In this document: positions 1 through 64,000 of the stretch, piece after piece | Position numbering within the stretch: position 1 is the first letter of the stretch | How the letters are laid out: each line of letters starts with the position of its first letter | Origin: a virus | DNA: 64,000 nt | IMG/VR virus record: IMGVR_UViG_3300017917_002918 | Span: 1 to 64,000 of that record | Reading direction: 5' to 3' (one strand) | Position numbers and translations under genes: made by a program | The notes under the pieces: generated by a model | What the model saw: the letters and a program-made list of their open reading frames with translations, nothing else | Databases searched by the model: none | Told to the model about the DNA's origin: nothing

Positions 1-41
1 GCGAAAAATAAGTCTCTACCCTACTCTATTATGATTGTGAG

Positions 42-530
42 GTGAATATTTTGGATTTCAATTCAATTAGTGAGTTAGAGAAGTACTTGCTTGCACAAAT
101 CAAGAGTGCAATGGACAAAGAAGTTGCTGCGACAGTAAAGAAAGAACAAAGCAAACAAGTTAAACGGTATTATGACGAATTCGAACCTGATGCATATGAA
201 CGTAGAGGTGACAATAAGGGTTTGTCTGACGTTAGAAATATGAAGCATACTAAACCTAAAATTAATGGTACGCAAATAACCATGACAATAACAAATGATA
301 CAAGGGGTTATTCAAAATTTCATCCTTTTGGTGAGTCTGTAGAGAACCTTGCAGGAATTGTAGAAGAAGGTGGAAGCGCAAATTACAATTATCCATGGGG
401 CAGAAATGCAAAATACTTTTTAAAGCCTAGACCGTTTACAAGCAATACAGTTTATAAATTGATAGAGAATAATGAAATAATTAAAACATTAAAGTCAGCA
501 CTAGCAACACGAGGATTAATCGTTGAATAA
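42..530 (+). CDS. Putative tail/neck component (HK97 gp10-like)
   Basis: 162 aa ORF upstream of the tape measure gene, with a C-terminal 'L..I.E.G...PRPF' motif typical of gp10-like tail proteins. Confidence 0.5.
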   Translation: MNILDFNSISELEKYLLAQIKSAMDKEVAATVKKEQSKQVKRYYDEFEPDAYERRGDNKGLSDVRNMKHTKPKINGTQITMTITNDTRGYSKFHPFGESVENLAGIVEEGGSANYNYPWGRNAKYFLKPRPFTSNTVYKLIENNEIIKTLKSALATRGLIVE

Positions 531-1569
531 GAAAGTTGGTGAAATAATGAGCGAGATGAACGAGATTAACAAAAACATATTAAGAAAACCTGCTAAAAAA
601 GTAGATCCAATATCTAACGCTATGTGGAAACAAATCAATCCAGAAAACAGAGAGTTGGTTGAAGAATTTTTAAAAGTGAATAAACAATTAAGTTCTCAAT
701 CCGTAAAGCAATATATAACTTGTTTGCGTCAATTTTTCTACTATGTATATGAGAACTTAAAAGATAAAGTTTTCTATAAAATTACAAAACGTGACTTTAT
801 GAAGTATATGAGTTATTTGCAAGAAAGAGAGTTATCATCTAGTGCAATTGGAATTAAGAAGTCGGCGGTATCTAGTTTTTGTAACTATATCGAAAATGTT
901 GTTATGGATGATGTTGAAGAATATAAAGGATTTAGAAATTTCACTAGAGGTATGCCAGCAATAGCAAAGAACCAAACATATGAAAAAATAGCAATCAGTA
1001 AAGATGAATATGACATATTAATCGCAGAATTAGAGAAAAGAGAAGATTATTTAGGTTTAGCATGGGTGGCAACCGCTTTTAATGTTGGTAGTCGTAGAGC
1101 AGAAATTATTCAATTCAAAACTGAAATACTAAGTTACCCAATTCCAGAAAATCAAAACTATGTTCTTAGCCATATGGTTAGAGGTAAAGGTAAATCCGTT
1201 GACGGTAAGCCATTGCGTTATATGATAAATATGGATGCATTGAAGTATATGAAGTTATGGGTCGAGAAACGTGGATACGAAAGTGAATACATATTTACAG
1301 TGAAGTATTCAGGTCGAATCAAACATATTGGTACATCATGGGCAAATGACTTTTGTAAAAACACTCTCACACCGATTTTAGGTAGACGAATAAATCCTCA
1401 TTTATTTAAAGCATCTGCAATAACTTTTTTATTGGGTCAAGGTGTAGATTTAAAGATAGTTAGTAAATACGTTGCGCAACATAATGATACCTCCACTACC
1501 TCAAATTTCTATGATTTACGTGACTTTGAGGAAGAAAAAAATAATATATTTTCAAATCATAGTAATTAA
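523..1569 (+). CDS. Tyrosine recombinase within the tail module (similar position to SPbeta YomM)
   Basis: SAM-like N-terminal region; catalytic motifs GSRRAE, GKG, PHLFK, AQH and FY. Confidence 0.8.
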   Translation: MNKKVGEIMSEMNEINKNILRKPAKKVDPISNAMWKQINPENRELVEEFLKVNKQLSSQSVKQYITCLRQFFYYVYENLKDKVFYKITKRDFMKYMSYLQERELSSSAIGIKKSAVSSFCNYIENVVMDDVEEYKGFRNFTRGMPAIAKNQTYEKIAISKDEYDILIAELEKREDYLGLAWVATAFNVGSRRAEIIQFKTEILSYPIPENQNYVLSHMVRGKGKSVDGKPLRYMINMDALKYMKLWVEKRGYESEYIFTVKYSGRIKHIGTSWANDFCKNTLTPILGRRINPHLFKASAITFLLGQGVDLKIVSKYVAQHNDTSTTSNFYDLRDFEEEKNNIFSNHSN

Positions 1570-1658
1570 ATTATAATTTTATAAAAAATAAAAGGAATGT
1601 TTTATTTGGATCATTCCTTTGTTGTTTTATCCATAAACAGAGAGGAGTGATTATTACA

Positions 1659-3472
1659 ATGGCTGAAATACCAAACATTATTGTCGGTGTCAAACTGGAC
1701 ACTTCAAATATAGGTAAACAAGTAGAAGAAATTAGTAAGAAATTTGAAACGAAACCTATTAAGTTAGGTTTTGAATTTAAATTAACAAATGATAATATAA
1801 AACAACAAATGAAAGTCATACAAGACAAATTCGACAATGCAAAAATTAATACAAACATAACTGTTGGTATTAAAGTAGATAGTCGTATTGGCGATATAAA
1901 TAGACAAATTAACCAATTATCAAAACAAATAACCGAGCAATTAAGTGTTAAATTAAAAATAGATGCCAGTGATTTAAATATAATCACTGAAAAAACCAAG
2001 CGAGTCCAAGAACAAGTTCAAATTGCTATGTCACAAAAAAATGTAAAACAAACACCTATATCATATTCTTCTCGTGAATACGAAAGCAGTCTCTTGGGTA
2101 CAAAGAAATCAGATATAGACAAGGCTTTGGATGATGTAATTTCCTCATACAAAGGTAAATTAAGTGACATAAAAGTAAATTTAAATGAAAGCTTGGACAT
2201 TGGTTCAGTAGTTGTTAAATACAAAGATTCAACAGGTAAAATGATTCAAGAAACTATGAAATGGGTGGATGTTGTCGAAGGACAATCCAATAAAGCAAAA
2301 AAAGCATTCAAAACAGTAAGCACCCAAATTGTAGATGACATGAGAAAAGAAGAACAACAAAAAGAAGCAATTCGCAAAAGAGAAGAACAAGAACTTGCGT
2401 CAAGGCAGAAACGTATTGATAAGTTCAAAGATTCTACTTTAAACAGAATTAGTGAAATGGAATCAAAAGATTATAAATACGCTAATCAATTGCGATTTGT
2501 AACCCCAACGAGCCAAGGTAATGTCGAATTAAAAAAAATTAGAAGTGTTGTTGAGGCATTAAATGCATCTACCATATCTTCTAAACAATTCGATAAAGAA
2601 ATTAAAAATATAACAAATAGTATTGATAAGCTTGAAAATAAAGCAATTAAACTTTATAAAGAAATAGATCAAGAGGCTAAAAACGCCACTAGAGGTATAA
2701 AGGCAAGTTTTTCAATAACTCCATTGGGTGATTATAGTACTCCAGGGAAAAAAGCTGGTATACAAAATCCCGCCTCTTTTGAGAAATCAACGGAAGCCAC
2801 AAGAAAATATTTACAATTAATATCACAATTCTCAGGAAAAAAACTCGATTTTGGCATTTTTGAAAGTCAATTCTCTTCGAAACAAATGAAAGAGACTGGT
2901 CAATTGATGACTAACATTGGCGTAAGAGTTTGGCATACAAAAAAAAGATATGAAGATTTAACAGTAAGTTTAAATGATTCTGATAAGTCCTTTAGATATT
3001 TGTCAAAAAGTATAAAAAATGCAGGTTTAAAAGACTTAAACTTTTCAGGGCAATTTATTGAAAACTTAAAGAAATTCCCAATATGGCTAGGTACTGCAAC
3101 AATTGTTATGCAAGGGTTGGCGTTATTTAGAACGGGTGCACAATACATATATGAGATGGATAAAGCATTAACCGATTTGACTAAAGTTGTTGACTTGAGT
3201 ATACCACAAATGCATGAAATGACTAATGCTGCGGTTGCTATGGGTAACGCATACGGTAAATCATCTGTAGAGATAATGAAGTCTATGGCTGAGTTTGGTC
3301 GTGTAACAAAGAATACTGATGAGATTAAGAAATTAACTGAATCTGCTACATTAGCGTCAAATGTAACAACAATGACTGCTGACGTTGCAGCTAAAGCATT
3401 GAATACAACTATGATGGCATTTAAAATAAATGCTAAAGATTCGATGGGAATAGTTGACAAATGGAATGAGTT
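1659..3472 (+). CDS. Tail tape measure protein, exon 1
   Basis: Coiled-coil region followed by a TP901-type TMP core ending DKWNE; RBS GAGGAG precedes ATG 1659; the frame continues in exon 2 after intron removal. Confidence 0.85.
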
Positions 3473-3740
3473 AAAGTTCTCCATAAGTGACTCCTTATAC
3501 AGTAATGTATATGTAAAATGCTAGAGTATCGGAAAAACTCTGTTATTATACAGACAATTCCGAGGTAAACCCTTATTCAAGGGAAACCGTAACGACTGCA
3601 ATTAGCTACCCTACAAAAGAGGGTAAAGGTACAGTCTGAACATCGTAAGCGATTACGAGAAACGGCAGAAATGACCGTTCGCCATAGTACATATGGTCTG
3701 TAACTTAAATTACATATTTAGGTGAAAGTAACAGAATTTG
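3473..3740 (+). ncRNA. Group I intron 1 in the tape measure gene (no ORF)
   Basis: P7 GACTG 3594-3598 pairs with CAGTC 3632-3636; P4-type TCGGAA/TTCCGA; terminal G3740. Removal gives DKWNEL|QNNYRVSSEDLA. The 5' site is uncertain by about 1 nt because P1 is imperfect. Confidence 0.85.
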
Positions 3741-3901
3741 GCAAAACAACTATAGGGTCTCAAGCGAAGATTTAGCAGATTCAATAGGTATTACAGGTAA
3801 CGTTGCACAACAAACTGGAATGTCATTTGAAAAATTAAATGCCATCACAACTGCAATGATCGCAACTACGGGAGCTACGGGAAGTGAAGCGGGAACGGCA
3901 T
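3741..3901 (+). CDS. Tail tape measure protein, exon 2
   Basis: Reads QNNYRVSSEDLADSIGITGNVAQQTGMSFEKLNAITTAMIATTGATGSEAGTA, a typical TMP core; missing from the ORF track. Confidence 0.9.
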
Positions 3902-4203
3902 ATTTCTGTGCCATAACAGCATAATACATAAACTGTTATTCAAAATTTATTCTAATATACGGTGAAACCCTAGCGATAGGCAACACCTTCCAATTTTTAA
4001 TGTTAATTAAAAAGGGAACAACGACTGAACGAATAAACCACATTTATGATGTGGATGCGACAGTCTGAACTTACGCTATAATCTAAAAATGAAACGTAAG
4101 AGTTAGAGTCAAGTGTAACCAGACACTTATTGAAGAACTCTAACCGCCATGTAGCAATATATGGTCAGTAGTCTAATGTAAATTAGATGAAAGTAACAGA
4201 ATG
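3902..4203 (+). ncRNA. Group I intron 2 in the tape measure gene (no ORF)
   Basis: P1 GGCAU/GUGCC with U.G at the splice site; P3 TTTATTC/GAATAAA; P7 GACTG 4023-4027 / CAGTC 4061-4065; terminal G4203. Removal gives GTAL|KSTLSRL. Confidence 0.92.
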
Positions 4204-4415
4204 TAAAATCAACACTTTCAAGACTTTTCCGTATTGGCGAAGAAGGGGCAGACGATGCAGGTAAATCGGAAGAAGCTTTAAACAAACTAGGCATATCTGT
4301 CAGAAAAAACGCAACAGAGTTTCGTAATGCTTCTGACATAGTAGATGATTTGGCTAAAAGATTCAAAACTATGACATCTGTTGAACAAATAGCAATAGCA
4401 CAACAACTTGCGGGT
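4204..4415 (+). CDS. Tail tape measure protein, exon 3
   Basis: Reads (L)KSTLSRLFRIGEEGADDAGKSEEALNKLGISVRK...IAIAQQLAG, in frame with exons 2 and 4. Confidence 0.9.
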
Positions 4416-5062
4416 TAATAATATGGCTCGAAAATACAGTAATGTATCGTTGAAGTTGGCTTTTATCGGGAAACACGTAGACATACGCAATTCCGAGGAT
4501 AAGACTTGATGAATAATCAAGAATCCGTAACGAGTCAGTGATTGTAACAGCAATGTTATGATCCACGCCAACCCCCTATATAATAGGGAGTGACCAATAT
4601 TTGCTAATTATATGGTCAAATATACTCATATATAAGCAAACGTAAAGCTCCGCATATAGAGAAATCTGTATGTAGAAATAGATGACGTATAACAATCTAT
4701 TCAATATCTCAACAACTGCTGGCAATCCCTAAAGCTAACTAAACCACAACGTAAGTATGAAACAAGACTAAGCGTGAGGGTGACGAAAGTAGAAAAAATT
4801 AGTTAGATAGTGCATGGTTAAATCCTAAACACTGTAATAATGGGTCTTCAGCAACATATGTCCGAACAGGATACTGCTCAACGACTATCCCTCTTGAGGG
4901 GAGTAGAGTCAAGCGACTCGAAATGAGAGACTCCAGAAATGGATGATGATATAGTCTGTGCTCATATGAAAGTATGAGAAGTTCATAAGAGAACTGGTGT
5001 AGATTAGCGACCTACATTGAACACGCTAAAAATATATCAAATGTGTATATTTTTATTTATTC

Positions 5063-5092
5063 AAAAAACATCAAGAATTATTCTTGATGTTT
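5063..5092 (-). terminator. Intrinsic terminator of the RHH transcript
   Basis: Inverted repeat ACATCAAGAA/TTCTTGATGT; a U-run follows only on the minus strand. Confidence 0.6.
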
Positions 5093-5236
5093 GGATGCAA
5101 AGTCTTTAAGAACAGTAATTATTAAATTATTAAAACTTCGATTTTGCTCTTTAGCTATTTGTTCTAATTGTTGTTTTAGTTCTTTTGAAATTGTAATATT
5201 GGTGCGTGTGTTGTGTTCAGCTACATTACCTGCCAT
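5078..5236 (-). CDS. Ribbon-helix-helix (Arc/CopG-like) protein, 52 aa, inside the IStron
   Basis: MAGNVAEHNTRTNITISKELKQQLEQIAKEQNRSFNNLIITVLKDF...; RBS AAGGAGG; upstream TTGACT-17-TATAAT on the minus strand; below the ORF-track cutoff. Confidence 0.8.
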   Translation of the reverse strand: MAGNVAEHNTRTNITISKELKQQLEQIAKEQNRSFNNLIITVLKDFASKHQE

Positions 5237-5302
5237 AACAATCCCTCCTTTTAAAATTATTATATCATATTAACACATTGTAGTCAATTAGATCCCAAAC
5301 TA

Positions 5303-5334
5303 TTGACAAACTGATTACAGTATGGTATGATAAT
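5303..5334 (+). promoter_or_regulatory. SigA-type promoter of tnpB, divergent from the RHH promoter
   Basis: TTGACA at 5303 followed by TGGTATGATAAT. Confidence 0.65.
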
Positions 5335-5357
5335 GTTAGAAAGTGAGGTGAGAAAAT

Positions 5358-6509
5358 ATGATTAAAGGAATCACAATTAGACTACACCCAGATGAAAAAC
5401 AAGAACAATTATTATGGAAACATGTTAACTGTGCTAGATTTGTTTGGAATTATGGTTTGCGATTACAACAAGAAAGATTCAAAAATAAGGAAAAACATCT
5501 AAGTGGATATGATTTGAGAAAAGAAATTATAGCCTTGAAGAAAACAGATGATTTTATATGGCTAAATGAGATTTCAAGTCATACAACATTTAATATTTGC
5601 TTAGACTTAGATGGTGCTTATGGTAGATTTTTCAAAAAGGTAACTGGCAAACCAAAATTCAAAAAGAAAAACAGGTGCAAAAATAGTTTCCCAGTAAGAC
5701 AAGATAATTTGTATTTTAAAAATAATTGTGCTGTAGTTGAAAAAATCGGTAAAATCAAATATCAATCGGACTATAAAATACCACAAGGCAGGTTTGTTTA
5801 TAAGTTTAGTAATCCAAGAATTAAGTTTGAGAACAACAAATGGATTATGACGATTGGTATGGAGTACGAGAACCAAGTACATAATTTAACCGATAAGAAA
5901 ATGGGAATAGATTTAGGAGTAAAAGAATTAGCTGTAGTATCCTTTGGAACTGAAAATATAGTTTTTAAAAATATCAATAAGACAAAGAGAGTTAAAACCT
6001 TAAAACATAAACTTAAACATCTACAGAAAGATGTTAATAGAAAATATGAAACCAATAATAAAAACAAGGTTTATGATAAAAAGTGGTCTAAGTCTAATGG
6101 TATAAAAAAACTAGAAAATCAGATAAAGGATATACATTGTAAACTATCAAATATTCGTAAGAACCACATTCATCAAAGCACTAATAGTCTCGTCAAGTTA
6201 TTGCCATATAAGATAACAATGGAAGACTTAAATATTAGTGGAATGATGAAAAACAGGCATCTATCTAAAGCAATAGCAGAACAATGTTTATATGAGTTCA
6301 CAAGACAAATTAAATATAAATGTGAATTTAATGGTATAGAATTTGTGCAAGTAGACAGATTTTATCCATCAAGTAAAACATGCTCTTGTTGTGGAAGCTT
6401 AAAGAAGGACTTAAAGCTAAAAGATAGAGTTTATAAGTGCAATTGTGGATTAGAAATTGATAGAGATTATAATGCGGCTATTAATTTAATGAATTATTCA
6501 AACGTTTGA
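5358..6509 (+). CDS. tnpB: TnpB RNA-guided endonuclease (IS607/IS605 OrfB)
   Basis: N-terminal HTH (IRLHP..EQ..L...ARFVWN); RuvC motifs GIDLG, MEDL and DRDYNAA; Zn finger CSCCG..CNCG; catalytic D/E/D intact. Confidence 0.95.
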   Translation: MIKGITIRLHPDEKQEQLLWKHVNCARFVWNYGLRLQQERFKNKEKHLSGYDLRKEIIALKKTDDFIWLNEISSHTTFNICLDLDGAYGRFFKKVTGKPKFKKKNRCKNSFPVRQDNLYFKNNCAVVEKIGKIKYQSDYKIPQGRFVYKFSNPRIKFENNKWIMTIGMEYENQVHNLTDKKMGIDLGVKELAVVSFGTENIVFKNINKTKRVKTLKHKLKHLQKDVNRKYETNNKNKVYDKKWSKSNGIKKLENQIKDIHCKLSNIRKNHIHQSTNSLVKLLPYKITMEDLNISGMMKNRHLSKAIAEQCLYEFTRQIKYKCEFNGIEFVQVDRFYPSSKTCSCCGSLKKDLKLKDRVYKCNCGLEIDRDYNAAINLMNYSNV

Positions 6510-6680
6510 AATATTGAGAGACGTTTGTCTTAGGGAAATTGGTGTATCCTTGAATGTTGCGGAGTGTTATATCAAATGAAAGTAGGTTTAACCGAAATCA
6601 GACACTATGAAACAACGAATAAATAAAAATGTACCCAAATGTGTATATTTTTAGCATCAGAAGATGGACTCTGAACTACA
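6510..6680 (+). ncRNA. Putative omegaRNA: element right end plus a guide from the flanking outer-intron sequence
   Basis: About 150 nt between the tnpB stop and the element end at 6660; by the established TnpB rule the guide is the 3' flank AAGATGGACTCTGAAC... Confidence 0.6.
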
Positions 6681-6779
6681 CTATAATGTAAACAAGAAGG
6701 TGTAGAAGTGGCAGAAATGACCACTCGCCATAATGCTTATGGTCTGTAACTTTGGTAACAAAGTGAAAGTAACAGAATG

Positions 6780-9700
6780 ACATACCATTACTCCAAGCTA
6801 ATCGGTGTACTTAACAATTATGATGTTGCACTAGAAGCAAATAAAATGCAATTACACTCACAAGGTTCTGCTTATTCCGAGAACCAGAAAAGAATGGATT
6901 CATTTGAGGGCAGGTTGGGAAAACTTAAAACAACTGTAGAAAGTTTCTGGAATTCTTCTATTAATTCAGACCTATTCAAAGGCATGATTTCTGGTTTAAC
7001 TGTTTTAATAGATAAGTTCGGTAATCTTGGGACTGTGTTATCGTTGATAGGCACTGGTTTAGCTCTTTGGAAAGGAAATGAAATTTTAAGTTTCTTCAAA
7101 ACCCTTCCTGCTTCAATTTCAACATCTATTAAAGAGATGACATTGTTTAAAAACATTGCTCTTGCCATGGAATTACGAGAATTGGGATTATTGACAACCA
7201 CTCAGCTATTAAGTAGTAGTTTCAAAGCTTTAGGTATTTCTATAAAAAATGCATTCTTATCTAATCCATTAGGCTGGATTGCAATGGGTTTTACGGCTGT
7301 TACAATGGCAGTGGATATGTTTGGTCAAAAAGCTGAAGAATCTAAGCAACAAATCAAGGATAGTATAGAAGCATATAAATCACTAAATACCGAAGTAGAT
7401 TCGCTTACTGCAACATACATAGAGATTGGAGATAAGTGGAAGACTGATAATGACGAAAAGAAAAAATTAATTGAAACAGAGACTAGACTCAAAGAGATAT
7501 TCGGAGAATCTGCAAAAGCATTAAATTTACAGACCGGAACAGTTGATGATAATATAAAGAAGTTTAAAGAACTAAAAGCGATTAAAGATGCTGAATTTTT
7601 GTTAGAAAACAAAACAAAAATAAACAATGCGAAAGATAGACTTTCGAGCTACAAGTCTGAGAGCTTTTTCTCGGATTCTCCAGCCGACACTTTGAATTTA
7701 GCTCCCGAGTTGTTAGGAAAAATATTTGCGGGCAATCCAAAACAAGTTTTAGCTCAATTAGAATCAGAATTAGCGTTGTTGGGAAAGAGACTTGACGAAG
7801 TTAAAGCAAAGGGAACTCCATTCGATGTGAACCAATACTCGTATTCTTTTGACTTAGTTAATGCCAAAATAAAAGAATATAAAGAAAATATCAAACCTGA
7901 TACCGATTTACTGGAACAGGCAGATCAAAAAGAAAAAGCTATTGCAGAAACTAAAATACTAAATCTTGATAAATTAAATGAAAAACAAACAGCAGTATAT
8001 ACTAATTTAAAAAATTTTGTAAAGTATAGTAATGCAGATCAATATCAAAAAGACTTACAACAAGTTCAGGTTATACTCTCTAGTTTTGATGGTAAAAATG
8101 TAGCAGAGGTTGAGCAACAACTTAGAGCAATAGCAAACTTACCAAATAAAGACATAGAAACAGTAATGAAATCTCTTGCCGATGGTACTTATAAATCTGG
8201 TAAATCTGCCGAAGAATCAAAAAAGGCAGAAGAAGAATTAAATAAAACAATATCAAATTCAATTAACAACATACAAACATTAAACTCTGCGCAGGATGAA
8301 TTAAATGAGAATCATAAGTTATCTACACAAACATTAGAATCAGTTGCAAATAAGTACCCTGAACTGTTGGCTTATATGAATGACGAAGTTCTGATGAGTC
8401 AAAAAATCCAAGAAAAAATAAAACAAGAAAAAGATGATTATGTTGATGCTAGTTATAAAAAAATAGAATCTAACCAAAGTTTTTTTGATAATGTCATCAA
8501 AAACGACAAAGAACTGTGGAGTACTTTAAGTGATGCTTATGGGGATGATTTAAAAAACTTTAAGTCATTAGAGGATGCAAAATTAGAGATAGATAACGAA
8601 ATATCTGCACAAATACTTACTAATTGGATGCAATTAGATGCAACGACAAAAGAAATAATGAGAACCAACATTGACCTGTTGGGGGAAGCGTTAGGATCAG
8701 ATGTCCCTAATGGGCAAGATTCATACGATTTGGCAATGAAAGCATCTACTGGAATGATGAAGGCTGGAGCAACAGAAGATGATGTCGCAAAGGCTGTCGA
8801 TAGTGGAGCTGCTTTAAAAGTAAATAAAATGAAAAAGGCACTCGATACCGCTAAAGCAAAAACAGATGAAATTTTTAGAAATGCTAATTTTGGAGACGGT
8901 AGAAAAAGTAGTGGTTCTACTAGTGCTGGTTCTTCTTCCCCAGCCATCAATGAAGAGGTATACAAAGTAGAAAAAGACCGTTACATGGGTTTAAATCAAG
9001 TTTTAACCTCAGTTAATAATTCGTTAGAAAAGAATCAAGCATTACAGAAAAATGCTACTATTGAAGAACGCGTTAAGTTAATAGCAGAAGAAATTGAACT
9101 GCTACGACAAAAACGCAAAGCTATTAATGACATTGCATGGGAACAAAGTCAGGAAGCAAAAGAGAAAAAGGCTTACCTTGAAAAGAATAATGTTAAATTT
9201 GATCAAAACGGTAACATTGACAAGGCATCCTACGACAGTGTAATTGACTCTATAGCCAACAACACAGAATCAATGAAACGTAAGGGTAATGCTACAAAAA
9301 TTGCTGAAAATAATCAACTCTTGAAAAATCTAGAACAGGCTAATAAAGATTACTTGAGTGCTACTGCTAATGCTGCAAAGAGTATCAATGAACGTGAAAG
9401 TTTAACTGGTGATATATTCGCTAAGCAAAATGATAAGACTAAAGCCGAGATAGAATCCGTACTTGCACCACTAGGGGAACACTTAACTGATTTGAATGAT
9501 CAGTTAACAGGACTGCAAAGTAAATATGATCTATTGGGTGAAAGTGAATTCGATTCAAAGATTGAGAATATTAATAAGCAAATAGTTAATCAAAAACTTG
9601 CATTAATTGATACTGATAAAGCGTTGTCTGAGCTAAGAGCTAAATACAATAAACAAGATACCAATGCCATTGAAAAAAAGGAAATACTAAAAGAAATTGT

Positions 9701-11690
9701 AAAGCTTGAAAATGATAGCCTTAGTATAAAAAAAACAATGGTTGCATTAGGTGATAAGCGAGCGGATCAGTTAAAAGAAGATACAGAAAAGGCACTTAAT
9801 GAAAAAGATTTAGCCATTGAGAAAATTGGAGAAATAGAAACAGAAGGTCAAATTGCAAAAAAAATTAGTTTAATCAAAGAAAAGATATCTGCGAGAACTG
9901 GTTATATAGATGAAGTAAATGCATATACGAAACGATTGGAATACAACAAAGAAAATGAAAAGTCAGATATATTTGTTTCACAAAACTCTACGGGCGCAAA
10001 ATATTTAAAAGAACTTCCAGCTATGCAAAAAGCAAATGCTAATGATTTAAAAGAAATTAATACTTTAAATCTTGAACTTGCTAAGAAACAAGTTGAAAAG
10101 TTCGATCTTGCCCTTGAAGAATTAAGTGCTACTACCAGTAAGTTTAAAGAAGAGTTGGACTTCTTAAAAGAATGGCAACCACAGAACTTTGAATCTATAA
10201 ACACATTGATTAGTGGTGTAATCACTAATACTCAGGCAGAAATTAATCAATTAAAGACTATGGAAACTTCCTATATCGCCAAACGTGATCAAGCTAGACA
10301 AGATGGTGACATAGAATCTTTTAAATTGTTTGATGACTTGTTGAAAAAGACATATCAAAATGAACAAAATAAGATCATGGAAAACGCCAAGTTGAAGAAG
10401 GAACAACTTCAAAACTCATTCTCTGAGCAGAATAGAAACATTGAAAAATTGCTATTTGGTGATTCTTCGCAAAAAGCAGAGCAAGATAGAATCAATTCAT
10501 TAAAAAAAGAACAAGACACCTACATTTCTGGCGAAGAAAAAGTGTATGCGTTAAATTTAATGCGAACGGAACTCAATAAATACAATAGTGACATACAGAA
10601 TAAAAAGATAACAATATATGATGCAGAATTAGATAGACTAGAAAAAATTGATAAAATAACTCGTGATGATCTAGATACTTTGAAGAAGAAAATTGAAATA
10701 AAACAACTTGAGTTAAAATTAGATAATTTGAGAGAAGAAAAGACAATTAAGGTTTTAAGAAAGCAAGCTGATGGTAAGTATGCTTGGAAATTTGAAGCAG
10801 ATCAAGGTGCAATCAACGAAACAGAGAGTCAACTAGCTTCTAGTAGAATCGATCTAATTAAAACTCAAAAAGACAAAAGTATCAAAGCACAAGAGGATGA
10901 TCTTAATCAAAAAATTGATTATATGAACGAAGTTAAGGAAATACAACAAAAAGCCTTAAACGGTGAATACAAAACGCAGGAAGAGTTCACGGCTGACATG
11001 ACTAGAGTTAATGGTAAATTAAGTACGAATTATAAAAATATGTGGTTTGGTATAACTTCAACTCAAGCAAATGCTTCTGTTCTAATGAATGATTATCAAA
11101 GTAATATTGTAACTTCTTATGCTACATTTACAACTAGCATGAAAGAACTTTCGGCTAGCTTATCTGAATCTGTACAGAATTCTGCAAACGCATTACTTAA
11201 TTCTGTTGCACAATTAGAAGAACTGGCTAGACGTGCTGAGGCTGCAAGGGCTACGATTACTGGTCAGGCTATGGTATCATTCACAGGAGGTTCTATAAAA
11301 AATGGCGTTCCTCAACCAGAAAATAGACCCTCTTCTAGTGCAAATATAAACACAACACTTAAAAATGCATGGACTAACATACAGGGTTATCATGCTGACG
11401 GGATAGAATCAGGAGCGGTAACTAAAAATGGAACATATATGTTACATGGATCTGAGTCTTCTCCTGAATGGGTGTTAACAACAGAACAAATGAAAACATT
11501 TATACGAAATATGGCTTCTAAAGCTTCATCTTCATTTACGATCAAGAAACCATTAGCACCTTCATTTTATAATAGTGGTGATACTTCCAATGTTAAATCT
11601 GAAGTGTACAGTTTTAACATTGATACAATTCAGACCAATGATGTTACTAACTTAATTAATAGTATGAAAAGAAAGATTAGATCTAATTAA
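6780..11690 (+). CDS. Tail tape measure protein, exon 4
   Basis: TMP core continuation, hydrophobic segments (NPLGWIA), long coiled coil, C-terminal HGS...PEWVLT motif. The four exons total 7098 nt from ATG 1659 (2365 aa). Confidence 0.92.
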   Translation, partial: TYHYSKLIGVLNNYDVALEANKMQLHSQGSAYSENQKRMDSFEGRLGKLKTTVESFWNSSINSDLFKGMISGLTVLIDKFGNLGTVLSLIGTGLALWKGNEILSFFKTLPASISTSIKEMTLFKNIALAMELRELGLLTTTQLLSSSFKALGISIKNAFLSNPLGWIAMGFTAVTMAVDMFGQKAEESKQQIKDSIEAYKSLNTEVDSLTATYIEIGDKWKTDNDEKKKLIETETRLKEIFGESAKALNLQTGTVDDNIKKFKELKAIKDAEFLLENKTKINNAKDRLSSYKSESFFSDSPADTLNLAPELLGKIFAGNPKQVLAQLESELALLGKRLDEVKAKGTPFDVNQYSYSFDLVNAKIKEYKENIKPDTDLLEQADQKEKAIAETKILNLDKLNEKQTAVYTNLKNFVKYSNADQYQKDLQQVQVILSSFDGKNVAEVEQQLRAIANLPNKDIETVMKSLADGTYKSGKSAEESKKAEEELNKTISNSINNIQTLNSAQDELNENHKLSTQTLESVANKYPELLAYMNDEVLMSQKIQEKIKQEKDDYVDASYKKIESNQSFFDNVIKNDKELWSTLSDAYGDDLKNFKSLEDAKLEIDNEISAQILTNWMQLDATTKEIMRTNIDLLGEALGSDVPNGQDSYDLAMKASTGMMKAGATEDDVAKAVDSGAALKVNKMKKALDTAKAKTDEIFRNANFGDGRKSSGSTSAGSSSPAINEEVYKVEKDRYMGLNQVLTSVNNSLEKNQALQKNATIEERVKLIAEEIELLRQKRKAINDIAWEQSQEAKEKKAYLEKNNVKFDQNGNIDKASYDSVIDSIANNTESMKRKGNATKIAENNQLLKNLEQANKDYLSATANAAKSINERESLTGDIFAKQNDKTKAEIESVLAPLGEHLTDLNDQLTGLQSKYDLLGESEFDSKIENINKQIVNQKLALIDTDKALSELRAKYNKQDTNAIEKKEILKEIVKLENDSLSIKKTMVALGDKRADQLKEDTEKALNEKDLAIEKIGEIETEGQIAKKISLIKEKISARTGYIDEVNAYTKRLEYNKENEKSDIFVSQNSTGAKYLKELPAMQKANANDLKEINTLNLELAKKQVEKFDLALEELSATTSKFKEELDFLKEWQPQNFESINTLISGVITNTQAEINQLKTMETSYIAKRDQARQDGDIESFKLFDDLLKKTYQNEQNKIMENAKLKKEQLQNSFSEQNRNIEKLLFGDSSQKAEQDRINSLKKEQDTYISGEEKVYALNLMRTELNKYNSDIQNKKITIYDAELDRLEKIDKITRDDLDTLKKKIEIKQLELKLDNLREEKTIKVLRKQADGKYAWKFEADQGAINETESQLASSRIDLIKTQKDKSIKAQEDDLNQKIDYMNEVKEIQQKALNGEYKTQEEFTADMTRVNGKLSTNYKNMWFGITSTQANASVLMNDYQSNIVTSYATFTTSMKELSASLSESVQNSANALLNSVAQLEELARRAEAARATITGQAMVSFTGGSIKNGVPQPENRPSSSANINTTLKNAWTNIQGYHADGIESGAVTKNGTYMLHGSESSPEWVLTTEQMKTFIRNMASKASSSFTIKKPLAPSFYNSGDTSNVKSEVYSFNIDTIQTNDVTNLINSMKRKIRSN

Positions 11691-11785
11691 ATTTAATATA
11701 TTTGATATTTTTTTATATAAAATGTAGAACTTTTGTAAATAATAGTATATAATCTTGAGACATTAATTTATTGGAGGTTATTGTT

Positions 11786-13210
11786 ATGAAAAAGTTCTAC
11801 ATTTTATTTGCAATTTTAGTGTCGATGTTGTCTATGAGTACTTCTACATTTGCACAAGGTAATGAAGAAATAAAAGTATTTGTAAAGGGGTTACAATTAA
11901 AGTTCGATGTTCCACCACAAATGCAAAATGGTAGGACATTGGTTCCGTTAAGGGTAATATTTGAAGCATTAGGAGCACTGGTAGATTGGAATGATTCAAC
12001 ACAAACAATAACAGGAATAAAAGAAAATACTAAGATTATTTTGAAGCTAAACAGTACAACAGTAACAGTAAACGATAATGTAATTACACTTGATGTACCT
12101 GCTACAACAGTAAATGGGAGAACTTTAGTACCAGTTCGTTTTATATCTGAAGCTTTGGGCATGGATGTCAAATGGGATGATAAAGAAAAAAAAGTAATTA
12201 TTGACAATAATATGGGTGGTACTTCTACTGATCGAGTGTCAGTAAGTAAAGAAGTATATACAACAGGTGTTGTAAAAATTATTGATGGTGATGCGTTTAC
12301 CTTAAACTCAGACAAAACTACAACTATCGAGTTTAAAAATGGCGATAAGTATGTTGGCGAGATAAACAGTGACAATAAACCACATGGCAAAGGTACTTAT
12401 TCTTATAATTCAATCGGACGAGTATATACAGGTGAATTTGCGAATGGCGTAAGAAATGGATATGGTGTGTCTGAATATGTTTCAGGTGAACGTAAAGGGA
12501 ATAAATATGAGGGATACTTCCTTAATGATATTGCACATGGTAAATGTAAGTATTCACAAGCAGACGGATTGAAATATGTAGGAGATATATTAAATGACAA
12601 GTTTACAGGTGATGGAGAAATGACATACCCTGATGGATCAATTTATAAGGGACAATTTTTAAATGACTCACCAGATGGTCAAGGAACTTATATTTTTGAA
12701 GATGGTAGTAAATATGTTGGTGAATGGAAAAGGGGCAACAGAGAAGGAAGTGGAACTTTCACAACTACAGATCATGTTTATATAGGTGAATGGAAAAATG
12801 ATAAAGCAAACGGCTCTGGTATATTAACTTATGCTAATGGTGTGAAGCTTATCGGTGAATTTAGAGACAACCAATACATTACTACGCAAGGTGGCAATAA
12901 TCTTACACCTACAACTACAAATACAAACAAACCAAGCACTAATACAACCACTACTACAAATACAACTCCGCCAGTAAACACAGCTTTTTTAGCTGAACAA
13001 AAGAGACAATTTGAACAAGCAATATCGGATATTCAAACACAAATAGCAAATGCACAAAACGAAAAGTCAGCAAAGGTTTTGGTAACTGCACCTGATGGCA
13101 CGAGTAAGTGGGAATTTCAAGCCGACCAGAGAATTATTCAACCATTACAAGAAAGACTCAAAGCAAAACAGAATGAATATAATTTATGGAAAGCTGCGAA
13201 TGGACAGTAA
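11786..13210 (+). CDS. Exported moron protein: signal peptide, copper-amine-oxidase N-terminal-like domain, MORN repeats, Thr-rich linker, TMP-like C-terminal segment
   Basis: MKKFYILFAIL..STFA signal; GRTLVPLR and GRTLVPVRFISEALG motifs; repeated YxGxWxNxxxxGxG; own AT-rich promoter region and terminator. Confidence 0.85.
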   Translation: MKKFYILFAILVSMLSMSTSTFAQGNEEIKVFVKGLQLKFDVPPQMQNGRTLVPLRVIFEALGALVDWNDSTQTITGIKENTKIILKLNSTTVTVNDNVITLDVPATTVNGRTLVPVRFISEALGMDVKWDDKEKKVIIDNNMGGTSTDRVSVSKEVYTTGVVKIIDGDAFTLNSDKTTTIEFKNGDKYVGEINSDNKPHGKGTYSYNSIGRVYTGEFANGVRNGYGVSEYVSGERKGNKYEGYFLNDIAHGKCKYSQADGLKYVGDILNDKFTGDGEMTYPDGSIYKGQFLNDSPDGQGTYIFEDGSKYVGEWKRGNREGSGTFTTTDHVYIGEWKNDKANGSGILTYANGVKLIGEFRDNQYITTQGGNNLTPTTTNTNKPSTNTTTTTNTTPPVNTAFLAEQKRQFEQAISDIQTQIANAQNEKSAKVLVTAPDGTSKWEFQADQRIIQPLQERLKAKQNEYNLWKAANGQ

Positions 13211-13290
13211 TTGGATATTTTGATTTTAACAACGCTTTATAGTACTATCTCTTCCTCATCTTTAACAATATAACAATTTGCAAATTGCAA

Positions 13291-13326
13291 TAAGACTACG
13301 ATTTATAGCATAGTCTTATTTTTTTA
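13291..13326 (+). terminator. Intrinsic terminator after the moron gene
   Basis: TAAGACTA...TAGTCTTA hairpin followed by a T-run. Confidence 0.7.
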
Positions 13327-13358
13327 TATATATAAATACCTATGAATCGAGGTGACTT

Positions 13359-14474
13359 ATGGCTATATATAGTCCAGTGGCTTTAGTACCAAACAACACA
13401 GCAATATTACACACCGCAAATAACGTGTTCACTTGGGAAAACTCAGGTGACGTACAGACACACTATCAAATTAAAATATATAAAAATAGTGACAATAGTC
13501 TAATTTATGATTCAACTAAATTGGCTTCATCAAATCCACAACACACCCTTACATCTGGTACATTGAGCAATGCAGAAACATGTAAATGGCAAGTAACAGC
13601 ATACTCGAATTTGTTGAGTGCCAAGAGTAGTTGGTATTTATTTTACACAGCTTCGCTTCCTACGGTAACAATTTCATCAACACCTAGTAACAATCAAACA
13701 TGGACATTTGATGCAATATATAGCTCTGCACAAAATATACCTGTTAAAACTTATAGATACTATTTATATAATGCTTCAACACCTACTGTTGCAATTGGTG
13801 ATTCAGGTGAACTATATCCTATTACATTAGTTACGAACTCCTCTACCCCACTTACTCATACGTTTGATGGTATGCTGAGTGAGCAAACTTATTCAGTTAA
13901 GTGTGTGGTTGTAAATCAACAGGATGTAACAGTAGAAAGTGGATTATCAACATTTACTGTTAATTACAATTATCCTCCTCCAATACCAAAATTGACAGTT
14001 ACACCAGACAATGAATTTGGAATAATGCGATTAAATTGGTCTAAATTAAAGCAAATATTACCTGTTGTTGGTGGAACACAAGATTATGATTATGTTCAAG
14101 GTAAATGGAATTACGGAATAAAGGTTAATGTAGGTACTACCATTACATATACAGAACCAATACCAGAAGATTACACTTTATATTTTTGGGTAAAGTTTCC
14201 GACAGGTTACACGGGTGATGTATTAAAGTTTAATAAAAACACTAATACAGGTATGCGAATATTCTTCACAGGTAATCAATTCGGATTTGAGCTTGATAAT
14301 GTGATAACAATAGGGCGAATGATTGAAACGTTACATCCGAGTGATACATTAGCACCGAGTGACACATTATTTATGACAGGAGGTAACATATTAGAAAATT
14401 GGGTGATCTTGGGTATTAAACATGGCGAATTACTTATTAAAGGTGAAGATTTTGAGGAAATATTAACATTATAG
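13359..14474 (+). CDS. Tail/baseplate protein with Fn3/Ig-like domains
   Basis: Beta-rich sequence (FTW..YQIKIY..WQV); position after TMP; PSDTL repeat. Confidence 0.6.
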   Translation: MAIYSPVALVPNNTAILHTANNVFTWENSGDVQTHYQIKIYKNSDNSLIYDSTKLASSNPQHTLTSGTLSNAETCKWQVTAYSNLLSAKSSWYLFYTASLPTVTISSTPSNNQTWTFDAIYSSAQNIPVKTYRYYLYNASTPTVAIGDSGELYPITLVTNSSTPLTHTFDGMLSEQTYSVKCVVVNQQDVTVESGLSTFTVNYNYPPPIPKLTVTPDNEFGIMRLNWSKLKQILPVVGGTQDYDYVQGKWNYGIKVNVGTTITYTEPIPEDYTLYFWVKFPTGYTGDVLKFNKNTNTGMRIFFTGNQFGFELDNVITIGRMIETLHPSDTLAPSDTLFMTGGNILENWVILGIKHGELLIKGEDFEEILTL

Positions 14475-14490
14475 TATATAACGAAAGGAT

Positions 14491-16383
14491 GTGTTTAATT
14501 TGGCTTATAGTCCATTAGTTTGGAAAAATGATATAACAACACCTTTAAATAAAACAAATTTGAATAGAATAGAACAGGGTATAAACAAGTTATACAATGG
14601 TACAGGATTATATTTTACATCTACTAATGTTGGCAATGCATACAGTGTAACATCTGCCACACCTTATACATCGTATACCGAAGGTATGTGCATTAATGTA
14701 AAGTTTAATGTAAGTAATACTGGTGCAAGCACAATTAATGTAGATGGATTAGGTGTAAAAAATATAAAAAAAATAATAGCGACAGGTAAAGTAGATATAG
14801 TAGCAAATGATATATTGACTAATGGTATTTATCAATTAATTTATGATGGTGTTGATGTTATATTGCATAATTATACATCCAAAATGACTGTGTTAGAAAG
14901 TGGAACACCTACAAATGGGCAATATGTATTTTATAATAATGATACACCTCAATGGAGTTTTGGAAATATTGGTAGATTGAATTCAGAATGGTATTTTAAT
15001 GATGCAGTTTATACAACTTGTGGATTGAATAGTTCTGGTGAAATTACTTTAGATGATTATGTTGTTGATAATACAGTAAATTCAGGAGCGAGTAATGATA
15101 ATACATTCAATGTAAATGCAAATACAAATGGCATTGGTCAAAGATTTGATTCAACATTTACTACTAATATGACCTATATAAAAGGTGTAAGTTTTTATAT
15201 TTACAAACAAGGAAATCCAGGATCTTTAGTTGTCACAATATATGATGAAACAGCAGGCTCAACTTTGGCTACAACTACAATTCCAGCAAGTAGTATAGCA
15301 GGTGGTAATAGTACTGTTGCGGTGAGCTTCTTTCCTTATGCAACGATAGTAAGTGGCAATGTGATACAAGTTCGAGTAACAGCAGGTACAGGAACGTTTG
15401 ACGGATCTAATTATTACAGTTTATTCACAAGCAATACTAGTACTGTTGCTAATAGCTTTGCGATAAGCACAACAAATTCATGGTCAAGTAAAACAGATTA
15501 CACCACAAGAGATTTTAATTTTTCAAATTTTATTTATATTTCTAAACCAAAACAAACGTCGGGTAATGTAGTAAAAACATATACTCCTCAAGACTTAACA
15601 CAGTGGGCTAATTTAAAGTTTACAAAGACAACACCAACTAACACTTCAGTTACATGTGATGTATTGGATAATAATAATAATGTCTTAAAGTCAAATGTAA
15701 CAAGTATTGCTGATTTGTCAGATATAGATGTAACGACATATCCTACAGTTAAAGTCAAGTGGACGTTGACAAGGAATGCCACAAGTGATACAACACCTAA
15801 AGTTTATGCACCAAGTATTACATTTGAAGCTTATAAAATGCCAAAAATGAAAAATCAAATATTCACTTCAAATGGTTATTTCACTGCACCACAAACTGGT
15901 GTATATAAAGTTACGGTAACTGGTGGTGGTGGTAGTGGTGCATTATCATATTCTTACAGATGCGGTGGTGGCGGTGCTGGAGGTACGGCAATTAAGAATG
16001 TTTCCTTAACAAAAGGCACTTATGTTGCAGTAACTATTGGATTGGGTGGTATATCCCCTACAGCAAGTAGTAGTCATGGTAATACAGGTGGTACATCTAG
16101 TTTCGGTGCATATTGTTCTGCGACTGGTGGTGGCGGAGGATATTACACTACTTCGGTAGGTATTGCACAAGGTGGTACTTGTGGTAACGGTAGTGGCGGA
16201 GATATCAATATTTATGGTGGTATTGGGATGTTTGGAAGATATAGTAGCGATCCGTTTGATGGTATGGGTGGAACTTCTTTTTACGGTGGTGACGGTGCTT
16301 ATGGTACAGGTAGTGCTGGTAACTCAGGCTCAAACGGTAAATTAGGCGTTGTTATTGTTGAGTGGGTGGAGGATTCCTTATGA
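14491..16383 (+). CDS. Tail fiber protein with C-terminal glycine-rich domain
   Basis: N-terminal 'TPLNKTNLNRIEQGI' and 'NTGASTINVDGLG' fiber motifs; C-terminal FT..GYFTAP..GGGG..GVVIVEW. Confidence 0.8.
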   Translation: MFNLAYSPLVWKNDITTPLNKTNLNRIEQGINKLYNGTGLYFTSTNVGNAYSVTSATPYTSYTEGMCINVKFNVSNTGASTINVDGLGVKNIKKIIATGKVDIVANDILTNGIYQLIYDGVDVILHNYTSKMTVLESGTPTNGQYVFYNNDTPQWSFGNIGRLNSEWYFNDAVYTTCGLNSSGEITLDDYVVDNTVNSGASNDNTFNVNANTNGIGQRFDSTFTTNMTYIKGVSFYIYKQGNPGSLVVTIYDETAGSTLATTTIPASSIAGGNSTVAVSFFPYATIVSGNVIQVRVTAGTGTFDGSNYYSLFTSNTSTVANSFAISTTNSWSSKTDYTTRDFNFSNFIYISKPKQTSGNVVKTYTPQDLTQWANLKFTKTTPTNTSVTCDVLDNNNNVLKSNVTSIADLSDIDVTTYPTVKVKWTLTRNATSDTTPKVYAPSITFEAYKMPKMKNQIFTSNGYFTAPQTGVYKVTVTGGGGSGALSYSYRCGGGGAGGTAIKNVSLTKGTYVAVTIGLGGISPTASSSHGNTGGTSSFGAYCSATGGGGGYYTTSVGIAQGGTCGNGSGGDINIYGGIGMFGRYSSDPFDGMGGTSFYGGDGAYGTGSAGNSGSNGKLGVVIVEWVEDSL

Positions 16384-16901
16384 GATATGCTAGATTAGAA
16401 AACAATAAGGTTATGGAAGTAATTAACTTTAATCCAACTGGTAGATTTACAGAAGAATTGTCATCTCAATTTATCGAGTGTGATGATTCCGTTCAACAAC
16501 ATATGATTTATAACAATAATGAATTTGTATTTGATTTACCTTCATTAGATGAAGTAAAAAAAGTAAAACTACAGGAATTAAATAATGACTGCAAACGTAC
16601 AACACTAGGTACTTTTACATCTTCGGCATTGGGTGAACCTCACACATACTCTTATGATGAAGAAGCACAAAGAAACTTGATACTAGGTAAAACTTTAGTG
16701 GATAATTATTCTGATACGGACACTATTAATTGGCGTATAAGCGATACACGACAAGTACTACCTCATACCAAGTCACAGTTTTTAGTGTTGTTTCAAGACT
16801 CTGTTATACACTTGATGACTAATATTGAAAAGTTTAGATTGTTAGAGTCTCAAGTAAATTCCTGCACAACAAATGAAGAAGTAGAATTAATCAATTGGTA
16901 G
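16380..16901 (+). CDS. Tail fiber assembly protein (DUF4376-like)
   Basis: Follows the fiber gene; motifs 'LDEVKKVKLQEL..FTSSALG..YSYD..Q.NL' and terminal 'EEVELINW'. Confidence 0.7.
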   Translation: MRYARLENNKVMEVINFNPTGRFTEELSSQFIECDDSVQQHMIYNNNEFVFDLPSLDEVKKVKLQELNNDCKRTTLGTFTSSALGEPHTYSYDEEAQRNLILGKTLVDNYSDTDTINWRISDTRQVLPHTKSQFLVLFQDSVIHLMTNIEKFRLLESQVNSCTTNEEVELINW

Positions 16902-16934
16902 TAATTAAAATATAATTGTGGAGGTAGATTTTTT

Positions 16935-17813
16935 ATGTTTATTTTAGGACTCAATCTTATTACAGATGGCGTTTTTGGAAATGCTCTACCTCCAAAATCA
17001 TCATATGATTCCGTTACCTTTTATGGCAATGAAAACGCAGAAATATTAGATGGTATACATATGAAAGCTTATGAACAACCAGATTCAGAAATATTAGCAG
17101 TTAATTCAGAAGAATTATTTTTTGAGACAGAAACAATTTTTCTTGCTAATTTTGAACATAACCTAGAAGCAGGTACAATAAGCAACTCAGACAACCCTAT
17201 AACTAATTGGGTTGTGAGAAGAAAAAGATCTGGTGACACACTTAATCCAATCGTAGCAGTATTGCCATACAATCCAATAGAATCTAATTATGTAGATTAT
17301 GAAGTTGGTAATAGGATTAATTATTTATATACTGTTTCACCTGTAAGTGGAAGTGGTAATAATAGAGTTGAAGGTCGAGGCGTTGAAGGAGGTAGTATTT
17401 TGGACTTTTTTGGATGGACATTGAGTAGCATTGAAGCTACTCCAACAATTTACAAATTTGATTTAGAAATTGACAGTGATAATATTAGTGTTGTAACTGA
17501 TTTTAAATTATATGAAGGCTATACGCGCTTCCCTATTGCACGATTTGGAGAAATGGAATATCGTAAGGGTAAATTAGACACTATTCCATATGCATATAAT
17601 GAAGTTGATGGTACATATACGATTGATACTACTTTGCTGAACAATATAATTGCATTTATAAATGACAAGAACGTTAAGATATTGAAGATGCCATCTGGTG
17701 AAACATTCAAAGTTGTTACCACAGAAGCATCATATAAGTATTATGACAAAATCGCTGAGCAACCTTATAAGTTATCATTTTCATTCTTGCAAGTTGGAGA
17801 TGTAACTAATTAA
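16935..17813 (+). CDS. Baseplate/distal tail protein
   Basis: Position in the tail operon; Fn3-like YVDYEV..YLYTVSP segment. Confidence 0.5.
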   Translation: MFILGLNLITDGVFGNALPPKSSYDSVTFYGNENAEILDGIHMKAYEQPDSEILAVNSEELFFETETIFLANFEHNLEAGTISNSDNPITNWVVRRKRSGDTLNPIVAVLPYNPIESNYVDYEVGNRINYLYTVSPVSGSGNNRVEGRGVEGGSILDFFGWTLSSIEATPTIYKFDLEIDSDNISVVTDFKLYEGYTRFPIARFGEMEYRKGKLDTIPYAYNEVDGTYTIDTTLLNNIIAFINDKNVKILKMPSGETFKVVTTEASYKYYDKIAEQPYKLSFSFLQVGDVTN

Positions 17814-17844
17814 ATTATGATGAAATGAAACGAGGTGACGTGAT

Positions 17845-18969
17845 GTGGCTGTTACGTATCAAGATTATGTTGCTCAAGTTAAGAGTAGTGTTGCACAGAG
17901 GATACTTAAAATTGAAGTCCTAGACAACAATGAAAATATAATTGACACTATTACACCTGATATAATTTCTGGTGACTTGCAATTAAGCTCAGATTCAGGT
18001 GCTAGACGAAGTTGTAATATAGTATTCAACAATTATCAAGGTGACTTTATTCCTGTTCCTGGAGAAAAGCTGTGGATAAATAGCAAATTTAGACTCTGGA
18101 CAGGACTAAAAGTTAACAATGAAGACTACTTTATAAGTCGTGGTATATTTATCAGTGGTGAACCTGAAATAAACTCAAACAGAGCTGAAAACATATGTTC
18201 ATTGCAACTGTACGATAAATGGGTCAATTTGGATGGTTCATCGGCAGGAACACTAGATGTAACATATAAGATTCCAGCAGGTACGGATCTAGAGTCTGCT
18301 GTAAGACAAGTTTTTTCCGATGCAGGAGAAATCAAGCCTGTTATATTTGAACCCATAACCGCCACATTGCCTTATACGGTAATTATTGAACCAAACGGAA
18401 CATATGCCGACATATTACTGAAATTGGCTGATATGGTCTCCTACGTTGTCTATTACGATAATAACGGTTATCCTAGATTTGAGCCACCAGTAGATATTGA
18501 CACAGCAGGATCTATATGGGACTTTACAACAAATGAAGGATTATATTTAGGCTCAAGAAAGCGATATGAATATAGCAAGGTGAAAAACTTCTGCAAAGTA
18601 ATTGGTGCTAATGTGAATGGACAAATATATAAAGGTGAAGCTTCTGACACAAATATTGCATCATCAACTAGGATTGATTTAATCGGTAAACGTGCATTAG
18701 TTATAACAGATGATAACATATATTCTAATGCTTTGGCTTTAGAGAGAGCTAATTTTGAGCTTCAAAAAGCCATACAAGTTATTGAAAGTGTTAATGCTGA
18801 ATCAATTCCTATTGATGTAATCGAAGGTGATTCTCTTATTACTATTACAGATTCAAGTGCAGGATTCGATAATAGTAGATACCTTGTCAAGACAGTTACA
18901 TTCCCATTGTTGAATGATGGTAACATGAGTATGAGCGTGTGGAATGCCAGAAGTCTATTGTCTAGCTAG
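17845..18969 (+). CDS. Baseplate hub/tail protein
   Basis: Motifs 'G.RRSC.I', 'G.FI..P', 'YYD.NG..F' and 'IG.R' typical of hub proteins. Confidence 0.6.
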   Translation: MAVTYQDYVAQVKSSVAQRILKIEVLDNNENIIDTITPDIISGDLQLSSDSGARRSCNIVFNNYQGDFIPVPGEKLWINSKFRLWTGLKVNNEDYFISRGIFISGEPEINSNRAENICSLQLYDKWVNLDGSSAGTLDVTYKIPAGTDLESAVRQVFSDAGEIKPVIFEPITATLPYTVIIEPNGTYADILLKLADMVSYVVYYDNNGYPRFEPPVDIDTAGSIWDFTTNEGLYLGSRKRYEYSKVKNFCKVIGANVNGQIYKGEASDTNIASSTRIDLIGKRALVITDDNIYSNALALERANFELQKAIQVIESVNAESIPIDVIEGDSLITITDSSAGFDNSRYLVKTVTFPLLNDGNMSMSVWNARSLLSS

Positions 18970-18986
18970 TGAAAGGATGGATTATA

Positions 18987-19292
18987 ATGGCAGAGTTAAA
19001 AAGAGATATATTACCTATGGATTCACCTGATTCAATTAATATGCTAACAGAGTTGTTTCGGGATATTGCAAAGCAAGAATTAGCTAAAGCACAATTTAAT
19101 AGAATGATTATTGCCAAGGTCATCTCGGCAGATAATGTGGCGAAAACAGCGAGTGTTCAATTGATTAATGATGGTGTGACTATTGATGGTGTGAAAAATA
19201 GATGTGGTGAAAGCTTAAATGCTAATGATTTAGTGTATATTTTGCTTATAAATTCATCATCAAGTAATTTCGCAATCACAATAAAATGTTAA
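18987..19292 (+). CDS. Small baseplate/spike-like OB-fold protein
   Basis: Follows the hub gene; 'AKVIS...ASVQL...L.AND.V.I'. Confidence 0.45.
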   Translation: MAELKRDILPMDSPDSINMLTELFRDIAKQELAKAQFNRMIIAKVISADNVAKTASVQLINDGVTIDGVKNRCGESLNANDLVYILLINSSSSNFAITIKC

Positions 19293-19344
19293 ATTTGTAA
19301 TAATTAAATTATAATAAAACAGGCAACAGAAAGGACGTGATCCT

Positions 19345-19653
19345 TTGGCACAAAAATATGATGCACCTACTACGGTGGTTAGTGAAGTGGCTAAATTAAA
19401 TGAGTTATTTTTGCTTGGAAATGGCAAATCAAGTATACCTGCGGGAACATGGAATAGTTCTAGTTCAGGGATAACTTATACATATAGTAATGGTTTAGAT
19501 TTATATTCGCAAGTACAAGCATTTTTACTTCCATATCAAATTGTGGCTTCAGACTGGAACGGATTAGAAACTACGGTTGCGGAAGGTGTTGCGACTGCCA
19601 TAAACACAGTAAATGATTTGGCAGATGTAATTTCGTTGGGAGGCTTAATATAA
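19345..19653 (+). CDS. Hypothetical virion protein
   Basis: ORF with RBS, coupled to the next gene. Confidence 0.45.
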   Translation: MAQKYDAPTTVVSEVAKLNELFLLGNGKSSIPAGTWNSSSSGITYTYSNGLDLYSQVQAFLLPYQIVASDWNGLETTVAEGVATAINTVNDLADVISLGGLI

Positions 19654-21191
19654 TGGCATATTTAAGTGATTTTACAAAGAAAGAAGCATATGGTAACCAA
19701 GTAGAAATTTCAGGTATTGAAAGTATAATTCATGAAGACACAGCAAATCAAGCTACGTATGGTAATCATTGTGAATTGTCAAATACTAAAATTGTAGCAG
19801 TATATAATGATGTAACAAACAACAAAGGTATGGTTAGAGTTGGAGATAGAGTGTCTGATTTTTGTATCGAATGGGGTGAACCATTGGAATTTTACAACGG
19901 TTCTTGTAAACATATTATACCTATTAGAGTTAGTGATACAAAATTCGCAATTGTATATGTTCAAGCATCTGATGATGATGGATATATTATAGCAGGGACT
20001 ATTAGTAATACTATACCAACCATAGGCACTCCTATAGAATTTAAGGACGCATCTACTTGTATACCTATAGGTGCGGAACTTTGGAGTGATGACAAGGTGT
20101 TAATAGCATATGCAAACGGAACTACAAATGGGCAGTGTAGAGTTGTAGACACCAGTAATATTAATACATTAGTATTGGGTACAGAAGCTACGTTTAAAGC
20201 AACGACCGATATATCAGCCTATACAACATTAAAGCAAGTATGCATACATAGTCCAACACTTGCCACAGTGGTGTATAGAGTATCAAACACTGCTACAAAA
20301 TGTCAATGTTTAACATTGAGTGGTTCAACTATTACACCAAGTGGATCAGAAACTACATTTGGTGGTACGGCAGATATACAGTATCCAAAAATAGGATGTT
20401 TGTCATCAACAACATTTGTTTTGGCATATTTGGATGTAACTGCTACTAACTTTGGAAACTGCCAAATAGGTACTATTTCGGGAACGTCTATAACAGCGGG
20501 AGCCAATGAATATTCGTTTCAAGCAGTAGATTTACCTACTAGAAGACATAGTATTGTAGTAATAGATGGTACTAAGTATGCAATTATATATTCTGATGGA
20601 ACAACGGGTCAATTTGCTTGTGTTGCAACTGTAAATGGAACAACCATAAGTTATTCAAACGCATCCAATATTGGCACAGGGAGTAATGGTTATTATTATG
20701 GTGAAAGTTTTAATGGTACAACAAATTTAACATACACGAAATCCAATCAATTAACATTTAGTTGGTTAAATCGTTACAATAATCAATTCATATGTGGTAT
20801 GCTTGAAATACAAACACATGCAATAATACCAAAAGCCATGTGCAAAAGAGTGGTTACCGTAGGATTAAATGAACAAATAGAAATATCTAGTGTTTATTTA
20901 AAAAGTAATAGTAGGGGTTTCAAAATGAATAGTTCCTTTGTAACTGCTATCACAGGTAGTTTATATTTGGATGGTACAATGTCCAATAATATGTTTTATT
21001 CAACTTCAGACGAAGGAGAAGGAATGGGGTATTATACTTATGAAAGAGAATGTGCCAAAGTTTTATTAGGTAATAATCCTATAATTCTTAAATCGGGACA
21101 ATCTCTATATGCAAGTATAAACACAAATCAAAGTTCGCACAGTGGAAAAGGATCTTGTACTGTTTTTGGTGTTAAAAGGGTGGTGGTCTAA
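19653..21191 (+). CDS. Putative receptor-binding/beta-propeller tail protein
   Basis: Repeated 'S.TKF.I.Y...G...GTI.GT.I..G' blades of about 50 aa. Confidence 0.55.
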   Translation: MAYLSDFTKKEAYGNQVEISGIESIIHEDTANQATYGNHCELSNTKIVAVYNDVTNNKGMVRVGDRVSDFCIEWGEPLEFYNGSCKHIIPIRVSDTKFAIVYVQASDDDGYIIAGTISNTIPTIGTPIEFKDASTCIPIGAELWSDDKVLIAYANGTTNGQCRVVDTSNINTLVLGTEATFKATTDISAYTTLKQVCIHSPTLATVVYRVSNTATKCQCLTLSGSTITPSGSETTFGGTADIQYPKIGCLSSTTFVLAYLDVTATNFGNCQIGTISGTSITAGANEYSFQAVDLPTRRHSIVVIDGTKYAIIYSDGTTGQFACVATVNGTTISYSNASNIGTGSNGYYYGESFNGTTNLTYTKSNQLTFSWLNRYNNQFICGMLEIQTHAIIPKAMCKRVVTVGLNEQIEISSVYLKSNSRGFKMNSSFVTAITGSLYLDGTMSNNMFYSTSDEGEGMGYYTYERECAKVLLGNNPIILKSGQSLYASINTNQSSHSGKGSCTVFGVKRVVV

Positions 21192-21369
21192 TGCTTATAA
21201 TCACAAATAAAAATTTTAAAATATTAAACGTGCTAGATACTATTGAATTTGTTGATACTAACTGGGTTAAACTACATGGTGATAATTTAATACAATTGGA
21301 TATGGTTATTATAACCGAGGTTGAGTCAATTCCTGAAGATGTAGAGTATTACAAAGATGGTGTGTTTAC
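21191..21369 (+). pseudogene. 5' part of a small tail-associated gene interrupted by the IS605-type element
   Basis: Joining 21369 to 23784 restores one 130-aa ORF (...YKDGVFT|SYNPLIQDASL...). Confidence 0.75.
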
Positions 21370-21548
21370 AGAATTGTGCCAGAAAGCCTCCACGCTTTAG
21401 CGTGTGAGGATGAATGGCATAATAACCGTGTAATTAAATTATAATTATTGACAAAGCCATATTGCTATGATATTATATTCTCAATATATATTATAGTTAC
21501 CAATATCAAATAAATCATATATAATATGTATTGAGGAGTGTGATTAAT

Positions 21549-21755
21549 ATGGCAATAAAAAATAGATTGAAAGAGATATTAGAAGAACGTGGAATTAAAC
21601 AGTCATTTATAGTAGAAAAATGTGGATTAACTAAAGGTACAGTATCTAATCTTGTTAACAATAAATACACTACAAGTATTGATATAGCCTTTAAAATCGC
21701 AAAACTATTAAATATGAATTTCACTGATATATTCTATGATGATGAAAATGAATAA
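21549..21755 (+). CDS. XRE/Cro-family HTH transcriptional regulator (IS cargo)
   Basis: KNRLKEIL.ERGIKQ..I...GL..GTVS.LVN.K...S...AF.IA..L. Confidence 0.9.
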   Translation: MAIKNRLKEILEERGIKQSFIVEKCGLTKGTVSNLVNNKYTTSIDIAFKIAKLLNMNFTDIFYDDENE

Positions 21756-21881
21756 TGTTTGTTTAATTAAAACCTTTGTTTATTATCTTGAACTAAAGTA
21801 TTGACAAAACAAACTATTTCCTATATAATATAGTTATAGGGTTGATATAAGCCTTAATATATTATATAGGAGGTATTACAT

Positions 21882-22067
21882 ATGAAGTTAAATCAATTCG
21901 GTGATGAGATATTCCAATGTGTACTATGTAATCAAGAATTTGAGTTAGAACATGATAAGCCATATTTATTAAAGGGTAGTTTGTCAAGAGATTCACATAA
22001 CCAAGAGATCGAAATACATATTTGTGAATACTGTGCCTGTAAGTTAGGTCAATGGGATGAAGTTTAA
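21882..22067 (+). CDS. Small CxxC...CxxC zinc-binding protein (IS cargo)
   Basis: CVLC and CEYC; RBS GGAGG; preceded by TTGACA-17-TATAAT at about 21801-21829. Confidence 0.7.
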   Translation: MKLNQFGDEIFQCVLCNQEFELEHDKPYLLKGSLSRDSHNQEIEIHICEYCACKLGQWDEV

Positions 22068-22116
22068 ATTATAATTATATAAACAAATATAAATAAGAAT
22101 GTGAGGTGAATATTCA

Positions 22117-23613
22117 TTGAGTGATAGATTTTGTATTACATTTCCACTAGCAACCGAACTATACCAAGAAGATATATTAGGGAAAAGATTTGAAATAGGT
22201 AGAAAAATATATAATGCTCTTTTGGGCAAGGTATATAAAAGATATAATTGTATGATACAAACTCGTAAATACAGAGAGTTAAAATCACAGGTTGCATTAT
22301 TGTATAAATCAGCCGACAAAGCTAGTCAAAAAGAACTAAAATCAGTGTATGCAGAATTGAATGAAATGTATAAACTATATAGACTTAATGAATATTTCCT
22401 TCACGAAGATGTTAAATTTATGCAACACCAATTCAAGGTTAATATAGACGCATTCACAGCTCAAAAAATAGCTACTAGAGTTTGGAGAGCAGTAGACGAT
22501 TTATTATTCGGTGAAGCAGAATCACTACACTTTAAAAAACATGGTGAGTTAGATTCTCTAGAAGGGAAGTGGAATAAATCAGGAATTAAATTTAAAGACA
22601 ACTGTGTAACATGGAATGGATTAAAAATACCAGTTAAAATTAATTATAATAATCCATATGAATATCAAGCCATGCAAAATGATATATGTTTTTGTAGAAT
22701 TAAACGTAAATTTGTGCGTGGTAAGTATAAGTATTACCTACAGTTGGTTTTAAAGGGTTTTCCACCAATGAAAATAGACAAAGAAACTGGAGAAATCAAA
22801 AGATGTATCAGAACAGGTAAAGTTGGATTAGACATAGGAACTCAAACTATTGCTATTAGTAGTAATACAGATGTTAAATTATTAGAACTTGCCGATAGAG
22901 TCCAAAATATAGAGAATGATAAACGCAGACTACTTAGATACATGGACAGAAGTAAACGAGCTAACAATCCAGATAACTTTAACGAAAATGGTACGGTAAA
23001 AAAACAAGGTAATAAAAAGGTTAAATGGGTTAAAGGTAATAAATATAGCAAAGCTCAAAATAAACTCAGAGAATTATATCGCAAACAAGCAGATATTAGG
23101 AAACTGCAACATGAACAATTATCAAATTGTATAATATCATTAGGTGATGAAATATACGTTGAAACCATGAACTTTAATGGATTACAACGCAGAGCTAAAA
23201 ATACCACAGTCAATGAAAAAACAGGTAGAATCAATAAGAAAAAGAGATTTGGTAAATCATTGGCAAATAAAGCTCCTGCGATGCTAATTAAGATTATCGA
23301 TAGAAAATTAGGATATTTTAATAAAGAAATAATAAAAATTAATACATGGACTGTAAAAGCAAGTCAATATAATCATTTTGATGGCGAATGTAATAAAAAG
23401 CAATTATCAACTAGATGGAATAATTTCAACGGTTTAAAGATTCAAAGGGACTTGTATTCAGCATTTTTAATTATGAATGTAAATAACGATTTAAGTAGTG
23501 TTAATAAGGAATTATGTGATAATAGTTTTAATAAGTTTAAGATATTACATGACAAAGAGATTAATAGATTGATGAGTGTGAAGTTAAACAATGCGTTGAA
23601 AAATGTGATATAG
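22117..23613 (+). CDS. tnpB: Large TnpB-family RNA-guided nuclease (498 aa)
   Basis: RuvC motifs GLDIG, YVETM and QRDLYSA intact; lies just inside the IS605-type right end. Confidence 0.85.
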   Translation: MSDRFCITFPLATELYQEDILGKRFEIGRKIYNALLGKVYKRYNCMIQTRKYRELKSQVALLYKSADKASQKELKSVYAELNEMYKLYRLNEYFLHEDVKFMQHQFKVNIDAFTAQKIATRVWRAVDDLLFGEAESLHFKKHGELDSLEGKWNKSGIKFKDNCVTWNGLKIPVKINYNNPYEYQAMQNDICFCRIKRKFVRGKYKYYLQLVLKGFPPMKIDKETGEIKRCIRTGKVGLDIGTQTIAISSNTDVKLLELADRVQNIENDKRRLLRYMDRSKRANNPDNFNENGTVKKQGNKKVKWVKGNKYSKAQNKLRELYRKQADIRKLQHEQLSNCIISLGDEIYVETMNFNGLQRRAKNTTVNEKTGRINKKKRFGKSLANKAPAMLIKIIDRKLGYFNKEIIKINTWTVKASQYNHFDGECNKKQLSTRWNNFNGLKIQRDLYSAFLIMNVNNDLSSVNKELCDNSFNKFKILHDKEINRLMSVKLNNALKNVI

Positions 23614-23803
23614 AAATAAGACGGGTTTTGAATTGAGCCTATATGCTAACGTCAATGAGTTAGTTGTAACTCTTGTTAGTGAAAGTCTTACAGAAATCAA
23701 TTAGTGATAATAAATCTCGATTTATTATAGAATTTGAATAGTATGTAAGAACCTGCCGAGCTTTAGCTCGTGCAGAGATTCAGATCTTACAATCCACTTA
23801 TTC
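23614..23803 (+). ncRNA. Putative omegaRNA (right end plus guide ATCTTACAATCCACTT...)
   Basis: 170-nt non-coding region between the tnpB stop and the TCAG end, containing hairpins. Confidence 0.55.
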
Positions 23804-23997
23804 AGGATGCAAGTTTGAAAGAGTATAAATCTAAAGTAAAAGAACTCATAAGAAAAAGATATGAGTCTGCTGAGGAAGAGCTTGCTATAATGAGAAAGCA
23901 TGTAGCAGGTATAGATAATAAGAATGAATTCGATGACTACAATACTTATGTTGAAAATTGTAAATTACAAGCTAAAGAAGAACTGGGCTTAGTGTAA
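23784..23997 (+). pseudogene. 3' part of the interrupted tail-associated gene
   Basis: 'LIR.RY....E.AI.R....EF..YN.YVE.CK..AK' resembles phage tail-fiber-associated proteins; in frame with the 5' part after excision. Confidence 0.7.
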
Positions 23998-24523
23998 GTA
24001 AAATGAAACTTTTATTGGAATTATTACTTTAAATTTTAAGGTTATTTGTTATGTTGTGATGTTATTAATTAATATTTTTAATCACAACATATGAATGCCT
24101 TAATTTTTTATTGGTGATTTATTTTATATTTTTATGTTGTAATTAACTTATGACAATGTGTAAAAACTATTGACAAAATAGACATAATATGCTATACTAA
24201 TATTTTAGGCATATTGTGTCTATATTTTTTATGTATTTATATTTTTTGTGTTTGTAATTAAATTATAATTATTTATATTATTCATTAATTTAATTGTAGC
24301 ATAGATATATTGTTCAAGTCAAGAATTATATTGTAGATTTATTTAATAATTAATTTATGATTGTGGTGATAATTATTGAATATGTGTGCAATATAATTGC
24401 ACAAAGTAGGAATAGCGCATGCAACGCAAAACGAGGAAGTCTTTATCCCTTCCTTCCTCTTTCCTACTATTAATAAAAGAATGGAAATTATAAAGTGCGT
24501 AGAAGGGTTAAGGTGTAAAAAGA

Positions 24524-25702
24524 ATGAATAATGAGTTTAAAAAGTTGTCAGTATTTGAGAATGTGGAATTAGGAGAAATTAGGACAGTTTTAATTGATGA
24601 AGCAATTTATTTTGTCGGTAATGATGTTGCAAATGTACTAGAGTATGCACGACCAAGAGAGGCTATTTCAGCTCATTGTAAGGGTGCGGTAAGTTACAGC
24701 ATCCCTACAAACGGTGGTAGACAAGAAACAAAAATTATTCCAGAAGGTGATCTTTATCGTTTAATATTTAAAGCTGCCGATCAAAGTAAAAATCTCAATA
24801 TAAAAGAAAAAGCTGAAAAATTTGAGAGATGGATTTTTGATGAGGTTTTACCAACTATTAGAAAACACGGGGCTTACATAACGGAAGATGTTGATGAGGA
24901 ATATGTTAAAAATGAATTGAGATTTTCTAAAAATAAAACTATTAAAACTTTTAGTTCAGCAACACCTTCAGAAATAACCCAACTATATTCAGAATTTAAA
25001 CAATATATAGATGTTGAATATAAATACAAGACTGATGAGAGAATCGCAAGATATAGAAGTGTTGAAAAAGGACTAGAGAATTTACATGATAGTACAGCTT
25101 CACTAGGAGTAACCAAGATTGGCGATTGCTATAACATCCAACTGTTAAAGGAACAAGTAATTTTTGACAGAACAAAATTAGGAAATAGAATGTCTGGTGG
25201 CGAAAAGGGAGTTAAAACAAAAACTATTAACAAACTCACTGGTCATATAGAAGCCATTGAATCACAATTACAAGATGCTATAGTAGAAGTAGTGGATTTG
25301 AAGATTCAATTAGATAACAGTATTCCCTATCCTGCGTATAATGAATTTATAAAACTCAACATACATGGTATAAGTAATAACTATTTATTTGAACATAAAA
25401 ATGGTGGAACATTTAAAACTGATACATATAAAAATTGGATTAATCGTTTTCCACTGGTAAAAATGCCAGTCAAGGAATTCTGGAATGTAGATTGGACTAA
25501 ACCAATAGAGATATTTTTACACTATGTTGCCCTAGCACGTTTTGATCATACAAATTGTGACAAGGCTATCATCGACCATATTATTCAAAGAGTTTATAAG
25601 GAAGATGATAACATTGTTCACAGAGTTCATAGTGAGCGTATTGGCACTTGTAACGACTATACAAGTGGCGAAATACACTTTCACATTAGGAATGTATTGT
25701 AA
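24524..25702 (+). CDS. BRO-N antirepressor-like protein with a RusA-like C-terminal domain
   Basis: BRO motifs FVGNDVA..L.Y, IPEGDLYRLI and FERWIFDEVLPTIRKHG; C-terminal FDHTNCDKAIID...EDDNIV. Confidence 0.8.
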   Translation: MNNEFKKLSVFENVELGEIRTVLIDEAIYFVGNDVANVLEYARPREAISAHCKGAVSYSIPTNGGRQETKIIPEGDLYRLIFKAADQSKNLNIKEKAEKFERWIFDEVLPTIRKHGAYITEDVDEEYVKNELRFSKNKTIKTFSSATPSEITQLYSEFKQYIDVEYKYKTDERIARYRSVEKGLENLHDSTASLGVTKIGDCYNIQLLKEQVIFDRTKLGNRMSGGEKGVKTKTINKLTGHIEAIESQLQDAIVEVVDLKIQLDNSIPYPAYNEFIKLNIHGISNNYLFEHKNGGTFKTDTYKNWINRFPLVKMPVKEFWNVDWTKPIEIFLHYVALARFDHTNCDKAIIDHIIQRVYKEDDNIVHRVHSERIGTCNDYTSGEIHFHIRNVL

Positions 25703-25844
25703 GACTTTTCTCTAGTAATTAAATTATAACACTTAAATTATAAATTTGCAATAGAAATTATAAATATTAATTAAACAAATATACATACATAAATTAAATT
25801 ATAATTTCTATTGTAAATTAAAATATCGTATAAAGGAGTAATCT

Positions 25845-26165
25845 ATGCAACAAGGATATGTATATGCAATTTGTGATGGGCTACCTGACAATAATATAAA
25901 AATAGGATATTCAACCAATCCCAAGATGAGACTTAAACAACTTAATACTGGGAATCATTCACGATTATATATACTATGCCAATTTGTTGGTGATAAGGAA
26001 TTGGAGAAGTCTATCCATAGTAAGTTTAGGAAGATTAGATATAACGGTGAATGGATGTATAGTACGGCTGAGTTGGTGAATTATTTGAATAGTATGAGTA
26101 ATGATAGTTTTATTGAGTTAGATGGTGATGGTAAGTTGAGAAGTTATATGAAGATGCGGATGTAA
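25845..26165 (+). CDS. GIY-YIG / T5orf172-like nuclease-domain protein
   Basis: GYVYAI...IKIGYS.NP..RL.QL.TG...EK.IH..F...NGEW. Confidence 0.85.
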   Translation: MQQGYVYAICDGLPDNNIKIGYSTNPKMRLKQLNTGNHSRLYILCQFVGDKELEKSIHSKFRKIRYNGEWMYSTAELVNYLNSMSNDSFIELDGDGKLRSYMKMRM

Positions 26166-26349
26166 GTTAAATTATAAGTATTTGTCATAGATTCAACTTG
26201 GTATATTACGTGCCAGATTCAATGTGTGACAAAAGTTACACCAATGAGAATAGATTGAGCCTAATTACCTCAATTAACAAGCTAGGTTATTGCTCCTGCG
26301 CCTAGCTTTCTTGTTGTAATAACGCAGGGACAAGAATGGAGCAATAATT

Positions 26350-28287
26350 ATGAAGATTAAGTGTATGATTGACAAGCAAAAGTTTAACAAGAAACCCACA
26401 GGATATGAAACAGCAGGTATCCAAAAAAGATTAGCTCAAACAGAAGTCAGTGTTGATGAATTATCAAAGTTGTTATCTAGTGGATGTACGTTTAAACCTG
26501 CATTGCTAAATGGAACAAAAAGTGATGATTGGATTTCGCAACAAATATTTGCATTAGATTTCGATGGTAATACTACAATACAAAGTGAATTAGATAGGTG
26601 TGTGGAACTCAATATATTACCTATATTTGGTTATACCTCATTCTCGCACACAGAAGAGAAACACAAGTTTAGATTAGTGTTTGCATTAGATGAACCTATA
26701 ACTGATAGATATATAAGGAATAAGTTACAAATAACCTTGATCAAGATATTCAGTAACAGTGATCAAGTCACTTTCGATCCTGCTAGGATATTCTATGGTG
26801 GTAAGAAGTTAATTTATGATAATATGAATGATAGGATCAATGTTAGTGATATTATTGATAACTATTATAAAGATGAATTCATTAATACTATACCCTTATC
26901 AAAATCGAAAGAAAAAACAGCCGAAACGCTTGTCGCTAAAGGTGTAGAGTGTGGTGGGAACTTGATGGGGGAATATATTACAGGTATAGATTTTGATAAT
27001 ACCAATAATATATTCCCCCATCAAGTTCAATCACCCGAAACTCCTTGTGTGATAAAGCTTATTAGAGATCGCAACGAAGAAAAACTAAGAGAGAAGCTAA
27101 ATTACCCTAAGAGGATATTCGAAACGGAAATGGAATTTCTAGATTTCATTAGAAAAGAAATAGACTTAGGTGAGTTATTGGAACTAAAGTATCCATCATC
27201 TTTTAAGTGTTTATTGCATGTGGATAGTGATAATTCGGCAGGTATATTTAAAAATGAAGACGGTGTCTATTTATACAAGTGTTTCAGTAGTAATTGTAGA
27301 CATGGGAATAGGGCTTTAAACATTATAACACTGATTGAATCATTGACTAACTTTAGGAGTAGACACAAGACATATGAATTCATCAAATCAATTTTCAACA
27401 TAGAATTATGCGAAACAGAGTTTCAAAAAGAACAAATTAAAAATATAGCCAATATACAAAAGGCGTTGTACACATCTGAATTTAATGCGAATTGTCCTGT
27501 TGCTAATAATAATACTAGACATGTGCAAAGGTTATTTTTAACTTTGCTAACACTAGCAAGTCAACATATTTATGATGAAGATTACACTGACAGAGAAGGT
27601 AATATAATATTTTTTGCATCTTTAAATCATATAGGTAAAGAAATGAACCTTAATAAGATTGATGCTGAGAAAATATCGCAAAGACTATCAGTATTAATCT
27701 ATCATAAATTAATAATAAAATTGGATGACATAGACATCCCAGAAAAATTATTAAAAAAGTCCCAAGGATATGCTATACATTCAAATTATGAAAAACGAGT
27801 TAATTGGTATGCTATTCCATCATTCGTAATTGAGCATTATGCAGATATTGAAATTCAAGGTCGTAAATGGAAAACCTTCGGGTACACAATTATAGGATCT
27901 TCGAGAGAGATGTTTTACAGAGCAGAAGGTAAGGCAATAGCGGATTATATATATCCACAACACAAATACACAATCGACAAATCAACAGGAGAAATAATGG
28001 ACAGAACAACTAGTAAATCTAGTGATGAAAAGACCAATATTATTGTTAAAAATATACTTAAATTAATTGATAAAAAGGGGTATGTTTTAGAAAAACAAGT
28101 TACTTCACTGTTAATGAAAGAGTATGGATGTTGTGAGGATACCGCTAAGAGACAGTTCAAAAAATCTCAGGCAGAAATAATTGAAAAATACAACTTGAAG
28201 AAAACTCAGACAACCAAGATTCTAAAAGAACAGTATAATATTAAATCAAAAGGTTATCCCTATATTTATGTCAAAAACAATACATAA
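26350..28287 (+). CDS. Primase-polymerase (AEP)-like protein with a CHC2-type zinc finger; possible Rep
   Basis: ALDFD, YTSFSH and KFRLVF motifs; CLLH.D...YKCF..C zinc finger. Confidence 0.7.
   Translation: MKIKCMIDKQKFNKKPTGYETAGIQKRLAQTEVSVDELSKLLSSGCTFKPALLNGTKSDDWISQQIFALDFDGNTTIQSELDRCVELNILPIFGYTSFSHTEEKHKFRLVFALDEPITDRYIRNKLQITLIKIFSNSDQVTFDPARIFYGGKKLIYDNMNDRINVSDIIDNYYKDEFINTIPLSKSKEKTAETLVAKGVECGGNLMGEYITGIDFDNTNNIFPHQVQSPETPCVIKLIRDRNEEKLREKLNYPKRIFETEMEFLDFIRKEIDLGELLELKYPSSFKCLLHVDSDNSAGIFKNEDGVYLYKCFSSNCRHGNRALNIITLIESLTNFRSRHKTYEFIKSIFNIELCETEFQKEQIKNIANIQKALYTSEFNANCPVANNNTRHVQRLFLTLLTLASQHIYDEDYTDREGNIIFFASLNHIGKEMNLNKIDAEKISQRLSVLIYHKLIIKLDDIDIPEKLLKKSQGYAIHSNYEKRVNWYAIPSFVIEHYADIEIQGRKWKTFGYTIIGSSREMFYRAEGKAIADYIYPQHKYTIDKSTGEIMDRTTSKSSDEKTNIIVKNILKLIDKKGYVLEKQVTSLLMKEYGCCEDTAKRQFKKSQAEIIEKYNLKKTQTTKILKEQYNIKSKGYPYIYVKNNT
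26958..27028. repeat. Perfect 23-bp inverted repeat inside the primase-like gene
   Basis: GAACTTGATGGGGGAATATATTA (26958-26980) / TAATATATTCCCCCATCAAGTTC (27006-27028). Confidence 0.95.
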
Positions 28288-28524
28288 TAATTAATTTATG
28301 AGTCGTATCAAGGAATTGGTGGATAAGTACCTATACCTATAATATATTAAGTACCTTTATCCAAAACTTATGTATCCCTTGATACGACTAACAAATACCA
28401 ACTAAATATTAAACAAAGTGTCAAGTATTATCCTGATGCTTTGTTTTTATTATATAAAGCTATATAGCCATAAATCCACAAAGTAGCATAACTAATCAAC
28501 CAAAATTTAAAGGAGGAAATAACA

Positions 28525-28800
28525 ATGGGAATCAATCAATACAAATCAATCAATGGCACAGCAACAACAGCTTCACAAAGCGTTTATGTGCGTGTAGGTA
28601 AAATTAAATTAATCGCAAATGACAATTTAACAGGTGGAGATCTTTTAATCTCTCTTGATGGTGATTTTAGTGCAAACAATTATATGGTGTTAAAGCCAGG
28701 TGAATCATTTAGAAATTTTGAAGAGTTAGAGTGTGACACTTTATATTATAAAGCAAGCACAGGAACGGTTACATTTAGATTTATTGGTACAATAGCTTAA
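28525..28800 (+). CDS. Small beta-rich hypothetical protein, possibly virion decoration
   Basis: Strong RBS AAGGAGG; followed by hairpin 28813-28846. Confidence 0.55.
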   Translation: MGINQYKSINGTATTASQSVYVRVGKIKLIANDNLTGGDLLISLDGDFSANNYMVLKPGESFRNFEELECDTLYYKASTGTVTFRFIGTIA

Positions 28801-28874
28801 TTAATTTATAGCTTAAATCTATGTAGTTATAAATACATAGATTTAATTATTTTAAAATAAAGGATGTGTTAAAA

Positions 28875-31733
28875 ATGAGCAACTTAGAATTTGATATAGA
28901 ATACAGATCTTCTAATCAAAATTACATTTCAAACCTTCAAAGAGGATTAAATGTTAAGGATTTTGGTGCAATTGGAAATGGAATAGCAGATGATACATTA
29001 GCAATTCAAAATGCAATAAATCAAGCCTCTGATGTTGGAAATACTGTATATATAGGTGAAGGGATATATGTAATCAGTTCAACATTGATAATTAAAAATA
29101 ATGTTCGTGTCATAGGTGCAGGATCTGGAGTGACAAAATTTATATATGTTGGTTCAGGTTCGTGTATTGAATTTGATAGATTCTTTGTTTCAACAATGAA
29201 TAATTGTGGTATTAGTGGAATTAGTATTGAAGGGGATATGACAGACACAACAAACCACGGTGTTAATATAACAACTAAATACGGATTAAATAAAAGTTTT
29301 TTTAAAGATTTAGACTTTAAAAAAATTGGTGGAAATATATTCCACTTTGAAACTGGTATAGGTGCTACTGCAAAAAGCGTTGATGGTTTGTCGGGTTCAT
29401 GGGCAAGCGATCAAGGGGCAAATGTAACAATAGACGCAACTAACGCTGAATATTCAAGTCATAGCGATACATCTATTAAATTGAGTGTAAGTGCTGGTGC
29501 TACTGCTGACTATTTAGCAACTAAAACATTTTCTTCAACAGATTTTTACAATTTAGCAACAAGCGGTAGGACTTCACTCGCAACAGATTTATTAATATAT
29601 ATTCGTCCTAGTATAACACTTTACCCAGGAGATATTCAATTTACTTTTGAAACAGGATCAGTTCTCGAAACAATGGACTTGCCAAGACGTTTGCAAGCTA
29701 ATAAATGGCATAGAGTGTTAATTCCATATGTGAACACTTCGTTAACTGCCACAAAATTCAGAGTCAAAATGGCGGTAGATGTAGGTGCTTTTAATTTGTG
29801 GTTGGATGAAATACAGTCTGTATCAATGGGCAAGGCTAATTCAGATAATCCATGGTGGAATCAATATATAGACTTTAAGAATATTAGAAGTGGTTACTTC
29901 GATCACACTAAACGTTGTTATGGACATGGTATTTATGCAATGGGTGGTTTTTCAACAAATACTTTTACAAACTGTGGACTTCAATCAAAAAAAGGTAATA
30001 AAATTATTAAATATGGAACAATTATTCCTGAAAATAACAAGTTCATTACTGTTGACCCGCAAGCAATTAATAATACTGTTACACTTTCAAGAGGTGATTC
30101 AGCGTGGACTGCGGTTTCAACAAAGTCAACGTGTTCTGTTGACTCTACATTATCTGCTTCCAAAATTGTAGTCGCTGATGAGCCTACCGCTGACGTTGGT
30201 CAAATAGTTGCAACATTTTCAGTAGACGATATGACAACAGTAAGTGGTGCGGTAAATTTATATGAATGTGACGTTGTTCATTTGAATTGGAGAGTAGATA
30301 CGAAAACACTTGTAGCTGGTACGTTCCAATTTATTTTATCTGATATTCCAGATTGTTCAAATGTACTAGAAACCATTGATATTCCTGCGGTAACATCTGA
30401 TACTCAAACAAGATTTAATATTGGATTGAAAAACAAGGTAAAAGAAGTTAAATATATTGGACTTAAAAAAGCTATTGATTGTGGAACTGGTACAACAACA
30501 GTTTACATTAAAGACTTCATGGGTGTTCATCTATTTACTACTACTGAATTAACAGGAACAAGTACATTTAACTACAATAACAGAGCAGTAGTAACAACTT
30601 GTGAGGATGGAGTATGGACATCTAAAACAAATACAACTACAACAGAAGACAATAGCGTATATGTAAAAGGTTCTAAATCAACAAAAATTGCAGTTGCAGA
30701 CGCATTTACAACAGGTGTTGTTTCTGACGCAGTTCCTGCATTTACATATGATTCTGGGAACTTTACTCATCTATGTTTCTGGCTTAGAAGCTCAGTTGCT
30801 TTAAGTGCTGGAGATTATAGATTTAGATTAAACAACAGTAATCACGAATATTCAATACCAGCAATGCCTGCAAATATATGGACATTTTTGTGTTATCCTA
30901 TACTAACAGCACCAGGTAATGTTACAAAACTTGAATTAAATCAGTCGGTGGATAAGGGAGCAATGGATCTATATATTGACCAAGTGATATTGTTTAAGAA
31001 CGAAGACAATGGTTTCTACTTATTGAATACAATTAATACTTCGTTTGACAATTGCTATTTTGAGGCAATTGGTCAGTATGATGATTATTCTAGCATGGCA
31101 GCAATAATGATTGATGGATTTGCAAATAAAAATACTAACCTTAGAAACTGTTTATTGTCAGCTTCCAAACTGCCTGTTAGAAACTTTAAGGCATTAAATA
31201 CAAATTTATCAGATAATACATTTAATTATACAACTGGAAGCGTTATAAATAGTCCACTATGCGATATTATAAACTTTACATCTACGGACTATATAATACT
31301 CGGCAAGAATGAAAGATTAGACTCTAATGCTAGAACATATCTAATCGATAATGTCAATAACTCTGGCAGTATGATTAGGGCAATTGGGTTGAATAGATAT
31401 ACTGATAGCTGGAGAGATGTGGGAAGAACAAGACCAAGCGTTACTCAATCGGGTGACTATACATTAGCATTGACAGATGCCGAAACTATACAGAAGTGTA
31501 CAAAAGCAACAGCACAAGCATTGACGATTCCTCCTGATTCAAGTGTAAATTTCCCAATTAATACTGTAATTGAAGTATATCAGTATGGAGCAGGTCAAGT
31601 TACATTAACTCCAGGTTCAGGCGTAACTTTGCGTTCGGCTATAGGTTTGAAAACTTCAGCTCAGTACGCAAAATGTGAGATTCGCAAAATAGCACAAAAC
31701 GAGTGGCTGTGCTCAGGTGGATTAGTAGTATAA
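28875..31733 (+). CDS. Tailspike/depolymerase-like protein (pectate-lyase-type beta-helix with inserted carbohydrate-binding-like modules)
   Basis: NVKDFGA.G.G..DDT.AIQ.AI motif; repeated modules ending 'LWLDEI'/'LYIDQV'; C-terminal 'YTL.LTDA..LTIPP..FPI.T..Q.GAGQVT' domain. Confidence 0.75.
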   Translation: MSNLEFDIEYRSSNQNYISNLQRGLNVKDFGAIGNGIADDTLAIQNAINQASDVGNTVYIGEGIYVISSTLIIKNNVRVIGAGSGVTKFIYVGSGSCIEFDRFFVSTMNNCGISGISIEGDMTDTTNHGVNITTKYGLNKSFFKDLDFKKIGGNIFHFETGIGATAKSVDGLSGSWASDQGANVTIDATNAEYSSHSDTSIKLSVSAGATADYLATKTFSSTDFYNLATSGRTSLATDLLIYIRPSITLYPGDIQFTFETGSVLETMDLPRRLQANKWHRVLIPYVNTSLTATKFRVKMAVDVGAFNLWLDEIQSVSMGKANSDNPWWNQYIDFKNIRSGYFDHTKRCYGHGIYAMGGFSTNTFTNCGLQSKKGNKIIKYGTIIPENNKFITVDPQAINNTVTLSRGDSAWTAVSTKSTCSVDSTLSASKIVVADEPTADVGQIVATFSVDDMTTVSGAVNLYECDVVHLNWRVDTKTLVAGTFQFILSDIPDCSNVLETIDIPAVTSDTQTRFNIGLKNKVKEVKYIGLKKAIDCGTGTTTVYIKDFMGVHLFTTTELTGTSTFNYNNRAVVTTCEDGVWTSKTNTTTTEDNSVYVKGSKSTKIAVADAFTTGVVSDAVPAFTYDSGNFTHLCFWLRSSVALSAGDYRFRLNNSNHEYSIPAMPANIWTFLCYPILTAPGNVTKLELNQSVDKGAMDLYIDQVILFKNEDNGFYLLNTINTSFDNCYFEAIGQYDDYSSMAAIMIDGFANKNTNLRNCLLSASKLPVRNFKALNTNLSDNTFNYTTGSVINSPLCDIINFTSTDYIILGKNERLDSNARTYLIDNVNNSGSMIRAIGLNRYTDSWRDVGRTRPSVTQSGDYTLALTDAETIQKCTKATAQALTIPPDSSVNFPINTVIEVYQYGAGQVTLTPGSGVTLRSAIGLKTSAQYAKCEIRKIAQNEWLCSGGLVV

Positions 31734-31889
31734 AAGGTGGTGATAATCGATGGGAATTTTAGAATTTGATATAGAAAAGATTCGCCACGTTATCTACCAT
31801 GTTTTAGCTCGTGTGGAAATTCGGTAGCTGGTTATTAATAAATTGATAATAATTAATTTATAACTTTGTTCTATTTCATAGGGGGAGGT

Positions 31890-32231
31890 ATGATTGGGAT
31901 GATAGATAGGCAAATGTGTGGTGAACATAGTGGGCAATGTGAAAAAATTCATTATTTAGAAAAAGAGCTTATAGAAATAAAATCAACAATGGACAATTTT
32001 AAAGGCTATGTGGATGGTAGATTTAACAGTACGAATAGTGAAATGAAAGACTTGAGAAAAGAGCTGACTGATAAAATGGAATCAGGGTTTAAAGAGATAA
32101 AAACTATAATTGAGAACAAAGAAACAGTAAAAGATAATAAAAAGTGGATACTAATTAGTAGTTTAGTATCCCCTTTAATTGTTGGATTTATTTTATTAAT
32201 TGCACAATATTTGTTAATGCAATCTAAATAA
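31890..32231 (+). CDS. Coiled-coil protein with a C-terminal TM helix (XhlA-like lysis accessory)
   Basis: Coiled coil plus one C-terminal hydrophobic helix; first gene of the lysis cassette. Confidence 0.6.
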   Translation: MIGMIDRQMCGEHSGQCEKIHYLEKELIEIKSTMDNFKGYVDGRFNSTNSEMKDLRKELTDKMESGFKEIKTIIENKETVKDNKKWILISSLVSPLIVGFILLIAQYLLMQSK

Positions 32232-32257
32232 TAAACAAATTGAAAGCGGTGATCTCG

Positions 32258-32653
32258 ATGGGTTTTGTTAAATCATTTTTCAGTATCGATGAAAGAAGAG
32301 TTAGTTCATTGATTATAGGATTTTTTATTTTAATGGGTATTGCTGTGTACAAATCAGTTATAGGTCAAGATATACCACAAAACCTTATGACATTACTCAT
32401 CGTGTTTATCACAACAATTGGTGGAGTGAATGTTATACCAGAAGTAACAAATCTTATAAGTACTAATAAACAATCAAATTATAATAATATGAACAATAGT
32501 TATGGTGGTTACAGTAATTATGGTGGCTACAATTCAGGATATGGTTATGGTGGTTATGGCACAAACAATAACTATACTACTTCATATGTAAATCCGACTG
32601 TACCTGTAGTTACAAGTGACGTAAATGATCCTTCCAATACAGGCAACATATAA
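32258..32653 (+). CDS. Putative holin with a Tyr/Gly/Asn-rich tail
   Basis: Two hydrophobic helices; directly upstream of the endolysin. Confidence 0.65.
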   Translation: MGFVKSFFSIDERRVSSLIIGFFILMGIAVYKSVIGQDIPQNLMTLLIVFITTIGGVNVIPEVTNLISTNKQSNYNNMNNSYGGYSNYGGYNSGYGYGGYGTNNNYTTSYVNPTVPVVTSDVNDPSNTGNI

Positions 32654-32672
32654 GTGAATAGAGTGAAAGGAT

Positions 32673-33617
32673 GTGATGATTGTGGAAATTATCAAGAAAT
32701 TAATTAAATATAATTATACTACAAAGCCAAATAGAAAGTTTTCTTTCATTTGTGTTCATGACACCGATAATGTAGATATGGGAGCAAATGCACTAATGCA
32801 CTATAATTATTTTAATGAAGGTAATAAAAATGCTTCTGCTGATTTCTTCGTTGATGATAAACAAGTAATACAATTAATCGACATTGACAATGCGTATTCA
32901 TGGGCGGTCGGTGATGGCTATGGTAAATACGGAATAACAAATGCTAACTCAATTAGCGTGGAGATTTGTATTAACTCAGATGGCAATTATAACACAGCAG
33001 TAATAAATACAATTGAGTTAGTTGCATATCTGATGAGGACATATAACATACCGATTGAACGTGTTGTTTCACACCACATGGCGAGCAGGAAAATTTGCCC
33101 AAAAAGTATGTATGACAACGGAAAATGGACGGGTTGGAATAAGTTTAAACGTGATTTGGCTAACTTCATAGCACCTAGCAACAACATAGTAGTTAAGTCT
33201 GCTCCGCCTCCTGCACCAGTTATAGAGCAATGGCAAATTAATACCATGAATTATTTACTTGAGAATAAATTAATTCCACCAAATCAATTTAATGCAAATA
33301 CACCTGTTACATTGGCTTTGTTTGCAGATATAATGAATGCTTATAAATATAAAGCGGGAAGCATAGATCCTATTCCATTCTTGACACAAAACGGTTATAT
33401 TAAAGATCCTCATCCTTGGAACGAATTGTTGAATTTTGAAACTTTCGGGTATATAATGATGAATAAGCTAGGTGATGGTAATGGATTAGATCCTTTGGTG
33501 TATTTACAGACAAAAAGATTTTTAAAGAGTCCAAAAGAACCAAATACTATTATAACTGTATCTGTATTGGGTGCTATATTCATGAATTGGACTAGCCTTG
33601 GTAATGTGATGCCTTGA
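32673..33617 (+). CDS. Endolysin, N-acetylmuramoyl-L-alanine amidase (Amidase_2)
   Basis: ICVHDT, SISVEIC, VVSH and KICP motifs; Pro linker; three C-terminal repeats. Confidence 0.9.
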   Translation: MMIVEIIKKLIKYNYTTKPNRKFSFICVHDTDNVDMGANALMHYNYFNEGNKNASADFFVDDKQVIQLIDIDNAYSWAVGDGYGKYGITNANSISVEICINSDGNYNTAVINTIELVAYLMRTYNIPIERVVSHHMASRKICPKSMYDNGKWTGWNKFKRDLANFIAPSNNIVVKSAPPPAPVIEQWQINTMNYLLENKLIPPNQFNANTPVTLALFADIMNAYKYKAGSIDPIPFLTQNGYIKDPHPWNELLNFETFGYIMMNKLGDGNGLDPLVYLQTKRFLKSPKEPNTIITVSVLGAIFMNWTSLGNVMP

Positions 33618-33622
33618 TTAAA

Positions 33623-33660
33623 ATAGCCATATGTTATAGTCGCATATGGCTATACTTTTT
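33623..33660. terminator. Terminator between the convergent lysis and par genes
   Basis: ATAGCCATATG / CATATGGCTAT hairpin. Confidence 0.75.
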
Positions 33661-34279
33661 ATTCAAAATTCACACTTTTCAATCCATTCAACAATAACAA
33701 TTCCATGATTTGATATTTTTTTAATGGCGTTTTTTGACTTAACACAGCTATTACTTCGTGAATCTCAACTCGTGCAGGAAAACTGAATGTTGGAAGTTTA
33801 TCATCAAACTTAATTTTTTCTTTTTTGCTTGTAAAAGACATAGGTTTTGCTTCTTCTTTTTGTAAATCTTCTATTTTAGTAATATATTTTTGAACAATTG
33901 TACTTAAACTTTCTTCATTAGTGTTTTCTATATTATTATCTATTGGTTTTTCATTGTTACTTTCTATAATAACTTCTAATACTTTTTCTATAGCTATTTC
34001 ATCTTCTAAAGCTTCAACTTCTACTTTTCCATTAGTAATATCTATTTCTTTTTCAAGGACTTTTTCCTTTCCTAAACCTTTAGTAATAGGTTTTATCATA
34101 TCTTCTGCTTTGACTTCTGTAATACCTTTTTCAATAGGTTCTATAGTAGTGTCTACAATAGGTTCTACCTTGGTATTACTATTATCATTAACCTTTTCTC
34201 CTTCTTCTACAACCTCTGATAATTGAGCTGCTAATGCTCTACTCATTCTATCCGATACACTTGGACGTTTATTTGCCAT
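33659..34279 (-). CDS. Putative centromere-binding partner of ParA
   Basis: Overlaps the parA stop; basic N-terminus, low-complexity acidic middle, RHH-like C-terminus. Confidence 0.55.
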   Translation of the reverse strand: MANKRPSVSDRMSRALAAQLSEVVEEGEKVNDNSNTKVEPIVDTTIEPIEKGITEVKAEDMIKPITKGLGKEKVLEKEIDITNGKVEVEALEDEIAIEKVLEVIIESNNEKPIDNNIENTNEESLSTIVQKYITKIEDLQKEEAKPMSFTSKKEKIKFDDKLPTFSFPARVEIHEVIAVLSQKTPLKKYQIMELLLLNGLKSVNFE

Positions 34280-35027
34280 AATTAATCACCTCTTCTGCTA
34301 ATTTCATATATGCTTGAGAGCCTTCAAATTCCATTCCTGCATATTCCATTATTGACTTGCATGCTAGACAAGAATCCGAAAATTTAATACTTCTCTTAAT
34401 AATAATACCAAATACTGGATACTTCTTTTTAAGCTCTTCGAGTATTTCTTGATGATGTTTTATTCTTCCATCGAAAAGTGCCACCAACACACCCATTAAT
34501 TCAATCTTCAAATCTAATGTCTTCTTTATTCCATTTAAAGTTTCAAATAAGATCTCCATACCTCTAAATGCTAAATACGAAGGTTCAATTGGTGCGATTA
34601 TATAATCGCTTGCTATCATTGCGTTTATTGTTAATATTCCTAATGATGGAGTATTATCTATAACAATATAATCATAGTTTTCTTTAATATGAGACAATTT
34701 TTCTCTTAAAATAAACTCCCTACCTATTTTGCTCGATATTTCGGTCTCTCCTGCTGACAAATCAATTGATGAAGGTAAAATATCAATATTATGATTATTT
34801 GTCCTCAGAATGGCTTCTGTGATGTCGCATTTTTCAGTCATAACATCATACATTGTCTTTTTTTGCTCCAAAGGTTCAAATCCAGCATAAATTGTCAAAC
34901 TTGACTGGGGATCATTATCAATCATTAAAACTTTCTTATTTAATAATGTGAGTGCATATGTCAAATTAATTGTACTGGAAGTTTTTGTAACACCACCTTT
35001 ATTATTAACCATTGAAATTACTTTCAT
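34269..35027 (-). CDS. parA: ParA/Soj partition ATPase
   Basis: Deviant Walker A KGGVTKT, IDNDPQ and YIVIDNTP motifs; start chosen from RBS AGGAGG. Confidence 0.92.
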   Translation of the reverse strand: MKVISMVNNKGGVTKTSSTINLTYALTLLNKKVLMIDNDPQSSLTIYAGFEPLEQKKTMYDVMTEKCDITEAILRTNNHNIDILPSSIDLSAGETEISSKIGREFILREKLSHIKENYDYIVIDNTPSLGILTINAMIASDYIIAPIEPSYLAFRGMEILFETLNGIKKTLDLKIELMGVLVALFDGRIKHHQEILEELKKKYPVFGIIIKRSIKFSDSCLACKSIMEYAGMEFEGSQAYMKLAEEVINYGK

Positions 35028-35786
35028 TAACATTCCTCCTAAATATATATTACTTACATTTGCATTTGTTTTAATAATTCTTACAACATATAGTTTAGTG
35101 TATATTTTTGTAAATGTCAACATATTAATTAAATGTAATTCTTTTTGTGTAGTAACAAGTATTAATTTTAACATTGTTATTAAATTTATTATTATTATAC
35201 TAAATCATATGTTATTCTCTAAAACTTATTGATATATTATTGTTTTTATTTTTAATATTGGGAATCATTTTTGATTTACACTTATATGTACTAATACTAT
35301 GTTTATCAACACTACTACTATTATTGTTATATATGTTTCTATTAGTATTATAATAGTATTATGTTTTACTTTTTTGTTTCACATCATTATTCTTAACTAT
35401 ATTTTATTTTTTATTAATATTTGAATATTTTTGTTGTTTATTATCTTATTACTTATATTTTTTATTATTGTTATATTTATATATTTGACTTTTACATACA
35501 CTAATATTTTTAGTATTCATATATAATTGTTGTTTTGTTTTAATATTTATATATTTATTCTTAATCAATTCAAAAAACATATCACTAAACCTTTAGGTAA
35601 AACTTTAAACATATTTTTCTTCACATTTAATAATATTTTTATACTTAATGCTAATACTAAAAGTGGTTGTATCACTAATGTGATCTTAATACATAATACT
35701 ATAAATATTACTACAACTATTTTTTTCAAAGTTGCATAAACTTGAATATTATGGTACGATGTTAGAAAAATAATAGAGGTGATAAT

Positions 35787-36794
35787 ATGGCTAAAAAACC
35801 TAATGAACCACTGAAACAATACATTTCTGTTGCAAACAATAGTGAAATATATAAACTAGGTAAGGCATTAACGACTAAGGATTTCTTTTCGTCAATAGAG
35901 GGACAAGATCCTTCTGCCGAGATAAGTGATTCTAAAAAGAATATCATTATGCAGATAACCGAATATGACGTAGTTAAAAAACCTTCACTATTGATGAAGG
36001 CTACGAAAAAAGAAGAGATAGTAAACAAGGTAACTGAGAGATTAGAAAGCCTAGATCAGAATACTAGGGATGTATATTTGATATTATTTACGCATTGGAT
36101 GAAAAATAAGATTGGTGAAGGGTTAGAAGATGAGGGAAAAGCATTTATTGAGTTAGATTCTATTCATTTCGACTATAGAGGACTAAGAGGTAAAAACTTA
36201 ACTTCATCAATGGACGCACCAACTTATACTAATTACATTCAAGCAATTGATACGTTGTCTGCAACGAAGGTGAAAATAGACATAACAAAAGAAACTAATG
36301 TAGCATATGAAAAGATTAAAAGTTTAAAATGGGGAGCAGTCGAAGGATTCTTAATAAATAATCTTCGATTAATTTGGAATGATAAAAAATCTAAAGTCAT
36401 AGGTTTATTTTATGATTTGGGTCTGATAGGGGAGGCGTATACGCAACATGTTCCTCAAATTAACAACAAGTACCCAACTGCAATATTACAATTAGACTCT
36501 AAAAATTACGCTACAGCAAAGGATATAGGGAATTACCTATGTTTTCTACATCGTTGTAATGAAAATGCAAACAACAAGAAAACCATATTGGGGTTGTATA
36601 GTTTGATGATGGAAGTTAGATTTGAGGTACAATCTCGTTATGCACAGAGATGTATTGATAGATTTTTAAAGCATTTAACAAAAATTGAAGATGTATTAAT
36701 AAAGAATGGCATTGTAAGATCAATAAAAATACCAACTGATATACATTCTAAGAATTATAAAACTCAACAAATTGAAGTAAATTGGTTTTATTAA
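35787..36794 (+). CDS. Putative plasmid replication initiator
   Basis: Divergent from parA and directly followed by iterons; family not recognised from sequence. Confidence 0.5.
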   Translation: MAKKPNEPLKQYISVANNSEIYKLGKALTTKDFFSSIEGQDPSAEISDSKKNIIMQITEYDVVKKPSLLMKATKKEEIVNKVTERLESLDQNTRDVYLILFTHWMKNKIGEGLEDEGKAFIELDSIHFDYRGLRGKNLTSSMDAPTYTNYIQAIDTLSATKVKIDITKETNVAYEKIKSLKWGAVEGFLINNLRLIWNDKKSKVIGLFYDLGLIGEAYTQHVPQINNKYPTAILQLDSKNYATAKDIGNYLCFLHRCNENANNKKTILGLYSLMMEVRFEVQSRYAQRCIDRFLKHLTKIEDVLIKNGIVRSIKIPTDIHSKNYKTQQIEVNWFY

Positions 36795-36805
36795 CTGTCA
36801 CCAAA

Positions 36806-36868
36806 TAAGGGATCACGATCACATTTTAAGGGATCACGATCACATTTTAAGGGATCACGATCACATTT
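36806..36868 (+). repeat. Three perfect tandem 21-bp iterons (putative origin)
   Basis: TAAGGGATCACGATCACATTT x3, period of two helical turns. Confidence 0.85.
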
Positions 36869-37004
36869 GAAAAGTTAAAACATTGTCATGTGAACACTTT
36901 TAGGGATTTAAATGTTGGGGTATGTCTTTAAGATCTTTAAGAGAAAGTCATCCCCACTTTTCAAATGTAGTTTTTTTTGGTACACTATAAATACAAAGCC
37001 TATA

Positions 37005-37093
37005 CAAAGAACAAACCCCATATAATCCCACTCGCCAGTGAAAGTATTATATGAGGCTCACATTTACATTTACTTATTAACTTTTTAATGTAT
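37005..37093 (-). ncRNA. Candidate antisense (copy-control) RNA
   Basis: Minus-strand promoter TTGACT (37124-37129) / TGGTATACT (37100-37108), then a hairpin-terminator at about 37010-37058; no ORF. Confidence 0.5.
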
Positions 37094-37181
37094 GTATATA
37101 GTATACCACTAATTCATACATATAGTCAATATTTAAATGTCTTCTTTGTCATGGATTTTTACAGATGAGGAGGATTTTTTC

Positions 37182-38051
37182 ATGTTAGCAAAAGATACGT
37201 TTTTCAAGGGTTACGATATGATATTTGAAATGGAACTTTCCATTTATGCAAAAATGGTATATTTTTACTTAAGCAAATGTAAGAATAATGATAACACCTG
37301 TTTCCCTTGTCATTTCACAATCGCAAAGAACTGTTCCTGCGGTGTTACAAAAGTTAAAGAAGCTATAAAGGAATTGGTCGCTCATAAATTGTTACTGAAG
37401 GAAGAAAGATATACTGGAACAAAAAAGGGCAAAAACTCCCAAACGTCAAACTTATATACTGTTTATAACAAACCTCAAGAAATAGAAATTGAAAACAAAA
37501 ATGAAATAGAAGAACAACCCAAAGTAGAACCTGTTAAAATTGAAATGGTACAAGCTGAAGATAATGTTGTTCCATTTGAGAAACCAATAGAAAAAGAGAA
37601 TGTTAATTTAACGACTAGGGGGCAGTCGCAGGATGACTACAGAACTGGATCTTCATTTAACTTAACTTCTAAACCTAGTAGATCTATCTATCTATCTAAT
37701 CAAGATCATAAAGCAGAAATGATGGAAGATTTAAACTCAGTTTTTGTTAATTCACAAGTAAGTTTATATGATAAGCCGTATAAGAATATGATTACTGCGA
37801 CAATATCAAGTATGTTTTGTGATGATTCTAAGCAATCATTCAGTGCCAAACATAGATTACCGTTGAGAATTATTCAATCTCACTTAAAAGAATTAACACT
37901 CGAAACAATAGATTATGCGATATATAATTATAAACAAGAATTAGAATCAGGAAAACAAATTCATTCACCAAATAAATATTTCGCAGAATGTTTATGGACT
38001 GCTATATTAGATTATCCATTGTCTGAAATAGGCTTATATTCGGCTGTGTGA
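37182..38051 (+). CDS. Winged-HTH replication-initiator-like protein
   Basis: AKMVYFYL...CFPC..TIA......V..AIKEL...LL....SNLY; C-terminal 'I.SP.KYF' motif. Confidence 0.7.
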   Translation: MLAKDTFFKGYDMIFEMELSIYAKMVYFYLSKCKNNDNTCFPCHFTIAKNCSCGVTKVKEAIKELVAHKLLLKEERYTGTKKGKNSQTSNLYTVYNKPQEIEIENKNEIEEQPKVEPVKIEMVQAEDNVVPFEKPIEKENVNLTTRGQSQDDYRTGSSFNLTSKPSRSIYLSNQDHKAEMMEDLNSVFVNSQVSLYDKPYKNMITATISSMFCDDSKQSFSAKHRLPLRIIQSHLKELTLETIDYAIYNYKQELESGKQIHSPNKYFAECLWTAILDYPLSEIGLYSAV

Positions 38052-38121
38052 TGGATTTATTGGTAACTGAGCTAATTAGTCAAAATTATATTTATACCGA
38101 TAAGAGAGTGGAGAAGATGTT

Positions 38122-39045
38122 ATGTTAGATTCATTACCTAGTTATGTTGAGAATTATTTTAATTATATGACAACAATCAAAGCCAAGTCTTTTAACACCA
38201 ATCATTGTTACAGATATGATTTAATTGAGTTTTTTAATTATATGAATAACAATATTCTGTTAAATAAACTTGAACGATTAGATATGATTGTGATTGATGA
38301 TTTGAAAAGTCTTGAATTGACTGATTTTTATAATTATATCTTATATCTCAAAGCCAATAATAACCTGAAGAGTTCATCGGCAAATAGAAAATTAGCATCC
38401 ATAAAGTCACTTTTTAACTATTTATGTAACAAGGAAAAATTACTAGAAACAAATGTTACAAAAGAATTAACATACTCTCTTTTGCCAAGAAAAATACCAA
38501 TATACTTAACTCTAGAGGAGTCTAAAACACTATTGAAGTCTGTAACTGGTAAAAATAGTGAAAGGGATTTTGCTATTTTGTTACTATTTTTAACAAGCGG
38601 TATAAGGCTGTCTGAGCTTATTAATATAAAAATGAATGATATTAAGAATGATTTATTAATTGTGACTGGAAAAAGCGATAAGGAAAGAACCATACCACTG
38701 AATAAGTCATGTATTGTTGCTATTGATGAGTATTTAAAAATAAGAAGCAAACTAAATGTCAAAACAGATATATTGTTTGTTACAATTAGAAAAACTAAAA
38801 TGAGTCCAGATTCAATTCAACTATTGATGAAAAAGTATTTAAAATTATCAGAACTAAGTAACAAGTACTCGCCACATAAACTTAGACATACAGCAGCCAC
38901 TTTGATGTACAAGCAGAATGTTGATATAATCGCTCTAAAAGAATTATTAGGGCATGAGTCTATACAAACTACAGCTATATATACTCATACTGATGTCAAA
39001 AACATAAAGGATGCCCTAGATGGACACCCCTTGAACAAGAAATAA
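38122..39045 (+). CDS. XerC/XerD-like tyrosine recombinase (possible multimer resolution)
   Basis: GIRLSEL, TGK..KER, PHKLRHT, LLGH and TAIYTH motifs. Confidence 0.92.
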   Translation: MLDSLPSYVENYFNYMTTIKAKSFNTNHCYRYDLIEFFNYMNNNILLNKLERLDMIVIDDLKSLELTDFYNYILYLKANNNLKSSSANRKLASIKSLFNYLCNKEKLLETNVTKELTYSLLPRKIPIYLTLEESKTLLKSVTGKNSERDFAILLLFLTSGIRLSELINIKMNDIKNDLLIVTGKSDKERTIPLNKSCIVAIDEYLKIRSKLNVKTDILFVTIRKTKMSPDSIQLLMKKYLKLSELSNKYSPHKLRHTAATLMYKQNVDIIALKELLGHESIQTTAIYTHTDVKNIKDALDGHPLNKK

Positions 39046-39068
39046 ATTTATAATTTAATTAGTTATAG

Positions 39069-39731
39069 CTACTTCTTACTTTTGATTTCTTTAAACTTGC
39101 TACACGTTATTATATTTTGATTACTAACACTAACTTCTTCCTGAATCCTACCTTCTACTGCTTTGTTTAGTATACTACAGTTATTTTTTAATTTAGAGCA
39201 CTTGTTACATTCATTTTCCATAAACAAATTCAAATCATTTAAATCTTTAAATATTCCGATATACTCAACAGGTGTTATAACCATTTTTATATGGGGATTT
39301 GAGCCATTATATGTAATACTATTAACTCTTTCACATGTAACATTATCATCTTCCCATATTTTACCACTTGAAGTTATACCGTCTAAAATCTCCTTCCAAT
39401 AATTGTTAGCATCCATGTCAATTCTAGGAAAAACGAAATTTGCATCTATGTAAAAATGTTGATAATCATTAGGCACTAAGAACCATCCTTGTTTCTTGAC
39501 TTCATCCTTAACATACTTTACAAATTGTTCTTTAAATTTTTTAGCATCGGCTGTAGTATACATTGATATTTGAGGGCGTAATTTGCCATTAACCTTCATC
39601 ATAAACGCACGAGGTTTAATATAATGATTGACCCCTTCTGGAATTGACGATGTTAATGTCAGCTTGCAATCTAGCTTTTCATAATAATTATCACTAATCT
39701 CTTTAATTTTTTCTTCAATTTTACTACTCAC
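39069..39731 (-). CDS. rusA: RusA-family Holliday junction resolvase
   Basis: DANNYWK.ILD...W.DD motif; C-terminal Cys cluster. Confidence 0.75.
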   Translation of the reverse strand: MSSKIEEKIKEISDNYYEKLDCKLTLTSSIPEGVNHYIKPRAFMMKVNGKLRPQISMYTTADAKKFKEQFVKYVKDEVKKQGWFLVPNDYQHFYIDANFVFPRIDMDANNYWKEILDGITSSGKIWEDDNVTCERVNSITYNGSNPHIKMVITPVEYIGIFKDLNDLNLFMENECNKCSKLKNNCSILNKAVEGRIQEEVSVSNQNIITCSKFKEIKSKK

Positions 39732-39780
39732 TAAATTATCACATCCTATATATTATCATATTTTAATTACTAACTAACTG

Positions 39781-40017
39781 CTAACGCTCATTAAAAGCAT
39801 TAACACTCACGAATGGAACTTTTATCACAAACGTATCCATAAACGCTAACAAGCAATCTTCACACAAACAAAACTTCCCTACCAACAAATCAAATGGGCT
39901 GCCATACTTAAATCTCACTTCCATCTGATGCCTCAAATTACAATCCATAATATTCATGTTACCTTGCTCGTCCATTGGTAAAGTATTACCACATTTGTTA
40001 CATGTCAAATTGTTCAT
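39781..40017 (-). CDS. Small zinc-finger protein
   Basis: CNKC...LCEDC. Confidence 0.6.
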   Translation of the reverse strand: MNNLTCNKCGNTLPMDEQGNMNIMDCNLRHQMEVRFKYGSPFDLLVGKFCLCEDCLLAFMDTFVIKVPFVSVNAFNER

Positions 40018-40037
40018 ATGAATCCTCTCTTATTCGT

Positions 40038-40075
40038 TTATAATTTAATTATAACATGGGAAATAAAATTGTCAA
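40038..40075 (-). promoter_or_regulatory. SigA-consensus promoter overlapped by the recurrent TAATTAAATTATRA motif (representative copy)
   Basis: TTGACA-17-TATAAT running into TAAATTATAA; same arrangement near 46262, 51073, 55415, 58330 and 61049. Confidence 0.8.
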
Positions 40076-40128
40076 TCAAAAAATTTAGGAATTATGCATA
40101 GAAATAATATTAATTTATAAATTACTTA

Positions 40129-40707
40129 TTAATTGCCATATGAAATGACATAAATCGTTCTAGTATGTCTACCGAAGTTTGTAGCTTCTTTATCATTACT
40201 TGTGAAAATATCTACATCGTATGTACCCACTCCACTTCCAGTATCCATGTTTGTGTATGTATTAGTAAATCCTTCAATTCTTATCTTTGTCCCATATTTC
40301 CAGTTTTTGCCCATTGCAACTGTCACACCTTCGATTACTCGTTTACCTGAACTGGTTATACCATATTCTTTGTGACTAGGATATTTGCCACATGATTCAT
40401 ATGATAAAGAATACATTGTTACACTACCCTTAAATGACGTAATATAATCGAATAGTGACCTAGTTTCCCTTACATCAAGTGAACGTGATATTGCTGTCTT
40501 TGTAACAGTAGGCATTGCTGTTGGCGTAGGATTTGTCGTTGGTACAGATGTAGTTAACTGCATAGTTATAATTGGTTTTGATGCGTTGTTATTCTTTGTA
40601 TTAACGTTCATTCTCATTGATGTGATTGCAAAATATACAATGTTAATTACCATGAAAATAAGCATTAACCTAGATATACATTTTAAAATAAAAACAGCCC
40701 CTCTCAA
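40129..40707 (-). CDS. Membrane-anchored 3D-domain protein (putative lytic transglycosylase)
   Basis: N-terminal TM, Thr/Pro linker, GITSSG..TVA..GTKI.I..DTG..VDIF..FGR. Confidence 0.8.
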   Translation of the reverse strand: MRGAVFILKCISRLMLIFMVINIVYFAITSMRMNVNTKNNNASKPIITMQLTTSVPTTNPTPTAMPTVTKTAISRSLDVRETRSLFDYITSFKGSVTMYSLSYESCGKYPSHKEYGITSSGKRVIEGVTVAMGKNWKYGTKIRIEGFTNTYTNMDTGSGVGTYDVDIFTSNDKEATNFGRHTRTIYVISYGN

Positions 40708-40765
40708 ATTGCATAATTCCTAAATAAGCAACAATCTATATAATCGAGCAATAATGCTCGTTGTT

Positions 40766-41044
40766 TTAGTTGTTTGACTCAGCAATATCGTCTATTGTTA
40801 TTTGTTGACATTTTGGAATTAATACACTTGCGATCATTGTTTTTCTTATCTTTACATTGCCATCAACGACAAATTCAACGATATAATCTATCTTATTCTT
40901 CTTGCGAGATCTTGTTACCACTTCTGCCTCAAGTCCCTTGAGTGATTCATATAAGTTGCCTATATAGATTACAAGATCTCCGATATTATGCTCATACTCA
41001 GGAACAAGTGGGTTTCTGTTTGATTTCTTTTTAGTTGTTTTCAT
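40766..41044 (-). CDS. Hypothetical protein (SH3/KOW-like)
   Basis: ORF in a co-oriented operon; IGDLVIYIG. Confidence 0.45.
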   Translation of the reverse strand: MKTTKKKSNRNPLVPEYEHNIGDLVIYIGNLYESLKGLEAEVVTRSRKKNKIDYIVEFVVDGNVKIRKTMIASVLIPKCQQITIDDIAESNN

Positions 41045-41050
41045 TATTAC

Positions 41051-41359
41051 TCACCACTCTTCCTTGAGAACATCTTCTATATTTTCCCACTCATAACTAC
41101 TAAATTTATTTTTGTAATTTAAAATATTTTCACCCATATGATTTAAAACATCTAATAAATCAATACATACAGTTGTATGAAATAAAATTACTTTAATACT
41201 GCCTTCCGACAAATAATCATATCCAACGATATTTGCAAATTCTTCTAATCTATCAAATTCCACATGACACCACACTTCTAATTCATCGTTTAATGATTGT
41301 ATATGGTTCTCAGTATAATCTAAAAAGTCATATAGCTTTACGTTTACTAAATCCATCAC
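41051..41359 (-). CDS. Hypothetical acidic protein
   Basis: Co-oriented ORF with RBS. Confidence 0.5.
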   Translation of the reverse strand: MMDLVNVKLYDFLDYTENHIQSLNDELEVWCHVEFDRLEEFANIVGYDYLSEGSIKVILFHTTVCIDLLDVLNHMGENILNYKNKFSSYEWENIEDVLKEEW

Positions 41360-41362
41360 TCA

Positions 41363-41578
41363 TCACTCCTTTTCATCCACGATATCTGCAATATTATACA
41401 AAGCATTTTTGAGATCCCGTGGACAACAGACTTGTGGTAGATTCTCAAATACTTTCTTTATGCGGTTTACCTTTTGTTTAAGAAACTCTACTTCATCTTT
41501 TAAACTTCTCACCTCTTTTTCATCGCTATTGCAAAGCTCTTCCAACAAGTGAACAATTAGCTTTCTCTTACTCATCAT
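41363..41578 (-). CDS. Hypothetical protein
   Basis: Co-oriented ORF with RBS. Confidence 0.45.
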   Translation of the reverse strand: MMSKRKLIVHLLEELCNSDEKEVRSLKDEVEFLKQKVNRIKKVFENLPQVCCPRDLKNALYNIADIVDEKE

Positions 41579-41671
41579 TTACCACACTCCTCTTTGTATT
41601 AATGGATTACATACTGGTCACTTTAAAAATTACATAGGGACTGATACATCCCTATGCTTATTATAATTTAA

Positions 41672-42175
41672 TTACTTGCCACTACTACCCAATGCACCTT
41701 CGCCACGCTCTGAACTAATTGATTTTAATTCTTCATAACCAAGCTCAATAATATCTACTTTGGGTACTGGCAGCAACAATCCTTGACATATTGCTTTGGT
41801 ATATGGATACACTATGTAATCTTGACTCAGCAACTCTAATACTGAGTCGTTAGTTTCTTTTGTTATGATTACAGTTTTATCATTACCATTGTATAAACAA
41901 AAGAATATTTCACCTCTGAAGTTAGAGTCTACGACACCTGCACCTCGCTTCATACTCTTGACTCCTGTGCTCCCCCTCTCCTCAAGCACAAAAACGTACT
42001 CATCTGAAAATGCAGAAGCTATTCCCGTTGGGACTAATCTCGATGTATGTGGTTCGATTACAAAGTGTTCTGAATCGAAACAAGCGTACAAATCGTATCC
42101 TGCATCCCCACTTCTCTTGGAAGGTATTGTTGCATTTGGGTGAACCTTTGCAAAACAAAGCATCGTGTTATTCAT
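41672..42175 (-). CDS. dut: dUTPase (trimeric)
   Basis: AGYDL, RGS, GVVDSNFRGE and RGEGALGSSG motifs. Confidence 0.95.
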   Translation of the reverse strand: MNNTMLCFAKVHPNATIPSKRSGDAGYDLYACFDSEHFVIEPHTSRLVPTGIASAFSDEYVFVLEERGSTGVKSMKRGAGVVDSNFRGEIFFCLYNGNDKTVIITKETNDSVLELLSQDYIVYPYTKAICQGLLLPVPKVDIIELGYEELKSISSERGEGALGSSGK

Positions 42176-42178
42176 AAA

Positions 42179-42376
42179 TTAATTTTCCTCGCTTTCTTGA
42201 GTTATGTACAGTTGACAGCAACAATACTGATTTTCTCTAAATTCTTTACAAGGGCATATATGGTCACGAGTCCATTGTGATTCAGGAATACATGGACACA
42301 TATTTCCTGTAATTTTAAGTCTTGCTCTGATAGCGTCTACTATCTCTTTGTCTGGATTTAAGATTGTTTTCTTCAT
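42179..42376 (-). CDS. Ferredoxin:thioredoxin reductase catalytic-subunit-like protein
   Basis: LNPD..., CPC, CPC and CCC(Q)LY motifs. Confidence 0.75.
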   Translation of the reverse strand: MKKTILNPDKEIVDAIRARLKITGNMCPCIPESQWTRDHICPCKEFRENQYCCCQLYITQESEEN

Positions 42377-42529
42377 AAATTAATATTTACTTCCTCTCAT
42401 ATATTATTATAATTTAATTATGAGACGATGTCAATAGGTTTGAACATCGACTCATAATTATTAAATTTCTGGTAAAAGCATAATTTTATCTTAAAACTCA
42501 ATTCGTAAAACCGTTGGTATGACTGAATT

Positions 42530-43464
42530 CTATCGAACGGGACAACTACCCGAAGCACAAGATTCATTACCAATATCCAATTCCATTTCTTCAACTTCGT
42601 ATTTACTAATTAATGATGGTACAAACGGCTTCATGTCTGCTACACGCCTGTTGTATTCTTCCTCTGTGATTGCTTCGTAAGGAAGCAGTTGATAAAATGA
42701 ATCATCCAATGATATGAATGTTAGCCCAATTACAGTATCCCAGTTGTCATATACCCACTGAACAACACCATCCCATTCATCGTTTTTGACGGAAATAGTA
42801 TTTGATGCGTTATGCTCTACATAGTTTTCCATGAACATTTTATATGTCTCTAATTGTTCAATAGCCGAAACTGTATATTTAGTTCTTCCTTGTGGAGCTT
42901 TAACTGGGAACTCTATAACCTTTGTTTTACAAGTTTCTATGTCTTGACCAACTTCGGGGAATACTGGATATCCTAAATCTTCACAAACTTTGCATAAGGG
43001 ATCTATTGCATTGATCCTAACTCTCCTAATGTAGTATTGTGAGTGTGAAAAGTGTAATCCTGGTGATACAGTCGGCAGTAGGCTCAATGTACCTTCGGGT
43101 TTTAATGCCGTTGACAATAAAGGTTTATTCAATCCTAAGTCTTTGGCATATAATTCTCCTGCTTTTACTGCTATATCACGCAACTCACTTGCTAATTCCA
43201 TCTCGTCTTTTTTTGACATTTTAGTTGCATTTATCATATCTTGCCATCCAGTTAATGAACAACCTAAAAGTCTATCTCTAACCAATGTTTTATTCCATTT
43301 AGGCAGTTCAACCTCAACAGAAGCCATTCTATAACCTGCTCTAGCAGATAGTTTTTGTGCTTCATATAGTTTTTGATTGTCTAATATTCCATCCACTACA
43401 AACGCCATAACATTTACTGTTGTAAGGTTACAGAATTCTTTTGAATCTAAAATTATTTCACCAC
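42530..43464 (-). CDS. nrdJ: Class II (B12-dependent) ribonucleotide reductase, exon 2
   Basis: Begins (C)GEIILDSKEFCNLTTV; contains KPEGTLS; ends CASGSCPVR. Confidence 0.92.
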
Positions 43465-43682
43465 CTATATATTTCCAGTAACAATACTTTTCTGGTAATA
43501 TGTTGGACTATCGCATAGATTATATTAATTTCAATATAATCTCCCCATCACTTAGTCTCTCACGGTCATAAAGTGATTAATTCACACCAAGTAACATGAT
43601 TTACTTGTCGTTCCGCCCTGTCACCTTGTATTAGGTTTCCAAGTCAATCAGATGAGGTTTTAAATCCACATGGTTAAGGTCT
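43465..43682 (-). ncRNA. Group I intron (218 nt, no ORF) in nrdJ
   Basis: P1 AAUCCAU/GUGGAUU; P7 GACTA/TAGTC; terminal G. Removal joins T|GT and restores TNPCGEI. Confidence 0.92.
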
Positions 43683-46035
43683 ATGGATTTGTTCCCTTTG
43701 CGTTCGGATTTCTTTTTAAAGCAGCTTCCATATTGAAAAAGTTACCTTCAGCACTATGTCTGATTGTCTCAAATCTCTTTCTTAATTCATCTAAATTAGG
43801 CTTTTCATAATATGTAACTGAGTTATTGCTCATCATTCTATGAACGATATCTGGATTAGCTGACCATATACCATTTTCATCCATAGTATATAAATTACTT
43901 TTTGCATTCATTACTTCTTTGTCTGTAGAATCAAATAAACACATTTGTGCGCTTCTTCTTGTACCACCAACCACTATACCCTCTGCTATTGAATTGGCAA
44001 TATCCATCGCATCTATTGGTTTAAGTTTTTTATATGATTTATTATTTTTGGTTAATACTTTGTGTATTTTATCAATAATTTTTAATAAAGCATCGTGCCC
44101 AGAACTTTGTCCTCCGAAGGTTTTTAGGCGTTCTCCAAATGGTCTAACACTATCATAATTCATAATAATGTTGTCAATTGTCTGGAAGTCGTTATCATAA
44201 AATACTTTTAAAAATATATCAATTGCTAATGACCACGCATTTTTACTATCCCCAACATTAATTTCTATAACATTACTTATAACCGTATAATCTGTAACTT
44301 CTTTTCTTTTATGTTTGGGTAATCCTCTATATGGTTGATGAATAAGTTGAACATTCCCTCGTACTTTTGGAAGTTGCGATACAAACTTATCTTCCACAGA
44401 AAACCCTACACCGCAACCCAACATTAATAAATAACATATGTCTTTATATGCTTCGAATTCGTCAATTACTAAAAAACTGCAATTGTGTGTATGTATGCCA
44501 GATGTTAATGTAAATGAATTAGTTTTAGACTCAATTATGCAATATGTTTTTTCAAAATCTCCATTATAATTAATTTCTTCTACTATCCAATCTCTTTTTT
44601 CTGGAATTGTTTCTTTTAACAAATCATTCCAATCATGAGGTATGTATTCTTTAAATATTGAAAACGTATACGGATTTTCATATTCTCCATAATTCGAATT
44701 TGTCCTCACCGATTCAGTAACTTCTGAAGTAGGCATGCCAATCATTTCAAACAATCCTCTTATGTATTTAACTTCTTCTTCTGTTCTTTGTGTAATTCTT
44801 ATACTAGAACCGACTCTGCCATCAGTAAGCAATAATCCATATAAAAATCCCTTAATATACTGAACATTCATTGAAGTATCAGGTAATTTCTTCCATGTAT
44901 TTGGCAATTGTCTAACCATAGTACCATCCACAGTCTTATCATACCAAGTGTCTTTTGAGTAAAAATATTTTAATAGTTCTTGTTTGTGACCAATTAGTTT
45001 TACTAAACAATAATCTCTTTCTTTTTCTAGATTACCGTCGCCATAAACAATCCCATGTTGAATCCCTATTGGACACATATCTATTTTAGTTTTACAGTAA
45101 GCAGTCCTCATTTTTAGAATACTTCCAATTTTTAAATCTTCTGTTTTAATTTCTATATAATGAGTATCTTTTGGAAATTTACGAACAAACCATATGTGAT
45201 TTTTCGTAGTTTTTATTATTTTGGTAGTTTTAGTACCTTTTCTTCTGAGTTTTATTTCTACAATTTCATCTTCATCAAAGTGCTTGACTTTGGCTTCACT
45301 CCATCCACAATTGCCATCTAATATACTTACTAGTTCTCCATCTTTACAGTCTTTGAATTGACGAATTCCACCTTTACTCAAGAACTCGGTGTCTCCCGTA
45401 AAGCAATTAAACTGAGAAGCTGGGTTTGCGTAAGAAGCTTTTGTGAAACCGCTCCAAAGCGATCTACCTGACAAAAATTGTTTCAAATTAAACATATTGT
45501 CAAACAATTCTTGAGCTTCTTCCTTCGTAACTCCATCTACTAATCCACAGTTAAACTCTACAGCTCGTCTACAAGTCTCCCACCAATATTCTCTTCTCTT
45601 TTGCTCTGGCAACCACCTAGAATATGTTCTATAATAAACAAATTCACCAAGTGGTGTCATTGGACTAGGTTTATGTTTGTATTGGCTTATAAACTCATCA
45701 TCTAACAATTTGTATTGTGATTCAGTATCTTTATTCTCTTCCCTATTTTGATTCCTGAACTCTCTAAACAATATGTATTTCTTTGCAACATCTTTTCTAT
45801 TGCTACCCATTAACTTCTCTTCAATCATGTCTTGAATCTGCTCAACTGTCTTGATTTCATCATTCTCTACAATTTCCTTCTTAATTGACTCTGCTATGCG
45901 TTTGGATAATTTCTCATCCACGCCATCAATCGTTTCACTCATTGCTTTATTGATCACATTCACAATTCTACTAAAATCAAAGTCAACTATTCTGCCGTCA
46001 CGCTTATGTACACTACTCAATACATTTCCCTCCAC
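43683..46035 (-). CDS. nrdJ: Class II ribonucleotide reductase, exon 1 (ATP cone; contains an intein)
   Basis: ATP cone (KRDGRIVDFD); YYRTYSR, LSGRSLW, GCGVGFS and GGTRRSA motifs. Confidence 0.92.
44482..45405 (-). mobile_element. Intein with LAGLIDADG homing endonuclease (308 aa) in NrdJ
   Basis: Starts CFTGDT; block B TTKNHIW; GIVYGDG and GLLLTDG motifs; ends HTHN before Cys+1. Confidence 0.92.
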
Positions 46036-46050
46036 ATAATCATAATTTAA

Positions 46051-46230
46051 TTACAGTACATTTACTTCCCAATCATCATAATACAATAGTGTTTCAGCAA
46101 TCCATACGCCTTCTGCCATTTCATATGTAAATAAAAATGATTCAGAATCATATCTAGTAAGTATTCCCTTGTATGAAATACCTGCATTAGATTTAAACAC
46201 TATCAATGTTCCCTTTTTATCATGTCTCAC
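46051..46230 (-). CDS. Hypothetical 59-aa protein
   Basis: GTG start with purine-rich RBS, downstream of a consensus promoter; below the ORF-track cutoff. Confidence 0.5.
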   Translation of the reverse strand: MRHDKKGTLIVFKSNAGISYKGILTRYDSESFLFTYEMAEGVWIAETLLYYDDWEVNVL

Positions 46231-46319
46231 AAAAAATATCCCCCTTTCAACAATTTTATTATTATAATTTAATTATAACATAAATTATAAATTTGTCAAG
46301 AGAGGGATAAAGTATGAAG

Positions 46320-48563
46320 TTATTTGGAGCGAAGTAATTCACCTAGAAATGTGTTTCGATTAAAATTGACTTTCTTTTTCAACGCTGTATTTATTGTTTT
46401 AACATCTCCAAAATGATAACATCTTATTCTAGCTCTAGTTTGTGCTACATACATTAAATTTGAGTTAAGCATAAATGTATGTGCTTTTGGTGTAACCATT
46501 ATAACTATTGGTATAGAGCTACCTTGACTTTTGTGTGTAGAAATAGAATATGCTAGTTTTAATTGTTCTGCTGATTTCTTATCATACTCAATTAATTTAC
46601 CATCAAACTCAATTATAATAGATTTGTTGTTGATGTCTTCGATTCTGCCTATTTCACCATTTGGTACAAAAGTAACATTATCTTCCTCAAAAGCTTCTTT
46701 GTTAGGTTCATATATTTTTGCTTTATAATTGTTTGATGTTTGAATAACTAAATCATTTTTGAAAAAGGTAATATCACCAATTGTCAAACCCTTACCAAAC
46801 ATTGATTTTGCATTTGCAACTCTTTGTAGATGATTGTTGATGTTTATAGTACCATACAAGCCTTTATTATAAGATGACAATACTAATATATCTTCTGCTT
46901 TTCTTCCCTCTTGTAGTAGCTTTTTATATAAATTTACAACCTTGTCAACTATAACTTCTTGTTCAGAAGGTATGAAAACGTAACCTTTGTCCTCGCCGAA
47001 CATTTCAACTTTACCTGTATCAGCTAAGAACTTCTTTGATAATCTAGTATTAGTAGCTACAGTCATTAACCCACCAATACCATATCTGAATATCTTACTT
47101 AATGTTGTAGTTGGTACTAAATTTGAATTCATTAAGTCATGTAAGCTATTTCCAGCCCCCACTGAAGGGATTTGTGCATTATCTCCAATAATTAATAATT
47201 TAGTTCTCTTAAAGTCAATAGCCTCTATTAACCTTTTCATTAAAAATACATCAACCATTGAGAATTCATCAACAACAACAACGTCTTGGTAAAATGGCAT
47301 TAATTCATTATGAGTCCAATCATCTGGAGGCATATACCCTAACCCTCTATGAATAGTTGATGCAGGAGCATTTGCATAACCTTGTAATGTCAATGATGCT
47401 TTTCCTGTTGGTGCTAACAATATTGATGTTTTATTATTATCTTTTAACATTTGCAAAATAGTTGTTGTGGTATATGACTTTCCTGAACCGCCTGGACCAT
47501 TTAATATACAAATATTGAATCTACACAACTTTTCTATCGCACTGAATTGTTCATCGGTTAAATCATTGTTTGAATATCTACTCAAGTCGATATTCCATAT
47601 AGCATTATCTTTTAATCCATCTTTAAGTCTATTTGCTATGTATAATTCGGTTTCATATGTTGATTTTAATGCAACAAACTTTTTACTATTATCAATATGA
47701 ATATGTTTATCATTTTTAACTATATCGACAAAGTGATTTACACAATCAGGAGTTAATTTATTACACGTAGATCTTAACTCTACTATATCCATTTTTGTAT
47801 GACCATTTTTCTCATTCTCAGATAAGCAAAACATTATACATGCCTTACATCTTTGTGCCGATGTTCGCAATTCGTATCCAAAGTCAATAATTGGTTCTAG
47901 ACCTTTTTGAATATTTTGTTTTGATTGTCTTTCTAATGTTAATAATATCGTATCTGCTTTTATAAATGCAACACCTGATAAACCACATAAGCACTTATAG
48001 GGATCATTTTTTAATTCATTCTTCAATTTCTTTAAAGAAGGATATTTTTTATATATTTTCTTCAAAATAGACACATCTAATAATCCTTGAAATTCTTGTA
48101 TTAACTCTACTAATGCGAAATTATCTATTATTTTATTTTTAATTACATTAAATATGTATTCCTTGATGTGTGGTGTTTTACTCAGATCAATATCATCTAA
48201 TCTATCATTTGTCACTCTATCTACGATATCAGGATATGCATTTAAGATTGAATCCACTTGTGTAGGAGTTAGTAATTCTGACAAAAACAGCCTACTATCG
48301 TCTAGTGTTTGGGGTCTATCTCTTTTTATATTTAAAATTTTATATTGTGCTCCATATGCTCCATTTTGAAGTTCTGCTTTAACATTGTACGATATGTCTA
48401 AACCAAGGTCATGTACATTACCAAGTATTGTAACATTATCATATTTATTTAATTTAATGTTTGGATATTTGGTGGAGTCGACAATTGCACCGTAAATCTT
48501 AAAGTTTTCTCTATTACATATGCACACTCGTGGTGTACATTCAAATTCCACTATTTCTGCCAT
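46320..48563 (-). CDS. recD2: RecD2-like SF1B helicase
   Basis: GPGGSGKS, LAPTGKA, DEFSM, GDNAQIPSV and AYSISTHKSQGS motifs. Confidence 0.92.
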   Translation of the reverse strand: MAEIVEFECTPRVCICNRENFKIYGAIVDSTKYPNIKLNKYDNVTILGNVHDLGLDISYNVKAELQNGAYGAQYKILNIKRDRPQTLDDSRLFLSELLTPTQVDSILNAYPDIVDRVTNDRLDDIDLSKTPHIKEYIFNVIKNKIIDNFALVELIQEFQGLLDVSILKKIYKKYPSLKKLKNELKNDPYKCLCGLSGVAFIKADTILLTLERQSKQNIQKGLEPIIDFGYELRTSAQRCKACIMFCLSENEKNGHTKMDIVELRSTCNKLTPDCVNHFVDIVKNDKHIHIDNSKKFVALKSTYETELYIANRLKDGLKDNAIWNIDLSRYSNNDLTDEQFSAIEKLCRFNICILNGPGGSGKSYTTTTILQMLKDNNKTSILLAPTGKASLTLQGYANAPASTIHRGLGYMPPDDWTHNELMPFYQDVVVVDEFSMVDVFLMKRLIEAIDFKRTKLLIIGDNAQIPSVGAGNSLHDLMNSNLVPTTTLSKIFRYGIGGLMTVATNTRLSKKFLADTGKVEMFGEDKGYVFIPSEQEVIVDKVVNLYKKLLQEGRKAEDILVLSSYNKGLYGTININNHLQRVANAKSMFGKGLTIGDITFFKNDLVIQTSNNYKAKIYEPNKEAFEEDNVTFVPNGEIGRIEDINNKSIIIEFDGKLIEYDKKSAEQLKLAYSISTHKSQGSSIPIVIMVTPKAHTFMLNSNLMYVAQTRARIRCYHFGDVKTINTALKKKVNFNRNTFLGELLRSK

Positions 48564-48589
48564 AATTACCTCCAGTTTTTATAATTTAA

Positions 48590-51037
48590 TTAATACACTT
48601 CGTAACTGTGAAGTATATCTTCTAATTCTTCAGAAGTAGTCCACTTCCCATCAACCATGATACTTTTCTTTTTTTGTTTAAATTCTAATACTTTTAAGAT
48701 ACTGAATAATTTAAATGGGTTCTCCCTAAATATTCTACCATCTTTTATTTTACTCTTGATTATTTCCCCTGTTTTCACATGTAATAATTTAACTTGTGGT
48801 TTGGTTGTATCATTTGAAGTTTTAAATTCAATTACAATATAAAATTTGTTACCTGCTGCATCATTCGTATATGTAGTATAACCTAAGTATTCTAATTCAA
48901 GTTTTATTTGTTCTTTAATAGACAGTGGTTTATTTTCAATAGACTCTAAAATCTCTCTTATGTATGAATACATATCTAATTCTCTGTATTGTGTTTTTGT
49001 AAGTTTGTTACTATATTTAACCAGAACCTCTTCATTTATCTCTAATTTATCTATATCCTTAAAAGATATTTGTTTACGAGTTGCTAAATTATAAAACATA
49101 TCAATAGTTAATAGTAATTTTTTATTTTTACCAAACCTACTAAAATAGTTTAATATTGTAAGAATTTTTAGATGTTTAGATGTTATATCGGGAATGTAAA
49201 CTGCCGACTTTAAGAAATCAATAAAATCCACAAATTCTTCTTCTAGTAATTGTATCAACTTATCACGTATTTCATCACTTACAAATTTTATTTCACTCTG
49301 AAGTTTATGTTTCTTAATTTTTGTATTATCTAAAAATTCCTGTAATCGTTTATTTGCAATATCAATGTAATATTGTTTATCTAATTCATTTGATATGGAA
49401 CAATTTGTAACGTCATCATTATAAATAAAGCAACGTTTTGGCGTATTTGATATTTTTTCAATACGAGTAGATAAAACACCTTCATTATCGATAACATCTT
49501 TAACTTTAAATACACCACTTGCGTTTTCTACGTTAGACGCATAAACTCTTAGTACTTTTTCATCTATCTTATTTTCACCATATAAAGCGTGTTTATAGAG
49601 TCTAGAAATTTTTACAATCTTTTGAAACTTACGAAAATCATCACATTCATTAATTGTATCTTCTATAGGTTTATTAGTAATGAAATTATTTATGAGTGCT
49701 TCGTTTACAATGGGTAAATCATAATCTATTTCACTTAATTTTTTTACATATGCCCCTTTTGATTTATACTTACCCTTTTCATTTATTATAATATAATTAT
49801 TTACATCTTTTTGATATATTTTATTGAATACTTCCCATTCTAAATCTAATCTAGTTCTAGCTTCCCATTCTTTAGCAATATTTTTTATTTTGTCTATATC
49901 TTCTTCTTTTTCTACTTTTAAAAATAAACCATCTGTATTTGACTGAATTAAAGTGCAATAATGTTCTATTTTTTCTATCAAATCAAGTAATAACAATTGA
50001 CCTGCCACACATACATTATTAGCCATTAATGGATCGTATAGATTGTTATATTGGTCTTTCATTGCACCATATGTACTATTGAGAACAATTTTAAAAGGTA
50101 ATTGCATTGGATTCTTTTCTGCTTTTAGTTTTAACCTAGTATCTCTGATTTCTACATATCGTGAAGGATCTGCAACATTTCTACTAATATAACCATACTC
50201 AATCATGATTGCAGGATACAATGATGCCACATCCAGACATAGAATTATACCTTCGTCTGTGTAATTGGCTACAGCTCCATGGATACCTCCCCATGCAAAG
50301 ACATGTGGAACTCCTGCTACATCTGTAACTAAACTTTTTTTATAATTCATATTCAATGGGTTTTTATACCAATCGACTATGTACTTATATTTTTCACCAA
50401 TAACCAATGTATCAGGTATGGAGATATTAAATTCATCATTTCTTTCTGTTCGCAATGCTCCTAATACATAAGCAGATAATTGTGCTTTTGTTTTGTTGAA
50501 CATTTCCATAGGTAAATCAAAAGCTTTAATTAACGACAATTGACTATCAAATTCTTCTTTTCTTAAATTAAATACTTTAATGGTCTCTTCTACGTCATGT
50601 GTACAATATTCAAGCACTTCTTCAATTTCTAAGTCAGTTAATTTTCTATTGATATTGAAGGATACTGAGGATTCTTTAATTTTTGAACCCATGAATCCTT
50701 CTAGTTGTTTGAGACTATGAAAACCTGTAGAGATATCAAAATTATTCAATGGGAACTCATTTGATTTTTTAACAACTTGAGCACCCTTTTTATCATTAAT
50801 GATTATTTCATTATTTACAAAATAGGGATCTAAACCACATAAAATACCCTTCAATATGTATTGGTCATAGTTTCTAGAATTATAACCCACCCATATATCG
50901 TCAATGTGTGCTTTGTAAAATTCTAACAACTGTGATTCATTATTGATTATTACTGTTTTATTTTTAGTTTTAATATTAATAATAACTACCATCCAATCAT
51001 GTTTAAATACTTCAAAGTCGTATGCTAATAATTGCAT
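48590..51037 (-). CDS. Family-B DNA polymerase with 3'-5' exonuclease and a DnaE-like C-terminal extension
   Basis: Exo motifs YDFE, GYNSRNYD and YCTHD; polymerase motifs DVASLYP, KIVLNSTYG and SNTDG. Confidence 0.85.
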   Translation of the reverse strand: MQLLAYDFEVFKHDWMVVIINIKTKNKTVIINNESQLLEFYKAHIDDIWVGYNSRNYDQYILKGILCGLDPYFVNNEIIINDKKGAQVVKKSNEFPLNNFDISTGFHSLKQLEGFMGSKIKESSVSFNINRKLTDLEIEEVLEYCTHDVEETIKVFNLRKEEFDSQLSLIKAFDLPMEMFNKTKAQLSAYVLGALRTERNDEFNISIPDTLVIGEKYKYIVDWYKNPLNMNYKKSLVTDVAGVPHVFAWGGIHGAVANYTDEGIILCLDVASLYPAIMIEYGYISRNVADPSRYVEIRDTRLKLKAEKNPMQLPFKIVLNSTYGAMKDQYNNLYDPLMANNVCVAGQLLLLDLIEKIEHYCTLIQSNTDGLFLKVEKEEDIDKIKNIAKEWEARTRLDLEWEVFNKIYQKDVNNYIIINEKGKYKSKGAYVKKLSEIDYDLPIVNEALINNFITNKPIEDTINECDDFRKFQKIVKISRLYKHALYGENKIDEKVLRVYASNVENASGVFKVKDVIDNEGVLSTRIEKISNTPKRCFIYNDDVTNCSISNELDKQYYIDIANKRLQEFLDNTKIKKHKLQSEIKFVSDEIRDKLIQLLEEEFVDFIDFLKSAVYIPDITSKHLKILTILNYFSRFGKNKKLLLTIDMFYNLATRKQISFKDIDKLEINEEVLVKYSNKLTKTQYRELDMYSYIREILESIENKPLSIKEQIKLELEYLGYTTYTNDAAGNKFYIVIEFKTSNDTTKPQVKLLHVKTGEIIKSKIKDGRIFRENPFKLFSILKVLEFKQKKKSIMVDGKWTTSEELEDILHSYEVY

Positions 51038-51154
51038 AATTTATCTCTCCTCTCTCCTTTCATAATATAAAATCATAATTTAATTATATCATACATCAAT
51101 ATATTGTCAAACATACCAAGCGATCTCAGTTAATGACCACTCGGTATGCGATAT

Positions 51155-52279
51155 TTAGAGATCTAACATCCACGATAAATCCTCATCTTCTTTGCTATTA
51201 TTATTTTTATTAGCATTTATCTTGTCTAAATATTCTCCGTAAGGTTTATGTAATCGAGCAGAATAACCACTCAAATTAGCAAAGTAATATGAATTATAGT
51301 CACTCACTTCTTCCCACCATATTTTATCACTCTTTGTTTTAGCATATTCCACTTCTTTTCTATTTATTTCTGTAAGTGTTGATATTATATCTGATTTTAA
51401 AGTTTTAATTTCAATTTCATTGAATGGTATTTCAACATGGCAATCATCAAATATGTATTTAGCTTTTATATCATCTGGTAAAAATTCAATACTATTTGTT
51501 GATACTAACATATTCACATAATCTTCGATTTCTTGCTCAGTATATCGTTTTGTTTTCTTGAGCCACATTGTAACATTAGCTTTTAGCGAAGAACCTATTT
51601 CATTTCTCGCAATTTCCCTAGATGTAATTTTACCATTTGCTTGTTGTTGCTCAACTGTAACATACTTTAAAAAATTCCATCTAATTTTAATATTCTCTAA
51701 CGGGACTCCCAACTGTCGCAAGGCTTCGGCGTATAGTACGAGTTGCCCTTTTTCAGAATCGATCTTCTTACCTTTGTATATAGATGATGTTTTGAAGTCT
51801 GTTATAACAAATATATCACCTTCTCTATGTATACAATCTATATAACCTTGAAATAAGTATTCACCGATTTTAACAACTATAAATCTCTCTAAATCCACTT
51901 TTCTAGTCATAACATTATGGTGTCTAAAGAAATGTCGTATGCACTCTTCATATTTTTTGGCTATAACTGCATTTTTATCAGCGTTACTACGATCATATTT
52001 CAATTCAGCTAAATTAAACATATCTAATTCTGACTCATATTGTGATATCATATCTTCATATTTTATTTTATTAGTGTAAAATTCTTCCATTATATTATGG
52101 CAGGTGTTCCCACTAAACGAATAGATCGAATCATTTCTATCTTCCTGTATTTTTGCGACATATTTCAAATAATACTCATATTTTGATGTTTTATATGTAT
52201 GATAGCGTGACCATGACCAAATTTGATCGACCTTATATTTCTTTTTTATTTTCTCTAATTCTTCACTGGTTTTTCGCAT
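51155..52279 (-). CDS. PD-(D/E)XK exonuclease
   Basis: WSWSR, G.TCH, GYID, ITDFKT and QLVLY motifs. Confidence 0.8.
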   Translation of the reverse strand: MRKTSEELEKIKKKYKVDQIWSWSRYHTYKTSKYEYYLKYVAKIQEDRNDSIYSFSGNTCHNIMEEFYTNKIKYEDMISQYESELDMFNLAELKYDRSNADKNAVIAKKYEECIRHFFRHHNVMTRKVDLERFIVVKIGEYLFQGYIDCIHREGDIFVITDFKTSSIYKGKKIDSEKGQLVLYAEALRQLGVPLENIKIRWNFLKYVTVEQQQANGKITSREIARNEIGSSLKANVTMWLKKTKRYTEQEIEDYVNMLVSTNSIEFLPDDIKAKYIFDDCHVEIPFNEIEIKTLKSDIISTLTEINRKEVEYAKTKSDKIWWEEVSDYNSYYFANLSGYSARLHKPYGEYLDKINANKNNNSKEDEDLSWMLDL

Positions 52280-52304
52280 AAAATTATCCTTTCATATTCA
52301 TATT

Positions 52305-53375
52305 TTAATTATGTTCTGATTCTTTTAAAAACTCTCTATGTTCTTTATCATCATAGGCTACCTTATATTTAAACATAAAATTATAAAGCTTATTCGGTAA
52401 ATCACTTGATGAATCTTTCTTGCCAAGTAATTTCCATCTGTCAAACATATAATAAACATTTCTAATACCATAAAACTTCTCACAAGTAGCTCTAGTATGT
52501 TTAAGCGATATATCATTATCCCAAGAGATTATTATATCTACATTTAGTGATATTAAAATTCTAACTTGTTCTTGTGATAGTTCATGACCACCAGATGCCA
52601 CACAAGTTTTGTCATTTCTAGAGTGACGTTTTAAAACTCCTTTTTGACCTTCAAGTACAACAACATATCCAGCTTCTTGTATGTGTTTATAATTTTCATT
52701 TAGTCCATATAAATTTAAACCTCTTGAAAAAGGCTTTATTGCTAAATATTTAGGTATATCAAGCATCGAATATTCTTTCACAACAGTTCGCCCAATAATA
52801 CCCACGAAGGAATATCTATCCCCACACCAATATCGTTCAGGGAATATAATTCTTTTCTTTGTGTCAGAATATCCAATCGCAAACTCTTTACAAGTCCAAG
52901 GCATTATACCATCTTCACGTATTAGATTTATATGTGGTAGTGGTATATAATCTTTTAAAATCTCCTCATCGTATATAGGAATATCATTTACATTACAAAT
53001 ATCTCTTTTCTTTTTTATTCTTTTGAATATCTCCAAAGGATCTATTTTGTCTTTTGTAATGTTCTTTTTGGCATTATATTTAAATTGTAAACCTAACACC
53101 TTGTGTAAATATTTATTTGCCTCAGAAAAGTTAATATCTTTTATAGTCTGACACAAAGAGAATATATCCCCTTTTGTGGTCATGTCGGGATTATAAATCC
53201 TACAGAACAAATCATCTTTACGAACTGACACTGAATCTGTGCTAGAGTGACCATTTAATCCTGCTCGATATTCGTTACTAAACTCTTTGATATGATGACA
53301 TTCTAGACTTTCTAAAATGTCAACAATTTTATCATTATTTATTATATATTGTTTTAATTCTATAGCATCCACTGG
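52305..53375 (-). CDS. DnaG-like primase
   Basis: TOPRIM motifs VVLEG and WDND; RIIFP; follows the helicase; start approximate. Confidence 0.75.
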   Translation of the reverse strand, partial: PVDAIELKQYIINNDKIVDILESLECHHIKEFSNEYRAGLNGHSSTDSVSVRKDDLFCRIYNPDMTTKGDIFSLCQTIKDINFSEANKYLHKVLGLQFKYNAKKNITKDKIDPLEIFKRIKKKRDICNVNDIPIYDEEILKDYIPLPHINLIREDGIMPWTCKEFAIGYSDTKKRIIFPERYWCGDRYSFVGIIGRTVVKEYSMLDIPKYLAIKPFSRGLNLYGLNENYKHIQEAGYVVVLEGQKGVLKRHSRNDKTCVASGGHELSQEQVRILISLNVDIIISWDNDISLKHTRATCEKFYGIRNVYYMFDRWKLLGKKDSSSDLPNKLYNFMFKYKVAYDDKEHREFLKESEHN

Positions 53376-53386
53376 TTCACCACCCA

Positions 53387-54925
53387 TTACCAATCTTGAA
53401 TTATATAACAAATTCCCAATTCTTTATATATATTGGTACTTAAATTATGTTCTGCTATTATTTGATATGGTTGTGTTTCACCAAATCTATTTTTGGTTAT
53501 AAAAATTATCACATAGTGTTTATTTTTATCTAATTTAAAAGGGATCTTTGATTTTTTATTCTTACCTTCAAACCTATATCCCGTTATTTCATGTTTACCA
53601 CCTTCCAATTCATCATCAAAAGGAGAACGGATCATTATATTTACAGATGAGACATCAACTATAGACTTTGCGTTCCCGATAGCCTCATTCGTCAAATATC
53701 GCTGTTTAATAGATGCTTTGGTTAACTGATAATTCACCCAAAGGCTTACATTTTTTGCACTAGGCTTAACAGTGTCATATAACTCAACCATGTCTCTTTG
53801 CATTTCCAACCATACATTTTCAGTTCTGCTATCTGAGCTACTTTTAAGAGTGTCTAATAAGAAAAACTTACACCCCATACTTGCATACTTTTTTATAATC
53901 TTTATTGCAATTTTAGTAGTATATCGTTCCAGAGGGATTATTGTAATATTCTTTCTCTCTTTCTTTTCCTCTAACCATTCAGCACATTTACGCAATAACA
54001 CCATGGTGTCTTCATCAAAATTACCATTTCTTAACACATGTTTTTTTAATTCTTGTTTAAATATGTTATTAGCAACCCATATTAACATTTCCTTTTGAAT
54101 CTTTGTCTGATCTTCTTCGTTGATAATAATGCACATTTTTTCATCGTGTTCTATTATAGAAGGTAATAACCATCTAATTGCAGTAGTTGTTTTACCCACA
54201 CCACTACCTGCTCCTAGCATATTTATATGTCCCAAATTACATCCTGATATAAGTTGATTTAACAGAGGGGAATCACATAAAGGTAAGCCAACATTTTTAC
54301 CTTGATTTAACTCATCTATCAACTCATTTAAGTTTTCACACAAATTATAACTTTTCACTTCACCATCAACATTTAAAAATAAATGATTTAACTTAGCCTC
54401 GTATTCACTATAAATTTCTTCAGCACTCATATCTGCGAATTTACTCAATTTACCTTGTACAGGGAATTTCATTTTTAATAATTCAATTACTACATTCCAC
54501 TTTTTTAATTCTCGCACATATCCTGACATATTCTCTTCTTTGATATATGACTTAGCATTTTCAATTGTTTCATATCCACCATATTCATTATATTTTGATT
54601 TTAATTTAGGATGTTTGTCTAAATATAATCCTACAGTAATTTCATCGAGAACATGTTTCTTTTCGTTAACAAGTAAATCTTTTGCTACAGCAAAATATAC
54701 TTTCCATATATTATTACTGAAATCTTCTAATTTTAATTCGTAATTATGTATCGTGTCTGGCAAAGAATATATAATCGAAACGATATTCGCTTCAGATGCC
54801 AACTTATATTCTCGAACCTTTTTCATTGTGTCTACTAATTCTTGTTCAAATGCTGACAGTTCTATTTGATTTGTTGAATTATTTTTCATTTTACTTGTTT
54901 TACCTGTTTTATTTTTAGCCACCAA
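53387..54925 (-). CDS. DnaB-like replicative helicase
   Basis: GAGSGVGKT, INEE, LLDTLK, YQL and ITKNRFG motifs. Confidence 0.85.
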   Translation of the reverse strand: MVAKNKTGKTSKMKNNSTNQIELSAFEQELVDTMKKVREYKLASEANIVSIIYSLPDTIHNYELKLEDFSNNIWKVYFAVAKDLLVNEKKHVLDEITVGLYLDKHPKLKSKYNEYGGYETIENAKSYIKEENMSGYVRELKKWNVVIELLKMKFPVQGKLSKFADMSAEEIYSEYEAKLNHLFLNVDGEVKSYNLCENLNELIDELNQGKNVGLPLCDSPLLNQLISGCNLGHINMLGAGSGVGKTTTAIRWLLPSIIEHDEKMCIIINEEDQTKIQKEMLIWVANNIFKQELKKHVLRNGNFDEDTMVLLRKCAEWLEEKKERKNITIIPLERYTTKIAIKIIKKYASMGCKFFLLDTLKSSSDSRTENVWLEMQRDMVELYDTVKPSAKNVSLWVNYQLTKASIKQRYLTNEAIGNAKSIVDVSSVNIMIRSPFDDELEGGKHEITGYRFEGKNKKSKIPFKLDKNKHYVIIFITKNRFGETQPYQIIAEHNLSTNIYKELGICYIIQDW

Positions 54926-55384
54926 TCACCACAGCCCTTCTAAGTCAGAATTATGCACATCCACACTAGCTTTTCTATACTCTGCAATTTCACTATTCAT
55001 GTAACTCACATCTAGTGATTCCGTTTTTTCTTTGCTCTTATTTGCTTTTTTAAGCCTAATAACCACATCATTTATTTCGTTTTCTATAAACACCATTGCC
55101 GAATTAAATTTATGGCTTTCGTCTTTGAATTTAATGTCATTAACCTTAAACCAGTTTAATATCTTTGGCTTACACACCTTAAATGTGTATAAAATATCTT
55201 TAAATTCATAATTTGCCATTGGTTTTGCTTTTGTGTTCCGCATAAACTGACCCTTACTTAAGCCCTGTAGACGTAAAACTACATTTTTTGAAAGTTTCAT
55301 ATCTTTGTCATAACCCATTATTTCTTTTCTTACGTATTCGTATAATTCGTCCCAGTCTGCTTTTTCTTGTTTTGACCACGCCAT
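54926..55384 (-). CDS. Hypothetical replication-operon protein
   Basis: First gene after a consensus promoter, upstream of the helicase. Confidence 0.55.
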   Translation of the reverse strand: MAWSKQEKADWDELYEYVRKEIMGYDKDMKLSKNVVLRLQGLSKGQFMRNTKAKPMANYEFKDILYTFKVCKPKILNWFKVNDIKFKDESHKFNSAMVFIENEINDVVIRLKKANKSKEKTESLDVSYMNSEIAEYRKASVDVHNSDLEGLW

Positions 55385-55520
55385 AAAATCACCTCAATTA
55401 ATTAGAATATATTATCATAATTTAATTATAAACTATTTGTGAGATGTTGTCAATCTTAATACTTCATAACAAAAAAATAAGAGAGCTTTTGACACTCTCT
55501 TATGATATGTAGTAGAGTTA

Positions 55521-56651
55521 TTATTTAATTAAACTCAATAATTCTCTAGCCTGTGCGACATCTTCAACTTTAGCAGGACTGAGTAATCCAAATTCTTTTG
55601 CTTTAGCAACCAATGGTTTTAATTTAGTTGTATCTGTTTTATTAATTTTTATAAAACTAGAAATTTGTTCTATTATATTTTCAACTTCTTGTTTATCAAC
55701 TTCAGCTTGCTTTGCTAGTACATTTTTCTCTACTAACTCTTCTTTAACCTTGTCTTGGTCAATCTTTGTATCTTCGATTGATTTAGCACCATTTTGTTTT
55801 TCATGTTCCATTTTAATAGCATTTTCGATTGCTTTAATGAACTCATCTGAGTTGAGTGATATACAATCTGTTATTTCTGAAAATCTTGATTTTGAATCAA
55901 TATTAAAATTATCATCTCTAAATGTTATGATTCTTGATTCATTTGAAATACTACCCTTGATTTCGTCTTTTTTATTAGAACCAACCCCAACCTTTTTGCC
56001 AGTTTTAATTTGTGTGATTTCTCTATTTATAGATGCCACACCTAGTACATGTAGCTTTGTTTTAATAGCATTAAAATATCTATGCGACATATTAGTGGTT
56101 AACATATCATATTCTAAACCTGTTGATACATCGGTCATTGTTCTTTTTTTCGTATGACCTAATATAAACATACTAATTCCAACTTTTTTTAGTTGCCATA
56201 TTTTTTCTAATATGAGTTCTATAGCTTTGTCTTCACCACCCATATAGCCCCCAAAAGCAGCTTTTATTGACTTGACAGGCTTATCTGGATTTTGTCTATT
56301 ATGTAATCTAATTACTTCTGGTTCGGCAATTCTGAATAATTCATCCAGAGTATCGTAAACGATAACTTTTAAATCTTTGTATGCCGTTAATTTATTTTCT
56401 ATTATGTAATTTGTAACTTCATCAAATGTATCCCAATCTGGAATATCTTCATACATAGCTCCTGCAATTGCATCTATACCATCTTCTAAACCTACATTGA
56501 AAATAAGGTAGCCGTCTTCTCCCACAAGTCTTTCACATACTTCCTTTGCCAGAGAACTCTTTCCAATTCCTGATTCACCGATTACTGCCAAATTATAAGC
56601 TAATGGGTCTACTTTTATTACATTCTTTTTACCAAATTTTCTCTCAGCCAA
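55521..56651 (-). CDS. Sak4-like AAA recombination ATPase
   Basis: GESGIGKS, IVYDT and FILGH motifs; adjacent to the SSB-like gene. Confidence 0.75.
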   Translation of the reverse strand: MAERKFGKKNVIKVDPLAYNLAVIGESGIGKSSLAKEVCERLVGEDGYLIFNVGLEDGIDAIAGAMYEDIPDWDTFDEVTNYIIENKLTAYKDLKVIVYDTLDELFRIAEPEVIRLHNRQNPDKPVKSIKAAFGGYMGGEDKAIELILEKIWQLKKVGISMFILGHTKKRTMTDVSTGLEYDMLTTNMSHRYFNAIKTKLHVLGVASINREITQIKTGKKVGVGSNKKDEIKGSISNESRIITFRDDNFNIDSKSRFSEITDCISLNSDEFIKAIENAIKMEHEKQNGAKSIEDTKIDQDKVKEELVEKNVLAKQAEVDKQEVENIIEQISSFIKINKTDTTKLKPLVAKAKEFGLLSPAKVEDVAQARELLSLIK

Positions 56652-56744
56652 ATCAATTCCTCCTAATAATTTTATTAATAATCATAATTTAACTATCAGG
56701 ATGAAATATTAATTATCCACCCTGATAATTTTAAACTCTCACAT

Positions 56745-57983
56745 TTAATCCAATAATGCATTCATCCACTCATCTTCATCAACGTCTACTTCATCATCGT
56801 CCTCTGTGTCAACTACAACTTTTTTGGTGGTCGTTTTCTTATCTTCTACTTCTGCAACGATCTCCTCAACATCTTCTTCTTCAGTTTCAAACATGAAGTC
56901 AAATATTAAATCATCTTCGGAGTATTTTTCTTCTGTTTTCATTATAGTCGGCTTCTTATTCTCGTCGTTGCCTACCATTTTAATAGCAGGTCTTCTGATT
57001 ATTAATCTTTTCTCTCTATCACCACGAACTACAAGTGTTGCTAGTGCATCCTCTAATGTGTATGCTCCCATTTCAATTAACTCTTTAATCTCATCTGGAA
57101 GATCATCTTCAGTTAGCGTCGTAGTGCTTGCACCTTCCACTATATCACCTTCTAATGTAATTTCAGTAATACCCTTTTTAACTTTTAATACACTATCTAA
57201 GAACTTCTTTGTTTTTTCAACATCTGATTTATTTACTTCTAATTCCATTATTTTATTAAATGGAATATTGGTTTTTACTTCTTTGTCTCCCCACATTTTT
57301 ATGTAATCAACAATTTTTACATTGATTGGGTATACTGCTTTTTGCTTATCCAATTTGCCAATACTATCTTTATCTAATAGTACAGTTTGTGTAAAAGATG
57401 CTTTGTATTTAGCAGGGTCATCAACTTTTGACAAGAATATACTTTTGATTTCCTTTTTCATTTGTACATTACCGTCATACATTGAATACTTAAATTCACC
57501 TTTAACATTGATAACCATTCCTGCTTTTAGATGCTCTTGTACATATGCTATAGCATCATAAGCTGATAAGAATTTCTTTGTATATGTAACTTCTTTTTTA
57601 TCTTTGTTAATTACTTTTTCAAGTCCCACTTTAATGAAACACTTTTCACCAATAGTTTCCAAAACTTCTTCATCGAACCTATCATCCCAATCAATTGTAA
57701 ATTGAGTTCCCCAATCATCTTGTTTTTTCTTGTTGTCATCTTCTTTAACACCGTGTACATATAGAACATTATCTCTAGTAGCTCCATATCCACCCATTAA
57801 TTCAGAATAAACAATATTACCATTTCCACAATTAACACCTAGATTTAGTGAATTGTAAACCCAGTCACTTTTTGTTGAAGATTGATCCATTTTGAATGTA
57901 AAATCAGTAATTTGTGCCTCACCAATTAGTTGGAATTCTGACGTACCTTTTTTTAAAGGTATTTTTTCTTCAATTTTAGCCAT
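56745..57983 (-). CDS. Putative single-stranded DNA-binding protein
   Basis: Beta-rich OB-like body with a very acidic C-terminal tail; upstream of Sak4. Confidence 0.55.
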   Translation of the reverse strand: MAKIEEKIPLKKGTSEFQLIGEAQITDFTFKMDQSSTKSDWVYNSLNLGVNCGNGNIVYSELMGGYGATRDNVLYVHGVKEDDNKKKQDDWGTQFTIDWDDRFDEEVLETIGEKCFIKVGLEKVINKDKKEVTYTKKFLSAYDAIAYVQEHLKAGMVINVKGEFKYSMYDGNVQMKKEIKSIFLSKVDDPAKYKASFTQTVLLDKDSIGKLDKQKAVYPINVKIVDYIKMWGDKEVKTNIPFNKIMELEVNKSDVEKTKKFLDSVLKVKKGITEITLEGDIVEGASTTTLTEDDLPDEIKELIEMGAYTLEDALATLVVRGDREKRLIIRRPAIKMVGNDENKKPTIMKTEEKYSEDDLIFDFMFETEEEDVEEIVAEVEDKKTTTKKVVVDTEDDDEVDVDEDEWMNALLD

Positions 57984-58105
57984 GTAAAATCCTCCATTAT
58001 CATATTTTAATTTTTTTTATTACTTGAACAAACTAACCATTATTTCTAATTATAACATATCTCATATTTTTGTCAAGACATTATCATAATTTAATTACTA
58101 ACGAT

Positions 58106-58288
58106 TTAATCTTCATTCTCAATCTTATCTACCACATAATTTTCTATCTTATGTAACAATTGCTTTGCTTCTAAAATTAATGACACTAGTTCTGTATCTG
58201 TAATTTCTTCTGCATTAGTCATCTTATCAACTACATAACCCACTCCGTCTTCATCAATTGCCATTTGCAATGACACATATTCATCCAT
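58106..58288 (-). CDS. Small acidic hypothetical protein
   Basis: RBS AAAGGAG and its own consensus promoter. Confidence 0.55.
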   Translation of the reverse strand: MDEYVSLQMAIDEDGVGYVVDKMTNAEEITDTELVSLILEAKQLLHKIENYVVDKIENED

Positions 58289-58384
58289 AGCATATTTCTC
58301 CTTTCTTTAAGTTTTCGTAACTCATAACTCTTAATTTAATTATATCACTACAAAAACAATTGTCAATATGTTATCATAAATTAA

Positions 58385-58936
58385 TTATTTGCCGAACATT
58401 TTATCATAAGCTCCACCTTTACGGTGAATGTAATCTTGATGCTCTGAGGGATGTTTCAAGTCTATCATGTTCCACCATTCATTATTACCACCATATGAAC
58501 AAGGTATTATATGATGAGCATCATATTTCTGACCTTTCATTCTAATTATTTTACCATGCTTATTCTTCACATTCTCATCATATGTCTTCCACGGTCTACC
58601 ATACTGATTCTCGAATTCCTGAATAATATTATGTTTCGCACCATTGAACTCTCGCCTATGTTGTTTATTTTCTGTTGTAGACAATTTATTATAGATATAA
58701 TGCTCAATATGGTATTTAATTTCAGCTATTTGTTTATCAGGCAGTTTATGACCACAAGCATACTCTATCTCATTGATATAATCCTGAAACAATAAATCAA
58801 ACTTAATACTTGATCTTCTGGTGTCCTTATCTCGCTCCTTTCTCTTGTCTGTTTTGGCGTTAATACTTTGCCAAAATGAAGTCATGAATTCTTTGTGGGT
58901 CTGTCTTGGTTTCTCTAGCAATAACATAGTTTCCAT
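58385..58936 (-). CDS. HNH endonuclease resembling polymorphic-toxin HNH tips
   Basis: YDAHHII..YGG.NEWWN...EHQ..IH; start chosen from RBS AAAGGAG. Confidence 0.75.
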   Translation of the reverse strand: METMLLLEKPRQTHKEFMTSFWQSINAKTDKRKERDKDTRRSSIKFDLLFQDYINEIEYACGHKLPDKQIAEIKYHIEHYIYNKLSTTENKQHRREFNGAKHNIIQEFENQYGRPWKTYDENVKNKHGKIIRMKGQKYDAHHIIPCSYGGNNEWWNMIDLKHPSEHQDYIHRKGGAYDKMFGK

Positions 58937-59007
58937 CGATGTTGCTCCTTTGAAGTTTATATAGATAACACAAAACACTAGGAGTTATCCCAGTGCTTTG
59001 TTTGATC

Positions 59008-59193
59008 TTATAGTTTTTTAATTTCATTGACAAAGTTGATTACGCGTTGTTTCATTTCTCTATCGTCAAAGGTCAAGAAATCATCTTCCTTATCGGCTAA
59101 CTCGTTATGTAAGAATTTCACTTCTCTTAGCACATTATCCAAATTTAAGTGTCCACTTATTGTCATGAAGTTATAATCATTTATTGTACTCAT
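59008..59193 (-). CDS. Hypothetical protein
   Basis: Overlaps the upstream stop codon. Confidence 0.45.
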   Translation of the reverse strand: MSTINDYNFMTISGHLNLDNVLREVKFLHNELADKEDDFLTFDDREMKQRVINFVNEIKKL

Positions 59194-59843
59194 AATTTAG
59201 TTATCTCCAATCCAATTAACTCCGTAAAATACGGTAATTTTATAATCCAATCACAAACTTTGTGCCATTCAGGTAATTGATGATTTTTGCGTTGGTGATA
59301 TATGTTTAGCAATTGCTGATAGTTTGTATTTATTGTTCGTCTTTGTAAGAAAGATTCAGGTAAGTTCTTTTTTAGTTCGATTTTATGAGCAATTCTATCT
59401 TCTCGATTTGTAGCTGACTTGTATGCGTTTAAGACTAAGTTCAAGTCGCACAATGTCGATTGAAAGATATTACTCTCGAACATATCTTGAGTAATTTCCT
59501 CATTTCTCATTAAAGTGTGCATCGTAGAACAAGAAATTTTTTCCAAATGTTTGTACGTATCCATTTCAGCCCATATATATCTCGGTAGTACTAAATCTAC
59601 CCAAACTTGAATCATTCTCAAATGTTTGCAATGTTCTGAGCCTGCTTTTGTTAATTTTTGCGATAATTTTCGATCTGCTTCACCTAAAGCAAATCCCTCA
59701 ATATTAATATTCTTACTTAAAGTATTATGAGTACAAAAATCTTTATTTATACTATCACTTTTACTCCAACTGTCCATTGGATTCCTACATGCCCTCAATG
59801 ACGCTTCAAATCCAAATACCTGCGTATGCTCAATTTTCATCAT
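59190..59843 (-). CDS. ThyX-like phage protein
   Basis: H.KHLR...PRY.W.E.DTY...SCSTMH...LP..F..R....NY..L.NIY.QR..H.LPEW. Confidence 0.6.
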   Translation of the reverse strand: MMKIEHTQVFGFEASLRACRNPMDSWSKSDSINKDFCTHNTLSKNINIEGFALGEADRKLSQKLTKAGSEHCKHLRMIQVWVDLVLPRYIWAEMDTYKHLEKISCSTMHTLMRNEEITQDMFESNIFQSTLCDLNLVLNAYKSATNREDRIAHKIELKKNLPESFLQRRTINTNYQQLLNIYHQRKNHQLPEWHKVCDWIIKLPYFTELIGLEITKL

Positions 59844-60183
59844 TGTCCTCCGATTCTACATATTCGCTATTCCAACAATGATCACAACTATGTGTCTCAT
59901 CACATCTATTTTTTACACCAAAAATTTCTCTTAGACAATAATCATCAATAACGAGTTCCATATTACACTTTGGAAATTTCTCTTTAAACACACTTGCATA
60001 AGTTTTGACAGGATTTTTTTTTGCCCATTTTTCAACTATAGCAACAGCTTCTTTTGTGTGATTTTCCATAAGTTCCATGCACACAATACCATATGCATTG
60101 TTAGTACGTTCCATCTTACAATCACTACAAATTACATTTTTACACATTCTCTGCCTAGTTTTTACATATTCAACAGCATCCAT
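59830..60183 (-). CDS. Cys-rich hypothetical protein
   Basis: C..C pairs; co-oriented in the operon. Confidence 0.5.
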   Translation of the reverse strand: MDAVEYVKTRQRMCKNVICSDCKMERTNNAYGIVCMELMENHTKEAVAIVEKWAKKNPVKTYASVFKEKFPKCNMELVIDDYCLREIFGVKNRCDETHSCDHCWNSEYVESEDNDEN

Positions 60184-60358
60184 TTTAACTTCTCCTTTAT
60201 ATTCATATTTTAATTTATATTATTGCTCTTTCAATAACTCTTGTTTAGCCAGCTCTAACTCTAACTTAGTTATCCTATTCATTAACGCAACAATAACTTT
60301 GTCTTGTTCCTCGATTTGTTTGTTCGCAATTTCTAGCTTCTGCGTTACCGTCACATTA

Positions 60359-60727
60359 TCACTCCTTTACCACCTCGATCATACCAACCAAATTCTTATA
60401 TGGTATTATATTAAATCCAAATTCTTCACCACTAATCACTATATGATTAGCAGGAGAAAAGTTTTGCATGTATCCTTGAATCATTTTTACAGTATGTATC
60501 ATTATTTCACCACTTGGACTCATTGGATGATACCAAAGAACAAACTCTCTGCCATCTAAACTATGGAATTTGGTCTGTTTTAATTTGTCCTTATTTAACT
60601 TAGTATCTTTACTTTGCTCAGTAGTATTAGTTTTACCCGTCATAAGCAAATCTACATCAGCAACATAATCAGTCACTAACCTACTTAGTTCCTTTTCCAA
60701 AAGCGACATTATTTTTTCGTTGTCCAT
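60359..60727 (-). CDS. Hypothetical protein
   Basis: RBS AAGGAG; co-oriented. Confidence 0.5.
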   Translation of the reverse strand: MDNEKIMSLLEKELSRLVTDYVADVDLLMTGKTNTTEQSKDTKLNKDKLKQTKFHSLDGREFVLWYHPMSPSGEIMIHTVKMIQGYMQNFSPANHIVISGEEFGFNIIPYKNLVGMIEVVKE

Positions 60728-60770
60728 AATTTACACTCCTTTAATTGTATTTTGATTTCAAACATGTTTC

Positions 60771-61019
60771 TTATTTATCACAATAACTTATAGTAATCTC
60801 AACATTACTTCCATAAATTTCTGTGAATGTAACTTGACCAGCGAACACGATATAGTCTCTCCCACTAATCAACTTCCTGTTAAACTCAAACCACAGCCAC
60901 TTATAATGTTTTTTGCCAAGCCAATAGTATCTAGGTGATGATGTCGTTGTCTGATTGATGCTTCCATCACAATAATACTGTGTTAACTCGATACTGCACA
61001 ATTTCGGTATCAGATTCAT
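60771..61019 (-). CDS. Hypothetical protein
   Basis: RBS AAAGGAG downstream of a consensus promoter. Confidence 0.5.
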   Translation of the reverse strand: MNLIPKLCSIELTQYYCDGSINQTTTSSPRYYWLGKKHYKWLWFEFNRKLISGRDYIVFAGQVTFTEIYGSNVEITISYCDK

Positions 61020-61103
61020 AAATTCTCCTTTACTAAAACAAACGAACGTTATAATTTAATTATATCATGCATTTAATAATTGTCAAACTGTAGTCATATC
61101 ATG

Positions 61104-62015
61104 TCATTTGGGCAGAAAACCTCGCATTTGAAATATCGCCAAATCTTTTTCTTTGGCTTCAACCATTATATCAACATCATTTACGTACCTACCAGATAAC
61201 ATTATCAATCCTATTGCATATACTATATCATCATAGGTGATATAATCAGCATGACTCCTGTCATCCACCTTGCCCTTACCACTTGACATATGAATTTTTG
61301 GCTTCTTACTACCCCATGTGTCAAAAATCATATCAACGTATTCTTCTATGACATATCCACCAGTGTTACACCTATGATGGTGAACATCTAGCACCATTGG
61401 TATATTTAACTTTTGACAAAGTGTTAAAACATCTACAATATTAAAACTCTTATCATCATTCTCCAAATGAATCTTATTTTGAATTTGTTTTGGTAGTCTG
61501 TAAAAGCTTTCTTCAAATCTTAACATAGCTAAAGACTTATCTCCATATGCACCACCAACATGAAGCAATATAGTATCAAATCCCAATAGCTCACACAAAG
61601 TATTATGATATACTAAATCTTTTAAACTACTTTGAAACACTTCTTCTCGTGGTGAGTTAATAAGTGTGAATTGGTCAGGATGAGTACTACAACGAATATT
61701 GCTTGCACTAATATATGACTTAATTTTACCACACAATTCTAACACATCACTATCATTTGCCCAGTCCCATTCAGTTTGTAATGTCGCTAATGGAATCAAA
61801 TCTGAACTAAAGCGATATACATTAATGTTATTGCTTACGCAAAACTCCAGTATCTTGTATGTATTAGATAGGTTAGTAAGAGTGCGACTTTTTAACTCTT
61901 TAATGGCATTGGTGGGATCTTGTGACAATAGTTTAAGATATTGTGTCCTCGTCATTGTACGAAACGAGCCATCCTTACCTAATGTTTTACTCATACAGCA
62001 TAAACCAAAATTCAT
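61104..62015 (-). CDS. uvsE: UV damage endonuclease UvsE/UVDE
   Basis: YRFSS.L.P, HPDQF, HVGG.YG.K, LENDD, D.HHH, K.H.S, SHADY and EAKEK motifs. Confidence 0.93.
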   Translation of the reverse strand: MNFGLCCMSKTLGKDGSFRTMTRTQYLKLLSQDPTNAIKELKSRTLTNLSNTYKILEFCVSNNINVYRFSSDLIPLATLQTEWDWANDSDVLELCGKIKSYISASNIRCSTHPDQFTLINSPREEVFQSSLKDLVYHNTLCELLGFDTILLHVGGAYGDKSLAMLRFEESFYRLPKQIQNKIHLENDDKSFNIVDVLTLCQKLNIPMVLDVHHHRCNTGGYVIEEYVDMIFDTWGSKKPKIHMSSGKGKVDDRSHADYITYDDIVYAIGLIMLSGRYVNDVDIMVEAKEKDLAIFQMRGFLPK

Positions 62016-62167
62016 AGAACCAACTCCTTGTTATTTAATATAATAATAGTATAACATCTTAATGTAAATAATGCAATACTAATTATCATAATTTAATTAC
62101 AAGGAGCTGTTTTATGTTATTAAGGTTAATGTATACAACAAGTATCCATGTTTATAAAATTCTCGTT

Positions 62168-62299
62168 TTAGGCAAACAAAGCGGGGATTAAGAATGCCCA
62201 CAAACAAGTGGCATCTTTTGTTATAAACAGAGCAACTAAAATGACTATTCCTGTCACAAGCCACACCACAGCTTCATTATAATTATTTCTTAAACTCAT
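62168..62299 (-). CDS. Small membrane protein (43 aa)
   Basis: MSLRNNYNEAVVWLVTGIVILVALFITKDATCLWAFLIPALFA; RBS AGGAAGGAG. Confidence 0.55.
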   Translation of the reverse strand: MSLRNNYNEAVVWLVTGIVILVALFITKDATCLWAFLIPALFA

Positions 62300-62423
62300 A
62301 AAAACACTCCTTCCTTTCACACAAAAGTTTGAATTTATCACAATTTGTGATTACTATAAACCTTGATACAAGCCAACTATGAAAAATCAAAAAATTGACC
62401 TGTATCACAACTTTAGCCTAAAA

Positions 62424-62837
62424 TTATTTCAACATTGCTTCAATCTCGTCAATTTCTAACTCAATTTTCTTCTCATTTGATAACATCTGGCTTAATTTAT
62501 CTTCCATGAGTTTCAACTTTTTCTCTTCTTCTTTCCTTGATAAAACTTCTAGTTTAGCCTTAATATCTTCAATCCAAAGGTTAATGTTGTACCCACTAAT
62601 TTTCCATTCTTCTAGTAATCCTAATTCTGTTGCAGAGTTTTTGTATCCAGTTAATACGACTAAGATAAGAATAAGTTGATCCTTTGTCAATGTGTTTATA
62701 TTATGACTCTCACCACTTAGAATAAGCATACAGTTTGTTATAGGTGTAAATCTTTTGATTCCATCAATCTTTTCTCTCTTTTCACTAATTTGCTTCTTTA
62801 ACAATAGTATCTTTTCATCATTTTTAATATTTGACAT
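62424..62837 (-). CDS. Hypothetical coiled-coil phage protein
   Basis: RBS GGAGG; coupled to the upstream gene. Confidence 0.55.
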   Translation of the reverse strand: MSNIKNDEKILLLKKQISEKREKIDGIKRFTPITNCMLILSGESHNINTLTKDQLILILVVLTGYKNSATELGLLEEWKISGYNINLWIEDIKAKLEVLSRKEEEKKLKLMEDKLSQMLSNEKKIELEIDEIEAMLK

Positions 62838-62838
62838 T

Positions 62839-63945
62839 TTAATGTATCCTCCTATAAAATTTACCATTCGCAAGATATTCGTTTTTGTACATAGGTTTTA
62901 CTATGTTGAAAAGCTCTTCAATGGTTTCAGTTGTTTCAGTTGTTTCAGTTCCCGCACAGTAAGTACCTTTGATTTTACTTTCATATGATCTTGATTGATA
63001 GTAACTTAATTCGCACTCAATCTTCTCAAAATTGTAAAAATAAAACCATCTTCGCTTTTCAAATATTTCAACAACTTCATCTAATGTATATGGGACGTAT
63101 TCATCTTTACTTGCGTCATACGGTGAATAAGCAATATTACTCTCAAGTTTTTCAAATAATTCTGCATAATTTTCTACGCAATCTGTAGATACTACCTCTA
63201 TGAATCTATCACCCAAACCTTTAAGTTGAATAGTAGTCATATGTAATGTATCACTATAATCAGATTTGTGTTCTCTGGTGAAGTAGTGGTGTTTGCCCTT
63301 GTTCACGTTTTTACGAACACACTCAGTGGTAGTGTACGTGCGTCCTCGCCAATCTGTTCTGTTACAAGGTACATATTCATATTCATTCTTATAATAATCA
63401 AATCTACCCATATAAATCCATTCATCATTGTTTTTTGCTCTGTAAGTTGCTCCGATAATTAAATCCTTTGCTTTGATTGTGTTTCTTTCATGCAGGATTT
63501 CATTATATTTACTAATTGCTTGATAGTCTGGGGATTCCACTGGTACTAAAACTAAATCCTTATTGCTCCACGCATAGATGAAATCGCCTTCTAGACCCTT
63601 ACCTTTAGTTGATGTGGCATTTTCTAGAACATACAATAGATTCTCAATTGTAATTTCAAACTCAAATCCTCTGGGATCGTATACTCTTACATAAGCTTGC
63701 CTATGATTCCAGTCTGAAACATAATCACCAACTTTCTTGTTTAACACAAATCCTGAAGTTGGCACATTGTCAAACTCTTGAGGTTCGATCTTCTCATCCC
63801 TCCAACTTTCCCATGATTTCTCTTTACGTAACTTACCTTTTTCATCAAAGTATATTATGTATGCTAATTGCTTAGTGTATGTATCACTTCTGTTTTGGAA
63901 GCCTACTTTAATCTTCTTTGGCACAAAAATATTTGTATTCATCAT
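62839..63945 (-). CDS. Hypothetical phage protein
   Basis: 368 aa ORF with RBS; no recognisable catalytic motif. Confidence 0.65.
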   Translation of the reverse strand: MMNTNIFVPKKIKVGFQNRSDTYTKQLAYIIYFDEKGKLRKEKSWESWRDEKIEPQEFDNVPTSGFVLNKKVGDYVSDWNHRQAYVRVYDPRGFEFEITIENLLYVLENATSTKGKGLEGDFIYAWSNKDLVLVPVESPDYQAISKYNEILHERNTIKAKDLIIGATYRAKNNDEWIYMGRFDYYKNEYEYVPCNRTDWRGRTYTTTECVRKNVNKGKHHYFTREHKSDYSDTLHMTTIQLKGLGDRFIEVVSTDCVENYAELFEKLESNIAYSPYDASKDEYVPYTLDEVVEIFEKRRWFYFYNFEKIECELSYYQSRSYESKIKGTYCAGTETTETTETIEELFNIVKPMYKNEYLANGKFYRRIH

Positions 63946-64000
63946 TAATCCTTTCTTAACTTTAATAATTTGTAATTAACACTTCTTGCTCACTCCCGCT

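Follow-up and report, generated by a model that had tools for sequence, protein, structure and literature searches.

The third intron of a phage tape-measure gene is probably a group I-in-group I twintron, in which an IStron would be spliced out first and the outer intron second. A reading made from the sequence alone had proposed a TnpB-encoding IStron nested in the core of the outer intron, and this nesting is borne out: both partners have uninterrupted relatives elsewhere, and the ends of the inner element are shared with independent insertions. One intron thus lies within another, as in twintrons, which were originally defined by the rebuilding of an external intron upon removal of an internal one (PMC8393795). 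To make the tail protein, two splicing reactions probably have to follow one another in a set order. The phage genome is 167 kb long and comes from a metagenome-derived record, of which the window (the whole stretch of DNA analysed) covers 64,000 nt. IStrons, twintrons and tape-measure introns are each known already; their combination was found neither in the literature searched nor in two sequence collections.

Three group I introns that are related to one another interrupt the tape-measure gene, at 3473-3740, 3902-4203 and 4416-6779, and joining its four exons gives an open frame of 2369 amino acids that aligns with unsplit homologues without a gap at every junction. The features of the gene and of the outer intron 3 are as follows.

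3473-3740, plus strand: intron 1, sibling group I intron, 268 nt, without an ORF
3902-4203, plus strand: intron 2, sibling group I intron, 302 nt, without an ORF
4204-4415, plus strand: exon 3, ending ...AIAQQLAG (Pfam PhageMin_Tail 137-201)
4416-4590, plus strand: outer intron 3, 5' segment (helix complementarity; homology to intron 1, L085, L072 and L065)
4411-4416/4425-4430, plus strand: outer P1
Further parts of the 5' segment, plus strand: P2, P3 5' strand, P4-P6 and P7.1 hairpin
4532-4536 (5' strand)/6667-6671 (3' strand), plus strand: outer P7, GAGTC/GACTC
4567-4571, plus strand: outer P3 3' strand
4572-4578/4584-4590, plus strand: outer P8
6661-6779, plus strand: outer intron 3, 3' segment (match to a profile of introns 1 and 2; collinear with L085)
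6661-6666, plus strand: outer J8/7, AAGAUG (6 nt)
6676-6681/6700-6705, plus strand: outer P9, followed by distal hairpins and the terminal G6779
6780-11690, plus strand: exon 4, starting TYHYSKLIGV..., in frame with exon 3

Intron 1 matched the full Rfam Intron_gpI model with 45.3 bits (E 3e-10; gathering score 50), and its removal rejoins positions 85 and 86 of the Pfam PhageMin_Tail domain, free of gaps relative to the homologues. Intron 2 gave a partial Rfam match of 20 bits, and its removal rejoins positions 137 and 138 of the same domain. All three introns share the 3' end GAAAGTAACAGAATG. For intron 3, the limits 4416 and 6779 given by the sequence-only reading hold: removal of the intron joins exon 3 to exon 4 in frame and restores the 2369-aa gene, collinear with three unsplit homologues (P0002, P0004 and P0005) in which the exon 3/exon 4 junction region is part of a single ORF.

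Without the 2070-nt insert that divides it, the outer intron is a ribozyme of 294 nt that carries no ORF; the whole span is 2364 nt. It has the P3-P9 helices, the P3/P7 pseudoknot, U4415 paired with G and the terminal G6779. The two P7 strands, which had been noticed from the letters alone to lie 2.1 kb apart, are complementary at 5/5 positions, and the pair GAGUC/GACUC differs from the GACUG/CAGUC of the sibling introns by two compensatory changes; six P7 pair combinations occur across the outer-intron family. Compensatory changes relative to intron 1, L085 and others were found in P3, P5, P7 and P9, and all outer helices are complementary, with C4573.A4589 in the extended P8 as the one exception. 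Further support comes from sequence comparison of each half. Alignment of the 5' half with intron 1 scored 42 (shuffles 17.4 +/- 2.9; z 8.5), and a profile for which only introns 1 and 2 had been used matched 6667-6778 with an E-value of 3e-8 when the whole genome was searched. Each outer half on its own gave no match in an Rfam search, in which the sibling intron 1 reaches 45.3 bits against the threshold of 50.

The uninterrupted relatives L085, L072 and L065 cross the join of the two halves without a break. L085 reads ...TAGGGTG AAGATG GACTC where the joined intron 3 reads ...TAGGGAG|AAGATG GACTC, with no gap and 81% identity over 149 nt. The stretch reaching from the 3' strand of P8 to that of P7 has a length of 17 nt in the join of 4590 to 6661 as well as in intron 1 and L072, in agreement with the proposed likeness of the deletion join to P8-J8/7-P7' of intron 1. 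The relatives place the insertion between the last P8 pair and the 6-nt J8/7; judged by this comparison, the insert sits at the boundary of P8 and J8/7 and not within J8/7. The outer core, the P7.1 hairpin and the P3/P8/J8/7/P7 layout are shared by L085, L086, L072 and L065a, the first two of which also have the same P7 pair, GAGUC/GACUC. The P6 loop of both L085 and L086 is enlarged by an insert of ~1 kb, which in L085 is an ORF containing a homing-endonuclease repeat; unlike intron 3, the two are uninterrupted between P8 and J8/7. The family to which the outer intron belongs is common in large phages.

The insert is an IStron in the sense of a left group I intron and a tnpB in the same orientation within one element. 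It lacks tnpA and so cannot move on its own. Its ribozyme features are these.

4591-6660, plus strand: inner IStron without tnpA, 2070 nt, inserted after GGAG (end homology to independent insertions)
4591-5023, plus strand: inner group I ribozyme core (Rfam full-model alignment; family covariation), including the inner P9 hairpins
4647-4651, plus strand: inner guide sequence
5025-5036 with 6644-6655, plus strand: long-range 12-bp helix (perfect complementarity)

The left end is defined by homology to six independent insertions after GGAG, each with a CUCC guide. At the right end, four independent insertion contexts (L020, L033, L028 and L021) are conserved up to GCATCAG and diverge directly after it, in agreement with the end at G6660 first read from the sequence. 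The ends of the element coincide with its splice sites in these contexts, and the GGAG target pairs with the CUCC guide. The insert is 72-82% identical to IStron introns, CbISt4 included. While the earlier interval of 4592-6660 was therefore right at its 3' limit, the left end is most likely 4591, one base earlier. The junction GGGAGU|AAGAUG predicted with it has to be replaced by GGGAG|AAGAUG, which follows from homology and places the inner splice after G4590 rather than U4591. A 5' junction after U4591 would be a canonical U.G site; it is less likely because it leaves one base too many relative to all relatives, because family members with C at this position cannot use such a site, and because L033, in a Ruminococcus prophage, requires the G junction (only the junctions GGAG| and CATCAG| leave its tape-measure frame open). 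Group B IStrons splice after G, with the following U as the first intron base (PMC4227781), and IStron splice sites have been found to coincide with the transposon ends (bioRxiv 10.1101/2023.11.20.567912). Two other placements were rejected. An insertion of group A (IS605-type) after ATTAT 4609-4613, prompted by the TCAG right end, does not fit since 4591 is where left-end homology to L016, L033 and L036 begins and since GGAG is the pairing partner of the guide. A single ordinary IStron over 4416-6779 with tnpB in a loop is at odds with the presence of two complete cores, both of which have relatives that are uninterrupted.

The second core has its own P1, in which GGAG(U) 4587-4591 pairs with (G)CUCC 4647-4651, and its own P7, formed by GACUA 4883-4887 and UAGUC 4952-4956; both helices had been proposed at first reading. 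When the region was compared with a group I model, as the first reading had suggested, the full Intron_gpI model aligned to 4648-4978 with 32.9 bits (E 1e-6, from a search of 521 nt; 26.3 bits in a whole-genome search), which is below the RF00028 gathering score of 50. At the gathering threshold, an Rfam search of the whole window reported RAGATH-18 only and no introns, as did E-value mode on 6.5 kb; Rfam intron matches surfaced only with short stretches as queries. Strong covariation is seen with 18 homologues of the inner intron in other contexts. The family alignment (A5) comprises 18 sequences; its cells are 99.3% paired, and compensatory (double) changes occur at 62/91 pairs, a result matched by 0/500 shuffles and compared with 34-42% in slid controls. 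The inner core keeps 87/91 family consensus pairs, including P3, P4, P6, P7 and P9, and covariation supports the conserved secondary structure, P7 included. Its four mispairs are in peripheral helices, and most of the 17 homologues have 0-2 (gapped columns excluded). In the long-range helix, a U-A pair present here and in L036 is replaced by C-G in L016/L020 and L033. We propose that this helix would set the coding part apart as a loop and carry the 3' splice site towards the core; both of its arms are also able to fold locally instead.

The cargo of the element consists of the following.

5078-5236, minus strand: ribbon-helix-helix (Arc/CopG-like) gene, antisense to the intron (Pfam RHH_5, E 5e-6)
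5259-5331, divergent (no single strand): candidate sigma-70-like promoter pair between the ribbon-helix-helix gene and tnpB
5358-6509, plus strand: intact tnpB, 383 aa (Pfam HTH_OrfB_IS605, OrfB_IS605 and Cas12f1-like_TNB)
6556-6660, plus strand: guide-RNA (omega RNA) scaffold and right end, with the terminal G6660 as inner 3' splice site
6661-6676, plus strand: predicted TnpB guide/target, in outer J8/7 and the P7 3' strand

A ribbon-helix-helix gene and an intact tnpB had been noticed downstream of the inner core, and the identity of both is confirmed by the Pfam matches, including three TnpB domains, and by end-to-end alignment of TnpB with a known structure (PDB 8iaz, E 2e-64) and with ISDra2 TnpB. 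TnpB has the conserved stretches GIDLG, EDLN and DRD and the CxxC/CxC pairs. The ribbon-helix-helix gene is found at the same position in homologues, and such an ORF has been described in IStrons before (bioRxiv 10.1101/2023.11.20.567912). The candidate promoters each match 11/12 consensus positions, plus a TG extension, by consensus alone. RAGATH-18 scored 61.9 bits at 6556-6618 (gathering score 44.9). We take RAGATH-18 to be the TnpB guide scaffold, which is consistent with its position after tnpB in three elements, and the IStron right end would thus contain the scaffold. TnpB guides are known to correspond to the sequence that flanks the right end on its 3' side, and 6661-6676 is accordingly the predicted guide. 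This sequence is unique in the genome; the corresponding site of a sibling intron has 4 mismatches. A second tnpB element lies at 116.5-118.6 kb. A 10-nt match to the guide region at 118696, near this element, was discarded, as chance alone would yield ~0.3 matches of this kind and this one does not adjoin the element end.

From these features a path to the tape-measure protein can be proposed. The IStron would have entered after GGAG, the end of the outer P8 3' strand, parting P1-P8 from J8/7, the P7 3' strand, P9 and the outer 3' splice site. After transcription across the entire 2364 nt, the inner guide CUCC(G) would pair with GGAG(U), unzipping the base of outer P8, and the inner intron would splice after G4590 and at G6660. 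Ligation would rebuild ...UAGGGAG|AAGAUGGACUC, that is, P8-J8/7-P7, upon which the outer ribozyme could fold and splice at U4415 and G6779 to give ...LAG|TYHY... and the 2369-aa protein. The position of the insert, with P8 on one side and J8/7 on the other, and the fact that the inner P1 overlaps the outer P8 lead us to infer that inner-first splicing is obligatory and tail synthesis dependent on this order. The two helices are exclusive folds of the same GGAG, so the transcript would have to switch conformation between the reactions. Outer P8 has -6.7 kcal/mol, and inner P1, as a free duplex, -7.6 kcal/mol; outer P8 competes with inner P1 and forms first during transcription, and the inner step could therefore be slow.

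It is possible, but in our judgement unlikely, that the IStron instead inactivated intron 3, leaving either a defective genome or a tape-measure function divided between two polypeptides. One of these would have 733 aa and end at the in-frame TAA 4416-4418 directly after exon 3; the other would have 1637 aa and start at an in-frame ATG at 6777 with a weak GAAAG 7 nt upstream. However, this ATG and the GAAAG lie in the 3' end common to the three introns, and in intron 2 the ATG is out of frame. That the nested arrangement was seen only here, with 0 further matches in IMG/VR and the JGI metagenomes, would suit a crippled intron, whereas the outer helices are all still complementary, P7 over 2.1 kb included, the inner element retains all parts needed for splicing, and the homologues have the junction region in one ORF.

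An order that is not obligatory appears quite unlikely as well. Here the outer ribozyme would assemble around the unspliced IStron through P7 and tertiary contacts, handle the insert like an additional domain at the junction of P8 with J8/7, and remove all 2364 nt at once as a "zombie twintron". Extra domains are sometimes tolerated at a helix/junction boundary, exactly where the insert lies, outside J8/7, and the order may for that reason not be obligatory; the relatives, however, carry their ~1-kb endonuclease ORF in the P6 loop and never at this boundary. The 12-bp helix 5025-5036/6644-6655 and the inner fold would unite the insert ends, but inner P1 draws on outer P8 bases, which makes the two folds mutually exclusive. 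The J8/7 strand lines the active site of group I introns, and here it is abutted by a folded ribozyme of >400 nt and a guide-RNA scaffold. Splicing of nested introns as one unit does have precedent in organelles (PMC8393795). Mis-assembly of a repeated element into the intron, conceivable in a metagenome assembly with a second tnpB element at 116.5-118.6 kb, is very improbable, as that element is only 68-74% identical in short stretches and too diverged to mislead an assembler, both junctions lie at the family's own ends with a GGAG target that fits the element's own guide, and the flanks rejoin as a collinear intron, exact to the base.

Beyond the inner-first twintron, the guide RNA would direct TnpB against copies of the outer intron that lack the IStron. 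By analogy, TnpB and the guide RNA would also lower inner splicing, since TnpB and guide RNA repress IStron splicing (bioRxiv 10.1101/2023.11.20.567912). The full cascade, in which two-step ribozymes, a fold switch, TnpB/guide control of tape-measure yield and homing all act jointly, we put forward only tentatively, as a doubtful extension.

The element most resembles group B IStrons, namely CbISt4 of Clostridium botulinum phages c-st and D-1873 and BcISt1 of Bacillus cereus (PMC4227781), and CboIStron (bioRxiv 10.1101/2023.11.20.567912). It has the same order of group I core, antisense small ORF, tnpB and guide-RNA scaffold, ~72% nucleotide identity in the intron, no tnpA, and an insertion site preceded by a G-rich 4-mer to which the guide can pair. 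It differs in target and guide (GGAG/CUCC rather than GAGG/CCUC), in its right end (TCAG rather than CGG) and in its host, which is the core of another ribozyme instead of coding sequence. Group A IStrons are reported to end in TCAG, so the subfamily may be of either IS605 or IS607 type. An IStron of the same subfamily in the tape-measure gene of a Ruminococcus prophage (L027-L035, e.g. GCA_036312685.1) has a 78% identical intron and the same GGAG| and GCATCAG| ends; it interrupts coding sequence, so that one splicing step restores the frame, whereas here an intron is interrupted. Introns within introns are also known from the organellar twintrons (Euglena psbF group II; fungal mitochondrial group I-in-group I; PMC8393795), whose internal introns are either empty or equipped with a gene for an endonuclease or a reverse transcriptase, in contrast to the phage transposon-intron chimera with an RNA-guided nuclease described here. 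Tape-measure genes of Bacillus cereus-group prophages have up to three group I introns each, with neither nesting nor an IStron reported (PMC2504315).

Searches for the right end followed by the J8/7-P7 pattern gave 0 matches in IMG/VR and 0 in the JGI metagenomes, and nothing matched a pattern of 21 bases taken from the 3' half of the outer intron. The six matches of the 16-mer AAGATGGACTCTGAAC in viral contigs were all due to chance, with dissimilar flanks. No close phage relative was found with tape-measure exon 4 among viral contigs, and megablast/blastn of intron 1 and the region against phage records returned only CbISt4 and a 29-nt chance match.

The ability to splice out is thought to make IStrons harmless wherever they insert. 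In the present case an RNA machine serves as the host sequence, and harmlessness hinges on exact religation of a catalytic-core strand. The predicted TnpB guide corresponds to ribozyme core sequence (J8/7-P7), so the element would home specifically into IStron-free copies of the intron in co-infecting phages. If TnpB/guide repression applies, the amount of tape-measure protein made, and hence the timing or number of tails, would be governed by a transposon-encoded, RNA-guided nuclease. Few copies of the tape-measure protein per virion suffice, which may explain why these genes tolerate inefficient multi-step splicing. With two protein-independent ribozymes in 2.4 kb, the locus would offer a small natural model for ordered folding and splicing of nested ribozymes, and it shows the extent to which mobile elements can be layered in an essential structural gene that already has three introns. 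Further group I introns occur elsewhere in the phage genome.

In this phage, whose record of 167,401 bp carries direct terminal repeats and has the window as its first 64 kb, the tape-measure domain PhageMin_Tail (Pfam) is split across three open pieces (profile positions 2-85, 86-138 and 137-201), with a 1637-aa ORF downstream at 6777-11690. The four exons, joined at junctions read by hand, give 7110 nt in frame and a product of 2369 aa with no internal stops. The product aligns without gaps over all three junctions to the homologous proteins P0002, P0004 and P0005; at the exon 3/exon 4 junction, for example, ...AIAQQLAG|TYHYSKLIGVLNNY matches ...ALAGMYQRNRLITLLDNY in a homologue. Because the exons join in this way, we place the introns as listed, and the limits proposed for intron 3 by the sequence-only reading stand.

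Exons and introns of the tape-measure gene
1647-3472, 3741-3901, 4204-4415 and 6780-11690: exons 1 to 4
3473-3740, 3902-4203 and 4416-6779: introns 1 to 3

Multiple introns within tape-measure genes are already known (PMC2504315). A tyrosine-integrase-family gene (523-1569; Pfam Phage_integrase and SAM-like N-terminal domains) lies directly upstream of the tape-measure gene in the window, an unusual neighbour of a tail gene. In another locus (L015:3003-3314) the tape-measure homologue P0003, 42% identical, is likewise split; its 310-nt gap resembles window intron 2 (~75% over two 50-nt blocks) and so probably represents one more group I intron, differently placed.

Rfam at default filters returned no intron match. 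Searched on short stretches, Intron_gpI aligned to intron 1 over the whole model (45.3 bits) and to intron 2 in part. All three introns share the 3' end GAAAGTAACAGAAT(G), and a profile built from introns 1 and 2 alone found 6667-6778 at E 3e-8 in a whole-genome search, the match starting at the P7 3' strand. For the 5' segment of intron 3 (4416-4590), alignment to intron 1 gives z = 8.5 relative to shuffled sequences. Intron 3 has fully complementary main helices (P1, P2, P3, P4, P5, P6a, P7, P8 and P9), save one C.A in P8, and they are recovered by plain folding of the in-silico join.

Helices of intron 3
4411-4416/4425-4430: P1, complementary
4456-4460/4567-4571: P3, complementary
4532-4536/6667-6671: P7, complementary
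4572-4578/4584-4590: P8 by homology, one C.A mismatch
6676-6681/6700-6705: P9, complementary

The P7 strands, which had been noticed to lie 2.1 kb apart, are GAGUC/GACUC in intron 3 versus GACUG/CAGUC in introns 1 and 2, two compensatory double changes across that gap; the wider family has six different complementary P7 combinations.

Members of the outer-intron family were collected by pattern scans of IMG/VR (L072, L065, L064, L066, L068 and L073) and JGI metagenomes (L085 and L086), and the uninterrupted ones fix the insertion point. L085 is 81% identical to the in-silico join over 149 nt spanning it, with no gap at 4590|6661 (...CCCCTATATTTCGTAGGGTG AAGATG GACTCTGG... in L085; ...CCCCTATATAATAGGGAG|AAGATG GACTCTGAAC... 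in the join). The stretch running from the 3' strand of P8 to that of P7 measures 17 nt in intron 1, L072 and the join, and retaining U4591 would add one base. Given P8 by homology, the insert thus lies between the last P8 pair and the 6-nt J8/7 (AAGAUG). In contrast, L085 (minus strand, ~938-1918) and L086 (~1917-3028), close relatives of intron 3, carry a ~1-kb insert at the usual peripheral placement, the P6 loop; in L085 this insert is an ORF of 326 aa carrying a homing-endonuclease-associated repeat. The L086 intron occupies a different tape-measure site, close to the position of intron 2 in the window phage.

The ends of the inner element agree with this placement. Four independent contexts finish ...TTTTT(A/G)GCATCAG and diverge directly afterwards, so the right end is G6660, as first proposed. 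Six independent insertions of the same IStron subfamily follow (N)GGAG, with guide CUCC in 6/6, whereas the subfamily of the published group B IStron CbISt4 mostly follows GAGG, with guide CCUC. At the first base of the element, which is U or C and faces G or A, there is thus no conserved U.G wobble. In a Ruminococcus prophage, a relative interrupts tape-measure coding sequence directly, and the frame is open only with junctions after GGAG and after CATCAG (...SMRLRG|AKTELEDAGE, 202 more codons). In the Bacillus cereus IStron BcISt1, splicing after G was shown by experiment, the next U being the first intron base (PMC4227781). From end homology, prophage frame, BcISt1 and outer-intron collinearity, we infer an insert of 2070 nt (4591-6660) and an expected ligation GGGAG|AAGAUG. 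The earlier start at 4592 is most likely off by one base on the 17-nt spacing, the GGAG left ends and the L033 prophage frame, and the junction GGGAGT|AAGATG is accordingly the less likely one, as U4591 would add a base relative to relatives. Since flank and right end both finish AG, the DNA boundary could be written two bases further left with the product unchanged.

That a second group I core sits inside intron 3, followed by an RHH gene and an intact tnpB, was borne out. Intron_gpI aligned over its whole model to 4648-4978 (32.9 bits, E 1e-6 in a 521-nt search). The inner intron is ~72% identical to that of CbISt4, an IStron from the Clostridium botulinum phages c-st and D-1873 (PMC4227781), in which the annotated order is group I catalytic intron, small antisense ORF, transposase. 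Closer relatives (78-82%) occur in gut-phage contigs and the Ruminococcus prophage, and more distant ones in named Clostridia. Among 18 aligned sequences, 61 of the 91 consensus pairs show compensatory change; once P7 is included as a pseudoknot, 99.3% of cells are paired and 62 pairs show double changes, a pairing reached by 0/500 shuffles (slid controls, 34-42%). The window core keeps 87/91 pairs, its four mispairs all in peripheral hairpins.

Features behind the inner core
downstream of the core, antisense: RHH gene, Pfam match
5259-5331: divergent promoter-like pair, back to back for the antisense RHH gene and tnpB, near-consensus (11/12 each), both with TG extension
after the promoter-like pair: tnpB, intact
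downstream of tnpB: RAGATH-18 scaffold, 61.9 bits

An RHH ORF has been reported as an IStron accessory gene (bioRxiv 10.1101/2023.11.20.567912). Given these putative promoters, expression of nuclease and guide could be uncoupled from the tape-measure transcript.

Inner P1 and outer P8 exclude each other because both use G4587-G4590; their energies are comparable (P1 duplex -7.6 kcal/mol, P8 hairpin -6.7 kcal/mol). Inner splicing first would make P8, J8/7 and P7 contiguous, whereupon the outer intron could act. Judged from sequence, the outer ribozyme might instead accommodate the insert, or might be inactive, with two polypeptides made from the tape-measure gene. A perfect 12-bp complementarity (5025-5036 with 6644-6655) encloses the RHH gene, tnpB and the guide-RNA region and stops 4 nt short of the inner 3' splice site; its pairing would leave the coding part of the IStron in a loop. 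This helix covaries (U-A in the window and L036, C-G in L016/L020 and L033). Both arms can also fold locally (hairpins 5028-5056 and 6625-6654), an alternative that fits the published competition between intron fold and guide-RNA fold (bioRxiv 10.1101/2023.11.20.567912).

IStrons, some with RHH genes and some in phages, are known (PMC4227781; bioRxiv 10.1101/2023.11.20.567912) and have been described in tape-measure genes, as have twintrons and group I-in-group I complex introns of fungal mitochondria (PMC8393795). Among the papers searched, none linked IStrons with nesting in another intron, and the junction pattern (IStron right end plus J8/7-P7) had zero matches in two large collections, IMG/VR and JGI metagenomes. 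The nesting seen here would interest specialists chiefly as a natural cascade open to experiment.

Such IStron/tnpB elements seem to have landed in tape-measure genes repeatedly. Ruminococcus prophage loci L027-L035 (e.g. L033:2177-4304) carry the same IStron subfamily directly in tape-measure coding sequence, most with a second tnpB element within 1.5 kb downstream. In IMG/VR loci fetched by the outer-family P6/P7 pattern, L072:9663-10952 and L070:2499-4172 each hold an IStron-like unit elsewhere in the locus (inner-type intron plus tnpB, ~32% aa identity), L072 besides a clear outer-family intron. Outside the window, the phage genome has a second, more complete element (L002; 116536-118585, minus strand) with an IS607-type serine-recombinase tnpA (MerR-like N-terminus), tnpB (397 aa) and RAGATH-18 (58.5 bits). 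It starts after GAGG and ends ...GTAACGG, like CbISt4, with the intron in front absent; the nested IStron has different ends, so this element may be unable to mobilise it. Further group I introns lie at genome positions 162153-162344 and 162468-162719 (Rfam, 29.9 and 50.1 bits), and the stretch 162069-162175 shows 75% similarity to a portion of the inner IStron core.

Follow-up and report, generated by a model that had tools for sequence, protein, structure and literature searches.

The virus record is complete (167,401 bp, with direct terminal repeats), and its first 64 kb form the window, that is, the whole stretch of DNA analysed here. The window carries a tape-measure gene that resembles genes of SPbeta-like Bacillus phages and is split into four exons by three sibling group I introns. 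Translations of exon 1 (ending at 3472, plus strand), exon 2 (3741–3901) and exon 3 (4204–4415, plus strand, 212 nt) match Pfam PF10145 in collinear order, at positions 2–83, 87–137 and 140–201, respectively. The Rfam group I model covers the full length of intron 1 (3473–3740; 45.3 bits, E 1e-10) and matches intron 2 (3902–4203; 20.1 bits) partially, both below the gathering score of 50. Intron 3 (4416–6779), here called the outer intron, is interrupted by an IStron and lies in two parts, 4416–4590 and 6661–6779. Exon 4 begins at 6780 (plus strand), where it continues the frame and order of YomI. Against SPbeta YomI, a gene without interruption, residue 70 of exon 3 and residue 1 of exon 4 align side by side with no gap, and exon ligation from 4415 to 6780 is thus predicted to restore the tape-measure frame. 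Rfam scans of the complete 64 kb and of 4.5 kb detected no group I introns, while in the interval 3440–5080 matches (E 1e-10 down to 0.01) appeared only in stretches shorter than ~1 kb; negative whole-window scans are therefore unreliable for this family.

The phage is unusually intron-rich. Three more group I intron matches (Rfam 21.7, 29.9 and 50.1 bits) follow in series at positions 161768–162719 of the genome (G000:C1:161768-162719, L003:1200-2151), and the middle one resembles the IStron ribozyme. In Geobacillus virus E3 (KP144388.1), the annotation divides the tape-measure gene into two CDS, GP42 and GP43 (L052:1843-2152). The gap of ~310 nt between them corresponds in protein position to intron 1 of our phage, which points to an intron that escaped annotation at a site common to both phages.

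The structure of the outer intron was derived from direct reading of its 5' part (4416–4590, plus strand), from the MFE fold of the reconstituted intron and from the Rfam-annotated sibling. With the insert removed, the folded RNA contains P3, P4-P6, P8 and P9, and the 5' part also includes P2. Exon 3 ends with GCGGGT at the 5' splice site, and in P1 CGGGU pairs with the IGS GCUCG (DNA GCTCG), with U4415 paired to G. P3 is formed by GTTGGC (4455–4460) and GCCAAC (4567–4572), P7 by GAGTC (4532–4536) and GACTC (6667–6671), and P8 lies at 4574–4588. J8/7 consists of AG, the last two bases before 4591, and AAGATG (6661–6666), and is followed beyond P7' by J7/9 (TGAAC, 6672–6676). The 3' domain with the P9 region (6677–6779, plus strand) ends in AACAGAATG with G6779 as terminal G; over 80 nt it shares 79% identity with its counterpart in intron 1. 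Both J6/7 (GUAAC, DNA GTAAC) and J8/7 (AAGAU) agree with the Rfam-annotated sibling. Rfam gave no match to the left half of the outer intron scored alone.

The initial annotation had read the 3' flank of the insertion as J8/7-P7' of the outer intron. Sequence look-up placed AAGATGGACTCTGAACTAC at 6661–6679 and GGGAGT at 4586–4591, and the Rfam alignment of intron 1 gave the J8/7-P7' consensus gAAGAUAUAGUCu, to which AAGAUGGACUCU corresponds in the outer flank, so that coordinates and sibling consensus bear out the assignment. Removal of 4591–6660 reconstitutes J8/7 as AGAAGAUG. A covaried P7, GAGTC/GACTC in the outer intron as against GACTG/CAGTC in the siblings, had likewise been proposed and was recovered: the sibling pairing is present in intron 1 (3594–3598/3632–3636) and intron 2 (4023–4027/4061–4065), and two of five pairs differ from it by compensatory double changes. 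Because P7 has such double changes relative to both siblings, the structural claim for the outer intron holds.

The insertion itself (4591–6660, plus strand, 2070 nt) is an intact group B IStron (IS607-type, CsISt1-like) without tnpA, whose ends were determined by comparison with relatives. Six relatives, found on viral and bacterial contigs, match it as far as GCA(T/C)CAG and diverge directly beyond this point, which sets the right end at 6660, the position that had previously been assumed and that is now independently supported. All related insertions follow (T/G)GGAG, and the next base is T or C. Removing the segment from this T or C to GCATCAG after GGAG restores long ORFs in four of four independent loci (116+121, 445+130, 17+173 and 103+360 aa), and cutting after GGAGT breaks the ORFs in all four. 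In group B IStrons the last exon base is G and the first element base U, and CsISt1 inserts after AG and has the terminus CAG (PMC4227781). A junction between GGGAGT and A was rejected in favour of one between GGGAG and A on the strength of ORF restoration in the four loci and of Tourasse 2014 (PMC4227781). Of the left flank given in the initial annotation (...GGGAGT), GGGAG (4586–4590) consequently stands, whereas T4591 belongs to the element, which starts at 4591 and not at 4592. With these boundaries, GGGAG before T...GCATCAG, the element fits the group B rule of a G-ending site, a first base U and a CGG or, as in CsISt1, a CAG terminus. One IStron of the CAG-ending subfamily lies on a 7.5-kb contig labelled as a Flavobacteriaceae MAG (L027, DJWL01000101.1); at the right end it differs very little in sequence from viral contig L010, and the 7.5-kb contig is likely to be phage DNA that ended up in a bacterial MAG during binning.

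No serine-recombinase ORF A is present in 4591–6660, and members with ORF B only, e.g., CsISt1, count as group B IStrons. The only Resolvase match in the genome (117915–118307) falls in a separate IS607, and a PF07282 scan of the genome gave two matches. This separate IS607-type element (G000:C1:116560-118600, locus L049, minus strand) encodes a 227-aa serine recombinase (118523–117840) overlapping a 393-aa TnpB (117883–116702). Its right end, ...TTCTGTAACGG, has the classic group B/IS607 terminus ACGG, as opposed to CAG in the IStron. A reading of the IStron as an IS605-type element, with the hairpins at 5028–5058 and 6626–6655 as Y1-transposase ends, was rejected on account of the group B end rule and the known group B inverted repeat; no Y1 transposase was found in the phage genome.

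The 5' portion of the IStron is a group I ribozyme (4591–5020, plus strand), as supported by an Rfam Intron_gpI match (4648–4978), covariation and homology. The match spans the whole model but stays below gathering (32.9 bits, E 1e-6). Five homologues support 116 consensus pairs, with compensatory changes in 37, and identity to the intron annotated in Clostridium phages c-st and D-1873 reaches 74%. Its conserved IGS GCTCC (RNA GCUCC, 4647–4651) is complementary to GGGAG. We searched for a P10 pairing between the IGS region and the 3' flank and found nothing convincing; the 3' flanks of the relatives are unrelated.

KGGAG lies directly 5' of five independent insertions, and from these five sites GGGAG (4586–4590, plus strand) is likely to be the TAM and the transposon target motif. 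Its bases are also required for pairing in the inner P1, where it forms the 5' exon strand, and motif conservation does not separate recognition by TnpB from this pairing. GGGAG overlaps the 3' strand of the outer P8, so that the IStron has outer-core sequence on either side. The outer P8 (4574–4578 with 4586–4588) and the inner P1 (4650–4651) both require G4587 and G4588. As these two bases are shared, the precursor would either form the outer P8 or have its inner 5' splice site recognised, but not both at once.

Downstream of the ribozyme, the 5' arm of an inverted repeat (5025–5062, plus strand) is AU-rich and complementary to 6617–6655. A long AU-rich inverted repeat enclosing the ORFs is a feature of group B IStrons (PMC4227781), and here it surrounds the ORF region. 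The group is further characterised by a direct repeat close to the 3' arm. The long-range duplex 5025–5062/6617–6655 has a predicted energy of −34.5 kcal/mol, as compared with −7.3 and −7.5 kcal/mol for the two local hairpins. An antisense gene (5078–5236, minus strand) encodes a 52-aa RHH (Arc-like) protein (Pfam RHH_5, E 5e-6); Arc-like ORFs are known in IStrons (10.1101/2023.11.20.567912). Between this gene and tnpB, two divergent promoter-like sites, identified solely from consensus matches within 5259–5331, each agree with 11 of 12 consensus positions and have a TG extension: one for the RHH gene (5287–5259, minus strand) and one for tnpB (5303–5331, plus strand).

The tnpB gene (5358–6509, plus strand) encodes 383 aa with the Pfam domains HTH_OrfB_IS605, OrfB_IS605 and TNB. 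The protein aligns over its full length to a TnpB of solved structure, PDB 8iaz (E 2e-64), and is 51–66% identical to the relatives found. It contains the GIDLG, MEDLN, DRD and CxxC/CxC motifs, with the D-E-D residues of RuvC and a TNB domain of the zinc-finger type (Pfam TNB, E 7e-24). To judge from its sequence, TnpB looks intact, with the full set of catalytic motifs. The region from the end of tnpB to the right end of the element (6510–6660, plus strand) is an omegaRNA scaffold according to an Rfam RAGATH-18 match (6556–6618, plus strand; 61.9 bits, gathering 44.9) and covariation, and ends with GCATCAG at 6660. It comprises a terminal stem-loop at about 6624–6653 (plus strand) and a covarying pseudoknot between TGGTGT (6540–6545) and GCATCA (6654–6659; both plus strand). 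Seven elements support 29 consensus pairs in the scaffold, 11 of them with compensatory changes, including the pseudoknot pair.

TnpB systems, CboIStron among them, take the guide from the 3' flank and the TAM from the 5' flank (10.1101/2023.11.20.567912). As the IStron sits in the catalytic core of the outer intron, the predicted guide is a piece of a second ribozyme. It would comprise 6661–6676 (plus strand), AAGATG-GACTC-TGAAC, that is, the outer core strand J8/7-P7'-J7/9, which is at the same time the 3' exon of the inner ribozyme; the length of ~16 nt is the literature value. A scan of the 167-kb genome for sites similar to the 16 guide bases found a single perfect match, at 6661 in the occupied allele itself, where the element right end CATCAG is located upstream. 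The next best site (51766, minus strand) has three mismatches and is preceded by GGTAAG, without the motif. Intron 1 has four mismatches, all in the first 12 bases, with AGGGTA upstream, and intron 2 has six with ATGTGG upstream; the mismatches of the sibling introns lie mostly at the TAM-proximal end. With four and six mismatches in 16 bases and no GGGAG motif, introns 1 and 2 are predicted to be spared by TnpB, and sparing of both the siblings and the occupied allele is plausible on these comparisons. The initial annotation had expected the sibling introns to be spared, which agrees with the mismatch counts and the different 5' motifs. The guide identity, an intact TnpB and a conserved, covarying scaffold are likewise supported by sequence; at the left junction the initial annotation erred by one base.

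We consider it probable that the locus represents a transposase-less IStron nested in J8/7 of another group I intron, with ordered splicing and with TnpB acting in homing at IStron-free copies of that intron. Sequence analysis establishes the anatomy, boundaries, conservation, covariation and an intact set of catalytic motifs, while expression, the order of splicing, the length of the guide, the TAM and cleavage are inferred. Without tnpA, the group B IStron would have landed at a chance GGGAG, formed by the 3' strand of P8 and the first two bases of J8/7, in an ORF-less group I intron of the tape-measure gene. The inner ribozyme would splice first and join G4590 to A6661, thereby rebuilding J8/7 and placing P7' beside the other elements of the outer core. 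Splicing of the outer intron from 4415 to 6780 would follow, and the tape-measure frame would be back. TnpB, predicted to be expressed from its own promoter, would carry an omegaRNA consisting of the scaffold to 6660 and the ~16-nt guide AAGAUGGACUCUGAAC. Its target would be GGGAG followed by AAGATGGACTCTGAAC, a sequence present only in an IStron-free copy of the same intron that either arises by excision or sits in a co-infecting relative. TnpB would cut this empty site, and recombination would then copy the IStron back in. In the occupied allele, the target is preceded by ATCAG instead of GGGAG, which is proposed to protect it. A mechanism of this kind has been established for the related CboIStron.

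Splicing and formation of the omegaRNA guide are mutually exclusive in IStrons (10.1101/2023.11.20.567912; PMC13521648), and the initial annotation had envisaged competition between the two. The near-consensus promoter of tnpB means that guide RNA could come from a ribozyme-free transcript, which weakens the case for simple competition here. The −34.5 kcal/mol stem can form only on the long tape-measure transcript, where the alternative is the local omegaRNA hairpin (−7.5 kcal/mol). Given that tnpB has its own promoter-like site and the stem is limited to the long transcript, promoter choice may partition the two RNA fates.

Several more restricted or more far-reaching readings were weighed against homing at IStron-free intron copies. 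The IStron could merely be re-installed among sister genome copies after rare excision by a recombinase in trans, with no invasion of other phages, a somewhat unlikely restriction. Such restoration has been demonstrated as what TnpB does in IS605 and IS607 elements, the genome harbours an IS607 with an intact serine recombinase, and many genome copies are together during replication. Cross-mobilisation is nevertheless unproven between an IS607 with GG-type ends (ACGG) and an IStron with AG/CAG ends, and both modes of homing can coexist. Creation of the empty site by excision is in any case doubtful, because tnpA is absent from the element and the only serine-recombinase IS607 of the genome ends with ACGG rather than CAG, a point that also weighs against homing at IStron-free copies.

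We regard it as unlikely that the IStron is a passive passenger, inserted by chance and kept through good splicing, whose TnpB and omegaRNA have no use on the target and for which the identity of guide and core is inconsequential. The insertion site itself looks incidental, as four other insertions (L007, L010, L011 and L027) sit in ordinary coding sequence and GGGAG alone explains the choice of site, and the absence of tnpA points in the same direction. So does the outcome of our searches, which likewise counts against the homing reading: no IStron-free allele or close phage relative was found in any collection searched. An exact 19-mer and a pattern from the P9 domain, used to look for empty or occupied alleles, gave no matches in viral contigs, a junction-spanning 18-mer gave 14 matches in metagenome contigs that were all unrelated chance hits, and blastn of intron 1 and of the left half of the outer intron against GenBank phages gave no homologue. 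Against disuse, however, tnpB retains its full length, every catalytic motif and a near-consensus promoter-like site, every covarying helix of the scaffold is retained, and loss of TnpB alone is not observed in IStrons (PMC13565253).

A stronger form of the homing model appears quite doubtful to us, namely that the target is locked because P8'-J8/7-P7', which holds both TAM and guide, comprises the bases under the strongest constraint in the ribozyme, while occupancy of the right end by TnpB gates two serial ribozymes and hence tail synthesis. IStron-free rival phages with the intron could then hardly mutate away from cleavage, because an essential tail gene needs these constrained bases, and escape would be limited to paired changes like those that separate the outer P7 from the sibling P7. 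Least probable of all is a regulatory use, in which binding of TnpB or the RHH protein at the right end or the repeat arms would delay inner and then outer splicing and so time tail-protein synthesis: CboIStron TnpB represses splicing, two serial ribozymes hinge on the inner step, and the long-range stem of −34.5 as against about −7.5 kcal/mol suggests a switchable 3' end, but the proposal is purely inferential and a phage benefits little from throttling an essential late protein.

Homing of a nested IStron thus remains our preferred reading, and the nesting can be compared with several known arrangements. Twintrons are nested self-splicing introns of organelles and archaea. As here, the inner intron breaks an element needed by the outer one, which implies ordered splicing, whereas the known cases lack an RNA-guided nuclease that is guided by the catalytic strand of the outer intron. 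Bacillus cereus-group prophages have group I introns at three positions of the tape-measure gene (Tourasse 2008, PMC2504315). They share with our phage the clustering of several ORF-less group I introns in the conserved core, but no nested IStron is reported in any of them.

The IStron itself is close to the group B members CsISt1 of Clostridium sporogenes and CbISt3/4 of the C. botulinum phages c-st and D-1873 (PMC4227781). All have a 5' IA2-type ribozyme and TnpB (ORF B), and CsISt1 also shares the insertion after AG and the CAG terminus. Further common features of the group are a 5' exon ending with G, an element starting with U, the AU-rich inverted repeat and the existence of phage-borne examples. 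Those elements are hosted by a protein-coding exon, whereas ours interrupts J8/7 of a further group I intron. CboIStron (Zedaveinyte et al., 10.1101/2023.11.20.567912; Mortman and Sternberg, PMC13521648) likewise has a scaffold that stops at the right end, a pseudoknot to the 3' terminal bases and a right-end terminus near but not equal to the TAM (TCGG/TGGG there, TCAG/GGAG here). It differs in its motifs (TGGG/CGG as compared with KGGAG/CAG in our tnpA-less element), and in the present case, known from sequence alone, a ribozyme core provides both target and 3' exon, so that the second splicing event would depend on the first.

Much of what this locus combines has precedents. The multiple roles of the IStron 3' junction are described (10.1101/2023.11.20.567912; PMC13521648), with three functions assigned to it (PMC13565253), and homing has been proposed for TnpA-less IStrons, including between co-infecting phages (PMC13565253). 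Competition, the triple-use junction and phage-to-phage homing of TnpA-less IStrons are thus already published. In the literature searched we found no IStron nested in another ribozyme and no link of this kind between IStrons and twintrons. The nesting of an IStron in a ribozyme core looks to be the sole new element, a real and apparently unreported arrangement, to which the proposed interpretation applies known biology in a sound way. One essential phage gene stacks three layers of selfish element, and one short segment would at once be the catalytic strand of a ribozyme, the 3' exon of another ribozyme and the spacer of an RNA-guided nuclease. The system of ~2.6 kb could serve to probe the order of nested splicing, phage-to-phage homing by TnpB, and the choice between guide and splicing in relation to promoter use and long-range versus local pairing. 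Since the underlying principles are already published, what the locus adds to the known systems is a configuration that is new and instructive, while the mechanism is not new.

What the first reader, a model, noticed from the sequence alone, without database searches (positions are those of the whole stretch)
11786..13210. Exported moron protein ends in a copy of a tape measure segment: candidate TMP-mimic superinfection exclusion
Seen: the gene directly after TMP has its own promoter region, RBS and terminator. It encodes a signal peptide, a Cu-amine-oxidase-N-like domain, MORN repeats and a Thr-rich linker. Its C-terminus EKSAKVLVTAPDGTSKWEFQADQ (13061-13129) aligns without gaps to TMP EKTIKVLRKQADGKYAWKFEADQ (10737-10805), 12/23 identical, with coiled-coil flanks in both. 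Known: TMP is ejected into the cell envelope during DNA entry, and some superinfection-exclusion morons (e.g. streptococcal Ltp) act on TMP. Inference: a surface-displayed TMP fragment could be a dominant-negative decoy that poisons TMP channel assembly or occupies its host partner. I do not know of this architecture being described.
Basis: partly seen in the sequence, partly recalled or inferred. Interest (0 to 1): 0.85.

Follow-up and report, generated by a model that had tools for sequence, protein, structure and literature searches.

The report
Exported phage protein with tape-measure module
An extra gene inserted after the tape measure gene of a 167-kb phage encodes an exported, probably wall-binding protein whose last 75 residues are truly related to a conserved tape-measure segment, so it may block DNA entry by rival phages, though this is untested.

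Summary
Gene 11786-13210 encodes a signal peptide, a Cu_amine_oxidN1 domain, seven MORN repeats, a Thr/Asn linker and a 75-residue C-terminal domain (CTD).

- **Homology:** the CTD matches tape measure protein (TMP) residues 1295-1369 (BLASTP 16/46, E 3e-5; ungapped score 81 against a shuffle maximum of 54). A profile built only from 80 foreign TMP modules finds just two ORFs in the whole phage: its TMP (3e-24) and this CTD (1e-14).
- **Not a recent copy:** the module is a conserved helix-hairpin-helix unit about 160-560 residues from the C-end of about 80 TMP representatives. The adjacent TMP ranks 52nd of 81 as the nearest module.
- **Family:** seven other exported proteins with different N-terminal domains end in the same module. 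All seven with readable context, this gene included, sit in mobile-element settings.
- **Insertion:** in two related phages the TMP gene is followed by the homolog of window gene 13359, directly in one and after a 94-aa ORF in the other. The 474-aa gene is therefore an insertion (a moron).
- **Function:** a TMP-mimic exclusion role is plausible (about 0.35) but untested.

This scan has noted analogous exported TMP look-alikes on other DNA; those notes are unchecked.

The parts
11786..13210 (+). Inserted accessory gene (474 aa) for the exported Cu_amine_oxidN1-MORN-linker-TMP-like CTD protein
   Evidence: ORF and RBS; Pfam; shown to be an insertion by synteny with L015 and L014
11748..11777 (+). 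TATAAT (11748-11753) and GGAGG RBS (11773-11777) upstream of the ATG
   Evidence: Read from the sequence. The promoter scan is not above chance, so promoter status is uncertain.
11786..11854 (+). Sec-type signal peptide, residues 1-23, cleavage motif TFA|QG
   Evidence: Read from the sequence. The family members read in full show comparable N-terminal signals. No predictor was run.
11882..12202 (+). Cu_amine_oxidN1 domain (PF07833), probable cell-wall-binding module
   Evidence: Pfam E 1e-39; genome search E 4.4e-42. The same domain fills the C-terminal position of an annotated endolysin and is listed among predicted wall-binding modules in 10.64898/2026.09.23.753664.
12338..12880 (+). MORN repeat array: seven units plus a partial eighth
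   Evidence: Pfam PF02493 E 4.6e-35; pattern scan; beta-hairpin array in the AF2 model
12881..12982 (+). Thr/Asn-rich low-complexity linker, residues 366-399
   Evidence: Sequence; pLDDT below 50 at residues 367-397 in the model
12983..13207 (+). C-terminal TMP-like module: helix, beta-hairpin (13070-13120), helix
   Evidence: BLASTP; shuffles; TMP-only HMM E 1.1e-14; AF2 pLDDT 89; best BFVD matches are TMP pieces at rmsd about 2 A
13290..13326 (+). Terminator-like hairpin (9-bp stem) followed by a T-run, before the next tail gene
   Evidence: RNA fold centroid; sequence
10659..10883 (+). The homologous module inside the TMP, residues 1295-1369 of the 1637-aa C-terminal piece, 268 residues from its end
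   Evidence: TMP-only HMM E 3e-24
6777..11690 (+). TMP gene, last and largest coding piece
   Evidence: phrog_4211 positions 840-1727; C-terminal TMP motifs aligned with other TMPs
1647..3524 (+). TMP gene, first coding piece
   Evidence: phrog_4211 positions 165-720; TIGR01760 E 3.3e-13
13359..14474 (+). Conserved tail gene that follows the TMP gene in related phages, directly in L015 and after a 94-aa ORF in L014
   Evidence: 33% identity, E 3e-21 to the gene after TMP in L015; E 1e-7 in L014

Best explanation
The gene is a moron inserted between the tape measure gene and the next tail gene of a large, apparently sheath-less phage. Its product is exported by Sec. It is probably held in the Gram-positive wall by its Cu_amine_oxidN1 and MORN part. 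On a flexible Thr/Asn tether it carries a 75-residue helix-hairpin-helix module homologous to a conserved module of TMPs.

The most likely role is envelope-level exclusion of phages whose TMP carries this module. The tethered module would either associate with the matching module of an incoming, ejected TMP, or occupy the envelope partner which that module normally contacts. Either way, DNA-entry channel formation would fail.

Shown: homology, module fold, probable export signal, insertion, and the mobile-element distribution of the family. Inferred: wall anchoring, any binding, and any exclusion phenotype.
For: - Homology is firm. A profile of exported CTDs alone also retrieves TMPs, with P0127 at E 3e-9.
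- The module is the best-conserved stretch of the TMP C-terminal 500 residues. It sits about 160-560 residues from the C-end in about 80 representatives, including the TMP of Clostridium phage D-1873 (E 2e-21).
- Eight exported proteins with different N-domains (Cu_amine_oxidN1, LRR+MORN, CARDB, fn3, DUF5780) keep the same C-terminal module after a low-complexity linker.
- All seven with readable context are in mobile-element settings: directly after a TMP gene (this window and L004), in a phage accessory region (L003), next to an integrase and HTH regulator (P0082), next to serine recombinases (P0041, P0145), and next to a NikA-like gene (P0032).
- Synteny shows the gene is an insertion.
- Cu_amine_oxidN1 occupies the wall-binding position of an annotated endolysin.
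- There is precedent for exported exclusion factors. The cited CwpV paper summarises that Ltp escape mutations map to the TMP and reports that the CwpV C-terminal domain stops infection after adsorption, most likely at DNA injection (PMC4737114; PMC3952083, listed and not read).
Against: - There are no functional data of any kind.
- The CTD is not closest to its own TMP. It ranks 52/81 overall, and its two helices rank 43 and 81. Homotypic co-assembly therefore lacks support.
- The rank-1 cognate in the P0117/L003 pair is not specific.
- Conserved residues could reflect folding constraints of a self-associating hairpin unit rather than a shared partner.
- The gene is co-oriented with late tail genes and its own promoter is unproven, so early or prophage expression is not shown.
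- The phage's lifestyle is unknown, although it encodes three tyrosine recombinases.
- There is no match in PADLOC.
- An earlier analogous case in this scan was later rated low for the bold reading.
Confidence: 0.35

Rival explanations
1. The module is only a self-association (oligomerisation) tail borrowed from a TMP. The function lies in the N-terminal wall-binding, MORN, LRR or fn3 domains, for example surface remodelling, adhesion or receptor masking, and involves no interaction with any TMP.
For: - The monomer model is a helix-hairpin-helix with antiparallel helices.
- The weak best PDB match is prefoldin, whose hairpins build oligomers (prefoldin's architecture is from my own knowledge).
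- N-domains vary while the tail is constant.
- The CTD is not matched to the cognate TMP.
- The same phage encodes a second exported Cu_amine_oxidN1-only protein without the tail.
Against: - Seven of seven known contexts are mobile elements, and two lie directly after a TMP gene.
- Hairpin residues conserved across TMPs are kept in the exported set.
- Among 1.84 billion representatives, the search found the module in no chromosomal surface protein.
Confidence: 0.3
2. The protein serves the phage's own cycle rather than exclusion. For example, it might bind wall debris after lysis so that progeny are not wasted on it, or prime or modify the wall for release.
For: - The gene is co-oriented with the late tail genes and placed inside the tail cluster.
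- It carries a wall-binding-type domain.
- From my own knowledge, T5 Llp is a precedent for protecting progeny.
Against: - The gene is absent from the related tail clusters L014 and L015, so it is not a core function.
- Other family members lie outside tail clusters, on small recombinase or primase elements.
Confidence: 0.1
3. The protein is a virion or tail-assembly component that joins the TMP through the shared module, and the N-terminal hydrophobic segment is not a cleaved signal peptide.
For: The gene is adjacent to the TMP gene and shares a TMP module.
Against: - Canonical Sec signals with A-x-A sites occur in the members read in full.
- The domains are of extracellular type.
- The gene is missing in the related tail clusters.
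- Members occur on non-phage elements.
Confidence: 0.05
4. The resemblance is a chance or compositional match between two coiled-coil regions.
For: - Both regions are helical and Lys/Glu/Gln-rich.
- The hairpin alone weakly resembles PQQ beta-propeller blades, which produced spurious multi-repeat hits.
Against: - The ungapped score is 81 against a shuffle maximum of 54.
- The independent TMP-only HMM gives E 1.1e-14, with only two hits in 1210 six-frame ORFs.
- The exported-only profile finds TMPs.
Confidence: 0.01

Closest known systems
Ltp of Streptococcus thermophilus phage TP-J34 (superinfection exclusion lipoprotein; PMC3952083, and summary in PMC4737114)
   Same: It is a phage-encoded protein exported to the outer face of a Gram-positive cell. 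It acts on DNA injection, and escape mutations map to the TMP.
   Different: Ltp is a lipoprotein with helix-turn-helix-like repeat domains that is thought to bind the TMP. The protein here has a type I signal, no lipobox, a wall-binding-type domain and a module homologous to the TMP itself. It would therefore be a mimic rather than a binder of unrelated fold. Ltp lies in the lysogeny module, not after the TMP gene.
CwpV of Clostridioides difficile (PMC4737114)
   Same: It is a wall-anchored surface protein of a clostridial host, with an N-terminal wall-binding part and a C-terminal part that carries the antiphage activity. It stops infection after adsorption, most likely at DNA injection, and is strongest against siphophages.
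   Different: CwpV is host-encoded and phase-variable. It is anchored by CWB2 repeats, and its C-terminal domain consists of 79-120-residue tandem repeats. No CWB2 or such repeats are present here, and no TMP homology has been reported for CwpV.
HK97 gp15 moron (Cumby et al. 2012 and 2015, cited in PMC11364771)
   Same: It is a moron in a siphophage, and its product blocks TMP-dependent genome entry.
   Different: From my own knowledge, gp15 is a small inner-membrane protein of a Gram-negative host with no TMP homology. Its sequence was not compared here.
The conserved helix-hairpin-helix module of long TMPs, including Clostridium phage D-1873
   Same: The CTD is a sequence homolog (E 1.1e-14) with the same predicted fold. 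BFVD TMP pieces match at rmsd about 2 A.
   Different: The protein is not a TMP. It lacks TIGR01760/PhageMin_Tail and the C-terminal TMP motifs, and it has a signal peptide and extracellular domains.

Membership tests
Moron (extra gene inserted in a conserved phage gene order, with its own signals) | Absent from the same position in related phages | tested here: met
   In L015 the TMP gene is followed directly by the homolog of window 13359-14474. In L014 the same homolog follows after a 94-aa ORF.
Moron (extra gene inserted in a conserved phage gene order, with its own signals) | Own terminator | tested here: met
   A 9-bp hairpin at 13290-13319 plus a T-run appears in the fold centroid. It is AT-rich, so the GC-based scan missed it.
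Moron (extra gene inserted in a conserved phage gene order, with its own signals) | Own promoter | tested here: inconclusive
   There is a TATAAT at 11748-11753 with a weak -35. Promoter-like sites are not above the shuffle expectation.
TMP helix-hairpin-helix module (not in Pfam or NCBIfam) | Significant match to a profile built from TMP modules only | tested here: met
   E 1.1e-14, 50 bits. The fold is H-E-E-H at pLDDT 89.
Tail tape measure protein | TIGR01760/PF10145 core and C-terminal TMP motifs | tested here: not met
   Pfam and NCBIfam find only Cu_amine_oxidN1 and MORN, plus weak sub-threshold hits, in the 474-aa protein.
Cu_amine_oxidN1 (PF07833) | Score above the Pfam gathering cut-off | tested here: met
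   135.3 bits against a cut-off of 24.2
MORN repeat (PF02493) | Score above the Pfam gathering cut-off, with several repeats | tested here: met
   117.8 bits against a cut-off of 22.5; seven units by pattern
Ltp-type Sie lipoproteins | Lipoprotein signal with lipobox cysteine | tested here: not met
   The signal ends STFA|QG with no cysteine.
Ltp-type Sie lipoproteins | Blocks DNA injection, with escape mutations in the TMP | not testable with these tools
   This needs a host, phages and plating assays.
CwpV-type wall protein | CWB2 anchoring repeats and C-terminal tandem repeats | tested here: not met
   No CWB2 or similar family appears in the Pfam scan.
Known defence-system proteins (PADLOC-DB) | Match to any PADLOC model | tested here: not met
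   Zero families for seven exported family members
Prefoldin-like fold | Coiled-coil helices joined by a beta-hairpin that oligomerises | tested here: inconclusive
   Foldseek best PDB hit is 2zdi_C, at E 0.57, TM 0.62 and rmsd 10.7. VIA-align gives only generic helical hairpins at Z up to 9.4.

The most novel reading that the evidence does not exclude
Exported proteins that display a module taken from tape measure proteins are a distinct class of anti-phage exclusion factor carried by phages, plasmids and other mobile elements of Firmicutes. Tethered in the wall, the module poisons or out-competes the same module of an incoming TMP, so that the DNA-entry channel never forms. This scan's unchecked notes of analogous look-alikes in unrelated phage groups would then mean that the strategy arose several times.
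Probability: 0.25. Interest if true: 0.85.

Novelty: new variant of a known kind. Interest (0 to 1): 0.6.

Why it matters
TMP function during DNA entry in Gram-positive hosts is poorly understood, and very few exclusion proteins have a known target. This work defines a conserved TMP module, absent from Pfam and NCBIfam, together with a small family of exported mobile-element proteins that carry it. That gives a concrete, testable handle on two questions. The first is what this TMP segment contacts in the envelope. The second is whether molecular mimicry of an ejected phage protein is used for exclusion. If true, it would add a mechanism (a decoy of the injection protein) to the known receptor-masking and TMP-binding types. 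It would also offer a sequence rule for predicting which phages a given element excludes.

Tried and rejected
- **Complex prediction:** No heteromer test exists.
- **Pattern scans:** The search for related loci with the CTD profile found nothing in viral contigs or genome contigs.
- **Isolated phages:** BLAST of the gene, of the TMP module and of the TMP C-terminal 496 aa against isolated phages gave no match. A more typical TMP fragment (P0022) matched 72 isolated-phage records. Only the Clostridium phage D-1873 match spans the module region; every other listed match covers only the later C-terminal part.
- **Word-indexed search:** the CTD region found only the protein itself among proteins of similar length.
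- **Spurious hits:** hits with 5-12 short stretches are PQQ/beta-propeller repeats and were set aside.
- **Solved structures:** no solved structure is related by sequence. A weak PrgI-like stretch (E 0.3) was treated as chance.
- **Other structure searches:** the ESM Atlas search and VIA-align gave only generic helical hairpins. The full-length single-sequence model was poor (pLDDT 54).
- **Gene conversion:** recent conversion from the adjacent TMP is rejected (73/139 nt identical; 9 of 16 identical residues share a codon).
- **P0082 and TMP P0147:** the idea that they come from one prophage could not be established, because their gene orders differ.
- **Other limits:** relatives of a virus record cannot be drawn, and L003 is not in a held record.

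Full report
**Setting**

The window is the first 64 kb of a 167,401-bp IMG/VR virus record with direct terminal repeats and about 31% G+C. No sheath family (PF04984) is found in the genome.

The tape measure gene is long and in several coding pieces:
- Piece 1 (1647-3524) matches phrog_4211 positions 165-720 and TIGR01760.
- The last piece (6777-11690, 1637 aa) matches phrog_4211 positions 840-1727.
- Two short pieces lie between them.

The phage is therefore probably a very long-tailed siphovirus.

**The gene**

ATG 11786 lies 8 nt after GGAGG, and the stop is at 13208-13210. The 474-aa product has these parts:

| Residues | Feature | Evidence |
|---|---|---|
| 1-23 | Typical Sec signal, ending TFA\|QG | read from sequence |
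| 33-139 | Cu_amine_oxidN1 | E 1e-39, |
| 189-345 | Seven MORN units, plus a partial eighth | |
| 366-399 | Thr/Asn-rich linker, disordered in the model | |
| 400-474 | C-terminal domain (CTD) | see below |

With a six-row alignment, AlphaFold2 models the CTD as helix, beta-hairpin, helix at mean pLDDT 89. A 9-bp hairpin plus T-run follows at 13290-13326. The upstream promoter is only a TATAAT with a weak -35 and is not above chance.

**Is the resemblance to the TMP real?**

Yes.
- BLASTP gives 16/46 identities without gaps, E 3e-5.
- The ungapped score is 81, against a mean of 36, sd 4 and maximum 54 for 300 shuffles.
- A two-row profile searched against 1.84 billion representatives found 143 proteins. 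These fall into two classes.
  - Proteins with 5-12 short stretches are PQQ-type beta-propellers that match only the hairpin motif. They are spurious.
  - Eighty-eight proteins match at least 45 profile columns in one stretch.
- About 80 of these are TMP-like. They are long, with the module about 160-560 residues from the C-end and modes near 265-280 and 163-170. Several carry PF10145 or lysin domains and sit in tail clusters.
- The module is the best-conserved stretch of the TMP C-terminal 500 residues.
- An HMM built only from 80 foreign TMP modules was searched against all 1210 six-frame ORFs of this phage. It hits exactly two: the TMP (3e-24) and the CTD (1.1e-14).
- The same HMM finds the module in the TMP of Clostridium phage D-1873 (2e-21).
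- Neither Pfam nor NCBIfam covers the module.

**A family of exported proteins**

Seven further proteins end in the same module. The members read in full have signal peptides and a low-complexity linker before the module.

| Protein | N-terminal domains | Context |
|---|---|---|
| this gene | Cu_amine_oxidN1 + MORN | directly after the TMP gene |
| P0015 | Cu_amine_oxidN1 | directly after the 3' end of a TMP gene (L004) |
| P0032 | Cu_amine_oxidN1 | next to a weak NikA-like gene |
| P0145 | DUF5780 + Cu_amine_oxidN1 | followed by a serine recombinase gene |
| P0117 | LRR + MORN | 58-kb phage contig, among accessory genes 4.4 kb upstream of the TMP gene |
| P0041 | CARDB | 6.3-kb element with a resolvase and an AEP primase |
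| P0082 | two fn3 | beside an integrase and an HTH regulator |
| P0142 | fragment | contig too short to read context |

All seven readable contexts are thus mobile elements. The TMP-only HMM scores six of these CTDs at 8.8e-18 to 6.7e-5; P0032 and P0082 had no DNA and were not in that search.

**Moron status**

In L015, whose TMP (P0016) is a sister of this phage's TMP, the gene that starts 80 nt after the TMP gene is the homolog of window 13359-14474 (33% identity, E 3e-21). In L014 the same homolog follows the TMP gene after a 94-aa ORF (E 1e-7). The 474-aa gene is therefore an insertion.

**Relation to the adjacent TMP**

The CTD is not a recent copy of the adjacent TMP.
- Over the whole module the own TMP ranks 52nd of 81 TMP modules. 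It ranks 13th in the core and 6th in the hairpin. For the two helices it ranks 43rd and 81st.
- The nearest sequence overall is the exported P0015, at 41% identity.
- In the hairpin, the best TMP match is P0016, from the own TMP's clade. The CTD and the own TMP also share a Phe at a column where 72 of 81 TMPs have Tyr. The score margins are small, however.
- DNA identity is 73/139, with no sign of conversion.
- On a short-alignment tree, six exported CTDs group together (SH-aLRT 94) beside the TMPs L003TMP and P0024. P0082 pairs with TMP P0147 (95). This window's CTD sits on a long branch elsewhere.
- For P0117 the cognate TMP ranks first, but the same TMP is near the top for most exported CTDs. 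Covariation is therefore not shown.

**What the parts suggest**

Cu_amine_oxidN1 fills the C-terminal, wall-binding position of an annotated endolysin next to a holin in a Syntrophomonadaceae phage. A preprint on Paenibacillus hydrolases also lists it among predicted wall-binding modules (10.64898/2026.09.23.753664). The phage encodes a second exported protein made of this domain alone.

The layout is therefore a signal peptide, a wall binder, a MORN array, a flexible tether and then the TMP module. That layout would hold the module in the envelope zone that an ejected TMP must cross.

Published precedents for exported exclusion factors acting at this step are:
- Ltp, with TMP escape mutants, and CwpV, whose C-terminal domain is active after adsorption (PMC4737114; PMC3952083, listed and not read).
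- The HK97 gp15 moron, as cited in PMC11364771.

Literature searches found no description of an exported protein carrying a TMP-derived module. PADLOC has no match.

**Verdict**

| Claim | Confidence |
|---|---|
| The CTD and the TMP module are homologous | > 0.95 |
| The gene is an exported accessory insertion | about 0.85 |
| It excludes phages by TMP mimicry | about 0.35 |
| The tail is only an oligomerisation unit (main rival) | about 0.3 |

Structure searches do not discriminate between the last two. BFVD matches are TMP pieces at rmsd about 2 A. The PDB gives only a weak prefoldin match and generic helical hairpins.

This scan has noted analogous exported TMP look-alikes in other, unrelated genomes. 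Those are unchecked AI notes, and one was later rated low for the bold reading. I used them as context, not as evidence.

Noticed in passing
window 1647-11690: The TMP gene is in at least four coding pieces: 1647 to about 3480, about 3735-3905, about 4200-4415, and about 6790-11690. They are separated by intervening sequences of about 250 nt, 290 nt and 2.37 kb. The last holds a TnpB ORF (5358-6509) and a RAGATH-18 RNA (6556-6618, 61.9 bits). The Rfam group I intron model gave no hit even at E<=1. Earlier first-reader notes of this scan propose a group I twintron/IStron here.
   Followed up: partly
G000:C1:106618-106938 (-), outside the window (L013 1489-1932): The same phage encodes a second exported protein (147 aa) consisting only of a signal peptide and a Cu_amine_oxidN1 domain (E 1.6e-30). 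It lies next to HTH-type regulator genes and lacks the TMP-like tail.
   Followed up: partly
window 523-1566 and 38122-39045; G000:C1:131738-132235: The phage encodes three tyrosine recombinase genes (PF00589; the best is 128.7 bits at 38.5 kb). One lies immediately upstream of the first TMP piece. This may point to a temperate or plasmid-prophage lifestyle, which was not established.
   Followed up: no
L005 and L006: The two 6.3-kb contigs that carry P0041 (signal peptide, CARDB, TMP-like CTD) are circular permutations of the same gene set: a 62-aa ORF, a resolvase, 207-aa and 147-aa ORFs, and an AEP-type primase. This suggests a small circular element.
   Followed up: no
L016 (Clostridium phage D-1873, ACSJ01000012.1), ORF residues 1356-1422: The TMP-like ORF of this isolated Clostridium phage carries the same helix-hairpin-helix module (E 2e-21 with the TMP-only HMM). 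It was the only isolated-phage record in which I confirmed the module.
   Followed up: partly
CTD helix 2 of the exported family, e.g. L004 1018-1242: The C-terminal helix motif (YDSKLSEYNIWKA type) weakly resembles the C-terminal helix of the type III secretion needle protein PrgI (E 0.3). This is probably chance.
   Followed up: no
window 13070-13120 and 10746-10796: The hairpin motif (DG-x-x-x-W-x-F/Y) resembles blades of PQQ-type beta-propellers. Profile searches with the module therefore pick up propeller proteins through many weak repeated stretches, which is a trap for anyone re-running the search.
   Followed up: yes
window 13359-14474; L015 4922-6055; L014 14660-15688: The gene that normally follows the TMP gene in this phage group is a roughly 370-aa protein with an N-terminal Ig/fn3-like domain (PF25788, E 2.5e-6). 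It may be the distal tail protein of these phages.
   Followed up: partly
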